Shown piece after piece: positions 1 through 38,221 of a stretch of 38,221 bases of DNA (position 1 is the first letter of the stretch; every line of letters starts with the position of its first letter). Position numbers and translations under genes: made by a program. The DNA lies in the IMG/VR virus record IMGVR_UViG_2565956731_000004, positions 1-38,221 of that record; one strand, 5' to 3'. Source of the DNA: a virus (Duplodnaviria > Heunggongvirae > Uroviricota > Caudoviricetes). The notes beneath the pieces were generated by a model. The model saw only the letters and a program-made list of their open reading frames with translations, did no database searches and had not been told where the DNA came from.

Positions 1-1005
1 TTAATCCCCCGTGGACACTGCGTGGACACTCACGCCACCTTTCAGCGGATTAAGGGCCACCGCATCCTGCAGGTAATCCGGTGCAAAATGTGCATATGCC
101 ATTGTTTGCTGAATGGTTGCGTGGCCAAGAATCTTCTGAAGCGCAATAATGTTTCCTCCGTTCATCACAAAATGGCTGGCGAACGTATGCCGCAGCACAT
201 GTGCAGCCTGGCCTTTTGGTAAATCGGGCTTAACTCTTTTCAGCGCCAAGCAGAATTCCCGGTACTTCACCTCAAACAAGCCGCCTGTTTCTCTGGTTTT
301 GATCGCCTCACAAACTGCCTGCGAAATTGGCACTGTTCTCTTTCGGCCATTTTTGGTTTCAAGAAACGTCACTCGGTTATGAACTATCTGTTCACCACGG
401 AGCTTACAGGCTTCACTCCAGCGCGCTCCTGTGCTTAAACACAAAAGAGCAACACGCCAGTAATCGCCCTCCAATGTATCGAGCAATAACGCAACTTCCT
501 TTTGTGACAGGAACGCCATTTCTCGTGGAGATACATAAAGAATAGAAATTCCCCTTACCGGATGTTCTGCATCCCAAAGACCTATTTTTTTCAGCACGGT
601 AAACATTCCGGATAACCGATTCATGTACCTGTTAGCAGATGACGGTTTCAATCCATCAGCTATCTTTTGAGAACGCCACGCGATAATTTTCAGCTTATCA
701 AGATCCACAGCCTGCATATCAGCGCCAAGCTCATTGATTATGTTGCGCAGTTGTTTTCGGTCTTCTTCCGCCTTACGCCTGTGTTGACCGTGATACATCC
801 ACCACAACTCAAGCAAATCATTTAGCGTTCGGCGATCACGGTAGCCCTGTATATATTCCCGCTTTTCAGCGTTCGCCATGATGTAGCGTTCAGTGGCCAC
901 CGCTACCGATTTTTTGTCAAATACCTTACGCACGCGCTTTCCCTTGCGTCCGTTCGGCCTGATGTCCAGCAAATAACGACCATCTTCGAGCTTCTTAATT
1001 GACAT
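1..1005 (-). CDS. int: tyrosine integrase (P2 Int-like)
   Basis: 334-codon ORF; ATG is the sixth codon of the track ORF, with GGAGGG 7 nt upstream; C-terminal HVLRHTFASHF...Y tyrosine recombinase signature; at the prophage end, divergent from the repressor/cox switch. Confidence 0.9.
   Translation of the reverse strand: MSIKKLEDGRYLLDIRPNGRKGKRVRKVFDKKSVAVATERYIMANAEKREYIQGYRDRRTLNDLLELWWMYHGQHRRKAEEDRKQLRNIINELGADMQAVDLDKLKIIAWRSQKIADGLKPSSANRYMNRLSGMFTVLKKIGLWDAEHPVRGISILYVSPREMAFLSQKEVALLLDTLEGDYWRVALLCLSTGARWSEACKLRGEQIVHNRVTFLETKNGRKRTVPISQAVCEAIKTRETGGLFEVKYREFCLALKRVKPDLPKGQAAHVLRHTFASHFVMNGGNIIALQKILGHATIQQTMAYAHFAPDYLQDAVALNPLKGGVSVHAVSTGD
11..30. other. candidate attL core, inside the 3' end of int
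   Basis: gtggacactgcgtggacact, itself a tandem GTGGACACT repeat; 17 of 20 identical to 37041..37060 (gtggtcactgcgtggacata). Confidence 0.4.
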
Positions 1006-1101
1006 TGCGAAGCCCTCCAATGAACCGCTCTACAATTTCTCCAGCCTCTTTCCAGCAATAATCAGACCAGACAAAGAGCAGGTCTAACCAGTTTTCTGGC
1101 C

Positions 1102-1422
1102 TTAGCGGGGTGATTTTTGGTTTGTTTCGGTTGAAACCTGATCGCCCTCCGAATCGAAGAAGCCATCAAGAGAGAGAGGCGGAGCAATCTGCCCCGTCGC
1201 AGCATTAGTTTGATTAAACATCACCCAATCCGAATACTTCCGAAAACGAGGATGATTCAAAATCAGGAGTAGCGTTTCTCCAGGTATCATTCTTCCCAAT
1301 ATTTCATAATTTTTGAGATTGTTTTGAGATACCCCTGTCACCTCTTCCATCTCTCTACGTGACAATCCCTCTGCCTCTCGAATCAGGCGAAGTTTTTCTC
1401 CAAGGCTTGATTTATGGATCAT
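1102..1422 (-). CDS. immunity repressor (P2 C-type, HTH)
   Basis: About 106 aa from the internal ATG (MIHKSSLGEKLRLIREAEGLSRREMEEVTGVSQNNL: HTH); sits between int and divergent cox as in P2; start codon choice uncertain (track ORF starts at 1440). Confidence 0.7.
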   Translation of the reverse strand: MIHKSSLGEKLRLIREAEGLSRREMEEVTGVSQNNLKNYEILGRMIPGETLLLILNHPRFRKYSDWVMFNQTNAATGQIAPPLSLDGFFDSEGDQVSTETNQKSPR

Positions 1423-1440
1423 ATGTGATCTAAACTCCAC

Positions 1441-1537
1441 GCTATTGGGTTACATGTAATACAAAACATTCAAATAGCCAAAATAAGCCTATATAAGCCA
1501 TTTTGGGCCATTTGGACGAATTAAGGAGATTACCACA
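1441..1537. promoter_or_regulatory. lysis-lysogeny switch region (divergent promoters and operators)
   Basis: 97-bp AT-rich gap between divergent repressor and cox; three roughly 10-bp-phased repeats ATAGCCA / ATAAGCC / ATAAGCC at 1474..1499 around a TATATA box; AAGGAG RBS for cox at 1523..1528. Confidence 0.45.
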
Positions 1538-1825
1538 ATGAGCGAATCAGAGCTTGAGGGGTTCATTCAGGTAGCACCATATCCACTTGAAGCGGTGCCA
1601 TATCAACTATTTGCCAAGATGATTGGTCGCAAAGAATCAACCGTCAGAACCATGATTGACGCTGCAAAGTTACCAACGATTGACTTTGTGAAACCAGGTT
1701 CAGTGAAGACGCGAGCATCAGAAAACTGGGTATATCTGCCAGCATTTAACGCAGGTATGCGCAAAGCGTTTTTTGATCAGCCGAAAGAACGCCGCGATGC
1801 ATGGTTGTTGTGGCTGGGGCTTTAA
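1538..1825 (+). CDS. cox: Cox-like excisionase / early regulator
   Basis: 95 aa; first rightward gene after the repressor with strong RBS; size and position as P2 Cox. Confidence 0.75.
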   Translation: MSESELEGFIQVAPYPLEAVPYQLFAKMIGRKESTVRTMIDAAKLPTIDFVKPGSVKTRASENWVYLPAFNAGMRKAFFDQPKERRDAWLLWLGL

Positions 1826-1831
1826 TCATAA

Positions 1832-2038
1832 ATGACCAGCAATATCACCAGCGCCATTTTGGACCTTGTATTCCTAGAAGTGGGTGTAATAGCGATTTAT
1901 CTGCTTAGCAAGCTAACAGGACAAAAAGAACGCTTTATTGTTCTCAACGTTCATTACCTCGCCGCTTATGCCAGAGGTCTTTTTCCGATCACCATTGGTG
2001 CGGTGCTCACAGCGTTTGTTATTTGGCTCATCGGGTAG
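1832..2038 (+). CDS. small hydrophobic early protein (two predicted TM helices)
   Basis: 68-aa ORF 7 nt after cox; hydrophobic stretches VFLEVGVIAIYLL and ITIGAVLTAFVIWLIG. Confidence 0.5.
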   Translation: MTSNITSAILDLVFLEVGVIAIYLLSKLTGQKERFIVLNVHYLAAYARGLFPITIGAVLTAFVIWLIG

Positions 2039-2049
2039 AGGCACGAAAA

Positions 2050-2508
2050 ATGAATAAGCAGCAGCGAAATGGCAAGCCCCACAACACGGGATTTCGTCGC
2101 AATTACTTTGAAAATGGGCGTTATGCCGGGGAAGTAAATAGGTACGGAGTTTTTGACATGAAGCAACAGTGCAATTCTTCACAGCAACGCTTCCGCAACG
2201 GGGCGGAACGCCATGCTAACCGTTTCGCTAACAGTGCATCGCGTAGCAACTCTCGCTACAGCCTGAGCGAAACACACGCCACACCTGATGGCCATCCCGT
2301 AAAACAAATTGGTGAACACACCTGGCTGATTGAGAAAGCTGGAATCGTGGTTCACAGATGCCCGCACAACCCATTTACCGGAAACCGCATTTTTGCTCTG
2401 AGCAACGGCGACAATCAGTTCGGGCAGGATTTCACATTATACGAAGCACTTCGCACGGTTGATCGTCTGCTTCGCGGGCAAAGTTTTATTAAACAGGCTG
2501 ATTTATAA
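2050..2508 (+). CDS. hypothetical early protein
   Basis: 152 aa from the ATG at 2050 (tenth codon of the track ORF); same-strand early operon; no family recognised. Confidence 0.5.
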   Translation: MNKQQRNGKPHNTGFRRNYFENGRYAGEVNRYGVFDMKQQCNSSQQRFRNGAERHANRFANSASRSNSRYSLSETHATPDGHPVKQIGEHTWLIEKAGIVVHRCPHNPFTGNRIFALSNGDNQFGQDFTLYEALRTVDRLLRGQSFIKQADL

Positions 2509-2518
2509 CAGGTGCTTT

Positions 2519-2806
2519 ATGACCAAAGACCATGCACAAGGTGTATTTATCCGTTTTATTGATTTTCGCGGCGAACTGTTATTACGTGCATCCGCTATTG
2601 ACGGAGTGACTCCGGCGGGTAAAAACGGAGCCGACGAAGCCACTTACGTTTATCTGAACGGCACGCGACTGCTTGTGGAACTTCCGTACCAGACCGTACG
2701 AGAAATCATTAGCGAAGCTGAAAAGGCACGCCAGGTTAATGGCGATGAACCCTATATCGAAATTATTTGTATGGATTCAGAAGCTGAAATACAGAAAGCA
2801 GATTAA
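2519..2806 (+). CDS. hypothetical early protein
   Basis: 95 aa from the internal ATG (MTKDHAQ...); tightly packed in the early operon. Confidence 0.5.
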   Translation: MTKDHAQGVFIRFIDFRGELLLRASAIDGVTPAGKNGADEATYVYLNGTRLLVELPYQTVREIISEAEKARQVNGDEPYIEIICMDSEAEIQKAD

Positions 2807-2817
2807 AGGGCGTTGTG

Positions 2818-3060
2818 ATGGGCAAAGAATATAAAACTCTCATTAACAAAGCACTTGAGCGTTTTTATTTTCGCTTAAGTGCATCAGGCGCTCATGCTGA
2901 ACGTGCAGCCCGTGACTCATTGACCAGAGCAATCCGGAGTCTGTATGACGTGGCTTTTTACGCTGATGATCTGGATGCACTTAACGAACTTTCCGAGTTG
3001 ATCTGTGCCGCAGAATGCGGGGAACATATTGAACCGTATAAGCTGGGAAATATCGCATGA
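2818..3060 (+). CDS. hypothetical early protein
   Basis: 80 aa; AAAGGG RBS 7 nt upstream of the ATG. Confidence 0.5.
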   Translation: MGKEYKTLINKALERFYFRLSASGAHAERAARDSLTRAIRSLYDVAFYADDLDALNELSELICAAECGEHIEPYKLGNIA

Positions 3061-3170
3061 GTATATTTATCTCATGGCTTGTTCTGATTATTTCGGTGGT
3101 CTGCGCCATTGGGATTATGCGAATTATTAATTCAGTAAAAAAGATTGAACGTTTTTTCACTGACAAATAA
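3057..3170 (+). CDS. possible 37-aa hydrophobic micro-protein (MSIFISWLVLIISVVCAIGIMRIINSVKKIERFFTDK)
   Basis: ATG overlaps the upstream stop (ATGA coupling); single predicted TM helix followed by a basic tail; below the ORF-track length cut-off. Confidence 0.3.
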   Translation: MSIFISWLVLIISVVCAIGIMRIINSVKKIERFFTDK

Positions 3171-3262
3171 CAGATTAAACAAAACACCAGATTAAACCCG
3201 AAAACCTGAAAACTATCCGCATTCGCGGAGGTATTCGCACACGTAAATAACGGAGATATAAA

Positions 3263-3679
3263 ATGAATGCAAAAGAAAAAAATATTATCAATACATTAAA
3301 AATAGTGTCAGCAGAGCAAGACAAGCTGTCCAGGGCAGCCCAGAAAGATAATCAACATATGGCAGCGCTTTACGCACTGACCATCGCAATAGCCACCTCT
3401 GAAGCAGCCAAAGTTATTGAGGAACAGAGCAAAGAAATCGACACTCTTAAAACACAGTCAACAGTTGCAGCCATGAATCCGTCCAGCATTGGACGCTGCA
3501 TTTATATTCTTGGTTCAGCAATGATGCTGCAATACACCATTATTGCCGAACTGCACGGCAAATACCTGATAACGCCTTACCACACAAAAGAGTCAGAGCT
3601 TCTGACAAATCTCCGCCTGATAGAACGCTCTCAAGCTGTATTCATTGATGACGCGCAACGTGCCGTATTTAACGCATAG
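3263..3679 (+). CDS. hypothetical protein, AT-rich gene
   Basis: 138 aa; GGAG RBS; preceded by about 90 bp of AT-rich non-coding DNA with direct repeats CAGATTAAAC at 3171..3180 and 3188..3197; composition visibly AT-richer than neighbours. Confidence 0.6.
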   Translation: MNAKEKNIINTLKIVSAEQDKLSRAAQKDNQHMAALYALTIAIATSEAAKVIEEQSKEIDTLKTQSTVAAMNPSSIGRCIYILGSAMMLQYTIIAELHGKYLITPYHTKESELLTNLRLIERSQAVFIDDAQRAVFNA

Positions 3680-3702
3680 GGTTACTGGACAAAGGGGGCG
3701 CA

Positions 3703-3906
3703 ATGGCAATTAAGCATTTTCCCGTCGTTCGCTTTACCTCCAGAGGGCGCGAATACGAGGTCGACGAACGCCTGATTACCACTATCGACAAACATCGTTC
3801 GGAAAAGGATGCACACCACATCTACCTCACTGACGGCACTTACTTCTGCGCCACCAACGTGGCGCGAGTAAATCTTATCCGACAGGTACAGGAGCCACGC
3901 AGATGA
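3703..3906 (+). CDS. hypothetical early protein
   Basis: 67 aa; AAAGGGGG RBS; stop overlaps next start. Confidence 0.5.
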   Translation: MAIKHFPVVRFTSRGREYEVDERLITTIDKHRSEKDAHHIYLTDGTYFCATNVARVNLIRQVQEPRR

Positions 3907-4169
3907 CCATTCTGGACTACATCGCTACTCATCCGGGGTGTAGCGGCGGAGAGATCGCCGCAGCACTGAATACCCCAGCCACAGCCATTAATGCTGAGTT
4001 ACGCCGACTTTGGCGCGGCGGCTTAGTCATCAGAACAAACCGCAGCACAGGTGGTCGCGCTCGCAAAACAGGAGGCCGGGCTTCTTACCACGTAAACCCG
4101 ATGCCGTTCGGGTGTAGCAATCCACTTACTCACATGTTTAACCAGCTACTGGAGGAAGCCAGAGCATGA
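3903..4169 (+). CDS. hypothetical early protein, possible small DNA-binding protein
   Basis: 88 aa; ATGA coupling to both neighbours; basic C-terminal half. Confidence 0.5.
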   Translation: MTILDYIATHPGCSGGEIAAALNTPATAINAELRRLWRGGLVIRTNRSTGGRARKTGGRASYHVNPMPFGCSNPLTHMFNQLLEEARA

Positions 4170-4465
4170 GCACCATCAACCACCAGAAGCTACGCGAACT
4201 GGCATTTGCCCTGCAACGAATGGCAACGCCTCAAAAATTACTGGCATTTCGCGCAATGCTCTCGCCGTCTGCTGTGCTGGCACTGCTGGATGAGCTAGAG
4301 CACGCCAGAACCACGGCTCCTGCCATTCGCCTGACGCTCCATCATGAAATCGCTGATTTCTGCGCGACGTTGGAGGCGCCGGGCGAACCGGAAACGCCGG
4401 AAGCAATACAGCAAGAGCTGCTGCAACGCATTGACAAGGTTTTTGATTTTTTTCTGAACCAGTAA
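4166..4465 (+). CDS. hypothetical early protein
   Basis: 99 aa; ATGA coupling; acidic, helical-looking. Confidence 0.5.
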   Translation: MSTINHQKLRELAFALQRMATPQKLLAFRAMLSPSAVLALLDELEHARTTAPAIRLTLHHEIADFCATLEAPGEPETPEAIQQELLQRIDKVFDFFLNQ

Positions 4466-4532
4466 GAAACCAGAACATGCACACACAAAAAAACCGCTTG
4501 CCATGCCTCAATCGGTCAGGTTACATTTCCGC

Positions 4533-4608
4533 TGCACCTCATAAAACGGGTGCCGGGATTCTCAACCCGATACAGAGCAAAGCGCATAACCGCGCCAGCG
4601 GTTTTTTT
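4533..4608 (+). ncRNA. candidate c4-like antisense RNA (about 75 nt)
   Basis: Sigma70-like -35 TTGCCA (4498..4503), 17-bp spacer, -10 TTACAT (4521..4526); intrinsic terminator AACCGC-GCCA-GCGGTT followed by T7 (4588..4608); lies directly upstream of an icd-like ORF as in P1 c4-icd; contains GATTCTCAAC, whose complement GTTGAGAA occurs in the downstream leader. Confidence 0.35.
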
Positions 4609-4787
4609 GTGCGTACTGTATTGCCACGTCTTTTTCGCGTCAGAATTATGGCGGGGCGTACGGGGCCGACTTCGGTCGGGCCGGATTCTTTGCTCTCCGG
4701 TGTTGAGAACCCTGTACGTCTCGCCACCCCGAGATTCTCAACTCTGGATGGTGAGTTATTTCTATCACTGAGCAAAGAGGCCACACC

Positions 4788-5018
4788 ATGGCAGACCGCA
4801 AACAGCACCGCGCTATCGCGGAGCGTCGTCACATCCAGACTGAAATCAACCGCAGACTTTCCCGCGCATCACGCGTCGCGCAAATCATGCACATCAATAT
4901 GCTGCATGAGCGCAGCCACGCACTATCAAACATTTATTCCGCCTCTGTTTTCAGCTATCTGGCGGATGATCTGCACGAGCTTCAACAGCTCATCCAGCAG
5001 CAAAACAAACTCCATTAA
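4788..5018 (+). CDS. Icd-like (cell-division-inhibitor-like) small protein
   Basis: 76 aa, MADRKQHRAIAERRHIQTEINRRLSRASRVAQIMHINMLHERSH...; AAGAGG RBS; recalled similarity to Icd-like proteins of P1 and P4-type elements. Confidence 0.45.
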   Translation: MADRKQHRAIAERRHIQTEINRRLSRASRVAQIMHINMLHERSHALSNIYSASVFSYLADDLHELQQLIQQQNKLH

Positions 5019-5090
5019 TTCCTGTTCCGGGCCTTTCCTGCACCTTGCGGCGGGAGGCCTTCGCACATCTGTAACAAGAGGATTGCCGCA

Positions 5091-5456
5091 ATGATTCTCG
5101 CCAACGACTTTCTTGAATACCTGCTCAACACAGAACGTGATCTTGCCGCTCGCGTGCGTGATCGTTATGACATGTACCTGAAATCCCTGCCTGTACCGCA
5201 GCTCGCTGACGGAAAGATTGTTATTGATGGTCGCTACATGATTGACAGCCACGAGGGAAATTACAGGCTTTACCGCATTGAAGGTGGCACCCCGTCCGTT
5301 ATTGGCATTTACCAGCGCCCATCCTCTGCAATCGTCGATGTGATTGCCGACAGCATCCGCATCACACATCGCCATGCCGACACAGAAGACACCGTGCTGG
5401 AAATTCAGCGGCTGGCTACAGTCTGCCGCGACACCCTGAATGGCATGACGAAGTAA
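5091..5456 (+). CDS. hypothetical protein immediately upstream of A
   Basis: 121 aa; AAGAGG RBS. Confidence 0.55.
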   Translation: MILANDFLEYLLNTERDLAARVRDRYDMYLKSLPVPQLADGKIVIDGRYMIDSHEGNYRLYRIEGGTPSVIGIYQRPSSAIVDVIADSIRITHRHADTEDTVLEIQRLATVCRDTLNGMTK

Positions 5457-5462
5457 ATCACT

Positions 5463-8285
5463 ATGACGGCAGAGTACATCAGGGACTGGCAACAACCGCG
5501 CCACGCAGTGGGGCGTGAAGGAACGGGGATCCCCGCTCCTGAATCCGCGCTTTCCTCCTGGCTGGATGCCTACCGGGTAGAGAACGAGCGCCGCCAGGAA
5601 ATGGCTGATGCGGCATTCTCCGCAACGCCGCTGGGCAACCTGATTAATAAAAGCCTGGACGCACAGGAAAAACAGGACAAAACCATCACACTGGCAAGAG
5701 ACGCCAGAAAACAGGCACGCGGCGCGGTGGATGAAGCCATGGCCTCGCTGCGCCTGCTGCCGTCCTATCTGCGCGATCCGCTTATTCGCCACCTCTCCTT
5801 CCTGCGCAAAAAACAGGAAGCCGATCGTCAGAAAGGCAAAAAGAGCTGGCAGGCAGAACGATATGCGCGCGGAACCCTGCGCAGGATATTCGAACGTCTG
5901 GACCGCACCGACACTCGCTGGCTGACACCGGCTTATCGCTCTCTTGCCGGACGTGAACGCCTGGATGATTTGCTTTACCTGCCGCAGCTCAACAAACACC
6001 AGATACAGACGCTGGCCACCATGACGGCGGCGATGTTCAGCAGCACTTTCGAAACACTCTGCGATAACTTTGGCGCGACCGATGGCGAGCTGACCATGAA
6101 AATCGCGCTGAAGGCGTATCAGATGCTGGCCCGCATGGCGTTACATCTGCACACCATGCCGCCGCATTACGAAGCACTGAGAACGGACAAAGACCGGAAG
6201 AACGCACCGGATACGGAGCTGCTGCCGGGGGCCATCCTTCGCCTGACCTGTGCGGAATGGTGGAAACGCAAACTGTGGCTGTTGCGTTGCGAGTGGCGGG
6301 AAGAACAACTCCGCGCCGCCTGTCTGGTTTCCAGAAAAACATCAGCCTATCTGAGCCAGGACGCGTTAAGCGAGTTTCGCGCACAGCGCGAGAAAACACG
6401 CGACTTCCTGAAAAGTTTCATGCTGGAAAACGAAGACGGATTCACGATTGATCTCGAGACAGTGTATTACGCAGGCGTCAGTAACCCGGTTCACCGTAAG
6501 GCAGAAATGATGGCCACCATGAAGGGGTTGGAACTTCTGGCCGAAGCCCGTGGCGACAAAGCGGTGTTTCTGACTGTCACCTGCCCGTCAAAATACCACG
6601 CAACAACGGAGAACGGTCATCCGAATCCCAGATGGAACGGGGCCACCATGCGCGACTCCAGCGATTACCTTGTTAACACGTTTTTTGCGGCGGTCCGCAA
6701 GAAACTGAACCGTGAGAAATTGCGCTGGTATGGCATCCGCACGGCGGAGCCACACCATGACGGCACGGTGCACTGGCATATGATGGTTTTTGCGCATCCG
6801 GATGAAATAGACACCATTGTGTCCCACGTCCGCGATATTGCCATTCAGGAAGACCGCCACGAGCTGGGTGATGACATAACCCCGCGCTTTGAGGCGGAGT
6901 ACGTCGACGGCTCAAAAGGCACACCGACCAGCTACATCGCCACCTACATCGGAAAAAACCTGGACAGCCGCGCCGTGGATGGCATCGACCCGAAAACGGG
7001 CAAGCCACGCGTTGACCACGAAACCGGAAAATCAATGGCCGAGAGCGTGGAGCGCGCCATCGGCTGGGCGCGCCTTCACCGGGTCCGCCAGTTCCAGTTC
7101 TTTGGTATCCCCTCCCGCCAGGTCTGGCGTGAACTGCGCCGCCTTGCCAGCCAGATGGCACGCAATCCGGGAGGCCCGCAACGTCTGGAAAATGACGCAA
7201 TGGACGCGGTACTCGCTGCCGCTGATGCCGGGTGTTTTGCCACCTACATTGAGAAACAGGGCGGCGTACTTGTTCCACGCAAAGACTACCTGATTCGCAC
7301 CGCCTACAACCTCGCAGATGAACTGAACGATTACGGCGAACAGAGCGTACAGATTTACGGGATCTGGTCGCCGCTCATCGGGGAGTCTTCCCGTGTGTGC
7401 ACGCACCCGGATAACTGGAAGCTGGTAAGACGTAAACCGGAAGCGGAAGACAGTGCCCACGAAAATGGTTTTGACCTTCAGGGCGGCCCTGCCGCCCCTT
7501 GGACTCGTGGCAATAACTGTCCCCGTGTACAGGAAACGGACAACAACGGGACAGAACAGCCGGAAGAACGGCCAGCACCGTGGCCGCAGCTTCCTGACGG
7601 CATTGAAGTGAACGAATGGATGCGCTCACTGAAACGGCACGAACGCCGGGCGCTGATGCGTTCGCTGCGTGACAAACAGGCCAAAAACAGCAGTGATGAA
7701 ATGCAGAGCTGGACACAGAGCCGCAAACAGCCGCGGCCTTTGCCTGATAACCACGAATTACTCGCTAAAGAATGGCGGGAGTCTGCTGAATCTCTCGGAC
7801 TGCATATTGGTGAACAGCAGATGCAGCACCTGTTACGGGGCGGCAGTCTGTACGTTGACGGCAGCATCATTGCACCGCAGGGATTTGAAATTGTACGCAA
7901 ACCGGATACCCGCCCGGACAGCCGAATCACGCAGCTCTGGCAGCGCCTGAGCCGTAATCACGGCGTAAGCAGCACGGAGATCCGCCATAACCCGGTCGCC
8001 AGCTATCTGGAACAGCTGGGGGCATCAGACCCTGAAGCCGCCACACGCCTGGCATCCACACTTCAGCAGGACCAGAACACCATGAAAACACCCGTTACCG
8101 TGCTTTCTGACATGCTGCGCGCCATCCGCGACGCAGAGCACGCACAGAGAATCAGTGAAACCACTGAACGTGCCCGCCGCAAAGCAGACCTGCTGCGGAG
8201 TGGCCTGACCAGTGGAAACAAAAAACAGACAGAAACGGGATTCACAAATCCCGTAAATGAGCAAAAAACGCGCCGCGATATATGA
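5463..8285 (+). CDS. A: replication initiation endonuclease (P2 gene A-like, HUH rolling-circle initiator) with long C-terminal extension
   Basis: 940 aa; HUH motif HWHMMVF and catalytic tyrosine pair SYIATYIGKN; from memory, about 180 aa longer than P2 A at the C-terminus. Confidence 0.9.
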   Translation: MTAEYIRDWQQPRHAVGREGTGIPAPESALSSWLDAYRVENERRQEMADAAFSATPLGNLINKSLDAQEKQDKTITLARDARKQARGAVDEAMASLRLLPSYLRDPLIRHLSFLRKKQEADRQKGKKSWQAERYARGTLRRIFERLDRTDTRWLTPAYRSLAGRERLDDLLYLPQLNKHQIQTLATMTAAMFSSTFETLCDNFGATDGELTMKIALKAYQMLARMALHLHTMPPHYEALRTDKDRKNAPDTELLPGAILRLTCAEWWKRKLWLLRCEWREEQLRAACLVSRKTSAYLSQDALSEFRAQREKTRDFLKSFMLENEDGFTIDLETVYYAGVSNPVHRKAEMMATMKGLELLAEARGDKAVFLTVTCPSKYHATTENGHPNPRWNGATMRDSSDYLVNTFFAAVRKKLNREKLRWYGIRTAEPHHDGTVHWHMMVFAHPDEIDTIVSHVRDIAIQEDRHELGDDITPRFEAEYVDGSKGTPTSYIATYIGKNLDSRAVDGIDPKTGKPRVDHETGKSMAESVERAIGWARLHRVRQFQFFGIPSRQVWRELRRLASQMARNPGGPQRLENDAMDAVLAAADAGCFATYIEKQGGVLVPRKDYLIRTAYNLADELNDYGEQSVQIYGIWSPLIGESSRVCTHPDNWKLVRRKPEAEDSAHENGFDLQGGPAAPWTRGNNCPRVQETDNNGTEQPEERPAPWPQLPDGIEVNEWMRSLKRHERRALMRSLRDKQAKNSSDEMQSWTQSRKQPRPLPDNHELLAKEWRESAESLGLHIGEQQMQHLLRGGSLYVDGSIIAPQGFEIVRKPDTRPDSRITQLWQRLSRNHGVSSTEIRHNPVASYLEQLGASDPEAATRLASTLQQDQNTMKTPVTVLSDMLRAIRDAEHAQRISETTERARRKADLLRSGLTSGNKKQTETGFTNPVNEQKTRRDI
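8233..8257. repeat. 25-bp repeat with internal palindrome ACGGGATT-N4-AATCCCGT (copy 1, inside the 3' end of A)
   Basis: aaacgggattcacaaatcccgtaaa; second copy 73 bp downstream. Confidence 0.7.
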
Positions 8286-8305
8286 AGCGCACACAAAACA
8301 GGCAA

Positions 8306-8330
8306 AAACGGGATTTCAGAATCCCGTAAA
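8306..8330. repeat. 25-bp repeat with internal palindrome (copy 2, upstream of the parM-like gene)
   Basis: aaacgggatttcagaatcccgtaaa; flanks the presumed promoter of the parM-like operon; candidate centromere or operator site. Confidence 0.7.
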
Positions 8331-8361
8331 CGATTAATTAATCAACATAAGGAAAAGCGAC

Positions 8362-9321
8362 ATGAAAATTTGTATCGACGACGGCTCCACCAACATCAAG
8401 CTGGCATGGACTGAGAACAGCGAACGCCGCAACGCCATCAGCCCGAACAGCTTCAAGTCGGAATGGTCTGCGCCGTTCGGTGGCTCGCAGCCTGCGAACT
8501 ACATGCTTGATGGCGTGCGCTATGGTTTTGATCCGGTCAGCGATCGCTTTGTCCAGACGACCGACACGCAATACCAGTACAGCGATGTGAATGTAATCGC
8601 CATTCACCACGCGCTGGTCAAATCAGGCATCACACCACAGGAGGTGGATGTGGTTGTCACCCTGCCACTGAGCGAGTATTTCGACACAAACGCACAGCCG
8701 GACATGGCCAACATCAACCGCAAAAAAGCAAACGTCATGCGCCCGGTGGAGTACCAGAACGGCGAAGCATTCACTATCCGTAACGTGCGGGTTATGCCTG
8801 AATCCATTCCGGCTGGCTTTAAGGCACTGGCTGACATGAGTCCGTTTGAATCCCTGCTGATTGTGGATTTAGGCGGAACCACGCTGGATGTGGCAAAGGT
8901 CCAGGGACAACTGGCAGGTATCAGCCAGGTGTTTTGCGATCCACACGTAGGCGTTTCCCTGATGGCCGATGCCGTACTGTCGGTGATGGCCACTAACGGT
9001 ATGCGTACCAGTCACCATATCGCCAATACCATTATCGAACATCGCCACGATGAAGCCTGGCTGCGCCAGCACATCCACAATGACGCGCATTACGACAGCC
9101 TGATGGCGGTTATTCGTGAAAAGGAAGAAACACTGAAACAACGAGTGATCCGCGCGCTGGCGGGTTTTTCGGGTTACGGGCGGGTGATGGTTGTCGGTGG
9201 CGGGGCGGAGATTGTGGCACCCGCTATCCGCGAAGCCTGCGGAGTTAATGCGACTTTCATCGCGGACGGGGTGCCACAGTTTGCTCTGGTTAATGGGCTG
9301 TACGCAATGGACAAGGAGTAA
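8362..9321 (+). CDS. actin-like ATPase, ParM/StbA family
   Basis: 319 aa; N-terminus MKICIDDGSTNIKLAW...ISPNSFK...YQYSDVNVIAIHHAL closely parallels the recalled plasmid R1 ParM N-terminus (MLVFIDDGSTNIKLQW...SPNSFK...WQYSDVNVVAVHHAL); glycine-rich VDLGGTT and VVGGGA motifs. Confidence 0.8.
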   Translation: MKICIDDGSTNIKLAWTENSERRNAISPNSFKSEWSAPFGGSQPANYMLDGVRYGFDPVSDRFVQTTDTQYQYSDVNVIAIHHALVKSGITPQEVDVVVTLPLSEYFDTNAQPDMANINRKKANVMRPVEYQNGEAFTIRNVRVMPESIPAGFKALADMSPFESLLIVDLGGTTLDVAKVQGQLAGISQVFCDPHVGVSLMADAVLSVMATNGMRTSHHIANTIIEHRHDEAWLRQHIHNDAHYDSLMAVIREKEETLKQRVIRALAGFSGYGRVMVVGGGAEIVAPAIREACGVNATFIADGVPQFALVNGLYAMDKE

Positions 9322-9325
9322 ACCA

Positions 9326-9637
9326 ATGACGACACCAACCAGACGGATAAGTTTCTATCTGAAGCCCGCCGCCGTCAAGAACGAAGGCGAAGCATGCGCC
9401 TGGCTGGACAGCCTTACACCAGAAGCCCGCAAAAGCGGCCAACGTGTGGCTTTTCTGGCCGGGCTGGCACTTCTGAAAATGAATCCGGCAGAGGCTTACC
9501 GACTGGCTGCATGGGCTGACGATGAGGCGTTATCAGTGACACAAACCAGGACAGAACGCCCCGCGTCACAGCCAGTACCAACCTCACAGATAACCAGTCG
9601 GATGGCCGGAAATATCAGGGCGTTATTTCCCGAATAA
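9326..9637 (+). CDS. ParR-like small DNA-binding adaptor
   Basis: 103 aa from the ATG 4 nt after the parM-like stop (AAGGAG RBS); RRISFYLKP...LDSLTPEARKSGQRVAFLAGLALL...IRALFPE resembles the recalled R1 ParR pattern (RRTIAFKLNP...LDSIP...AALTAGLAL...LRSLFPKE). Confidence 0.6.
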   Translation: MTTPTRRISFYLKPAAVKNEGEACAWLDSLTPEARKSGQRVAFLAGLALLKMNPAEAYRLAAWADDEALSVTQTRTERPASQPVPTSQITSRMAGNIRALFPE

Positions 9638-9642
9638 CACAA

Positions 9643-9666
9643 CATCAGGGCGCATCCGCCCTGATG
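9643..9666 (+). other. perfect 10-bp-stem hairpin between the parR-like gene and the next cassette
   Basis: catcagggcg-catc-cgccctgatg; a third copy of ATCAGGGCG at 9614..9622 inside the parR-like 3' end; no T-run follows, so not a canonical terminator. Confidence 0.5.
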
Positions 9667-9700
9667 ACTTTAATCCGGGAACATAAACAAGGGGGACACA

Positions 9701-10033
9701 ATGCAACACATTGACAGAGAAAAAGCGCAGCGACTGATTGAGCGGATGGAAGCGCTGGCGAAAGAAGAAAATGTCAACATCCAAAAAATAGCTGAATGTG
9801 GCCAGATAGTTCTTCGTCGTGAAAAAGACCTCAAACAACTGATGTCTGGCGAAACCAGCAAAACATGGACTTCAGGCGAGGAGACGATTTATTGCAGCTT
9901 CTGCAATAAATCTCAGTACGAAGTCACAAAGGTGATTGCCGGACCGTCTGTTTGCATCTGCAATGAGTGCGTGGATTTGTGCAATGAAATTATCAGGAGA
10001 GAAGTGACAGACAAAAAGGGAAAAAACGCATGA
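9701..10033 (+). CDS. protein with C-terminal ClpX-type C4 zinc-binding domain
   Basis: 110 aa; C-terminal [34 protein letters not shown] is near-identical in pattern to the E. coli ClpX N-terminal domain ([34 protein letters not shown]); about 60 aa of unrelated N-terminal sequence; AAGGGGGA RBS. Confidence 0.7.
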
Positions 10034-10368
10034 ACAGAAAACAAAAACAAGAGTTGAAATACTTTTTACGTAAAGAAATTGCCAGGCTTGAAGATGCAGA
10101 ATCACAATCATCAGAAATTCCGTTCGGAATGGATATCAACGACGCCCGTATGCTCCAGGCATACCGCATAGCTCAGGCTGCACTACAGGCAAAACCGTCA
10201 GATGGACTGGTTAGAGCAGTACGATTCTATGAACTGGTAAAGCGTGAGAATCCGCCAGCCGAAACCGGAGCATGGAAAGACGCTGTTGACTGGGTACTCA
10301 AAGAGGCTTGTCAGGTTGTAAACACTGGCATCAAAGGAGACCTAGCCCAGCCTGCATCAAAGCTATAG
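10030..10368 (+). CDS. hypothetical protein translationally coupled to the ClpX-zinc-finger-domain protein
   Basis: 112 aa; ATGA overlap with upstream gene; followed by an intrinsic terminator. Confidence 0.55.
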
Positions 10369-10379
10369 AAATGAGCCAA

Positions 10380-10406
10380 AACGCCCTCTTCCAGGGCGTT
10401 TATTTC
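10380..10406 (+). terminator. intrinsic terminator closing the cargo operon
   Basis: AACGCCCT-cttcc-AGGGCGTT followed by a T-rich tract, 12 nt after the stop. Confidence 0.7.
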
Positions 10407-10408
10407 AA

Positions 10409-10435
10409 TGCACAATAGTGCACAAATTTGCACAA
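10409..10435. repeat. three TGCACAA repeats with exact 10-bp phasing
   Basis: TGCACAA at 10409, 10419 and 10429; a fourth copy at 10501..10507. Confidence 0.6.
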
Positions 10436-10478
10436 TTTTTTTGAACGACTTTTTGCCCTTCCGGCCCGCGTGGCGGCT

Positions 10479-10522
10479 GGATCCGTCAAGGATCCGTGCG
10501 TGCACAAAAAAACGCGTTTTTT
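10479..10522. repeat. tandem 11-bp repeat GGATCCGT plus palindrome A7-CGCG-T6
   Basis: ggatccgtcaa / ggatccgtgcg at 10479..10500; aaaaaaacgcgtttttt at 10506..10522. Confidence 0.55.
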
Positions 10523-10810
10523 CTGCGCGCAGGTGACGGGGGAACAGCCCGCGTTTCAGGGGGTAAATAGCGTTCCCTTAACGATGTCGCAGCGACACGA
10601 CAGAATGGCCGTATCTCTCACGCTGAGCGTGAAAAAGACGTGAGGGATTCTGATTTGATGGAGTGAAAGGTAAGGCCGTCAAAATCGCACTGAGGCGGCG
10701 AAGAACATGCAGTCAACGCGGTGGGATTGCGTAAGAGCCTGACCGTCGATGATGGCAAAAAGCTGGAAGGCGTCGTGAAATTATCTGACTGATACAGGAG
10801 CTGGAGAGTC

Positions 10811-10852
10811 GGGGCATAAATTTTTTATGCCCCGGCGAGGCAGCAGACAAGC
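10811..10852. other. candidate cos region (hairpin plus GGCGAGGC-type cohesive-end sequence)
   Basis: Palindrome GGGGCATAAA-TTTTTTATGCCCC (10811..10833) followed by GGCGAGGCAGCAGACAAGC (10834..10852); from memory the P2 cohesive end begins GGCGAGGCGGGG; located just outside the 3' end of Q, where P2 cos lies. Confidence 0.35.
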
Positions 10853-10860
10853 GAAGCGCG

Positions 10861-11907
10861 TCAGGATGTGGGCTGGGTGTCTAACAGTGCGTAAGGGTTA
10901 AAGCGGATCACCTCTTCGCCAAGCCAGTCATTGATGTGCTTCATGGCCTCCATAACGGGCATCAGCTCGTTAATTGCGTAAACCCGCGCTGCCTTCTCCA
11001 CATCACCAAACGCACTTTTTTCGCCCGGCATCGCCCCCATCAGTTGCGGCGGAACGCGGTGCGCAGCCAGCACATCATCACGGGATGCCGCCTTAACATT
11101 CATGAACTCATCCTTTGCGGTGATCTGCTGGAACGGCAAAATTTGCACCCCCTCTTTGCCCCCGTTGGGCGCATGAATGAGCACGTTTTTAAACGCACCA
11201 CCACCACGTGCACCCTGTAGCGTTTCTTTCAGGGAGTCCATGCTTTCGCGGTTTACCTGCGCTGCACCGATGTAGATGATGCACCCGGCGTGGGATCCGT
11301 TGTCGTAATACAGTTTTCTGAACATGTCCGCCGAATGAGACAGGCTGGCCGAGAGTAATGCGCCAAGATATTCCGGCATGCCGTAGATTTCCTGGTTAAT
11401 GTCAGGATTCATCAGGTGGCACACTTTGCCAGGGCGAAACTGAAACGCATCCTTGCCATCCTGCACATACCACCATGATTCAAGATCGCTTCCGCGTCGC
11501 ATGTATTTCGCCAGGGCGTGCCGTAATTTAAGCGGTTCGCCGAGCATATTGCTTCGAAGCTCAAGGAATGCGTTACCGAACACAAACCAGTCCAGCGCCA
11601 GCGCCGAAAAATCCTGCCGGGAAAGCAGCGGGTGCGGAATATAGCAACCGAGCAATACATTGCGCTTAAAGTAAAGCGCAGACTGATGCCAGGACGTTTG
11701 CCGGGCGGCTCTTGCCAGACCGTACCAGTCCACCGGGGTTTCATACCACCGCCCGTTATCAGCACAGTACATATTGTCCAGCAGGTCATGCCCGGTCAGG
11801 CGATAAGGACCATCAAATGTGAATGCACTGAGCGACGATTCTTTCCTGAGCGCATCAGCGAGATCAATGCGTGAACTCATGCGCACTTTTTTATTTTTTC
11901 TGCTCAT
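10861..11907 (-). CDS. Q: portal protein (P2 gpQ-like)
   Basis: 348 aa; size, position and leftward orientation paired with the large terminase as in P2. Confidence 0.85.
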   Translation of the reverse strand: MSRKNKKVRMSSRIDLADALRKESSLSAFTFDGPYRLTGHDLLDNMYCADNGRWYETPVDWYGLARAARQTSWHQSALYFKRNVLLGCYIPHPLLSRQDFSALALDWFVFGNAFLELRSNMLGEPLKLRHALAKYMRRGSDLESWWYVQDGKDAFQFRPGKVCHLMNPDINQEIYGMPEYLGALLSASLSHSADMFRKLYYDNGSHAGCIIYIGAAQVNRESMDSLKETLQGARGGGAFKNVLIHAPNGGKEGVQILPFQQITAKDEFMNVKAASRDDVLAAHRVPPQLMGAMPGEKSAFGDVEKAARVYAINELMPVMEAMKHINDWLGEEVIRFNPYALLDTQPTS

Positions 11908-13658
11908 CAGAACTCCATAACCGTGAAACGCTCGTTTTCACCTTCGCCGCCAATTGGTTCGTTAATGACAGCAAGCATGGTTGCCCACGCAAGGTCGCCG
12001 TGGCTGATCCCCCTCGCGCGGTCCGTTTCGTAAGTGATAAAGCCGCCCGGTGTTTTCACCTTACGCACGGCGTTAAAGGCTGCGACCAGCTCGCGTTCGG
12101 CGCGATCGTATTCCCACCGCCCGGCGCGCATTATTTGCAGCATTTTCAGTACCAGCGACCGTTTTGATGACAGTGTGAAGGTGTACGGAATAGCAGCAGG
12201 AAAAAACCTTTTCACTATCTGATAAACAGCCTCCCCGTTCCCGCCTGTCACATCAATGCCGATGTGTTCCACGTTGTAGCGACACGTGAACTCTTCAATG
12301 ACTCTGGCCTGTTCTTCAAACTCCAGCCCCTGAACGCGTCGCGTCTCCACCGTTCTAAAACGGCCACCAGGAACAGCCGGAGGAACCACCACGGACACAG
12401 CGCCGCTGTCGCCGTTGCCACTGCTGCCGTTTGCGTCATACCCAATCCATACCGGACGATTCCCCATCGGGCGGGGAGCAAAAGGTTTCCAGTCTTTCCA
12501 GTCGTCGTATCCGTCAACACCGCAGCCAATCAGGATATTCAGGTTAAATGCCGATTCCCCTTCGCGGACAAACTCACACATATAGAGATTGAGGAACTCG
12601 TCTTCGGTGTTTTCATCACGAATTTCGTCGATATCGGTGTGTTTCCAGCCGTGATTAACCACATCTTCCAGCGTGACAATTTGCCGCCACGTCCGGTCAG
12701 GGCAGATAAGCCCGTTATGCAGCGTTTTCCAGTCCACAGAAAAACGCTGGCGTTTATGCGAGGCCTTTTTCTCGTTCCAGCGGTCGCCGTTCCAGTAGGC
12801 GTATGCCTCGTGCGTTTCGGTGGATGGCGTGGAGAAGTAGGTGCGCCGCAGTCCGCTGAGGGTTGCCATAGCGCCAGCCACCTTGCGCAGTTCAGCAAAG
12901 CGACTGACCCAGAAAAATTCATCAAAATAAAAATTGCCCGTATAGGACTGTGCCGACGCAGCAGAAGTGCCGAGAAAATGCAGCTCTGCGCCGTTGGAGA
13001 GGATGATTTTATCGCCCCCTTTCAGCTCCACATCAACTTCAGCCGCGGCCTTCTGAATAATGCTTTTAAACTGGAACGCCTGACGACGCGACGCAGACAA
13101 AAAAATCTGGTTACGCTGGTAAGGTTGCGCCACATCGTCACGCAGCGCCATCAGCAGTGCTTCCTGTGCAAAATACCAGGTCGCCCCAATCTGTCGTGAT
13201 TTCAGGATCATCCTGTTACGTATCCCGGCTTCCCTGCAAAGGGTCAGGGAGTCAAACCAGCCCCGCTGATGCCACTCCAGCCTGCTGATGATTTTTTCCC
13301 GCAGTGCGGCAATCTGTTCCGGCGTGAAATGATTTTTGAGTTTTTTCGCCCGGCCTTTCTTTCCTGCGGCCATCACATCCGGCTGGCCATCATGCAGCTT
13401 TTTAAGCTGCCGGGTCAGCAGGTCTATTTCCTTAAAGTCACCGCCTGTTTTATTCTGTTTTTCAGTAAGCTGGATGAGGCGCGCATCAATGGACTGCGTG
13501 ACACGCTGCACGGGTGGCGTTTCATCCCACTGGTCGCGTTTTTTCCACGCATAAATCGTGTTCGGGTTTATTCCCATCAGACGTGATATTTCTGCGGGCG
13601 GATAACCCTGCCAGTAAAGTTGCCGCGCACGCTGGCGCACAAAAGCGTCCTGAATCAT
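11907..13658 (-). CDS. P: terminase large (ATPase) subunit (P2 gpP-like)
   Basis: 583 aa; position upstream of Q and divergent from O as in P2; N-terminal HTH-like segment. Confidence 0.9.
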   Translation of the reverse strand: MIQDAFVRQRARQLYWQGYPPAEISRLMGINPNTIYAWKKRDQWDETPPVQRVTQSIDARLIQLTEKQNKTGGDFKEIDLLTRQLKKLHDGQPDVMAAGKKGRAKKLKNHFTPEQIAALREKIISRLEWHQRGWFDSLTLCREAGIRNRMILKSRQIGATWYFAQEALLMALRDDVAQPYQRNQIFLSASRRQAFQFKSIIQKAAAEVDVELKGGDKIILSNGAELHFLGTSAASAQSYTGNFYFDEFFWVSRFAELRKVAGAMATLSGLRRTYFSTPSTETHEAYAYWNGDRWNEKKASHKRQRFSVDWKTLHNGLICPDRTWRQIVTLEDVVNHGWKHTDIDEIRDENTEDEFLNLYMCEFVREGESAFNLNILIGCGVDGYDDWKDWKPFAPRPMGNRPVWIGYDANGSSGNGDSGAVSVVVPPAVPGGRFRTVETRRVQGLEFEEQARVIEEFTCRYNVEHIGIDVTGGNGEAVYQIVKRFFPAAIPYTFTLSSKRSLVLKMLQIMRAGRWEYDRAERELVAAFNAVRKVKTPGGFITYETDRARGISHGDLAWATMLAVINEPIGGEGENERFTVMEF

Positions 13659-13812
13659 TGCTCCCCCTGAGTAATTACAGGAAGATTACCCGCGCGCGAA
13701 ACCGTTCTCCTTAACCCCCTGTTCTGGCCGTTTTCTTACAACAAAAGCCCTTTGTATCAGCCTGTTACGCTTTGCCATCATGACTGAAGAACCAGTCAGA
13801 GGGGCAAAAACC

Positions 13813-14649
13813 ATGGCTAATGAAAAAAAGACATCCCGCAAAAAGTTTCGCGTGGCTGTCTCCGGATCAACTGTTGATGGCCGCGAAATCAGTCCGGTAC
13901 ATCTGCGTGAAGCCGCCGAGAACTTCAACCCGGATGTTTACGCTGCCCGCGTGAACGTTGAGCACTATCTCTCGCCATGCCCGTCAAGCGAATTTTCCGC
14001 AATGGGCGATGTCACCGCGCTGAGTACGGAAGATATTACGGAAGGCCCGCTGGCCGGACGTACTGCGCTGTATGCAGAAATCGAACCGACCGAGCGCATG
14101 AAGCAGCTTGTCGCTGACGGCAAGAAAATCTATTCCAGTATCGAACTGCACCCGCAGTTCTCCGTTAACGGGCGCGCCTATCTGGTCGGGCTGGCGATGA
14201 CCGACACCCCGGCAAGCCTGGGCACTGAGCGCCTGAAATTCACGGCACAGCAACGTCAGGCGGTGATGACGTTCAACAGTGTCCAGGGTGAAGCACCGCT
14301 TATCTCCGAAGCCATCGAGTCTGAAATCATCGAAATGGCAGAACAACGCCAGGAAGAAGGCACCCAGTGGTTTAACCGCGTAATGGGGATTATTGGCCGT
14401 GGCCGCAAAGCGGATGACGCCAGTTTCTCCCGCATTCAGGAAGCGGTGGAAGGCGTCGCAACGTCACAGGCCGACATTATCGACCGTTTTAATGCACTGG
14501 AAACCCGCCATCAGCAGGACAGCCAGAAAATCACTTCACTGACCACAGAGCTGGCAGCACTGAAGGAAAAACTGCGCACGCAGGACGGCGATCCGCAGAA
14601 CCGGTTCACCGCAACGGGCGCAGCCTCCGACCAGCTGGCTGACTTCTGA
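13813..14649 (+). CDS. O: capsid scaffolding protein (P2 gpO-like)
   Basis: Start taken at the internal ATG (MANEKKTSRKKFRVAVSG...) with AGAGGGG RBS; divergent from P across a 120-bp gap. Confidence 0.85.
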   Translation: MANEKKTSRKKFRVAVSGSTVDGREISPVHLREAAENFNPDVYAARVNVEHYLSPCPSSEFSAMGDVTALSTEDITEGPLAGRTALYAEIEPTERMKQLVADGKKIYSSIELHPQFSVNGRAYLVGLAMTDTPASLGTERLKFTAQQRQAVMTFNSVQGEAPLISEAIESEIIEMAEQRQEEGTQWFNRVMGIIGRGRKADDASFSRIQEAVEGVATSQADIIDRFNALETRHQQDSQKITSLTTELAALKEKLRTQDGDPQNRFTATGAASDQLADF

Positions 14650-14672
14650 TAAGACAAAGGAGCAAATTTTTT

Positions 14673-15725
14673 ATGAATCTGGTGATGTCAGATATTACCC
14701 GCAACAAGCTGGGTTGCTATATGGCGCAGCAGGCGTCGCTTAACAATATCCCGGTTTCCGCACTGGTATCGCGATTTACCGTGGAACCCTCGGTACAGCA
14801 GCGTTTTGAAAACGCCTCAAAGGAAAGCACCGAATTTACAAAAAGAATTAACGTGATCGGCGTGACCGACCAGAAAGGCGAAAAAATCCTCCTGGATACC
14901 ACCGGGCCGATTGCGCGCACGAATACCAGTTATGACGGCACAAAACGCCGTAACCCGAATAACGTGGTTGATCTGAAAAACCGCAAATACCAGTGCGAAC
15001 AGGTGAACTACGACACGTTTATTTCGTATCCGCAGCTTGATGCCTGGTCGGCACACCCTGATTTTCAGTCCCGCATCAGCGCACAGATTGCCCGACAGGT
15101 GGCGCTTGACCGCATCATGATCGGTTTCAACGGCACGTCTCACGCGGATGAGTCCAACTTCAGCACCAACAAGCTGCTTCAGGACGTTAACGTGGGATGG
15201 CTGGAGCACATCAGAACCGACGCCAGCGAACGCGTTATGAATGACGTGACACTGACCTCCCGCAACATGGACAACACCGTAGCGCACGCGGGTAAGTATG
15301 CGAACGCTGATGCACTGGTACAGGACGCGCGTTCATCCCTGCTGGATGAATGGCACAAGGAAGCTGACGACCTTGTGGTGATTATGGGGCGCAACCTGTT
15401 TAACTCGCTGCGTCTGCCCGTGCTGAACAGCATCAGCGGCCAGAATCCCAATGCGGAATTACTCGCCGGGCAGCTCATCCTGTCATCGCGCACCATTGGC
15501 GGGCTGGGCGTGTTCCTTGCGCCGTTCTTCCCGGATGCAACGATGCTGATCACCTCGTTCAACAACCTGTCGATTTACTGGCAGAAAGGTTCAATGCGTC
15601 GCCTGATGAAAGACGAGCCGGAATACAACCGCATCGCCACCTACCAGTCCATCAATGACGCTTATGTCGTTGAAGACTATGGCAAGTGCGCGATGGTCAC
15701 TGGCCTGAAGTTCGCCGACAGCTAA
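14673..15725 (+). CDS. N: major capsid protein (P2 gpN-like)
   Basis: 350 aa; AAGGAG RBS; position between O and M; recognisable similarity to recalled P2 N (FTVEPSV..., ...YVVEDYG...). Confidence 0.9.
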   Translation: MNLVMSDITRNKLGCYMAQQASLNNIPVSALVSRFTVEPSVQQRFENASKESTEFTKRINVIGVTDQKGEKILLDTTGPIARTNTSYDGTKRRNPNNVVDLKNRKYQCEQVNYDTFISYPQLDAWSAHPDFQSRISAQIARQVALDRIMIGFNGTSHADESNFSTNKLLQDVNVGWLEHIRTDASERVMNDVTLTSRNMDNTVAHAGKYANADALVQDARSSLLDEWHKEADDLVVIMGRNLFNSLRLPVLNSISGQNPNAELLAGQLILSSRTIGGLGVFLAPFFPDATMLITSFNNLSIYWQKGSMRRLMKDEPEYNRIATYQSINDAYVVEDYGKCAMVTGLKFADS

Positions 15726-15770
15726 TCAACTCACGGCGGGCATCATGCCCGCCTGTAACGGAGAGAAAAA

Positions 15771-16571
15771 ATGATTACTCCTGCACAACAACACTGGCAG
15801 AACGTGATGGCACAGCGCGCAGGCCGGGCGAATGAAGGCGTGGACCACGCCGCGCGTACCGCGCATGAAGAGGTGCTGTATCGTCTGCGTCTGGCACAGG
15901 CCCGGCTTAAGGGCGTACAGGCCAGAAGCGCGAAAGCCGCCATCAAAAAAGAGTTGTTGCCGGATTTTTCCGGCTGGATTGAGGGAACGCTGGAGGCTGA
16001 CGGCGGGCAGCAGGATGAAGTGATTGCCACACTGATGGTGTGGGCGATTGACTGCGGCGATCTTCCGCTGGCGTTGCGTATTGGTGCGTATGTGGTCCGT
16101 CATAACCTCATTATGCCGGATAACTTTGGCCGTACTGCTGCCACAGTGCTGACCGAAGAAATCTGCAACCCGGTACTGACGCAGGCCGGGACGGATGCCG
16201 ACGCGGATCTGTCCGCCTTTATCAAACCACTGGATACCCTCCGGGAGATTGTCACAGACCAGGACATGCCGGACGAAGTGCGCGCCAAATTATGCAAGGC
16301 GTGCGCCTTTGCCCGCCGTGGCCTGACCGATGCGGACAGCATGGCCTCATCACTGAAGCTGCTGCGCGAAGCGATGCACCTGAACCCGAACGCAGGTGTG
16401 AAACGCGAGATTGCAACCCTTTCCCGCGCCCTGAAAAAAGCCGATTCCGCAGCCGCACCAGAAGATGCCAGCACACCGCAGGCGCAGGACGAAAGCAGCA
16501 AAAGTAAAAAGACAACGCGGAAGCCTGCAACACGAAAAACCACCGCGACGCAGAAGGCGAAGCGCGGTTAA
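15771..16571 (+). CDS. M: terminase small / endonuclease subunit (P2 gpM-like)
   Basis: 266 aa; basic K/R/T-rich C-terminal tail; conserved DMPDEVRAKL segment as in P2 M. Confidence 0.85.
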   Translation: MITPAQQHWQNVMAQRAGRANEGVDHAARTAHEEVLYRLRLAQARLKGVQARSAKAAIKKELLPDFSGWIEGTLEADGGQQDEVIATLMVWAIDCGDLPLALRIGAYVVRHNLIMPDNFGRTAATVLTEEICNPVLTQAGTDADADLSAFIKPLDTLREIVTDQDMPDEVRAKLCKACAFARRGLTDADSMASSLKLLREAMHLNPNAGVKREIATLSRALKKADSAAAPEDASTPQAQDESSKSKKTTRKPATRKTTATQKAKRG

Positions 16572-16672
16572 CGACTGACCCCGTCAGCGGGCGGCGTGCG
16601 CGGTGTTCCGGTTTGACTCCGTGACCGTTTACACCGCGCACCCACCGCCCGATTTTTTTCAGGAGTGAACCC

Positions 16673-17167
16673 ATGAGTATGGTTGCCAGAACCAACCCCG
16701 GACCCGCAGAGGACGACATCACCGATACCGATGATGGTGATACCCGTATCTCAGCGGGCGCATTCTGGCCGGATATTGTGCTGCGTGAGCTGCGTCTGGC
16801 GATACGACTGCCGGGCCGTGTGACCACCTCCCGCCTGCTGCATACCGCCACCGGGGCCGTGGCACACGTTACCCGCGAGCTGGAAGCGTGGCAGCAGGAA
16901 CAGCAGGCGGCTGGCCATCAGACGCTGGCCGATGTTCCGGCACCCGTAATTAACGGAGAAAGCGTCAATCTCTGGCACTGGCGCAATGCTGTCTATACCG
17001 CCACGCGCGCCCTGATTCTGGAGCGTTATCGTGATGCAGACACAACGGACAAGGGCGACCGCCGGGCGGACGCACTGGATATACAGACATCGGATTTGTG
17101 GCGTGATGTGAGCTGGGCCATCTCTGACATTCTGTGCCGCCCGCGAATCTTTGCGGAGTTGTGCTGA
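16673..17167 (+). CDS. L: head completion / stabilisation protein (P2 gpL-like)
   Basis: 164 aa; position after M. Confidence 0.8.
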   Translation: MSMVARTNPGPAEDDITDTDDGDTRISAGAFWPDIVLRELRLAIRLPGRVTTSRLLHTATGAVAHVTRELEAWQQEQQAAGHQTLADVPAPVINGESVNLWHWRNAVYTATRALILERYRDADTTDKGDRRADALDIQTSDLWRDVSWAISDILCRPRIFAELC

Positions 17168-17367
17168 TGAAAGTGAAGGCACTGGAAGGCGACACCGTGG
17201 ATTCGCTCTGTTTCCGGTACTACGGCACGACGCAGGGCGTCACCGAAAAGGTGCTGGATGCTAACCCCGGACTCTGTCAGCAGGTATTTCTGGACGCCGG
17301 GCAGGAAGTGGAGATGCCGGAGCCGGAGAAGAAGAAACGAGAAATGATTCAGTTGTGGGGGGAGTAG
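17167..17367 (+). CDS. X: tail protein X (P2 gpX-like)
   Basis: 66 aa from the ATG overlapping the L stop (ATGA); size and position as P2 X. Confidence 0.7.
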   Translation: MKVKALEGDTVDSLCFRYYGTTQGVTEKVLDANPGLCQQVFLDAGQEVEMPEPEKKKREMIQLWGE

Positions 17368-17369
17368 CA

Positions 17370-17693
17370 GTGAGCACCATTCAAACAGGGATCACAGAGC
17401 AGGTTATTGCATGGCTCTTTGACCACCTGCCAACGGTGTATGCAGTGGGCGCGGCAGTCAGCATTTCCGCGCTGATGAGTCTTTATGACGGACGAACACT
17501 GGTTCAGACCGTAACGGGATCGCTGGCGTGCGGCGTTCTTGCCATGGCCGTGGCCGGGTCGTTGCGCTTCTTCGGGTTTCCTGAAGATGCTGTGACGTTT
17601 ATCGGCGCATCAATCGGTTTTATGGGTGCAGAGAAAGCACGCGACAAGGTTATTGCGGCCTTTAATCGCAGGGTGAAGGAGAAGGACGAATGA
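17370..17693 (+). CDS. Y: holin (P2 gpY-like position)
   Basis: About 107 aa from the GTG at 17370 (GGGGGGAG RBS); three hydrophobic helices; first gene of the lysis cassette. Confidence 0.55.
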   Translation: MSTIQTGITEQVIAWLFDHLPTVYAVGAAVSISALMSLYDGRTLVQTVTGSLACGVLAMAVAGSLRFFGFPEDAVTFIGASIGFMGAEKARDKVIAAFNRRVKEKDE

Positions 17694-18082
17694 GCAACAC
17701 ATTTAAATTCAGCAGCCGGAGCGAAAAGAATTTGCAGGGCGTAAATCCTGATCTGGTGAAAGTGACCCGACGGGCACTGGAAATCTCGGAAGTGGATTTT
17801 GGTATCACCGAAGGGTTGCGCAGCCGTTACCGCCAGAAGCAACTTGTGGCCACGGGTAAGAGCCAGACCATGAACAGCCGCCACCTTACGGGGCATGCCG
17901 TGGATGTTGTGGCTTATATCGGCAGCTAGGTGTCATGGGAATGGCCGCTGTACGAAAAAATCGCAGCCGCATTCAGACAGGCCAGCCGGGAACTGAATAT
18001 TCCGGTGGAATGGGGCGGCGACTGGAAGACCCTGAAAGACGGACCGCATTTTCAGTTACCACACGGAGCCTATCCGGCATGA
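17690..18082 (+). pseudogene. endolysin, peptidase M15 family, interrupted by an in-frame TAG at 17927..17929
   Basis: N-terminal 79 codons end at TAG; the same frame continues open for 50 further codons (VSWEWPLYEKIAAAFRQASRELNIPVEWGGDWKTLKDGPHFQLPHGAYPA) to TGA at 18080..18082; SRHLTGHAVDV metal-binding motif of M15 peptidases lies just upstream of the TAG. Confidence 0.7.
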
Positions 18083-18486
18083 AGCTCTGGCCCACGCTGG
18101 GCGTCGCTTTTCTTCTGATTGCCGCATGGGGAACATCCATGCGTCTGTCGTGGTCGCTGGGCCGGGAGAACGCCAGAAACGAAGCGCAGGCCAGCACCCT
18201 GAAAAGTACCGTCGACACCCTGAATATCATCAGCACCGGGGTACAGGATATGCAGCAGGTGCTGGCGCAACTCCGCGTGGAAAATCAACAGCGAAATCAG
18301 GACGGAGAGGCCAGACGTGAACAGCTACGCAACGATATTGCAAAAGATGAATGCGCCCACGCTTTGCCTGACGCTCGTTTTACTGACAGGTTGCGCAGGC
18401 ACGCAGAACGCGCCACGGCCAGCGCCGTCAGTCCGGCTTATACCGCAGACGCTGACCATACCGGTAACGCCTCCCCCATTCCCTGA
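18079..18486 (+). CDS. lysB: inner-membrane spanin (LysB/Rz-like)
   Basis: ATG overlaps the endolysin-frame TGA (ATGA); N-terminal TM helix MKLWPTLGVAFLLIAAW followed by a coiled-coil-like region. Confidence 0.65.
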   Translation: MKLWPTLGVAFLLIAAWGTSMRLSWSLGRENARNEAQASTLKSTVDTLNIISTGVQDMQQVLAQLRVENQQRNQDGEARREQLRNDIAKDECAHALPDARFTDRLRRHAERATASAVSPAYTADADHTGNASPIP

Positions 18487-18637
18487 CACTCCCACATGGG
18501 GAAATCTCGGTATATGGGGCGACCGCCTTCTGGATGCACTGGAAACCTGTAACGCGGATAAACGGGCCATTGAATTACTGGAACAGCGCAGGCTGCAAAG
18601 ACTGAACAACGAGGACAACAACCATGCTGAAAACTGA
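18347..18637 (+). CDS. lysC: outer-membrane lipoprotein spanin (LysC/Rz1-like), embedded in lysB in another frame
   Basis: Signal peptide with lipobox MNAPTLCLTLVLLTGC; proline-rich; overlapping arrangement typical of Rz/Rz1. Confidence 0.6.
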   Translation: MNAPTLCLTLVLLTGCAGTQNAPRPAPSVRLIPQTLTIPVTPPPFPDTPTWGNLGIWGDRLLDALETCNADKRAIELLEQRRLQRLNNEDNNHAEN

Positions 18638-19091
18638 TTCCCTGCGTGAAGCCATGACCCGTTCATGCCGATGGTGTCAGGCTAACCCGGAAAAATTCAC
18701 CATTTTCGTGGAGAGCGGCAACATTGAAACGACAGGAGAAACCCCATCGTTTGTTTACCGCTATCAGATGGTGATGTTTGTCATGGATTACGCCGGGGAG
18801 CTGGACGACATCACGCTGCCGCTGCTGGCGTGGTTATCCGAAAATCAGCCACAGTTGTTGCTCAACCCTGAGCGTAATCAGGACATCAAATTCTCCGCCG
18901 TTATCAATGACGATGACAGCGCCGATCTCCTGTTTACGCTCCCTCTGCGGGAACGCGTTCGCATCACGCGCAGCAGTAAGGGCACGCCGCAGGCAGAACA
19001 CCTGCCGGAGCCAAAACCCCGCCTGCCCTCTTCCGAAGGCGACTGGTCGCATGTATTCCAGGATGTGACGTGGGGTGAAAGCGATGGATAA
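18624..19091 (+). CDS. R: tail completion protein R
   Basis: 155 aa; position after the lysis genes as in P2. Confidence 0.8.
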   Translation: MLKTDSLREAMTRSCRWCQANPEKFTIFVESGNIETTGETPSFVYRYQMVMFVMDYAGELDDITLPLLAWLSENQPQLLLNPERNQDIKFSAVINDDDSADLLFTLPLRERVRITRSSKGTPQAEHLPEPKPRLPSSEGDWSHVFQDVTWGESDG

Positions 19092-19719
19092 GGCATTCAC
19101 CCGCGTGGATGAAACCTTTGAGGCCATCCGCGACAGCCTGAATCAGCAGGCCATCAATAACATTGCCAGAAAGCTGGCACAGGATTTACGCCGCGCCCAG
19201 CAGGCGCGTATCCGGTCACAGAAAGCGCCGGACGGGACCGCGTGGACACCACGCAGACGCCGCGTAACCCGGATACAGGAACGCATTCGCTTTATCTGGA
19301 ATAACGAAGCACGCACGCTGAAAAACTGGCATCACGACACGGGGAAATACGGGCGAACCATTACCGGGTGGGATGAGGATAAAAATAATATCCGCACGTT
19401 TTACCGGGATGACATCGACCGTTTTCTGGAAATACGCACCCGGCGCATCAACCAGGACAGCACCAGGCGCGTCCCCATGTTCGTAAAACTGCGCACCGCC
19501 CGCTACCTGAAAGCCCGTGCAGATGCTTCCGGTGTGACGGTGGGTTACAGCGGCGTGGCCGCACGTATTGCACGCGTTCATCAGTTCGGTGAGCGCGATC
19601 AGGTTGCGCCGGGCATTTTCACCGATTACCCGGTACGTGAGCTGTTGGGCATCAGTCAGGCAGATGAACGCCTGATTTATAACACGGTGCTGGGCCGGAT
19701 TGCGGAGGCTGTACGGTGA
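19084..19719 (+). CDS. S: tail completion / virion morphogenesis protein S
   Basis: About 211 aa from the ATG at 19084; position between R and V. Confidence 0.75.
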   Translation: MDKAFTRVDETFEAIRDSLNQQAINNIARKLAQDLRRAQQARIRSQKAPDGTAWTPRRRRVTRIQERIRFIWNNEARTLKNWHHDTGKYGRTITGWDEDKNNIRTFYRDDIDRFLEIRTRRINQDSTRRVPMFVKLRTARYLKARADASGVTVGYSGVAARIARVHQFGERDQVAPGIFTDYPVRELLGISQADERLIYNTVLGRIAEAVR

Positions 19720-20297
19720 GCGCAGAACTCATGCGACTGCTGAGCAACATCATCCGCACCGGGATCATCTCTGAAGTTGATGAGGAATCCTGGTGCGTGC
19801 GCGTTCGCAGCGGCGAACTGGAAACAGGCTGGTTGCGCTGGAACACCACGCGCGCGGGAGCCTTCAATGTGTGGCTGCCGCCATCACCAGGCGAACAGGT
19901 GGTAATTGCCTGCATCGGCGGCAACCCGGAAACCGCCATGATAATTGGCAGCCTGTGGAGTGATGCCAGTCCGGCCCCCGGCAAAAGCCTGAAAGAAATC
20001 GTGGTCAGCGCGCCGGATGGCGCGGTGTTCCGCTACGACGCGGACGCAGGCGCACTGAGCGCCAGCGGCATGAAAACGGCCACTTTACAGGCATCCGTCA
20101 GCGTGAAACTGGACACGCCCGTCGTGGAATGCACAAACCTTCTGAGAACGGCGACGCTTGACGTCACAAAAGGAGGAAAGATGAGCGGCAATATCACGCA
20201 CAGCGGCGGCAACTTCACCTCAAACGGCATTACCGTGCATACGCATAAACACGGTGGCGTGAAAGGCGGCAGCGATTCGACAGGAGGCCCGCAGTGA
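19716..20297 (+). CDS. V: baseplate spike / assembly protein V
   Basis: 193 aa; GTG start overlapping the S stop; GGAGG RBS. Confidence 0.85.
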   Translation: MSAELMRLLSNIIRTGIISEVDEESWCVRVRSGELETGWLRWNTTRAGAFNVWLPPSPGEQVVIACIGGNPETAMIIGSLWSDASPAPGKSLKEIVVSAPDGAVFRYDADAGALSASGMKTATLQASVSVKLDTPVVECTNLLRTATLDVTKGGKMSGNITHSGGNFTSNGITVHTHKHGGVKGGSDSTGGPQ

Positions 20298-20644
20298 CAA
20301 CCCGCTACACAGGAATGAATCCGGACGGGACGGGAAACCTGAACGATATGGAGCACCTGAAACAGTCAGTCAGGGATATCCTGACCACCCCGCTGGCAAG
20401 CCGGGTTATGCGACGGGAATATGGCAGCCTTGTGCCTGATTTGATTGACGAACCCATGAATAACACCACGCGTCTGCAATGCATGAGTGCTGCCGTGATT
20501 GCGCTGACACGATGGGAACCCCGCATTGCCCTGGATGCCATCGACGTTGTCTGGAAAGCGGGAGGCCGCGCCGGGGTGACGCTGTCGGGCACTGTCATGC
20601 AGACCATGCAGAATGTTGAGTTAACCATCACGCTGAGGGAGTAA
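20294..20644 (+). CDS. W: baseplate wedge protein W (gp25-like)
   Basis: 116 aa; GTG start overlapping the V stop; AGGAGG RBS. Confidence 0.85.
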   Translation: MTTRYTGMNPDGTGNLNDMEHLKQSVRDILTTPLASRVMRREYGSLVPDLIDEPMNNTTRLQCMSAAVIALTRWEPRIALDAIDVVWKAGGRAGVTLSGTVMQTMQNVELTITLRE

Positions 20645-20647
20645 ATC

Positions 20648-21544
20648 ATGCCCGCTGTTGACCTTTCCCAGTTACCGGAACCCGCCATCATCGCGGAGCC
20701 TGACTTTGAGGCAATTCTGGCTGACACAAAGGCCATGATGATTGCGGCTTATCCCGCCGAACAGCGTGAAGCCGTCTCCGCCGCGCTGGAGCTGGAATCG
20801 GAACCCCTGAACGTTATCGCCCAGACAACAGCGTTTCGTGAAATGCTGTTACGCCAGCGGGTCAATGAGGGGGCACGCGCCTGCATGTTAAGCCACAGCG
20901 CCGGGACAGACCTGGACAACCTCGCGGGCAATATGAACACAAAGCGCCTGACCATCACTCCGGCAACGGATACCACCGACGCAGTGATGGAAAGTGACAC
21001 CTCGCTGAGACTGCGGGCGCAGCGGGCGTACGATGGTCTGAGTGTTGCTGGCCCGTCAGGTGCATACGAGTATTTTGCACGCAGCGCCAGCGGTCTGGTA
21101 CGCGATGCGCGGGCCATCAGCCCGTCTCCGGCCAACGTGACGGTTTCCATCCTGTCCACTGAGGGCGACGGCACAGCAACGGAGGCGTTGCTTAATACCG
21201 TTCGCGCCGTTCTGAATGCAGAGGATACCCGCCCGGTGGCCGACCGCCTGACCGTACAGAGTGCCAGAATCATGACATGGCGGCTGAATGCAAAACTGTA
21301 CTTTTACCCCGGCCCGGAATCCGAACCTATTCTGGCCGCGGCGGAATCGTCGTTCAGGAAGTGGCTGTCTGAGCAGGGGCTTATCGGTCAGGACGTGGCG
21401 TTGTCAGCCATTGCTGCCGCACTGCATGTGCACGGTGTGCAACGCGTGGAGATAATCGAACCCACACAAAATATGGCCATCAGCGACATACAGGCGGCGC
21501 GCTGTGAGTCATTCACCATCAGCGAAGGTGGGCGTAATGAGTAA
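20648..21544 (+). CDS. J: baseplate protein J
   Basis: 298 aa; position and size as P2 J. Confidence 0.9.
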   Translation: MPAVDLSQLPEPAIIAEPDFEAILADTKAMMIAAYPAEQREAVSAALELESEPLNVIAQTTAFREMLLRQRVNEGARACMLSHSAGTDLDNLAGNMNTKRLTITPATDTTDAVMESDTSLRLRAQRAYDGLSVAGPSGAYEYFARSASGLVRDARAISPSPANVTVSILSTEGDGTATEALLNTVRAVLNAEDTRPVADRLTVQSARIMTWRLNAKLYFYPGPESEPILAAAESSFRKWLSEQGLIGQDVALSAIAAALHVHGVQRVEIIEPTQNMAISDIQAARCESFTISEGGRNE

Positions 21545-22067
21545 TTCACTGTTACCGCCATCAGCCAGCAATTTCATGCGTTGTGCCGAAGCTATCGGAA
21601 CGCGCATTACAGACATTCCGGTAGACCTCAACACGCTGTGGTCGCCGGACACCTGCCCGGTGCATCTGCTGCCTTATCTCGCCTGGGCATTTTCCGTTGA
21701 CCGCTGGGATCGCAACTGGCCGGAAGAGACAAAGCGACAGGTGATTCGTGATGCATGGCTGATACACCGACACAAAGGGACCATCAGCGCACTGCGCCGG
21801 GCCATTGAGCCGCTGGGATACCTCATTCGTGTGTCTGAGTGGTGGGAGTTCGGCGGAGAACCGGGAACATTTACCGTTGAAGTCGGCACGCTGGACAGTG
21901 GCGTGACGGAGGAAATGTATCTGGAAATGGAGCGGTTGATTGCTGATGCCCGCCCGGTCAGCCGCCACATGACAGGGCTGAATATCATTCAGGAGATCCC
22001 GGGGGATATTTTCGCGGCGGCAGCAACTTACGACGGTGAAGTCATTACCATTTATCCGGACGATTAA
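21537..22067 (+). CDS. I: baseplate / tail protein I
   Basis: 176 aa from the ATG overlapping the J stop. Confidence 0.85.
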   Translation: MSNSLLPPSASNFMRCAEAIGTRITDIPVDLNTLWSPDTCPVHLLPYLAWAFSVDRWDRNWPEETKRQVIRDAWLIHRHKGTISALRRAIEPLGYLIRVSEWWEFGGEPGTFTVEVGTLDSGVTEEMYLEMERLIADARPVSRHMTGLNIIQEIPGDIFAAAATYDGEVITIYPDD

Positions 22068-22069
22068 GC

Positions 22070-24241
22070 ATGAGTACCACAACACGAAAATTTAAAACCA
22101 TTATCACTGATACTGGTGCCAAAAAATTAGCTCAGGCAGCCGCGCCAGATGGTAATCCTGTCCGCCTGACTCACATGGCCGTGGGCGACGGTGGCGGCAC
22201 GTTGCCCACACCAGACAGTAAGCAGACCCGTCTGGTGCATGAGGTGTGGCGACATACTGTTAATCGCGTCATCCTGGACGCAACACATCAGAACCGCATT
22301 ATTGCGGAGCTGGTTATTCCTCCTGAAACGGGCGGATTCTGGATCCGGGAAATTGGTGTATTTGATGAGCACGGCGATTTGATCGCGGTGGGCAATACTG
22401 CCGAAAGTTACAAGCCAACCGTTGCCGAAGGATCCGGACGTGCACAAACATTTCGCACCATTCTGACCGTATCCAGCACTGCCACCGTGGCGCTTACCGT
22501 GGATAACACCATGGTTATGGCCACAGTGGATTACGTGAATGACAAACTGAAAGAACATGAACAGTCACGACGTCACCCGGACGCCTCGCTGACCGCAAAA
22601 GGCTTTGTTCAACTCAGTAGCGCCACTAACAGCGATTCTGAAACGCTGGCTGCAACGCCGAAAGCGGTTAAGGCCGCGTATGACCTGGCTAACGGAAAAT
22701 ATACCGCTCAGGACGCCACGACGGCACGAAAAGGGATAGTCCAGCTCAGCAGTGCAACCAACAGCACGTCTGAAACGCTGGCAGCGACACCAAAAGCGGT
22801 TAAGGCGGTAATGGATGAAACGAACAAGAAAGCCCCATTAAACAGCCCGGCACTGACCGGAACGCCAACAACACCAACTGCACGACAGGGAACGAATAAT
22901 ACCCAAATCGCAAGCACGGCTTTCGTTATGGCCGCGATTGCCGCACTTGTAGATTCGTCACCTGACGCACTGAACACGCTGAACGAGCTGGCGGCGGCGC
23001 TGGGCAACGACCCGAATTTTGCGACCACCATGACTAACGCGCTTGCGGGTAAGCAACCGAAAGATGCCACCCTGACGGCGCTGGCCGGGCTTGCTACTGC
23101 GGCAGACAGGTTTCCGTATTTTACGGGGAATGATGTTGCCAGTCTGGCAACCCTGACAGAAGTCGGGCGGGATATTCTTGCGAAATCGACCGTTGCCGCT
23201 GTTATCGAATACCTCGGTTTACAGGAAACGGTAAACAGGGCTGGTAACGCCGTTCAGCGTTCCGGCGATAAAATGACCGGAGAACTGAAAATTGGCACGA
23301 TGAATGCGCTGCGAATTTTTAATGATGCCTTCGGTCTTATTTTCCGTCGTTCAGAAGAGTCCCTTCATTTCATCCCTACGGTTGAAGGACAAGGCGAAAA
23401 CGGTGATATCGGCCCATTAAGGCCATTCGCTATAAATCTAAGAACAGGTGCTATATCTGTCAGCCACGGGGCCAAAATTGATGGTGGGCTGGCGCTTGGT
23501 ACGGATAACGCACTGGGCGGTAATTCAATTACTCTCGGAGATAACGATACCGGTATTAAACAGGGCGGCGACGGTGTCCTTTTATTCTATTTAAATGGAC
23601 AACTGGCATTTGGGCTTCAACCCGCATCTGCTGATTTTTATAAGCGGGTTGCATATACTCATCAGGGAATAGTTCCTGAAGGAAGTGGCGCATTTGCAGA
23701 CCAGTTGAATAATGCCACCGCGCCTTTTGTTCAGACACGGTTTGCCTGGAATCCCGCTCCTGGTGGTCATTACGTGCCGATAGCTAAGGGCCTGTCTATT
23801 CGCAATGGACAGGGGTATCCGGGTGCTGTCAGCTTTGGCTATTTACTGACAGAACAAATGGGATTTCCAATTCCATGTGTTCATATGCGTGGCGATGGCG
23901 GTAATGATGTTTTATGGCAGTTTAACCCAAACGACAAATCTTTTATTTCACCGGGTTCTCTTGTTGCGGGCGGAGTACGTTATAACACCGATGGAAATAT
24001 ATTTGGCGGGTGTTGGGGTTCAAATTTAGCTGATTATCTTAATAGCACATATGTAAGAGACATTCGACTTGGAAGCGCAGAATCAATATCAGCATGGCGA
24101 GGTCCTGGTTACTGGGATACTTCTGGATATGTTCTGACCGCAGCCGGAAACAGCAACACCGATGAATTTATTGATACATTAACCAGAAGGCCTATTCAGA
24201 AGTTGATTGGTGGGACATATTATAACGTTGTGAGTATTTGA
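22070..24241 (+). CDS. H: tail fibre protein H (constant N-terminal part plus currently expressed variable C-terminal part)
   Basis: 723 aa; tandem protein repeat ([26 protein letters not shown] twice); the invertase crossover site lies inside the gene at 23202..23227. Confidence 0.9.
23202..23227. other. DNA-invertase crossover site (hix/gix/cix-like), left
   Basis: TTATCGAATACC-TC-GGTTTACAGGAA; 23 of 26 identical to the reverse complement of the site at 26216..26241; matches the recalled Hin/Gin half-site pattern (TTxxxxAAACC / GGTTTxxxxAA). Confidence 0.8.
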
Positions 24242-24242
24242 C

Positions 24243-24770
24243 ATGATGCATTTAAAAAACATTAAAGCAGGGAACCCAAAAACACCTGAACAATACCAGT
24301 TAACCAAAAAAGCTGGAGTGGTCTGGCTTTATACTGAAGATGGTAAAAACTGGTACGAAGAACAAAAAAACTTTCAACCAGATACTATAAAAATTGCATA
24401 CGATAAAAATAATGTGATTGTTACCGTAAGCAAAGATGTTTCAACTATTAACCCGGAAGGTTTAAGTGTTGTTGAAGTATCCGATATTACGGCAAATCGT
24501 CGCGCAGACAATAACGGAAACTGGATGTTTCTGGATGGTAAAGTAGTAAAGCGGGAATATACAAAACAGGAGCTGCAACAGCAGGCAGAGTTACAAAAAG
24601 CCACTTTGCTTTCCGAAGCGGAGTCTGTGATTCAACCGCTGGAACGTGCTGTCAGGCTGAATATGGCAACTAATGAGGAACGCGCACGACTGGAGTCATG
24701 GGAACGCTACAGTGTTCTGGTCAGCCGTGTGGATACGGCAAATCCTGAATGGCCACAAAAGCCTGAATAA
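24243..24770 (+). CDS. G: tail fibre assembly chaperone (P2 gpG-like), currently expressed copy
   Basis: 175 aa immediately after H; N-terminal half nearly identical to the inverted copy. Confidence 0.8.
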
Positions 24771-24775
24771 AAATT

Positions 24776-24795
24776 AAGGCCCGATAGCGGGCCTT
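24776..24795. terminator. bidirectional hairpin between the convergent chaperone genes
   Basis: AAGGCCCG-atag-CGGGCCTT. Confidence 0.6.
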
Positions 24796-24798
24796 GTC

Positions 24799-25332
24799 TC
24801 ATTCTGGTTGTTCCGGGAATGTTACAGGAAGAACAGAGGTATCTGTGACATCAACCTGCTGCATGTATAACATCCAGTTAATGAGTCTTTGCCTGTCTGA
24901 ATCGCTGATAATTCCCAGCGCAAGCTGTGTTTGCCAGCACTGCGTTTCCTCTCTGGCCTGTCGCAGCAAAATCTGTTTCTGAATTTCAGCCAGTTGACGT
25001 AGTTCTTCATCAGTCCGGGGGCGTTTCATGACCTTGCCATCCTGAAACACCCAGTCACCGAGAATATCGGCCCGGCGATTCGCTGTCGTGTCGGGTAATT
25101 CGACAACGCTCATTCCTTCCGGGTTAATAGACGACACATCTTTTTCAATATAGCGAATGATACCTCTGTCATCGTAAGCGATTTTTAGTGTGTCTGCCTG
25201 AAAGGCTTTTTGTGCCTCATACCAGTTCTGACCATCTTCAGCGTAAAGCCAGATAACACCATGTCTCTTTGTTAACTCATACTGTTCCAGTGTTTTAGCA
25301 TTACCCGCTTTTATGTTCTTTAAGTGCATCAT
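24799..25332 (-). CDS. alternative tail fibre assembly chaperone (G'), silent orientation
   Basis: 177 aa; [11 protein letters not shown]... N-terminus shared with G, divergent C-terminal half. Confidence 0.75.
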   Translation of the reverse strand: MMHLKNIKAGNAKTLEQYELTKRHGVIWLYAEDGQNWYEAQKAFQADTLKIAYDDRGIIRYIEKDVSSINPEGMSVVELPDTTANRRADILGDWVFQDGKVMKRPRTDEELRQLAEIQKQILLRQAREETQCWQTQLALGIISDSDRQRLINWMLYMQQVDVTDTSVLPVTFPEQPE

Positions 25333-25333
25333 A

Positions 25334-26233
25334 TTAAACGCTCGCTACATTATACCAGGTGCCATTTATATACTTTTGAACGGGTCTGTAATAAACGCCC
25401 GCTATATTATCGGCAGAGTTGGACCCTGTATCCTGAACATTAATACCAGACAATACATGACCTGACGGGCACTGGAAATTCCATGTTTGCCAGTTGTTCA
25501 CACCATGATATTGCTGTGAACCAAGACGAACATCTTTCACATAGCGGGAATCAAAATTCCCCCAGTTACTGGGTTGTATCTGACCGTTAACAGCAAATAT
25601 TACTGAGTTATCTGTATTTCGCTGACTATAGAAATGCCAGCCTGAATCATCACCAAGCTCTGCAACAGTTGGTCTTGATGAAGTGCCCCATAAATTAAAC
25701 CCTACGTTCTTCGTGGAGTTGTTGGAGCTGGATAGCGTGAATTTTTTACCATCCCCAGCCTGAATATTTTTAAAAGCAATAGCCACTCCATTCTGAAAGC
25801 GGAATACACGCTGACTATTAGCATAAACATCAAGAATACCGTCTCCATTCTGTTTAAATCCGGTATCATTATCACCAAGAACAATAGAGCTACCACCTAA
25901 CGCATTCGTCGTACCGATCCCCACACTGCCATTAATGACAGCATTAACAAGAATATTTAGTGCATCCCATTTCAGCGTCATCAGATCTTTTGTTGTGGTA
26001 CTTTGTTTGCTTCTCCATTTGAAATATTCATTGCCGTTGTCGCCTGTTTCAAACCACATGTATGAATCAGTATCGCTGTCGGCATCATTTTTAAATCCAA
26101 TCTTTGCCCAGTCAGTATTTCGAATCCAGGCAAGGATTGAGTCGTTTTCAAAAGTAAGTCCACCGGACAAGGTATCGCCTGTCTTTTGAACGGCGTTAGC
26201 AGCCTTGTTTACCGTTTCCTGTAAACCGAGGTT
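25334..26233 (-). CDS. alternative tail-fibre variable C-terminal segment (H'), no own start, silent orientation
   Basis: Open frame runs from the right crossover site; begins ...[31 protein letters not shown], which matches the H constant-variable junction ([17 protein letters not shown]); shares LGG-SI-LGDNDTG-KQ-GDG motif with the expressed variable part. Confidence 0.75.
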   Translation of the reverse strand, partial: NLGLQETVNKAANAVQKTGDTLSGGLTFENDSILAWIRNTDWAKIGFKNDADSDTDSYMWFETGDNGNEYFKWRSKQSTTTKDLMTLKWDALNILVNAVINGSVGIGTTNALGGSSIVLGDNDTGFKQNGDGILDVYANSQRVFRFQNGVAIAFKNIQAGDGKKFTLSSSNNSTKNVGFNLWGTSSRPTVAELGDDSGWHFYSQRNTDNSVIFAVNGQIQPSNWGNFDSRYVKDVRLGSQQYHGVNNWQTWNFQCPSGHVLSGINVQDTGSNSADNIAGVYYRPVQKYINGTWYNVASV

Positions 26234-26241
26234 TTAGATAA
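26216..26241. other. DNA-invertase crossover site (hix/gix/cix-like), right
   Basis: TTCCTGTAAACC-GA-GGTTTTAGATAA; inverted partner of 23202..23227. Confidence 0.8.
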
Positions 26242-26295
26242 TGGCCGTTTCCGGCCTGCATGGCATGATTTGCGCTTTTGGACGGGAGATTCAGC

Positions 26296-26883
26296 GTGCT
26301 GATTGGCTATGTAAGGGTATCAACAAATGACCAGAATACAGACCTGCAACGAAACGCTCTTGTTTGTGCAGGATGTGAACAAATATTTGAAGATAAATTA
26401 AGCGGGACAAAGACAGACCGACCGGGATTAAAACGCGCTTTAAAGCGCCTTCAAAAAGGTGACACGCTGGTTGTCTGGAAACTGGATCGCCTCGGGCGAA
26501 GCATGAAACATCTGATTTCTCTCGTCGGGGAACTACGGGAGCGAGGAATTAATTTTCGCAGTCTGACCGACAGCATAGATACATCTTCTCCAATGGGGCG
26601 TTTTTTCTTCCACGTGATGGGTGCCCTGGCTGAAATGGAACGTGAATTAATTGTTGAACGTACACTGGCCGGACTGGCGGCAGCACGCGCACGGGGGCGC
26701 ACAGGCGGACGTCGACCGAAGCTGACAAAAGAACAGCATGAGCAAATAGCAAGGCTGATCAAAAACGGGCACGACAGAAAACAACTGGCAATAATTTACG
26801 GCATTGGTATATCGACGATTTATCGTTACCACCCCGCAGGAGAATCAAGCGGAACAATAGAGAAGAGTCAGGAAACAAAATAA
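26296..26883 (+). CDS. serine DNA invertase (Hin/Gin/Cin/Pin family)
   Basis: About 195 aa from the GTG at 26296 (GGGAG RBS); VLIGYVRVSTNDQNTDLQ catalytic-serine N-terminus; C-terminal HTH (IYGIGISTIYRY); adjacent to the invertible segment. Confidence 0.9.
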   Translation: MLIGYVRVSTNDQNTDLQRNALVCAGCEQIFEDKLSGTKTDRPGLKRALKRLQKGDTLVVWKLDRLGRSMKHLISLVGELRERGINFRSLTDSIDTSSPMGRFFFHVMGALAEMERELIVERTLAGLAAARARGRTGGRRPKLTKEQHEQIARLIKNGHDRKQLAIIYGIGISTIYRYHPAGESSGTIEKSQETK

Positions 26884-26910
26884 CCGCTAATCTGACCATT
26901 AGCGGTTTTT
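26882..26910. terminator. hairpin terminator between the invertase and convergent U
   Basis: AACCGCTAAT-ctgacc-ATTAGCGGTT followed by TTTTT. Confidence 0.7.
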
Positions 26911-26918
26911 GTGTTAAA

Positions 26919-27413
26919 TCAGAACAGCCCTTTAACGGAGCTGGCCGCGCTGTTAAGGGATGATGTGACCTTATCTTTGAAGCCGGACAGCATATCACTG
27001 AACGATGAGGATTGCAGGCGCTCCCGCAAATCCTCATCACAGCGTTCAAGAGTCAGTGAAAATTCTATCTTTTTCGCCTTACCGTAGCGATCAAACTCGG
27101 AGCGGGTCGTATTCGTTTCAGTCAGTACATACATGCCGTAAATCTGCCCGACACCATCAATCAGAGGCCAGGGGCGTCCTGTATATGCCTGCGTGGTCAG
27201 CAGCGAAAGCGACACTTCGCCACCTGTAATTTCAGGATAAAGCACGCCGGAAAGCACAATGCGATCATCACCTGCACCGATATACTGCCAGCTTGCTGAA
27301 CGGTTAACGCGTTCATTTTTCACATGCCGCCAGCTTTTGTTTTGCTGTAACTGCTGATGCGGCAATGTGCGCAGCTCAAAAACAAACATGCCGTAGATCA
27401 TCATCATGGCCAT
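26919..27413 (-). CDS. U: tail protein U
   Basis: 164 aa; recognisable similarity to recalled P2 U (FVF-LRTLP, SGVLYPEI-GG); last gene of the leftward tail block. Confidence 0.85.
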   Translation of the reverse strand: MAMMMIYGMFVFELRTLPHQQLQQNKSWRHVKNERVNRSASWQYIGAGDDRIVLSGVLYPEITGGEVSLSLLTTQAYTGRPWPLIDGVGQIYGMYVLTETNTTRSEFDRYGKAKKIEFSLTLERCDEDLRERLQSSSFSDMLSGFKDKVTSSLNSAASSVKGLF

Positions 27414-27419
27414 GACTCC

Positions 27420-30233
27420 TCAATCTTTATCGTAAAAACTACCACGCCCGGCACGGGCGCGCCGTTCCATTTCTGCCCTGACCATTTCACCGACCAGTTT
27501 CGCCACTTCGCGGGGATTCTGCGTAACAACGTTATGCAGATGAACATGAATTTCACCGCCAAATCCGGAGACAGCAGGCTCCCGATTACGGGAAGCTGCA
27601 GGAACTGATGCCACTGGCGATCGTATGGCCTCCGCCACCGGGCGGGAGCTGGCCGCAACAACAGGGACCAGCGCCGGAGGCAGCGGAGCCGGGACTACGG
27701 GTGTGATATTAATTGCGGGGGGCTTACTGATCTGCGCAATCTTCCGCTCCTGCCACTCCCCACGAACAGCAAGTGCGCGGGGCAGGTTCTTAAAGACAAT
27801 ATCGCCGGGGCCAATGCGTTTTTTCGTCTCATCAACCAGCTTACCTGTGTTATCAGCAATTTTGCTGAGTCTGCGCAGCGTACCGGTATTGCTGTCTGTG
27901 AGCGGTTTATTGTCTTTGGGGTTATCACCTCCGGTGCCATTGCCATTTTCCACAGGCTTCGGCGGATTGATTTTCGCCAGGTCCCCCTGAAGCAAGGCAA
28001 CCTTGTCCTGAAGAATGGCCGCACGCTGTGCGTCTTCGATTTTCTTGCGCGCCCTTTCCGCTTCATCCGGAAGGACGCCAAGTTTTTCAAGTATCCACGC
28101 CAGCGTATCCAGCAGCATTTTTGCAGGTGTCAGAACAAGCTGTAACGCATCGCCAAGAACGTTACCGAATATCTCGCCAGCACTGGTACATTTATCCAGC
28201 GTTTCCTTGCTGGACTCCATCGGTGACAGCAGCGATTTAAACCAGTTAAACACCTGGCTGATCCCGCTCCCGATTGCGTCAAAAACAGGACCAAACCGTT
28301 CAAAGGTTTCGCGCAACGGGGTCAGCCTTTCCATAATCCCGCTGAACACCCCAGCAAAAAATGCCCTGATGGGATCCCAGTATTTCCAGATAAGAACGGC
28401 AGCTCCGGCAAGCGCAGCCACGATAAGACCAACCGGACTGAACAGCGCCCCGATAGCGCCTCCCAGTAAAGAAACGGAACCCGTCACCATTCCCCATAGT
28501 GCTGGCAGGACCCTGACAGCATTCATTGATCCGGTCAGGAGAGAAAAACCAAGACGCAGTTTTGCCAGCGGACCAGCAAGCACACCAATAGCCAGCGACA
28601 ACGAGCCAACCGTTGCAGTCACTGCCAGCAACGCACCGCCTGCTATCAGTAGCTGGCGCGTCAGTGCCGGATGGGCCTGCGCCAGCGCCGTCACCCTTGA
28701 TACCACCCGCGTGAGCCACTGCGTGACAGAACGCAGCGGACCGTCAATCAGATCTGCAATGCGGATGCGCAACCCTTCCCATGCACTGCCGAGTGATTTC
28801 AGATCGCCGTCAAGGTTGTTGGCCATAACCTTTGCGGTGCGTTCAGCCTCACCGCGCGCGCCTTCAAGTTCTTTTCTCAGTTTGGGTAAGGAACCGTCAC
28901 CCGCTGCATCAACGAGCGCCATAAACGATGTGAAAGCCTCTTCTCCGGCAATGTCCTTAAAGAACGATACCCGGTCAACTTCCCCGTATTTGCGGGTGGC
29001 TTTATAAAGGTCGGCCAGCACATCCTCCATCGGGCGCATTTTGCCCCCGGCATCCGAGACGGACACGCCCAGCTCTTTCAGAGCTTCTGCCGCCGCCTTT
29101 GGCGGTGATGCCAGACGAGCCAGGCTGGCACGCATTGCCGTCCCGGCATCACTCCCTCTGATGCCCATATTCGCCAGCACGCCAGCCATCGCTGCGGCCT
29201 GCTCCAGCGATATTCCCAGCTTACCCGCCACCGGGCCTGCATATTTCATGGTTTCGCCCAGTGCGCGAAGGTCAGTGTTGGTACGGGTAAACGCTGCGGT
29301 GAGTGTGTCACCGACCCGGTCCATCTGGTCAGCAGAAAGGCCGAACTGCGTCAGGATATTTGAGCCAATATCTGCCGTCTCGCCGAGATCCATACCGCCA
29401 GCCGTTGCCATGCTCAGCACGCCGGGAAGCGCAGCCTGAATGGCCTGCGGAGTGAAGCCAGCCATTGCAAGAAATGCCTGTCCACTGGCGGCATCGCCTG
29501 CGGTGAACTGCGTTTCAGAGCCAAGTTTTAACGCCTGCTCACGCAGCGCCTTAAACTGCGGGCTGTTCTGGTCGATTCGCGTCAGTGCCTGAACGCGGGA
29601 CATCTCTTTGCCGAACCCGATCGCAGGCTGCAAAAAACGCCCGGCAGCATAGCCGCCCGCCGCTGCCGCACCAATTGCCAGCGCACCACCTGTTTTCAGT
29701 TTTCCCGCTGTTTCCTGCGCGCGCGAATACCGCTCACGCGCCCGCGTTACACGCGCAAGCGCCTGCCGTTCGCGTTCAAGCTGGTTGTTGTACTGTTCGG
29801 TGCGTCTGATGGCCTGCTGGATGGTGTTATCGCTGCCTGTCAGGGAAATGCCGTGGCGTTTCAGCTCTCCGCCAAGTTCCCGCATTTTCTGAATTTCCCG
29901 TGTGCGCGATTCATTCAGGCGCTCAAGCCGGGTGCTTAACTGCTGCATCAGCTTTTGTTGTTTTTCGCTGAGCACTGTACCCGTGCGTTGTAACTGATTA
30001 AGGGCGTTAAGCTGGCGTCGTGCTTTCACGATGCCAGCATCCGCTTTACTGACAGCGTCACGGGCGCGCTCAAATGAACGCGCCTGACGCTCGAGATTTT
30101 TGATCGCCCCCTGCGTTCGCTGGATGGAGTCACCAAACTGCCCCATCAGGCGGCGGGCGTTTTCGGCAGGCCGGGTCAGCCTGTCAACGGCGCTGAAAGC
30201 GACCCGGATATCAAGAGTCTTCATTATCTGCAT
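27420..30233 (-). CDS. T: tail tape measure protein T
   Basis: 937 aa; coiled-coil N-terminus, Gly/Ala-rich hydrophobic central region; follows the E/E' chaperone pair. Confidence 0.9.
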   Translation of the reverse strand: MQIMKTLDIRVAFSAVDRLTRPAENARRLMGQFGDSIQRTQGAIKNLERQARSFERARDAVSKADAGIVKARRQLNALNQLQRTGTVLSEKQQKLMQQLSTRLERLNESRTREIQKMRELGGELKRHGISLTGSDNTIQQAIRRTEQYNNQLERERQALARVTRARERYSRAQETAGKLKTGGALAIGAAAAGGYAAGRFLQPAIGFGKEMSRVQALTRIDQNSPQFKALREQALKLGSETQFTAGDAASGQAFLAMAGFTPQAIQAALPGVLSMATAGGMDLGETADIGSNILTQFGLSADQMDRVGDTLTAAFTRTNTDLRALGETMKYAGPVAGKLGISLEQAAAMAGVLANMGIRGSDAGTAMRASLARLASPPKAAAEALKELGVSVSDAGGKMRPMEDVLADLYKATRKYGEVDRVSFFKDIAGEEAFTSFMALVDAAGDGSLPKLRKELEGARGEAERTAKVMANNLDGDLKSLGSAWEGLRIRIADLIDGPLRSVTQWLTRVVSRVTALAQAHPALTRQLLIAGGALLAVTATVGSLSLAIGVLAGPLAKLRLGFSLLTGSMNAVRVLPALWGMVTGSVSLLGGAIGALFSPVGLIVAALAGAAVLIWKYWDPIRAFFAGVFSGIMERLTPLRETFERFGPVFDAIGSGISQVFNWFKSLLSPMESSKETLDKCTSAGEIFGNVLGDALQLVLTPAKMLLDTLAWILEKLGVLPDEAERARKKIEDAQRAAILQDKVALLQGDLAKINPPKPVENGNGTGGDNPKDNKPLTDSNTGTLRRLSKIADNTGKLVDETKKRIGPGDIVFKNLPRALAVRGEWQERKIAQISKPPAINITPVVPAPLPPALVPVVAASSRPVAEAIRSPVASVPAASRNREPAVSGFGGEIHVHLHNVVTQNPREVAKLVGEMVRAEMERRARAGRGSFYDKD

Positions 30234-30749
30234 TCCCGCTGCGAAGTGCCGCCCGCTCGCGCCAGCTAACCACTTCGCCGGGCGTCATCATGAAGATTTC
30301 GGCAGGCGACCAGTTAAAAATGGCGGCAATATCCGCCACAAGATCTTCGATGTGCTCAAAGCACACCAGGGTGATTACGCTGCCGTCTCCTGCACGCTCT
30401 TCGCGCCAGAGTCTGGCTCGCTCATAAAATTTACAGCCACAGCGCACAACTGAATAAAATCACGTGACGACATTTTTTTAATCATCACTTCATCCAGTCG
30501 TGGCGAGGTCACGCGAGGCAACAGCGTGAACATGGTATCCGCTTTCAGATTCAGCACATCAGACAGCGACAGACCACGCAGGGATCCAGCCTGCTCAATA
30601 GCCCCGGTGATCTCCACATACGTGATTTTTTCGCCACCACGCTCAATTGGTCGGGTCAGTTTTACGCCACGTTCGACAGCCATATCCTCACCTGCCGTCA
30701 CATCATCCGCCACGGTGTTATTCCGGGTTTCAGTATCGATGTCTTTCAT
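30211..30749 (-). CDS. tail assembly chaperone E+E' (predicted -1 programmed frameshift product)
   Basis: Slippery heptamer A_AAT_TTT on the minus strand at 30426..30432; the -1 frame is open from there to 30211 and overlaps the T start, as in P2 E/E'. Confidence 0.6.
30375..30749 (-). CDS. E: tail assembly chaperone E
   Basis: 124 aa; AAGGAG RBS; between tube gene and tape measure gene. Confidence 0.8.
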   Translation of the reverse strand: MKDIDTETRNNTVADDVTAGEDMAVERGVKLTRPIERGGEKITYVEITGAIEQAGSLRGLSLSDVLNLKADTMFTLLPRVTSPRLDEVMIKKMSSRDFIQLCAVAVNFMSEPDSGAKSVQETAA

Positions 30750-30804
30750 CAGTTGTCTCCTTTTCAGTCAGAGGCGACGCACTGCGCCGCCTGCATATTA
30801 CTTA

Positions 30805-31317
30805 TCAGCCAAGCCCAAGCGCGGAACGGATGCGGTCAGGCACAATGTCCTTGCCGTCCTTCCGGTAGATGTGGTTCAACAGGTCGATTTCCCACAGCGG
30901 GCGATCGTTAACGCTCAGCTTGTAGTAGGTGTTTTTGACAGCGTAAGTGTGTGATGTGGCTTCGCCCTGTTTGGCTTCCCCCATATCAATTTCCGTCACA
31001 CGTCCGCGCATCTCAATTTCATACAGATCGCTTTCTGCATCGGTGTAGTATTCACCCGCAAAACGCAGCAGCGTGCCGTCAATCGTGCCGCCATATTTAA
31101 GGAACAGCGCACGAACAGCTCCCCCCATGACAAAGCTCGCATCAAGCGCGGAGTCGTCCAGACCGAGATCAATACTTACTGCCCCCATCATGCCACCACC
31201 CCGGTAGCTGTCGGTTTTGCGCGTCAGCTTAGGCAGAGTGACGGATGTCACTTTACCCACTTCGTTTTCACCATCCACAAACAACGTAAAAAAGCGAAGA
31301 TGTTTTGGTACAGCCAT
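30805..31317 (-). CDS. FII: tail tube protein FII
   Basis: 170 aa; directly downstream of the sheath gene. Confidence 0.9.
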   Translation of the reverse strand: MAVPKHLRFFTLFVDGENEVGKVTSVTLPKLTRKTDSYRGGGMMGAVSIDLGLDDSALDASFVMGGAVRALFLKYGGTIDGTLLRFAGEYYTDAESDLYEIEMRGRVTEIDMGEAKQGEATSHTYAVKNTYYKLSVNDRPLWEIDLLNHIYRKDGKDIVPDRIRSALGLG

Positions 31318-32501
31318 CAGGCACCTCCCAGCACCGCAAATGCGGGACCAAAGAATTCATCAGTAAACGTCTGGTAAAGCTCCATGTCTTCCAGCGGGGG
31401 AACGGGCGTATATTTGTAGCGAATACGCACACGCCCCTGACGTAAATCCGTGGTGCCGTTATCCACCACGTCATACCAGCACTCCGCGCCAATCAGTTTC
31501 CCGGCAGTAACCAGCGAATCCAGTTTTGCCCTGATGGCGCTGATAACATCCTTCACGTTCGCAGGCGTCAGTGGACTGTCGATGGTTTCAAACTGCGCTT
31601 CCGCAATTGAATCAGCCAGCACCTGTGCGGTTCGGGTATACACCTCAAAGATGTAGGCGTTCGTTTCCGGTGTGCGGTTGCCCCAGAAGCGGAACCCGTT
31701 GCGACGAATAATGGTCGTGATTTCTTTGTTGTTGAGGCTGTTGGCATCGCTGTCTTCGGCCTGCAACGACCAGAACACATGCCTCGACATCCCCAGCACA
31801 TTTTTAACCGGAACGTTGGACAGTGATTTGTGCCAGCCCTGCTCATGGTCAATGTACGCACGAAGGCCGCACGCATAGGCAGGCGCGGGGAACGTTTCGT
31901 TTTTGCCACTTTTCGGGTTGTAGGCGATGAAGTCCGGCCATAAGAGCATCACCTCACGTTCGTTGAATTTCTGGCGGTAGGTAATCGCATCAGCCATCGT
32001 GTCACAGCCATGACATGAGGCATACACAAACGCGCGCAGTTTACCCGCAATCACGCACAGGGATTTTGTCACCGCCTCCGTGTCCAGCTCCGGCGCGGCC
32101 AGAATACGCGGACGGTATCCGATGCTTTCATCCTGCTCTGCAACAAGCAGCGCATACATCCCCGTATAGCTGCCGTCAGATTCAGAACCACCGATAACCA
32201 GTTGATCCTGCGTCTTTCCGTCTTCTTCTTTGTGTTCAGCCACGCGAACGACGATCACCTTTGTGCTCACCTGGTCTGCGATGGCCTTAAGCGCACGATA
32301 AAGCGTCCCCGTTGTCCCGCATTTTCCCAGCACGTCATTGACGCGGGTCAGCAGTGTGGGCTTGTTCAGCGGGAACAGCTTCGCGTCCGCATCATCCGCC
32401 GTTGCCACGATACCGATAACGCTGGAATCAACATCGTTAATCGCTGTTACCAGGTCGGTATTTTCCGTAACACGGGCACCATGAAAACGAGTTTCACTCA
32501 T
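31317..32501 (-). CDS. FI: tail sheath protein FI
   Basis: 394 aa; recognisable similarity to recalled P2 FI (RAF-Y, QGWHK-LSNV, GFRFWGNRT, YTRTAQV, YTPVPPLE). Confidence 0.9.
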   Translation of the reverse strand: MSETRFHGARVTENTDLVTAINDVDSSVIGIVATADDADAKLFPLNKPTLLTRVNDVLGKCGTTGTLYRALKAIADQVSTKVIVVRVAEHKEEDGKTQDQLVIGGSESDGSYTGMYALLVAEQDESIGYRPRILAAPELDTEAVTKSLCVIAGKLRAFVYASCHGCDTMADAITYRQKFNEREVMLLWPDFIAYNPKSGKNETFPAPAYACGLRAYIDHEQGWHKSLSNVPVKNVLGMSRHVFWSLQAEDSDANSLNNKEITTIIRRNGFRFWGNRTPETNAYIFEVYTRTAQVLADSIAEAQFETIDSPLTPANVKDVISAIRAKLDSLVTAGKLIGAECWYDVVDNGTTDLRQGRVRIRYKYTPVPPLEDMELYQTFTDEFFGPAFAVLGGA

Positions 32502-32658
32502 AGCTTCAGCCCCTTGTATCCGTTAAATGATTCGGCAACAATCATCACCCACCACGCGCGTAATCTCACTCCTGCGCCATTCTCCCGCCACGGCGACAAC
32601 AAAAAGCAGTAACCCCCTCCGCACGCACATGCGACCATGCCGCACAGGGAGGGAACAG

Positions 32659-33768
32659 ATGACCGACACCACCATGCAATTGCTCAGTCAGGGCACAGAC
32701 CCCGTGAAAATGCCGGATTTTGATATTCTCGCGGAGGGTAAAACGCTGTCAGGCGTGGCAGAGCGCCTGATGAGCCTGTCACTGACCGACAACCGGGGAT
32801 TTGAAGCAGACCAGCTCACCATCACGCTGGATGATGCGGATGGTCAGTTGCAGCTACCGCCACGGGGCGCGCGCCTGACGGTTCTCATTGGCTGGAAAGG
32901 AGAACCGCTGACAGAAAAAGGCACTTACATTGTTGATGAAATCGCTCACGAAGGACCGCCGGACAGGCTGACTGTTTCAGCCAGAAGTGCAGATTTTCGG
33001 GATGAATTTAACGTTAAACGTGAGGTGTCCTGGCATGATGTGACCGTTGAACGTGTGGTATCCGCCATCGCTCATCGGTACGGCCTGAAACCGCAAATCA
33101 GCGAAATGCTGATGGATATCGAAATCGACCACGCCGACCAGACTGAAGAAAGCGACATGTCCTTCCTTACGCGCATGGCGGAAATGCTGGGCGCAATCAC
33201 CACGGTAAAAAGCGGCAATCTGTTATTCATCATGCCAGGTGGTGGCGTGAACGCACAGGGCCAGCCGTTGCCCTCGTTCGCCATTACACGCAGCAGCGGC
33301 GATCGCCATCAGTTCCGCATTGCTGACCGCGAGGCGTATACGGGGGTACGCGCCTACTGGCTTGATCTTAATTACGGGAAAAAGAAAAAAGTCAGCGTGA
33401 AACGCCGCAAACCGCCAAAACCCAAAAAGGAGAAAAGCAGCAGCCGTGAAGGTGATTATATGGAAGGCGCGGAAGGCAATGTGTTTGTGTTACGCAAGAC
33501 TTATCAGAACGAGCAGGCAGCAAGACGCGCAGCGGCGGCAAAGTGGCAGCAGCTACAACGCGGAGCCGCATCATTCTCCATCACACTGGCACGCGGACGC
33601 GCAGAACTCTACCCCGAAATGCATGGCACGGTAACAGGATTTAAAAGCGAGATTGATAATCAGGACTGGATTATTGCAAAAGTCGAGCACACCGTTGATA
33701 ACAGCGGCTTTACCACGCAGCTTGAGCTTGAAGCAAAAATCCCGGAATGGATAGCGGAAACAGAATGA
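32659..33768 (+). CDS. D: tail protein D (late control gene D-like)
   Basis: 369 aa from the ATG with GGGAGGG RBS (MTDTTMQLL...); divergent from FI rather than downstream of U. Confidence 0.85.
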   Translation: MTDTTMQLLSQGTDPVKMPDFDILAEGKTLSGVAERLMSLSLTDNRGFEADQLTITLDDADGQLQLPPRGARLTVLIGWKGEPLTEKGTYIVDEIAHEGPPDRLTVSARSADFRDEFNVKREVSWHDVTVERVVSAIAHRYGLKPQISEMLMDIEIDHADQTEESDMSFLTRMAEMLGAITTVKSGNLLFIMPGGGVNAQGQPLPSFAITRSSGDRHQFRIADREAYTGVRAYWLDLNYGKKKKVSVKRRKPPKPKKEKSSSREGDYMEGAEGNVFVLRKTYQNEQAARRAAAAKWQQLQRGAASFSITLARGRAELYPEMHGTVTGFKSEIDNQDWIIAKVEHTVDNSGFTTQLELEAKIPEWIAETE

Positions 33769-33879
33769 GCGATTTGGAGATATTAAATCAAACATGAGTA
33801 AATATTACCAATAACAGAGTGTACTTATTGGATGTATAGTTCTTTCATTTTTTAGGAGAAATTAAGAAAATTAACTCAA

Positions 33880-33911
33880 TGTGCACCTTATAAAGGCGCA
33901 CACTTTGTTTT
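33880..33911. terminator. bidirectional hairpin between D and the ParA-like gene
   Basis: TGTGCACC-ttataaa-GGCGCACA followed by a T-rich run; perfect with one G-U pair on the minus-strand transcript. Confidence 0.55.
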
Positions 33912-33916
33912 GCATG

Positions 33917-34975
33917 TTAAAAATTATTTATTATGTGTTCAGCTAAATGATCATACTCACCAGCCATCTCATTCATTAGTTCTACCTGATTAACTGCCCA
34001 TTGCCCCCGCCCACGAAGAGCATTCGTTGGCCTAACTCGAGACAAATAGCGAATAGGTATATTTTGAATAATACTATCAGGAGCCATAACGTTGAGGTCC
34101 TCAATCTTTCCAACTGGTTCATAATCAGTAAAATCAGGAACCGCGTTGTAAGATGAAATCTGTGAAAGCTGAGGAAGCATTTTTTCCTCTATCGCTTTTC
34201 TTATTGAACGGTGATGAACTGCATCTGCACCAACCTCTTGTTTAACATCATTTTGCTTTCTCGTATCAAAACCATTGAATATCCAACCGCCAAATTTAGG
34301 CATCCCTTTCTGAGATATAATATTATCTCGTGGGTTACCTGATAGATATCTTTCCTTGCCCTGCTCCCAATCACGTATAAATGATGGCAACATCTCACCA
34401 ATCAGCCCTACACAATATGAAGAGAATAAATCAGGTGTGCATGGAACTAAAAAATAGTCCGAACAGTACAATGACGATCTAACAAGCGTATTGAATGAGG
34501 GAGGTAAATCTATTAGGACATAATCATAAATAACATCATTTTTCTCTGATGCTTTTTTTGTTATCAAATCTGGCAAAATAAAACGATATAACCCTGCGCC
34601 ACTTATAACATCAGTGCCGACATTTAAAATATCTGAAAATGTATTAAGCCAAAAGTCTCCAGGAACAATATGCAAAACGCCTGCATCTGTCTTAGTCTTA
34701 GGTTCTGTTGTATAAACTTCACCTATAGTATTTTGTTGTATGTAAGGCAATGCAAATGCTTTAACCGTTTTTCCAAAAGGGAAATCATCTGAAGGTTCCA
34801 ATAACTCTGAAAATTCCTCATCACCAATACATGCAATTGAGAGATTACACTGGGGATCAAAGTCTATTAATAAAACACTTTTTCCTTTATCTGCTAGCGA
34901 TACTGCAAGATTCCAAATTATAGTTGTTTTACCAACACCACCTTTGTTATTAAAAATCGATATAGTTTTTGTCAT
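33917..34975 (-). CDS. ParA/MinD-family P-loop ATPase with about 100-aa C-terminal extension, AT-rich gene
   Basis: 352 aa; deviant Walker A KGGVGKTT near the N-terminus; LLIDFDPQCN and DYVLIDLPP motifs; flanked by AT-rich intergenic DNA; composition clearly AT-richer than the tail genes. Confidence 0.8.
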   Translation of the reverse strand: MTKTISIFNNKGGVGKTTIIWNLAVSLADKGKSVLLIDFDPQCNLSIACIGDEEFSELLEPSDDFPFGKTVKAFALPYIQQNTIGEVYTTEPKTKTDAGVLHIVPGDFWLNTFSDILNVGTDVISGAGLYRFILPDLITKKASEKNDVIYDYVLIDLPPSFNTLVRSSLYCSDYFLVPCTPDLFSSYCVGLIGEMLPSFIRDWEQGKERYLSGNPRDNIISQKGMPKFGGWIFNGFDTRKQNDVKQEVGADAVHHRSIRKAIEEKMLPQLSQISSYNAVPDFTDYEPVGKIEDLNVMAPDSIIQNIPIRYLSRVRPTNALRGRGQWAVNQVELMNEMAGEYDHLAEHIINNF

Positions 34976-35234
34976 TTACAACCCTTATTTCAGTGAAATT
35001 TTCGTTGAGAATCAGCATTTGTTTTTTTGCATAAACCACAATTCAACTTTGAGATTAACACAAGCCTTATTGTTATACATTAAAATCCTACTCAAATGAC
35101 ATCATTGAGATACTCATGTAATTTATTCGCCACGACAAAGCCTACTTCAGTGACTTGCTCAAAGCGGAGTTGCTGTTGGAATCTGAGTTGGGGCAACTTA
35201 GAATGGTGGCAGCACCACGTTAAGGGAGGTCGCT

Positions 35235-35495
35235 ATGTTTCGTTGTCCGCTTTGTGGCGCATCTGCCCGTATCCGCACCAGTCGTCCTGAAAATGATTCA
35301 AACACCGTGCGGCAAAAGTATTACCAGTGTAACAATCTGGAATGCGGCGTATGCTTCTCAACACTGGAAGCTTTCCATAAATTCACATCAAAACACGCCT
35401 CCGGCGCTCTCTCTTCAGAAGGTATCCCGTGGCATAAGCTGCCAGCTTCACACAGGGGAAACAATCAGATGAGTTTGCCTTTACCTCAGAATTAA
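35235..35495 (+). CDS. ogr: late gene activator, Ogr/Delta zinc-finger family
   Basis: 86 aa; MFRCPLCG...YYQCNNLECGVCF Cys4 arrangement as in P2 Ogr; located near the prophage right end. Confidence 0.75.
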   Translation: MFRCPLCGASARIRTSRPENDSNTVRQKYYQCNNLECGVCFSTLEAFHKFTSKHASGALSSEGIPWHKLPASHRGNNQMSLPLPQN

Positions 35496-35686
35496 TGGGC
35501 AGAATTGCCGGAGCAACAAAAAAGCGATAGATTACGCGCGGGTGCCTTTCGGCTGATGGTCGGAGGGAATACCCGAAGGCCAGATGTGGAAAGGCCCCGG
35601 AAAACATTTCTGTTTAACCGAGGCCCTAACATATCTACCTTAAGCAAGTGATAGGTTAGCGCCTCTCCAACAAAGGAGCAAGCGCT

Positions 35687-35827
35687 ATGTCGCAAAAATC
35701 GCTTACGGCCATCACGTTCTGCGTGACGGTAATCCTCATCATCTGGATGCTGCACGGTTCGCTGTGTGAAATACGGATGAGCTTCTGGGGAGCGGAGTTT
35801 GCGGCGTTCTTACAGTGTAAGCAGTAA
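35687..35827 (+). CDS. Hok/Gef-family type I toxin (46 aa)
   Basis: MSQKSLTAITFCVTVILIIWMLHGSLCEIRMSFWGAEFAAFLQCKQ; single TM helix plus SLCE and AAFL motifs as in recalled HokA; AAGGAG RBS; below the ORF-track size cut-off. Confidence 0.6.
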   Translation: MSQKSLTAITFCVTVILIIWMLHGSLCEIRMSFWGAEFAAFLQCKQ

Positions 35828-35836
35828 GGAAACCGC

Positions 35837-35858
35837 GACGGGGGAGTAATCCCCCGTC
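35837..35858 (+). other. hairpin immediately 3' of the hok-like ORF
   Basis: GACGGGGG-agtaat-CCCCCGTC. Confidence 0.5.
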
Positions 35859-35916
35859 AATCGGTTGCCAGGGTAAGGTCGATAAGGCACCCTATCTTAC
35901 AGACATGAACAACAAG

Positions 35917-35948
35917 CCCGCAGCGTAAAAACTGCGGGTTTTCTTTTT
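35917..35948 (+). terminator. intrinsic terminator after the hok-like locus
   Basis: CCCGCAG-cgtaaaaa-CTGCGGG followed by TTTTCTTTTT. Confidence 0.7.
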
Positions 35949-35980
35949 GGTATCCCCATCCATAAGCAATAGGCATAACA

Positions 35981-36018
35981 GATCGATGCAATAAATCCGA
36001 TCGATAAAAACGATCGAT
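35981..36018. promoter_or_regulatory. cluster of three GATCGAT motifs upstream of the com-like / methyltransferase operon
   Basis: GATC at 35981, 35999 and 36012, each within GATCGAT, about 45 to 80 bp upstream of the com-like start. Confidence 0.45.
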
Positions 36019-36062
36019 TTGTTATCATATCGGCAGCAGTAACCACACAAGAGGTGCCGCAA

Positions 36063-36260
36063 ATGACGCAAAATGTACGATGCAAAAATTGCAACAAACT
36101 ACTTGCCCGCGCCTCATTTCACTACATTGAAATAAAATGTCCGCGCTGCAAAACACTTAACCAGATAACGAGAGCCATTGAGCCCCCCACACACATGAGG
36201 AGTTATGACCGTGGGGATCGCAATCCAGCACCAACCAGCACATACACCGGAACACACTAA
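36063..36260 (+). CDS. Com-like zinc-ribbon protein (Mu Com family)
   Basis: About 65 aa from the ATG at 36063 (AAGAGG RBS); VRCKNCNKLLARASFHYIEIKCPRCKTLN matches recalled Mu Com (IRCKNCNKLLFKA...HIEIRCPRCK); 3' end overlaps the methyltransferase start by 56 nt. Confidence 0.6.
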   Translation: MTQNVRCKNCNKLLARASFHYIEIKCPRCKTLNQITRAIEPPTHMRSYDRGDRNPAPTSTYTGTH

Positions 36261-36996
36261 GGTTTATCAGACTGACAATGCCACGCTCTGTCGTGGGAAT
36301 GCGCTGGAAATATTGCCGCTGATTGAGCCAGAAAGTATTGATGCCTTAATCACTGACCCGCCTTACAGTTCGGGCGCGACACACAAGGCCGGACGCACCA
36401 ACCAGGGCAGCCACGCAAAATATCTGAACGGCGAGAACCTTCATCGCTTTGATGGGTTTGCGGGTGAAAACATGGATGCCCGTTCGTGGGCTTACTGGAC
36501 ACAATTATGGATGGCACAGGCACACCGCGCAGTCAGGCCGGGCGGTTATGCCCTGGTATTTACTGACTGGCGACAACTGCCAGCTTTAACCGATGCGTTT
36601 CAGGCCAGCGGTTTTACATGGCGTGGAATCATTGCGTGGAACAAAGGAAGGGGGTCACGAACACCCCATACGGGGTATTTCCGGCATCAGTGCGAATACA
36701 TCGTCTGGGGCAGTAAAGGCCATTTAGGTAAATCGCCTTCGGGACCGTTCGACGGCTGCATGACGTTCCCGGTTATCCCATCAAAGAAAATGCACCCGAC
36801 CGGAAAACCAGAAGAACTTATGGCAGAACTGGTCAGGACTGCGAATAGTGGTGGAACAGTCCTTGATCCTTTTATGGGATCGGGAACAACGGGTGTTGCA
36901 GCACTGAAAGCAGGGCGCAAATTTATTGGTATAGAAACCAGTGATCATTATTTTGATATAGCAACACAACGGCTCAAAACGGCGATCGAACCATAA
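36205..36996 (+). CDS. DNA methyltransferase (N6-adenine/N4-cytosine class, DPPY motif)
   Basis: 263 aa; catalytic DPPY (LITDPPYSS) near the N-terminus and AdoMet motif DPFMGSGTTG near the C-terminus; GAGG RBS. Confidence 0.85.
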   Translation: MTVGIAIQHQPAHTPEHTKVYQTDNATLCRGNALEILPLIEPESIDALITDPPYSSGATHKAGRTNQGSHAKYLNGENLHRFDGFAGENMDARSWAYWTQLWMAQAHRAVRPGGYALVFTDWRQLPALTDAFQASGFTWRGIIAWNKGRGSRTPHTGYFRHQCEYIVWGSKGHLGKSPSGPFDGCMTFPVIPSKKMHPTGKPEELMAELVRTANSGGTVLDPFMGSGTTGVAALKAGRKFIGIETSDHYFDIATQRLKTAIEP

Positions 36997-37000
36997 GACA

Positions 37001-37022
37001 AAGCCCGCAATGTTGCGGGCTT
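37001..37022 (+). terminator. hairpin after the methyltransferase
   Basis: AAGCCCGCA-atgt-TGCGGGCTT, 5 nt after the stop; weak T-run. Confidence 0.5.
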
Positions 37023-37040
37023 ACTCTACCTCTCGAAAAT

Positions 37041-37060
37041 GTGGTCACTGCGTGGACATA
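37041..37060. other. candidate attR core
   Basis: gtggtcactgcgtggacata; 17 of 20 identical to 11..30 at the int end. Confidence 0.4.
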
Positions 37061-37225
37061 CGCTGATACAAATCCTTTTATATCAAGAAATTAAATCTTT
37101 GTTTTTTTCATCAACAAGGATTTTCACGTTTGTGTTACCTGTATGAGACGAGAGTTAACCAGACAAGTGTGCCATAATCTCGCGGCCAGGCATACTTGCG
37201 AAGATTTCAGGTATAAGGATACGTA

Positions 37226-38221
37226 ATGATACAACCTATTTCCGGCCCTCCTCCTGGGCAACCACCAGGTCAGGGAGATAACCTGCCGTCTGGCGCGGGC
37301 AATCAGCCTTTATCCAGTCAGCAACGTACTTCGCTGGAAAGCTTAATGACGAAAGTGACCTCACTGACGCAACAACAAAGAGCAGAACTGTGGGCGGGTA
37401 TCAGGCACGATATTGGTCTGTCGGGAGATTCACCGCTGCTTTCGCGTCACTTCCCTGCCGCTGAGCATAATCTGGCGCAACGTCTGTTGGCCGCGCAGAA
37501 AAGCCATTCTGCCCGCCAGCTTTTAGCGCAATTAGGGGAGTATTTACGTCTGGGGAATAATCGTCAGGCGGTCACGGATTATATCCGTCATAACTTTGGT
37601 CAGACGCCGCTGAATCAGCTCTCACCGGAGCAATTAAAAACCATTCTCACCCTGTTGCAGGAAGGGAAGATGGTTATTCCGCAACCACAGCAGCGCGAGG
37701 CGACCGACCGTCCTTTATTACCGGCGGAGCACAATGCGCTCAAACAGCTGGTGACCAAACTTGCGGCAGCAACGGGGGAACCCAGCAAACAGATCTGGCA
37801 ATCGATGCTGGAACTTTCCGGGGTGAAAGATGGCGAGTTAATTCCAGCGAAACTGTTTAACCATCTGGTGACCTGGCTACAGGCGCGTCAGACGCTAAGC
37901 CAGCAAAATACGCCGACACTGGAATCACTACAGATGGCGCTAAAACAACCTTTAGATGCCAGTGAACTGGCGGCGTTATCGGCATATATCCAGCAAAAAT
38001 ATGGCCTTTCTGCGCAATCATCGCTTTCTTCTGCCCAGGCCGAGGATATTCTTAACCAGCTTTATCAACGGCGGGTTAAAGGGATTGAGCCGCGTGATAT
38101 GCAACCGCTGCTTAATCCTTTTCCACCGATGATGGACACGTTGCAAAATATGGCAACGCGTCCCGCGCTGTGGATACTGTTAGTCGCGATTATCCTGATT
38201 CTGGTCTGGCTGGTTCGTTAA
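37226..38221 (+). CDS. flk: host tail-anchored membrane protein, recalled as the flagellar regulator Flk
   Basis: 331 aa; MIQPISGPPPGQPPGQGDN... N-terminus and single C-terminal TM anchor (LWILLVAIILILVWLVR) match my recollection of enterobacterial Flk; ordinary host-like composition. Confidence 0.65.
   Translation: MIQPISGPPPGQPPGQGDNLPSGAGNQPLSSQQRTSLESLMTKVTSLTQQQRAELWAGIRHDIGLSGDSPLLSRHFPAAEHNLAQRLLAAQKSHSARQLLAQLGEYLRLGNNRQAVTDYIRHNFGQTPLNQLSPEQLKTILTLLQEGKMVIPQPQQREATDRPLLPAEHNALKQLVTKLAAATGEPSKQIWQSMLELSGVKDGELIPAKLFNHLVTWLQARQTLSQQNTPTLESLQMALKQPLDASELAALSAYIQQKYGLSAQSSLSSAQAEDILNQLYQRRVKGIEPRDMQPLLNPFPPMMDTLQNMATRPALWILLVAIILILVWLVR

Follow-up and report, generated by a model that had tools for sequence, protein, structure and literature searches.

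Does the short Hok-like reading frame that follows ogr in this prophage belong to a working toxin-antitoxin module, and by what means could such a module be controlled? The hok/sok system is the textbook case of antisense control exerted through a coupled leader peptide, so that a widespread prophage-borne subfamily with every element of the RNA switch but without mok would show the leader peptide to be dispensable, and would offer a simpler natural system in which the toxin is gated by mRNA refolding alone. We analysed the window, by which we mean the whole stretch of 38,221 nucleotides of viral DNA, and conclude that a P2-family (Xuanwuvirus/P88-like) prophage in it probably carries, as accessory cargo between ogr and attR, an intact type I toxin-antitoxin module of the Hok/Sok kind. 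The gene and its neighbours are as follows.

35235-35495: ogr, the upstream neighbour (Pfam Ogr_Delta)
35673-35678, plus strand: hok Shine-Dalgarno (SD) sequence AAGGAG, 8 nt before the ATG, enclosed by the anti-SD hairpin when the RNA is folded by prediction
35687-35827, plus strand: hok ORF, ATG start, 46 amino acids and stop, MSQKSLTAITFCVTVILIIWMLHGSLCEIRMSFWGAEFAAFLQCKQ
36054-36996: com-like zinc-ribbon gene overlapping an N6/N4 DNA methyltransferase gene, the downstream neighbour of hok

The 46-residue peptide has a hydrophobic stretch spanning about residues 7-23 and the motifs SLCE (residues 25-28) and AAFL (residues 39-42), and it scored 30.1 bits against the Pfam family HOK_GEF (PF01848; cut-off 22, E = 3.7e-7), residues 7-44 aligning with positions 5-42 of the 42 in the profile. 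Its residues C12, T14, L26, C27, E28 and E37 align with conserved positions of R1 Hok, HokA, HokB and HokC, and a published survey of Hok sequences gives M1, C16, T18, L30, C31, E32 and E41 as the conserved residues of its logo (bioRxiv 10.1101/2025.08.07.668861). Among named peptides HokA of K-12 came closest, with 43% identity; R1 Hok shared 28%. The first-pass annotation had described a 46-residue ORF with a Hok signature and a good ribosome-binding site and had named alignment as the check on its Hok-likeness; the profile score above cut-off, the conserved residues and the AAGGAG at 8 nt from the ATG all agree with it. RefSeq likewise holds the ORF as WP_000078920.1, 'Hok/Gef family protein', adjoining ogr, and phage records also name the gene Hok/Gef.

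We then considered to whom the locus belongs. The host of the window is E. coli, a 481-bp query of the locus being 100% identical in several STEC genomes; of 5426 complete E. coli genomes, 1550 contain a match. Several hok loci reside in E. coli chromosomes and the one studied here lies near the prophage end, both of which fit a chromosomal hok locus adjoining or swallowed by the prophage, an origin that had been offered as an alternative when the locus was first noticed. Nevertheless, the isolated P2-family phages P88, P884B11, 500465-2, Chuche and PhiR44_2 carry the hok locus at 95-97% identity, and in 77 of 80 related IMG/VR viral contigs hok stands directly downstream of ogr, less than 400 nt away. 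The other neighbouring genes vary among contigs, a ParA gene being found in 1 of 80 and the com-methyltransferase pair in 10 of 53, and Salmonella P2-like prophages at other integration sites show the order gpU-gpD-ogr-hok followed by host genes. Finally, homology of the window to K-12 starts only at 37105, in the 5' end of pdxB, past both com and the methyltransferase gene, which puts the hok locus some 1.15 kb within attR. The position of attR comes from the comparison with K-12; the record NZ_CP101292 is not collinear with the window and gave no attL. Because of the isolated phages, the ogr linkage, the Salmonella prophages and the start of K-12 homology at 37105, we assign the locus to the phage as cargo and regard a captured chromosomal hok as scarcely credible. 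In keeping with moron-type cargo, the locus lies inside the att boundary, occurs in isolated phages and has its own predicted promoter and terminator. The initial reading, which placed a type I toxin locus of the Hok/Gef family in the prophage right arm between ogr and the methyltransferase operon, agrees with peptide, RNA architecture and context, and the locus may act as an addiction module, as was suggested at that time. By its tight linkage to ogr, hok identifies a third site for accessory genes in P2-like phages; among the papers searched we found none tying hok to P2-like phages or to ogr.

We aligned 26 loci, found in E. coli, E. albertii, Salmonella, K. oxytoca and C. braakii at peptide identities of 61-100%, and used 24 of them in RNAalifold. 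A scan of genome contigs gave 7 loci, 3 of them under implausible names (a Planococcaceae MAG, Vagococcus and Xanthomonas), which are probably contamination. Across the 26 loci a conserved block reaches from the -10 box TAGATT and the adjoining GGGTGCC at its 5' edge to AAGGCACCC at its 3' end, at the element fbi. The predicted transcription unit comprises the following features.

35505-35533, plus strand: predicted hok promoter, -35 TTGCCG (35505-35510), 17-nt spacer, -10 TAGATT (35528-35533), 10 nt past the ogr stop
35540-35949, plus strand: predicted full-length hok mRNA, about 410 nt, from about 7 nt past the -10 box to the terminator, its ends set by homology
35831-35866, plus strand: GC-rich hairpin of the 3'-UTR, with helices 35831-35835:35862-35866 and 35837-35845:35850-35858
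35914-35949, plus strand: intrinsic terminator from a terminator scan, with a 10-bp stem and an 8-nt loop (35914-35941) and a T-run to 35949

The interval of about 190 bp given in the first-pass annotation as leader needs correction: it consists of a 10-bp spacer, the 29-bp promoter (35505-35533), 6 nt up to the start site and a transcribed leader of 147 nt that begins at about 35540. The GC-rich hairpin followed by an intrinsic terminator was found as had been described. In the 3'-UTR hairpin, 5 pairs were changed on both sides among the relatives, and at the terminator position most relatives have a GCCCGC...GCGGGC hairpin. By analogy with R1 (PMC9841398), the 3'-UTR hairpin is presumed to form the 3' end of the processed, active mRNA. 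The hok promoter has 8 of 12 consensus matches, which is under the threshold of a simple promoter scan; that scan picked up neither this promoter nor that of the antisense RNA described below, and both are placed by homology. The Rfam model RF01794 matched 35540-35697 on the plus strand over its full length (1-157) with E = 3e-9 and 47.9 bits, below the gathering score of 59. Although RF01794 bears the name "sok", the model represents the hok-mRNA strand and stops at the AUG of hok.

Within this predicted transcript we identified the set of pairing elements from which hok mRNAs build their alternative folds.

35540-35551, plus strand: tac, GGGTGCCTTTCG, pairing with fbi in the closed form or with ucb in the open form
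35589-35599, plus strand: ucb box, GAAAGGCCCCG, partner of the GAGG box (closed form) and of tac (open form)
35620-35624, plus strand: GAGGC box, homologous to the mok Shine-Dalgarno sequence of R1, hokB and hokC
35655-35667, plus strand: dcb, or anti-SD segment, GTTAGCGCCTCTC, partner of the GAGGC box (open form) or closing strand of the hairpin that covers the hok SD (closed form)
35792-35807, plus strand: partner of the start-codon helix, in which the AEFAAF codons pair with the ATG and codons 2-5 (35687-35702)
35880-35892, plus strand: fbi, CGATAAGGCACCC, the partner of tac and the 3' edge of the conserved block

The full-length RNA folded at -158.7 kcal/mol (z = -7.1 against shuffles). 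The RNAalifold consensus of the 24 loci contains 72 pairs, with 98.5% of alignment cells paired as against about 40% when the partners were slid, this structure having come from the same alignment on which the pairs were counted. Moreover, 14 consensus pairs were changed on both sides, in 65 cells, a count reached by 0 of 500 shuffles. The tac:fbi pairs 35540-35546:35886-35892 were kept in 24 of 24 loci (7 conserved pairs), and in their extension, 35549-35551:35880-35882, both sides were changed in 8-9 of the 24 loci in a fully compensatory manner. Similarly, the ucb hairpin 35593-35599:35619-35625 showed GC to AU compensation in 6 loci, and the anti-SD hairpin 35658-35662:35682-35686, which encloses the hok SD, was paired in 99% of cells. 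The GAGGC box was nearly invariant in 25 loci. In the start-codon helix, which has 14 pairs, 99.7% of cells were paired with only one-sided G-U/G-C changes. Third-position diversity was 0.149 in codons 35-46, against a comparison value of 0.421, and we attribute this near-invariance to the start-codon helix, which pairs there.

The open fold was also kept among the loci. It joins tac to ucb (35589-35598) and GAGGC at 35620-35624 to GCCUC at 35661-35665, and 94.6% of its cells were paired versus 34-57% with the partners slid. The tac:ucb pairs 12-53 and 13-52 were changed on both sides in 9 loci, and the tac positions that covary with ucb are the very ones that covary with fbi. All 24 loci retained the GAGGC:dcb pairs 35620-35624:35661-35665. 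One compensation in these pairs, from G-C to A-U, was matched in ucb, and in locus L106 a triple-coupled change joins ucb, the GAGG box and dcb. Coupled covariation of this kind in the hok family was reportedly described by Gultyaev et al. in 1997. In the energy model, the full-length RNA preferred the closed to the open fold by about 10 kcal/mol, while the gap shrank to less than 1 kcal/mol once the RNA was trimmed to 35866. On opening, the Sok target went from 0.16 to 0.60 unpaired.

We next turned to the expected antisense RNA, for which the annotated sokB of K-12 served as a guide. The following features were predicted.

35588-35645, minus strand: predicted Sok-like RNA of about 58 nt, from homology to annotated K-12 sokB
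35653-35681, minus strand: predicted Sok promoter, -35 TTGCTC (35681-35676), 17 nt, -10 TAACCT (35658-35653), with the -35 box overlapping the hok SD
35626-35652, plus strand: target of the Sok 5' tail, carrying the YUNR motif CUUA/UUAA at 35639-35643

Promoter spacing, +1 and terminator hairpin of the predicted Sok all align with those of sokB: TTGCTC-17-TAACCT-7 nt-G (35645) stands opposite TTGCCG-17-TAAGAT-7 nt-G, and the hairpin GGCCUCGG...CCGGGGCC aligns with the sokB hairpin. The RNA is predicted to consist of a 5' single-stranded tail (35645-35627), a terminator hairpin (35626-35618:35600-35593) and a short U-rich tail, and it folded at -29.7 kcal/mol (z = -4.6). Its promoter is predicted to be weak, with 6 of 12 consensus matches; some Salmonella relatives have TATCCT at the -10 position. 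The Sok target was the most variable segment of the leader, with a mean pairwise difference of 0.345 versus 0.08-0.27 in neighbouring segments, and a YUNR motif occupied the equivalent place in 24 of 24 loci in the form of several different tetranucleotides. The first-pass annotation had expected a sok-like antisense RNA and had proposed to look in the leader for its promoter and for fold-back elements; a sokB-like promoter, +1 and terminator hairpin do predict such an RNA.

The overlapping mok-like frame that had been expected alongside it is absent. In the window and its relatives (about 25 loci), no ATG, GTG or TTG stands 3-15 nt past the GAGG box. When mok was sought in frames -1 and -2, as an in-frame extension, and with SD-anchored and rare starts, none was found in the window and none was conserved in the relatives. 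The frame homologous to mok (hok -1) does not open until -43 and offers no start codon, while a TAG at -30 closes the hok frame in the window, the stop in relatives lying at -30, -9 or -39. Inside the mRNA the leader holds a single ORF (ATG 35556 to TGA 35650), which lacks an SD, stops 23 nt short of the hok SD and shows no conservation. As a control, the same script recovered mok in hokB, and in hokC and an R1-type locus mok was found by sequence, with the ATG 7-9 nt past CGAGGC in hokB, hokC and the R1-type locus. These results bear directly on a canonical three-gene hok/mok/sok module, in which Sok would block an overlapping mok frame coupled to hok translation. Such a module would account well for the GAGG box, which is the mok SD in R1, hokB and hokC and which is conserved at 35620-35623 and covered by the predicted Sok; however, with no start codon past the box, no start in the -1 frame, the hok frame closed, no usable leader ORF, and controls that do show mok, we consider it very improbable. 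With no mok frame, Hok would have to start directly at its own strong SD. That the 46-residue subfamily keeps the whole hok RNA switch yet is without mok is the only new element of the locus, and we regard it as a modest lead; none of the papers searched describes mok-less hok loci.

Could the loss of mok instead have left a translationally silent or decaying relic, with an untranslatable mRNA, that persists by hitch-hiking with ogr or through a role at the RNA level? The absence of a mok start codon in any frame is what such a relic would show, and in R1 the start codon and SD of mok are essential for Hok translation (PMC9841398). Furthermore, the hok SD and AUG were paired in all modelled conformers: across full-length, truncated, Sok-blocked and nascent RNAs, the unpaired fraction was 0.33-0.41 for the hok SD and about 0.2 for the AUG, so that both are largely paired in every state and thermodynamic modelling is uninformative on the hok translation step. 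Visibly decayed copies also occur, for instance L096, which is without tac, and truncated peptides of 25-29 amino acids are listed. On the other hand, mok is wanting in all 25 loci, which come from E. coli, E. albertii, Salmonella, Klebsiella and Citrobacter, and yet the ORF keeps its full 46 codons. Diversity by codon position among 24 relatives was 0.20/0.12/0.31, which is the pattern of a translated gene, the strong SD is retained at its 8-nt spacing, every regulatory helix is retained with compensatory changes, and tandem duplication of the locus occurs among relatives. Peptides of the same cluster have, in addition, been reported toxic when expressed (bioRxiv 10.1101/2025.08.07.668861). 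We therefore judge a relic improbable and prefer a functional module.

For this functional module we propose the following course of events. The weak promoter directly past ogr would make the hok mRNA of about 410 nt, and the end pairing of tac with fbi would lock this full-length RNA in a form whose base pairs take in the Sok target as well as the SD and start codon of hok; covariation shows the structure, and R1 suggests its function. In our model, slow 3' trimming to the 3'-UTR hairpin would take fbi away, and in the trimmed RNA the fold with tac:ucb and GAGGC:GCCUC would become isoenergetic with the closed one, exposing the Sok target. Judging by homology to sokB and R1, a short Sok transcribed from the promoter that overlaps the hok SD would then pair with 35588-35645 and lead to decay of the mRNA. 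Should Sok synthesis stop, whether through loss of the prophage, shut-off of host transcription by an infecting phage, or prophage induction, the stable mRNA pool would be translated; Hok may start at its own SD, presumably once the dcb/anti-SD segment joins the target hairpin. The 46-residue Hok would insert into the inner membrane and kill or lyse the cell, its toxicity being taken from the literature on a variant that differs in one residue. The putative role is most likely that of a transcription-shut-off module that benefits the prophage by excluding superinfecting phage, by killing prophage-free cells, or both. More generally, we put forward, as an evenly balanced proposition, that the 46-residue Hok subfamily (cluster 72 of the survey) is a functional, mok-independent variant of hok/sok, in which the former mok ribosome-binding site has become an element of the RNA switch, Sok acts by forced refolding and RNase III decay, and Hok is translated from its own SD, and that this variant is distributed among P2-like and lambdoid prophages of Escherichia, Salmonella and their relatives, at the att-proximal ends.

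We compared the locus with the known systems. Like hok/mok/sok of R1, the locus combines a Hok-family membrane peptide with tac/fbi end pairing, ucb and dcb boxes, a helix that joins the AAF codons to the start codon, a 3'-UTR hairpin of presumed protective role, a target containing a YUNR motif and, here by prediction, a cis-antisense Sok whose -35 box overlaps the hok SD. Unlike the locus studied here, R1 hok encodes 52 rather than 46 residues, is carried by a plasmid instead of a prophage, and has mok, whose former SD survives here only as a structural box. Of the K-12 loci, hokB and hokC have mok and hokA has an annotated mokA pseudogene, whereas our locus has none; IS elements lie beside or interrupt hokA and hokC, while the copy in the window is intact.

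The hok gene itself is already known, through its RefSeq and phage-record annotation, an exact peptide that has been catalogued and a one-residue variant reported as toxic. In the survey of Escalera-Maurer et al. (bioRxiv 10.1101/2025.08.07.668861), which found hok to be enriched in prophages and to occur in tandem 'islets', our exact peptide is listed as sequence 1628, in cluster 72. Of the 45 constructs expressed there, 42 were toxic, the 3 named non-toxic ones belonging to clusters other than 72; the cluster-72 members tested were 72_1621 (V15A, one residue different from our peptide), which was reported toxic on expression, and 72_1589, a Stx-phage variant, both falling among the 42. The first-pass annotation had named a lack of toxicity on overexpression as a refutation, and with 72_1621 others have in effect carried out that check on a one-residue variant. 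The survey covered coding sequences only and by its own account left Mok, Sok and mRNA structure aside, and neither the absence of mok nor the RNA covariation nor the ogr-hok linkage is described in it (bioRxiv 10.1101/2025.08.07.668861).

A further comparison was made with hokW-sokW of the Stx2 prophage Sp5 (Takada et al. 2021, PMC8621323). Sp5 hokW was tried as the 83%-identical Stx-phage relative of our locus and was ruled out, since the primers YO-357/YO-351 give a 51-residue paralogue (PMC8621323); hokW thus encodes a different peptide (51 amino acids, MKQQKAM...) behind an R1/hokD-like leader. Separately, both Sp5 and 933W also carry an unannotated 46-residue relative of the locus, adjoining lom, with 76% identity in amino acids and 83% in nucleotides; the copy studied experimentally in Sp5 was hokW and not this relative.

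No terminator-like site was found between the ogr stop codon and the hok promoter (window 35495-35540), so that read-through from ogr in lytic growth would generate hok transcripts extended at the 5' end. The terminator of hok is probably shared with ogr. At the other end of the locus, 27 of 80 viral contigs from IMG/VR (L016, L020, L023 and L024 among them) stop less than 1 kb past hok; in many, the contig end lies exactly 3 nt past the hok stop codon. When prophage boundaries are called from genes, the hok mRNA therefore loses its terminator together with fbi, its predicted 3' pairing element.

The orientation of Rfam RF01794 also matters for annotation. Named 'sok antitoxin', this model is oriented as the sense strand of the hok mRNA leader, with a consensus that stops at the hok AUG, and because it was built in this orientation its matches fall on the toxin strand, as in the window (35540..35697, plus strand). 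Annotating from RF01794 would thus assign Sok, the predicted antisense RNA, to the wrong strand.

Unannotated 46-aa hok loci were found in two Stx2 phages:

AP000363.1 44701..44838 (L004), phage Sp5/VT2-Sakai, 46-aa hok locus adjoining lom
NC_000924.1 45660..45797, phage 933W, 46-aa hok locus adjoining lom

Both share 76% amino acid and about 83% nucleotide identity with the window locus, and both are separate from the experimentally studied hokW. In Salmonella (L099, L100, L104, L105), 46-aa hok loci occur in tandem as two or three copies spaced by ~490-710 bp. A single P88-like viral contig (L019:2590) carries, 411 nt upstream of its main hok copy, a divergent second one. Tandem copies differ from each other in the leader segment predicted to be the Sok target. 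Another Salmonella copy, at a lambdoid prophage end (L096:2816-3266), retains an intact hok ORF and fbi but lacks tac, the 5' pairing partner of fbi, because its 5' end has been replaced, and this copy is probably decayed or regulated differently. Three further loci with 74-100% peptide identity (L005, L006, L009) lie on genome contigs of assemblies filed under Planococcaceae MAG, Vagococcus sp. and Xanthomonas pisi, where they most likely represent enterobacterial contamination.

The neighbourhood of the window locus contains additional genes:

33917..34975, minus strand, ParA/AAA_31-family ATPase gene
35981-36260 and 36205..36996, region with a Mu Com-like zinc-ribbon ORF and, overlapping it, an N6/N4 DNA methyltransferase gene

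The ATPase gene occupies an AT-rich island inserted between gpD and ogr, with a GC content of 0.32-0.40 versus ~0.52 in the flanks (window 33700-35200). Since it occurs in just one of 80 related viral contigs, the gene is, judging by this distribution, strain-specific cargo. Of 53 relatives, 10 carry the Com-like and methyltransferase pair. The 38-kb window as a whole contains three GATCGAT sites, and all of them cluster here, at 35981, 35999 and 36012, coinciding with the sole promoter-like site (TCGATA-16-TATCAT, 36001..36028), an arrangement similar to the Dam-site-controlled com/mom operon of Mu.

Further downstream, homology to K-12 picks up again at 37105, a point 23 nt into the 5' end of pdxB (window 37105-37127). 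As read from this homology, pdxB and flk flank the integrated prophage, and the start region of pdxB is duplicated at attR. The attL end falls beyond the window. Two Rfam small-RNA models matched above the gathering score in the prophage early region:

4534..4608, plus strand, isrK Hfq-binding RNA (62.8 bits)
4644..4731, plus strand, C4 antisense RNA (78.5 bits)

Follow-up and report, generated by a model that had tools for sequence, protein, structure and literature searches.

The com-methyltransferase operon and its surroundings

The window analysed here, the whole stretch of 38,221 nucleotides, comes from a P2-like E. coli prophage whose right end carries a control cassette of the com/mom type known from phage Mu, in which Mom has been replaced by an orphan DNA methyltransferase. 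Upstream of this operon lies a hok/sok unit. Its hok ORF (35687-35827) matches PF01848 in the profile search, and the unit is closed by an intrinsic terminator on the plus strand (35914..35950), recognized in the terminator scan by a 10-bp stem and a T-run. This terminator would isolate the com operon from read-through of hok/sok. The same scan detected a GC-rich hairpin 3' of the methyltransferase stop codon (37001..37022, strand unassigned), which is likely to be the operon terminator; it was scored on the minus strand, and its plus-strand T-tail is weak. An attR-like sequence follows at about 37041-37062, and then the host gene flk, placed downstream by RefSeq. Annotations of the locus already exist for phage Chuche, whose copy is 98.8% identical, and for about 163 complete E. 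coli genomes. Carrier genomes include CP101292, AP027185, the O145 RM strains and the mouse strains M1-M19. No exact protein match turned up for P0004 or P0006, and a search of the literature for the RefSeq accessions of the locus or for methylomes of carrier strains found nothing relevant.

The com gene (36063..36260, plus strand) encodes a 65-aa zinc-ribbon protein of the form CxxC-N16-CxxC, assigned as a translational activator. The first-pass annotation had described it as a Com-like zinc ribbon, and the profile search it had proposed for the Com family bears this out: the protein matches Pfam PF10122 (Zn_ribbon_Com) at E=5.9e-12 with 45.3 bits, where the cut-off is 22.9, as well as phrog_13819 'gpCom' (E=9e-16), and in the ribbon it shares 57% identity with Mu Com. 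Residues C7, C10, C27 and C30 align with the cysteines of Mu Com. The N-terminal ribbon, whose sequence is conserved across com cassettes, is followed by a variable tail. The ORF list starts com at GTG 36054 and RefSeq at ATG 36063; the GTG is disfavoured because it overlaps the Shine-Dalgarno sequence AGAGG at 36050-54. The RefSeq name, 'Com family DNA-binding transcriptional regulator', conflicts with the known nature of Com as an RNA-binding translational activator. Mu Com acts in trans.

The second gene (36211..36996, plus strand) encodes an orphan beta-class DNA methyltransferase of 261 aa if translated from GUG 36211, or of 263 aa from AUG 36205. The ORF 36205-36996 matches PF01555 (N6_N4_Mtase, E=1.4e-33), which settles the subclass sought with the same profile search and agrees with the earlier view that the enzyme is a DPPY-type methyltransferase and not Mom. 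The motifs DPPY (residues 51-54) and FMGSG (223-227) stand in beta-class order and are invariant in 29 homologues. Among relatives of solved structure in the PDB, DpnA and CcrM match with E about 1e-20 and N4-cytosine enzymes also match (E=3e-13); the PADLOC Type II MTase model gives E=1e-63. The enzyme probably modifies N6-adenine, which the DPPY motif favours. A restriction-modification pair is ruled out, since no nuclease gene adjoins the methyltransferase, its neighbours being com and, on the other side, the terminator, attR and flk. M.EcoGII, a non-specific adenine methyltransferase of 349 aa, is also beta-class. The Hia5/M.HaeV-type nonspecific family is ruled out, as Hia5 is a Dam-like alpha-class enzyme.

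After Chuche, the best cultured-phage relative of the methyltransferase is Bpm of Bordetella phage BPP-1 (53%). The same family is found without Com in other phages. When contigs were scanned with the methyltransferase alignment, the matches listed were mostly distant methyltransferases lacking Com, and among them L011 alone shows a Com-like stretch, which lies upstream in the same frame. Similarity to one Com-less copy (L091) starts near 36280-36295, and the first 23 or so methyltransferase codons are part of the cassette, outside the conserved enzyme core.

The end of com runs into the beginning of the methyltransferase gene. The overlap of 56 nt reported previously is correct from AUG 36205 and shrinks to 50 nt from GUG 36211. 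The comparative data make the GUG the likelier start, because all Com-linked cargos start with GUG GGG.

Regulatory elements in the DNA and the mRNA

A predicted OxyR tetramer site with three Dam sites (35978..36014, strand unassigned) precedes com and is the homologue of the Dam/OxyR region ahead of mom in Mu. The three clustered GATCGAT motifs pointed out in the first-pass annotation are present at 35981, 35999 and 36012, and they are the only ones in the window. Their spacing of 18 and 13 bp is identical to that of the Mu sites (1160, 1178 and 1191 of L003), and about 31 of 42 ungapped positions in the region are shared with Mu, as counted by eye. The arrangement GATC-N14-GATC-N9-GATC occurs once in the window against 0.02 occurrences expected, while GATC as such is depleted (93 sites against 140 +/- 10 expected). 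The predicted OxyR site agrees with the tetramer consensus ATAGNTNNNANCTAT-N7-ATAGNTNNNANCTAT at 15 of 20 positions, short of the full consensus. Only two sites in the window reach this score (35969 and 35978), and both overlap the triad. In gtr of phage P22, GATC pairs 13 bp apart lie inside single OxyR half-sites, and their methylation blocks OxyR binding (PMC2909390).

The blocks CGATCG and GATCGAT, containing the second and third Dam sites (GATC2 and GATC3), are invariant in 8 diverged cassettes whose flanks stand at 68% mean column identity. Nearly every cassette with GATC sites keeps the exact 13-bp spacing, and those with the first site (GATC1) also keep the 18-bp one, with L175 and L100 as exceptions. 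All three sites are missing from the variants L101 and L214, and GATC2 is changed to GAAC in L175. The Dam layer is therefore dispensable in natural variants.

A sigma70-like promoter is predicted on the plus strand at 36001..36028, with a -35 element TCGATA (36001-06), a 16-nt spacer, an extended -10 TG (36020-21) and a -10 element TATCAT (36023-28). It scores 9/12 plus the TG and is the sole promoter-like site in 35600-37250. GATC2 falls within its -35 element and GATC3 within its spacer. A -10-like element lies at the same distance from GATC3 in cassettes from Yersinia (L087, L097) and Salmonella (L089) and in the C5-methyltransferase cassettes L100 and L117. Between the GATC sites and com, the Mu-type C (Mor/C family) activator site and the weak C-dependent promoter are absent; measured from GATC3 to the com start, this interval falls short of its Mu counterpart by 27 bp, and a single 9-mer, TAACCACAC, is all that it keeps of the Mu sequence. 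No Ogr box (a TGT-N12-ACA dyad near -55) was found upstream, the only nearby match lying within com at 36138, and an Ogr-dependent late promoter is ruled out on this ground. The suggestion that the operon is expressed late finds no support, because the Ogr box and the Mu C-dependent promoter are both missing.

At the RNA level, a predicted Com binding motif, GCCAUUGAGC (CC-N3-GAG), occupies 36174..36183 of the plus-strand mRNA, directly 5' of a hairpin. The Com target has been defined as 5'-CC(N)2-3GAG-3' (PMC6483171), and the GCC and GAGC of the motif do not vary in any of the 12 cassettes aligned, that of Mu being one of them. Mu presents the Com motif on a short hairpin with a 4-bp stem; here that stem comes to about 2 bp, as judged from the sequence by eye.

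The adjoining hairpin (36185..36216, plus strand) is predicted to inhibit translation. The earlier annotation had recommended folding the mRNA for a structure that occludes the methyltransferase ribosome-binding site. Such a stem is predicted in both the MFE and the centroid folds: CCCCAC (36185-90) pairs with GUGGGG (36211-16), so that the hairpin encloses the Shine-Dalgarno GAGGAG (36197-202) and AUG 36205 and holds GUG 36211 in its 3' arm. The same stem is predicted in 6 homologues. Across 12 sequences from Escherichia, Yersinia, Salmonella and Mu, pairing is kept in 72 of 72 cells, with one compensatory change, in Mu. The fold energy is unexceptional against shuffled sequence (z = -0.83), and both stem arms also lie within coding sequence. 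Support for the hairpin rests on its conservation across non-homologous cargos, because only one pair is compensatory and the z value is unremarkable. Rfam holds no family matching the Com target or the hairpin; its sole hit was a sub-threshold sok, upstream. A scan of viral contigs with the pattern GAGCNCCCCAC-N10-30-GTGGGG gave 127 matches, 33 of which were flagged by a zinc-ribbon filter, one of them (L189) spuriously; the remainder of the 127 are chance matches.

A portable cassette, its mode of action and the rival readings

In related phages the same cassette stands ahead of Mom, of C5-cytosine methyltransferases or of the present beta-class enzyme, and these three unrelated cargo proteins all start with GUG-GGG. 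L084 and L116 are 96-100% identical until about 10 nt past the GUG, where the resemblance falls to random level; this point marks the junction between cassette and cargo. When cassettes with different cargos are compared, conservation peaks in the hairpin region (29/30 in L089 against L117). Together with the GUG-GGG start of unrelated cargos and the fall in identity after the GUG, this points to the RNA element, and not the proteins, as the object of selection.

Taken as a whole, the locus is probably best explained by a portable Mu-type cassette of about 320 bp, composed of a Dam/OxyR-sensitive promoter, com, the Com RNA target and the hairpin, which drives an orphan beta-class methyltransferase under Dam/OxyR and Com gating, the com-methyltransferase unit being a moron located beside attR in a P2-like E. 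coli prophage. The Mu-like layout in two layers, which the first-pass annotation had proposed, is supported by homology to the regulatory DNA and RNA of Mu and goes beyond mere resemblance.

The homology to the Mu region and the consensus match suggest that OxyR bound to unmethylated or hemimethylated GATC sites would block RNA polymerase at 36001-36028, and that full Dam methylation would exclude OxyR. A bicistronic mRNA would then be made and translated into Com. The methyltransferase start (GUG 36211, with the Shine-Dalgarno at 36197-202) would remain locked in the CCCCAC/GUGGGG hairpin until Com, acting as it does in Mu, binds the adjoining GCC-N3-GAGC and opens the hairpin for translation. 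The enzyme, a probable m6A methyltransferase, could then modify the phage DNA and protect it from restriction in the next host. Control at two levels would curb host methylation that is toxic or comes at the wrong time. In Mu, translation of mom requires Com, Pmom is governed by Dam and OxyR, and mom is toxic (PMC3378877).

The same elements could also form an epigenetic switch in lysogens, as in agn43 or gtr, with a heritable ON state (GATC methylated) and OFF state (OxyR bound). The methyltransferase would in that case act on the host chromosome, in phase-variable epigenetic regulation or in protection of the lysogen, and not on lytic phage DNA alone. Such behaviour is possible because the activator-dependent promoter of Mu has been lost and the OxyR/GATC site overlaps a competent sigma70 promoter, with GATC2 and GATC3 inside a 9/12 + TG match. 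The missing Ogr box, the 27-bp shortening that accompanies the loss of the C-dependent promoter, the terminators that insulate the operon and its moron position beside attR are all consistent with it, and agn43 and gtr provide Dam/OxyR precedents with the same site type (PMC2909390). However, the E. coli prophage methyltransferases studied so far are usually silent in lysogens (PMC5778455, PMC4659465), and a gate made of Com and a hairpin better suits a function that needs to stay off. That P2-like prophages have rewired the Mu cassette in this way, placing the Dam/OxyR site directly on a constitutive-type promoter to obtain a heritable switch, is considered unlikely. Quite unlikely, too, is the proposal that the GATC triad is a vestige of a Mu-like ancestor, or that Dam acts free of OxyR, through RNA polymerase or SeqA at the -35 element and spacer. 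It draws on the triad-less variants L101 and L214 and the GAAC of L175, on the imperfect OxyR match (15/20) and on the position of GATC2 inside the -35 hexamer, where methylation could have a direct effect. It is opposed by the invariance of CGATCG and GATCGAT in the 8 cassettes despite their diverged flanks, by the retention of the 13-bp spacing nearly throughout and of the 18-bp spacing where GATC1 persists (L175 and L100 excepted), and by the fact that the triad site is the best OxyR match in the 38 kb.

Plain translational coupling might replace the second layer, with the ribosomes that translate com melting the hairpin and no trans-acting contact between Com and RNA being needed. The com ORF spans the whole hairpin and ends 50 nt beyond the GUG, and coupling is common among overlapping genes; but the published Com motif is conserved at exactly the place it has in Mu, the zinc ribbon is conserved across cassettes, and Mu mom mRNA needs Com for its translation (PMC3378877), which makes this reading very improbable. 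Least credible of all, and in effect ruled out, is an autoregulating promoter in which the methyltransferase recognizes the GATCGAT repeats (as ATCGAT or a GATC-like site). The repeats are palindromic and located in the promoter, but they precede com whatever the cargo, be it Mom, a C5-cytosine or a beta-class methyltransferase, and are therefore a property of the cassette and not of the present enzyme.

If the preferred explanation, a gated Mu-type cassette driving the methyltransferase, is correct, the control of Mu mom would be a mobile cassette of about 320 bp common to P2-like and Mu-like phages and attached to at least three unrelated DNA-modification enzymes. Com/Dam/OxyR gating could account for a possible silence of such enzymes in methylome surveys. 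The P2-like version, having no C activator, would offer a simpler natural system for studying combined Dam/OxyR and Com gating, and it would reveal whether epigenetic phase variation of a prophage methyltransferase can occur in pathogenic E. coli. Should the rewired switch be real after all, Dam and OxyR would govern the phase variation of a DNA methyltransferase (a 'phasevarion') in E. coli strains that include STEC O103 and O145. On that reading, and in more general terms, com with its hairpin would serve phages as a plug-in translational gate, the DNA-modification enzymes being exchanged at a fixed point some 10 nt beyond the GUG. The practical value is modest; one gain is a corrected start for a widespread prophage methyltransferase, which is likely to begin at GUG 36211.

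Comparison with known systems

The closest known model is the com-mom operon of Mu (NC_000929, 35768-36602), with which the locus shares the Com ribbon (57% identity), the GATC spacing of 18 and 13 bp, a CC-N3-GAG motif beside a 6-bp hairpin with a GUG start, and an overlap of 50 nt between com and the modification gene. The Mu cargo is Mom, which carries out acetamido-adenine modification, whereas a beta-class SAM methyltransferase takes its place here. Mu is a transposable phage and the present element is P2-like; it has lost the C-activator site and the C-dependent promoter, its GATC3 lies 27 bp nearer to the com start, a sigma70-like promoter overlaps its GATC sites, and its hairpin loop measures 20 nt against 11 nt in Mu.

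The layout of Com followed by a methyltransferase is not new: publications describe it for FluMu, B3 and KS5, and the annotation of AP3 shows it too. In the P2-like phages Burkholderia KS5 (gp21/gp20; PMC3091744), AP3 (gp28/gp29) and Stenotrophomonas Smp131, Com likewise overlaps a PF01555 methyltransferase, and AP3 has CC-N2-3-GAG motifs near the com 3' end. These relatives are distant (about 38-40% identity for Com and 41-46% for the methyltransferase), and their locus lies between tail genes, whereas the present one lies at attR; no GATC triad was seen upstream of the AP3 com. FluMu, Pnme1 and the Hia5 locus have a DNA adenine methyltransferase where Mu has mom (PMC3299994), and in Pseudomonas phage B3 a Com homologue directly precedes and overlaps a methyltransferase (ORF47/48). 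Hia5, Hin1523 and Nma1821 are near-nonspecific enzymes of the Dam-like alpha class (PMC3299994), in contrast to the beta-class enzyme described here.

Further relatives of the cassette are found in enterobacterial Mu-like phages that combine com with a C5-cytosine methyltransferase or Mom, such as the Mu-like insert in the Stx2c phage LC727881. Their Com is 64% identical, and they have the identical CCCCAC/GUGGGG hairpin, a GATC-N9-GATC pair upstream and a GUG GGG cargo start; they differ in the cargo enzyme and in being without GATC1. Cassettes of the L084/L116 type have no -10-like element at the corresponding position. With agn43 of E. coli and gtr of P22 and Salmonella the locus shares a GATC cluster inside an OxyR site, here a predicted one, at a promoter (PMC2909390). 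Those two systems, by contrast, control surface antigens and show proven phase variation.

The com gene and the hairpin at the methyltransferase start

The small ORF near the right end of the window encodes a Com zinc ribbon, as the first-pass annotation had proposed. It scores 45.3 bits with the PF10122 profile (cut-off 22.9), phrog_13819 is also matched, and the product is 57% identical to Mu Com, with 4/4 cysteines aligned. Translation likely starts at ATG 36063, 8 nt past the Shine-Dalgarno sequence AGAGG, which the listed start, GTG 36054, overlaps. The ORF at 36063-36260 equals RefSeq WP_001353016.1, 'Com family DNA-binding transcriptional regulator', a name that looks misleading because in the experimental literature Com is an RNA-binding translational activator (PMC6483171, PMC3378877).

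Com recognizes 5'-CC(N)2-3GAG-3' in a small hairpin beside a 'translation inhibition structure', the stem of which contains the mom GUG start (PMC6483171). In the window, a predicted Com motif (GCCAUUGAGC, 36174-36183) is followed directly on its 3' side by a stem in which CCCCAC (36185-90) pairs with GUGGGG (36211-16), enclosing the Shine-Dalgarno GAGGAG (36197-202) and AUG 36205 and carrying GUG 36211 in its 3' arm. A hairpin holding the methyltransferase Shine-Dalgarno and starts, which the suggestion of a Mu-like translational gate had called for, is predicted in both MFE and centroid folds. The same stem is predicted in all homologues examined. In an alignment of 12 sequences GCC, GAGC, CCCAC, and GUGGG are invariant and 72/72 stem cells pair, with one compensatory change (C-G to U-A, in Mu) as the single covariation event. 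The fold energy is unexceptional (z = -0.83), and the window has a weaker version of the small Com-motif hairpin than Mu does.

The methyltransferase gene is overlapped by com over 56 nt from AUG 36205, as first described, and over 50 nt from GUG 36211. The latter is favoured as the true start on sequence grounds, because it lies an ideal 8 nt from the Shine-Dalgarno, all other cargos (the modification enzymes behind com) start with GUG, and the main cluster of methyltransferase proteins, P0001, begins MGIAIQ.

A pattern scan of IMG/VR followed by filtering yielded 32 Com-linked loci that share one com/hairpin cassette and differ in the cargo behind it, which in enterobacterial phages is of three unrelated kinds: the beta-class methyltransferase of the window (261 or 266 aa), a C5-cytosine methyltransferase (~350 aa), and a Mom homologue (245 aa). 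All three types begin GUG-GGG. Two Mu-like cassettes, L084 (C5, 1501-2707) and L116 (Mom, 13239-14130), are 96-100% identical over 240 nt to GUG+10 and random thereafter, and this drop ~10 nt past the GUG marks a fixed recombination junction; further cassettes occur in L100, L117, L143, L150, and others. Between the more distant L089 and L117, conservation peaks in the hairpin segment (29/30). Similarity to a Com-less methyltransferase copy begins near 36280-36295, shortly after com ends. Since com and the hairpin are shared across unrelated cargos and the Com-less similarity begins past com, ~35951-36275 is a portable control cassette that includes the first ~23 codons of the methyltransferase. 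These comparative data are the strongest argument.

The GATC triad and the promoter

In all 38 kb there are no GATCGAT motifs beyond the three reported upstream of the operon, here GATC1, GATC2, and GATC3 (35981, 35999, and 36012), and chance alone would yield GATC-N14-GATC-N9-GATC 0.02 times. GATC is scarce throughout the prophage, with 93 sites against 140 +/- 10 expected from dinucleotide-preserving shuffles, none of which (0/100) had so low a count. The proposed Mu-like layout is borne out at the level of homology: Mu (NC_000929) has three GATC upstream of com-mom at the identical 18 and 13 bp spacing, and ~31/42 positions agree when the two segments are read ungapped. The triad recurs with the same spacing in L087, a Yersinia kristensenii prophage whose methyltransferase is 72% identical, and in the unassigned contig L097. 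In Salmonella L089 and Mu-like cassettes the GATC2-GATC3 pair alone is kept, 13 bp apart. CGATCG at GATC2 and GATCGAT at GATC3 do not vary across 8 diverged cassettes, whose mean column identity is 68%.

When the OxyR tetramer consensus ATAGNTNNNANCTAT-N7-ATAGNTNNNANCTAT was scanned over the whole window, 15/20 was reached at two sites alone, 35969 and 35978, both on the triad. In the P22 gtr operon, GATC pairs 13 bp apart lie inside single OxyR half-sites and their methylation abolishes OxyR binding (PMC2909390), and transcription from Mu Pmom is under Dam and OxyR control (PMC3378877). With these precedents and the matches on the triad, OxyR/Dam control of the com operon is a well-founded prediction. 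Natural variants provide ready-made tests of the Dam layer. The P2-like cassettes of L101 (~11500-11620, minus strand) and L214 (~13720-13830) lack all three GATC, ACAGATCGAT...GATCGATTTG having collapsed to ACAAATCAATTTG, and keep the -10 element; in L175 (~10900-10980) GATC2 is mutated to GAAC.

GATC3 lies 78 nt from the com start in Mu, whereas the distance in the window is 51 nt. In Mu this stretch contains the C-activator site together with a weak C-dependent promoter; the window lacks that segment and retains just the 9-mer TAACCACAC. In the sole sigma70-like promoter predicted in the region (36001-36028, TCGATA-16 nt-TATCAT, with TG before the -10 hexamer), GATC2 falls in the -35 element, GATC3 in the spacer. 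The Yersinia, L097, Salmonella, and some C5 cassettes also have a -10-like element, equally far from GATC3. That this rewired promoter turns the operon into an agn43/gtr-like epigenetic switch in lysogens seems improbable. Between hok and the operon stands a strong terminator (35914-35950), which insulates the latter, and no Ogr-type dyad (TGT-N12-ACA) was found upstream of the operon. The suggestion of late expression therefore finds no support in the sequence, as the Mu-type C segment is missing, a sigma70-like promoter stands instead, and the Ogr dyad is absent.

The methyltransferase in its prophage

The ORF downstream of com matches PF01555, in agreement with its earlier description as a DPPY-type enzyme, and DPPY lies N-terminal to FxGxG, the beta-class order. 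Its relatives of solved structure are DpnA- and CcrM-type enzymes. No adjoining nuclease gene was found, and the methyltransferase is therefore an orphan. By analogy with Mom and with the Mom-replacing methyltransferases of FluMu, Pnme1, and Hia5 (PMC3299994), it most likely methylates phage DNA and so evades restriction. Double gating would curb harmful methylation of the host; M.EcoGII, a non-specific prophage methyltransferase, slows growth when expressed constitutively and is silent in the lysogen (PMC5778455).

Close homologues without Com (62-80% identity) occur in L091 (2151-3295), L093 (2307-3786), and L095 (2206-3591). One directly follows ogr in another P2-like prophage; the other two, from a Mu-like and an HP1-like prophage, are flanked by holin and endolysin genes and are presumably controlled with the late lysis operon. 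In L011 (515-1468), a Proteobacteria MAG contig, a Com-like zinc ribbon and a homologous methyltransferase share a stop-to-stop frame (phmmer E=1.4e-9), so that the two may be fused or the ribbon may be a separate ORF upstream in the same frame.

The window amounts essentially to a single P2-like E. coli prophage, limited by the integrase (1-1020, minus strand) on the left and, on the right, by an attR-like sequence that closely precedes host flk (from 37226). The com-methyltransferase locus occupies its extreme right end, past ogr (35235-35495, PF04606) and a hok/gef toxin (35687-35827, PF01848). Positions 11-30, just inside the integrase 3' end (GTGGACACTGCGTGGACACT), resemble 37041-37062, past the methyltransferase terminator (GTGGTCACTGCGTGGACATA); this is probably the att core or attR, with attL outside the window. 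A sok-like RNA match 5' of the toxin ORF (RF01794, E=3.6e-9) scores 47.9 bits, short of the gathering score of 59. Together the two give 35540-35827 the look of a type I toxin-antitoxin module, placed between ogr and the com operon; a similar module is present in the Yersinia and L097 relatives. Between tail gene D and ogr, an ORF at 33917-34975 (minus strand) encodes a 352-aa ParA/AAA_31-family ATPase in a low-GC island (33800-35100, 30-40% GC vs ~53% in the flanks). Escherichia phage Chuche lacks it, D being followed directly by ogr. In PADLOC it has a single, weak similarity, to the candidate PDC-M28B, which does not extend beyond the P-loop; it may be a defence or partition moron.

Comparison with known systems

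No description was found of the Mu Dam/OxyR GATC triad being kept in a P2-like prophage, of its new position atop a sigma70-like promoter, or of a fixed cargo-swap junction at the com hairpin. For FluMu, Pnme1, and Hia5, the mom position is reported to hold a DNA methyltransferase (PMC3299994). In the annotation of Pseudomonas phage B3, Com overlaps a methyltransferase (ORF47/48), Com with a PF01555 methyltransferase is described in the P2-like Burkholderia phage KS5 (gp21/gp20; PMC3091744), and the same pairing occurs in the P2-like Burkholderia phage AP3 and in the annotations of Stenotrophomonas phage Smp131. After Chuche, the nearest cultured-phage relative of the methyltransferase is Bpm of Bordetella phage BPP-1 (53% identity). 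The locus is carried by 163 of 5,426 complete E. coli genomes (at least 80% coverage) and is already annotated in GenBank and RefSeq, the latter naming the pair 'Com family DNA-binding transcriptional regulator' and 'DNA-methyltransferase'. Over 1.25 kb around com it is 98.8% identical to Chuche, in which the matching genes are annotated as 'gpCom control of modification' and 'DNA methyltransferase'.
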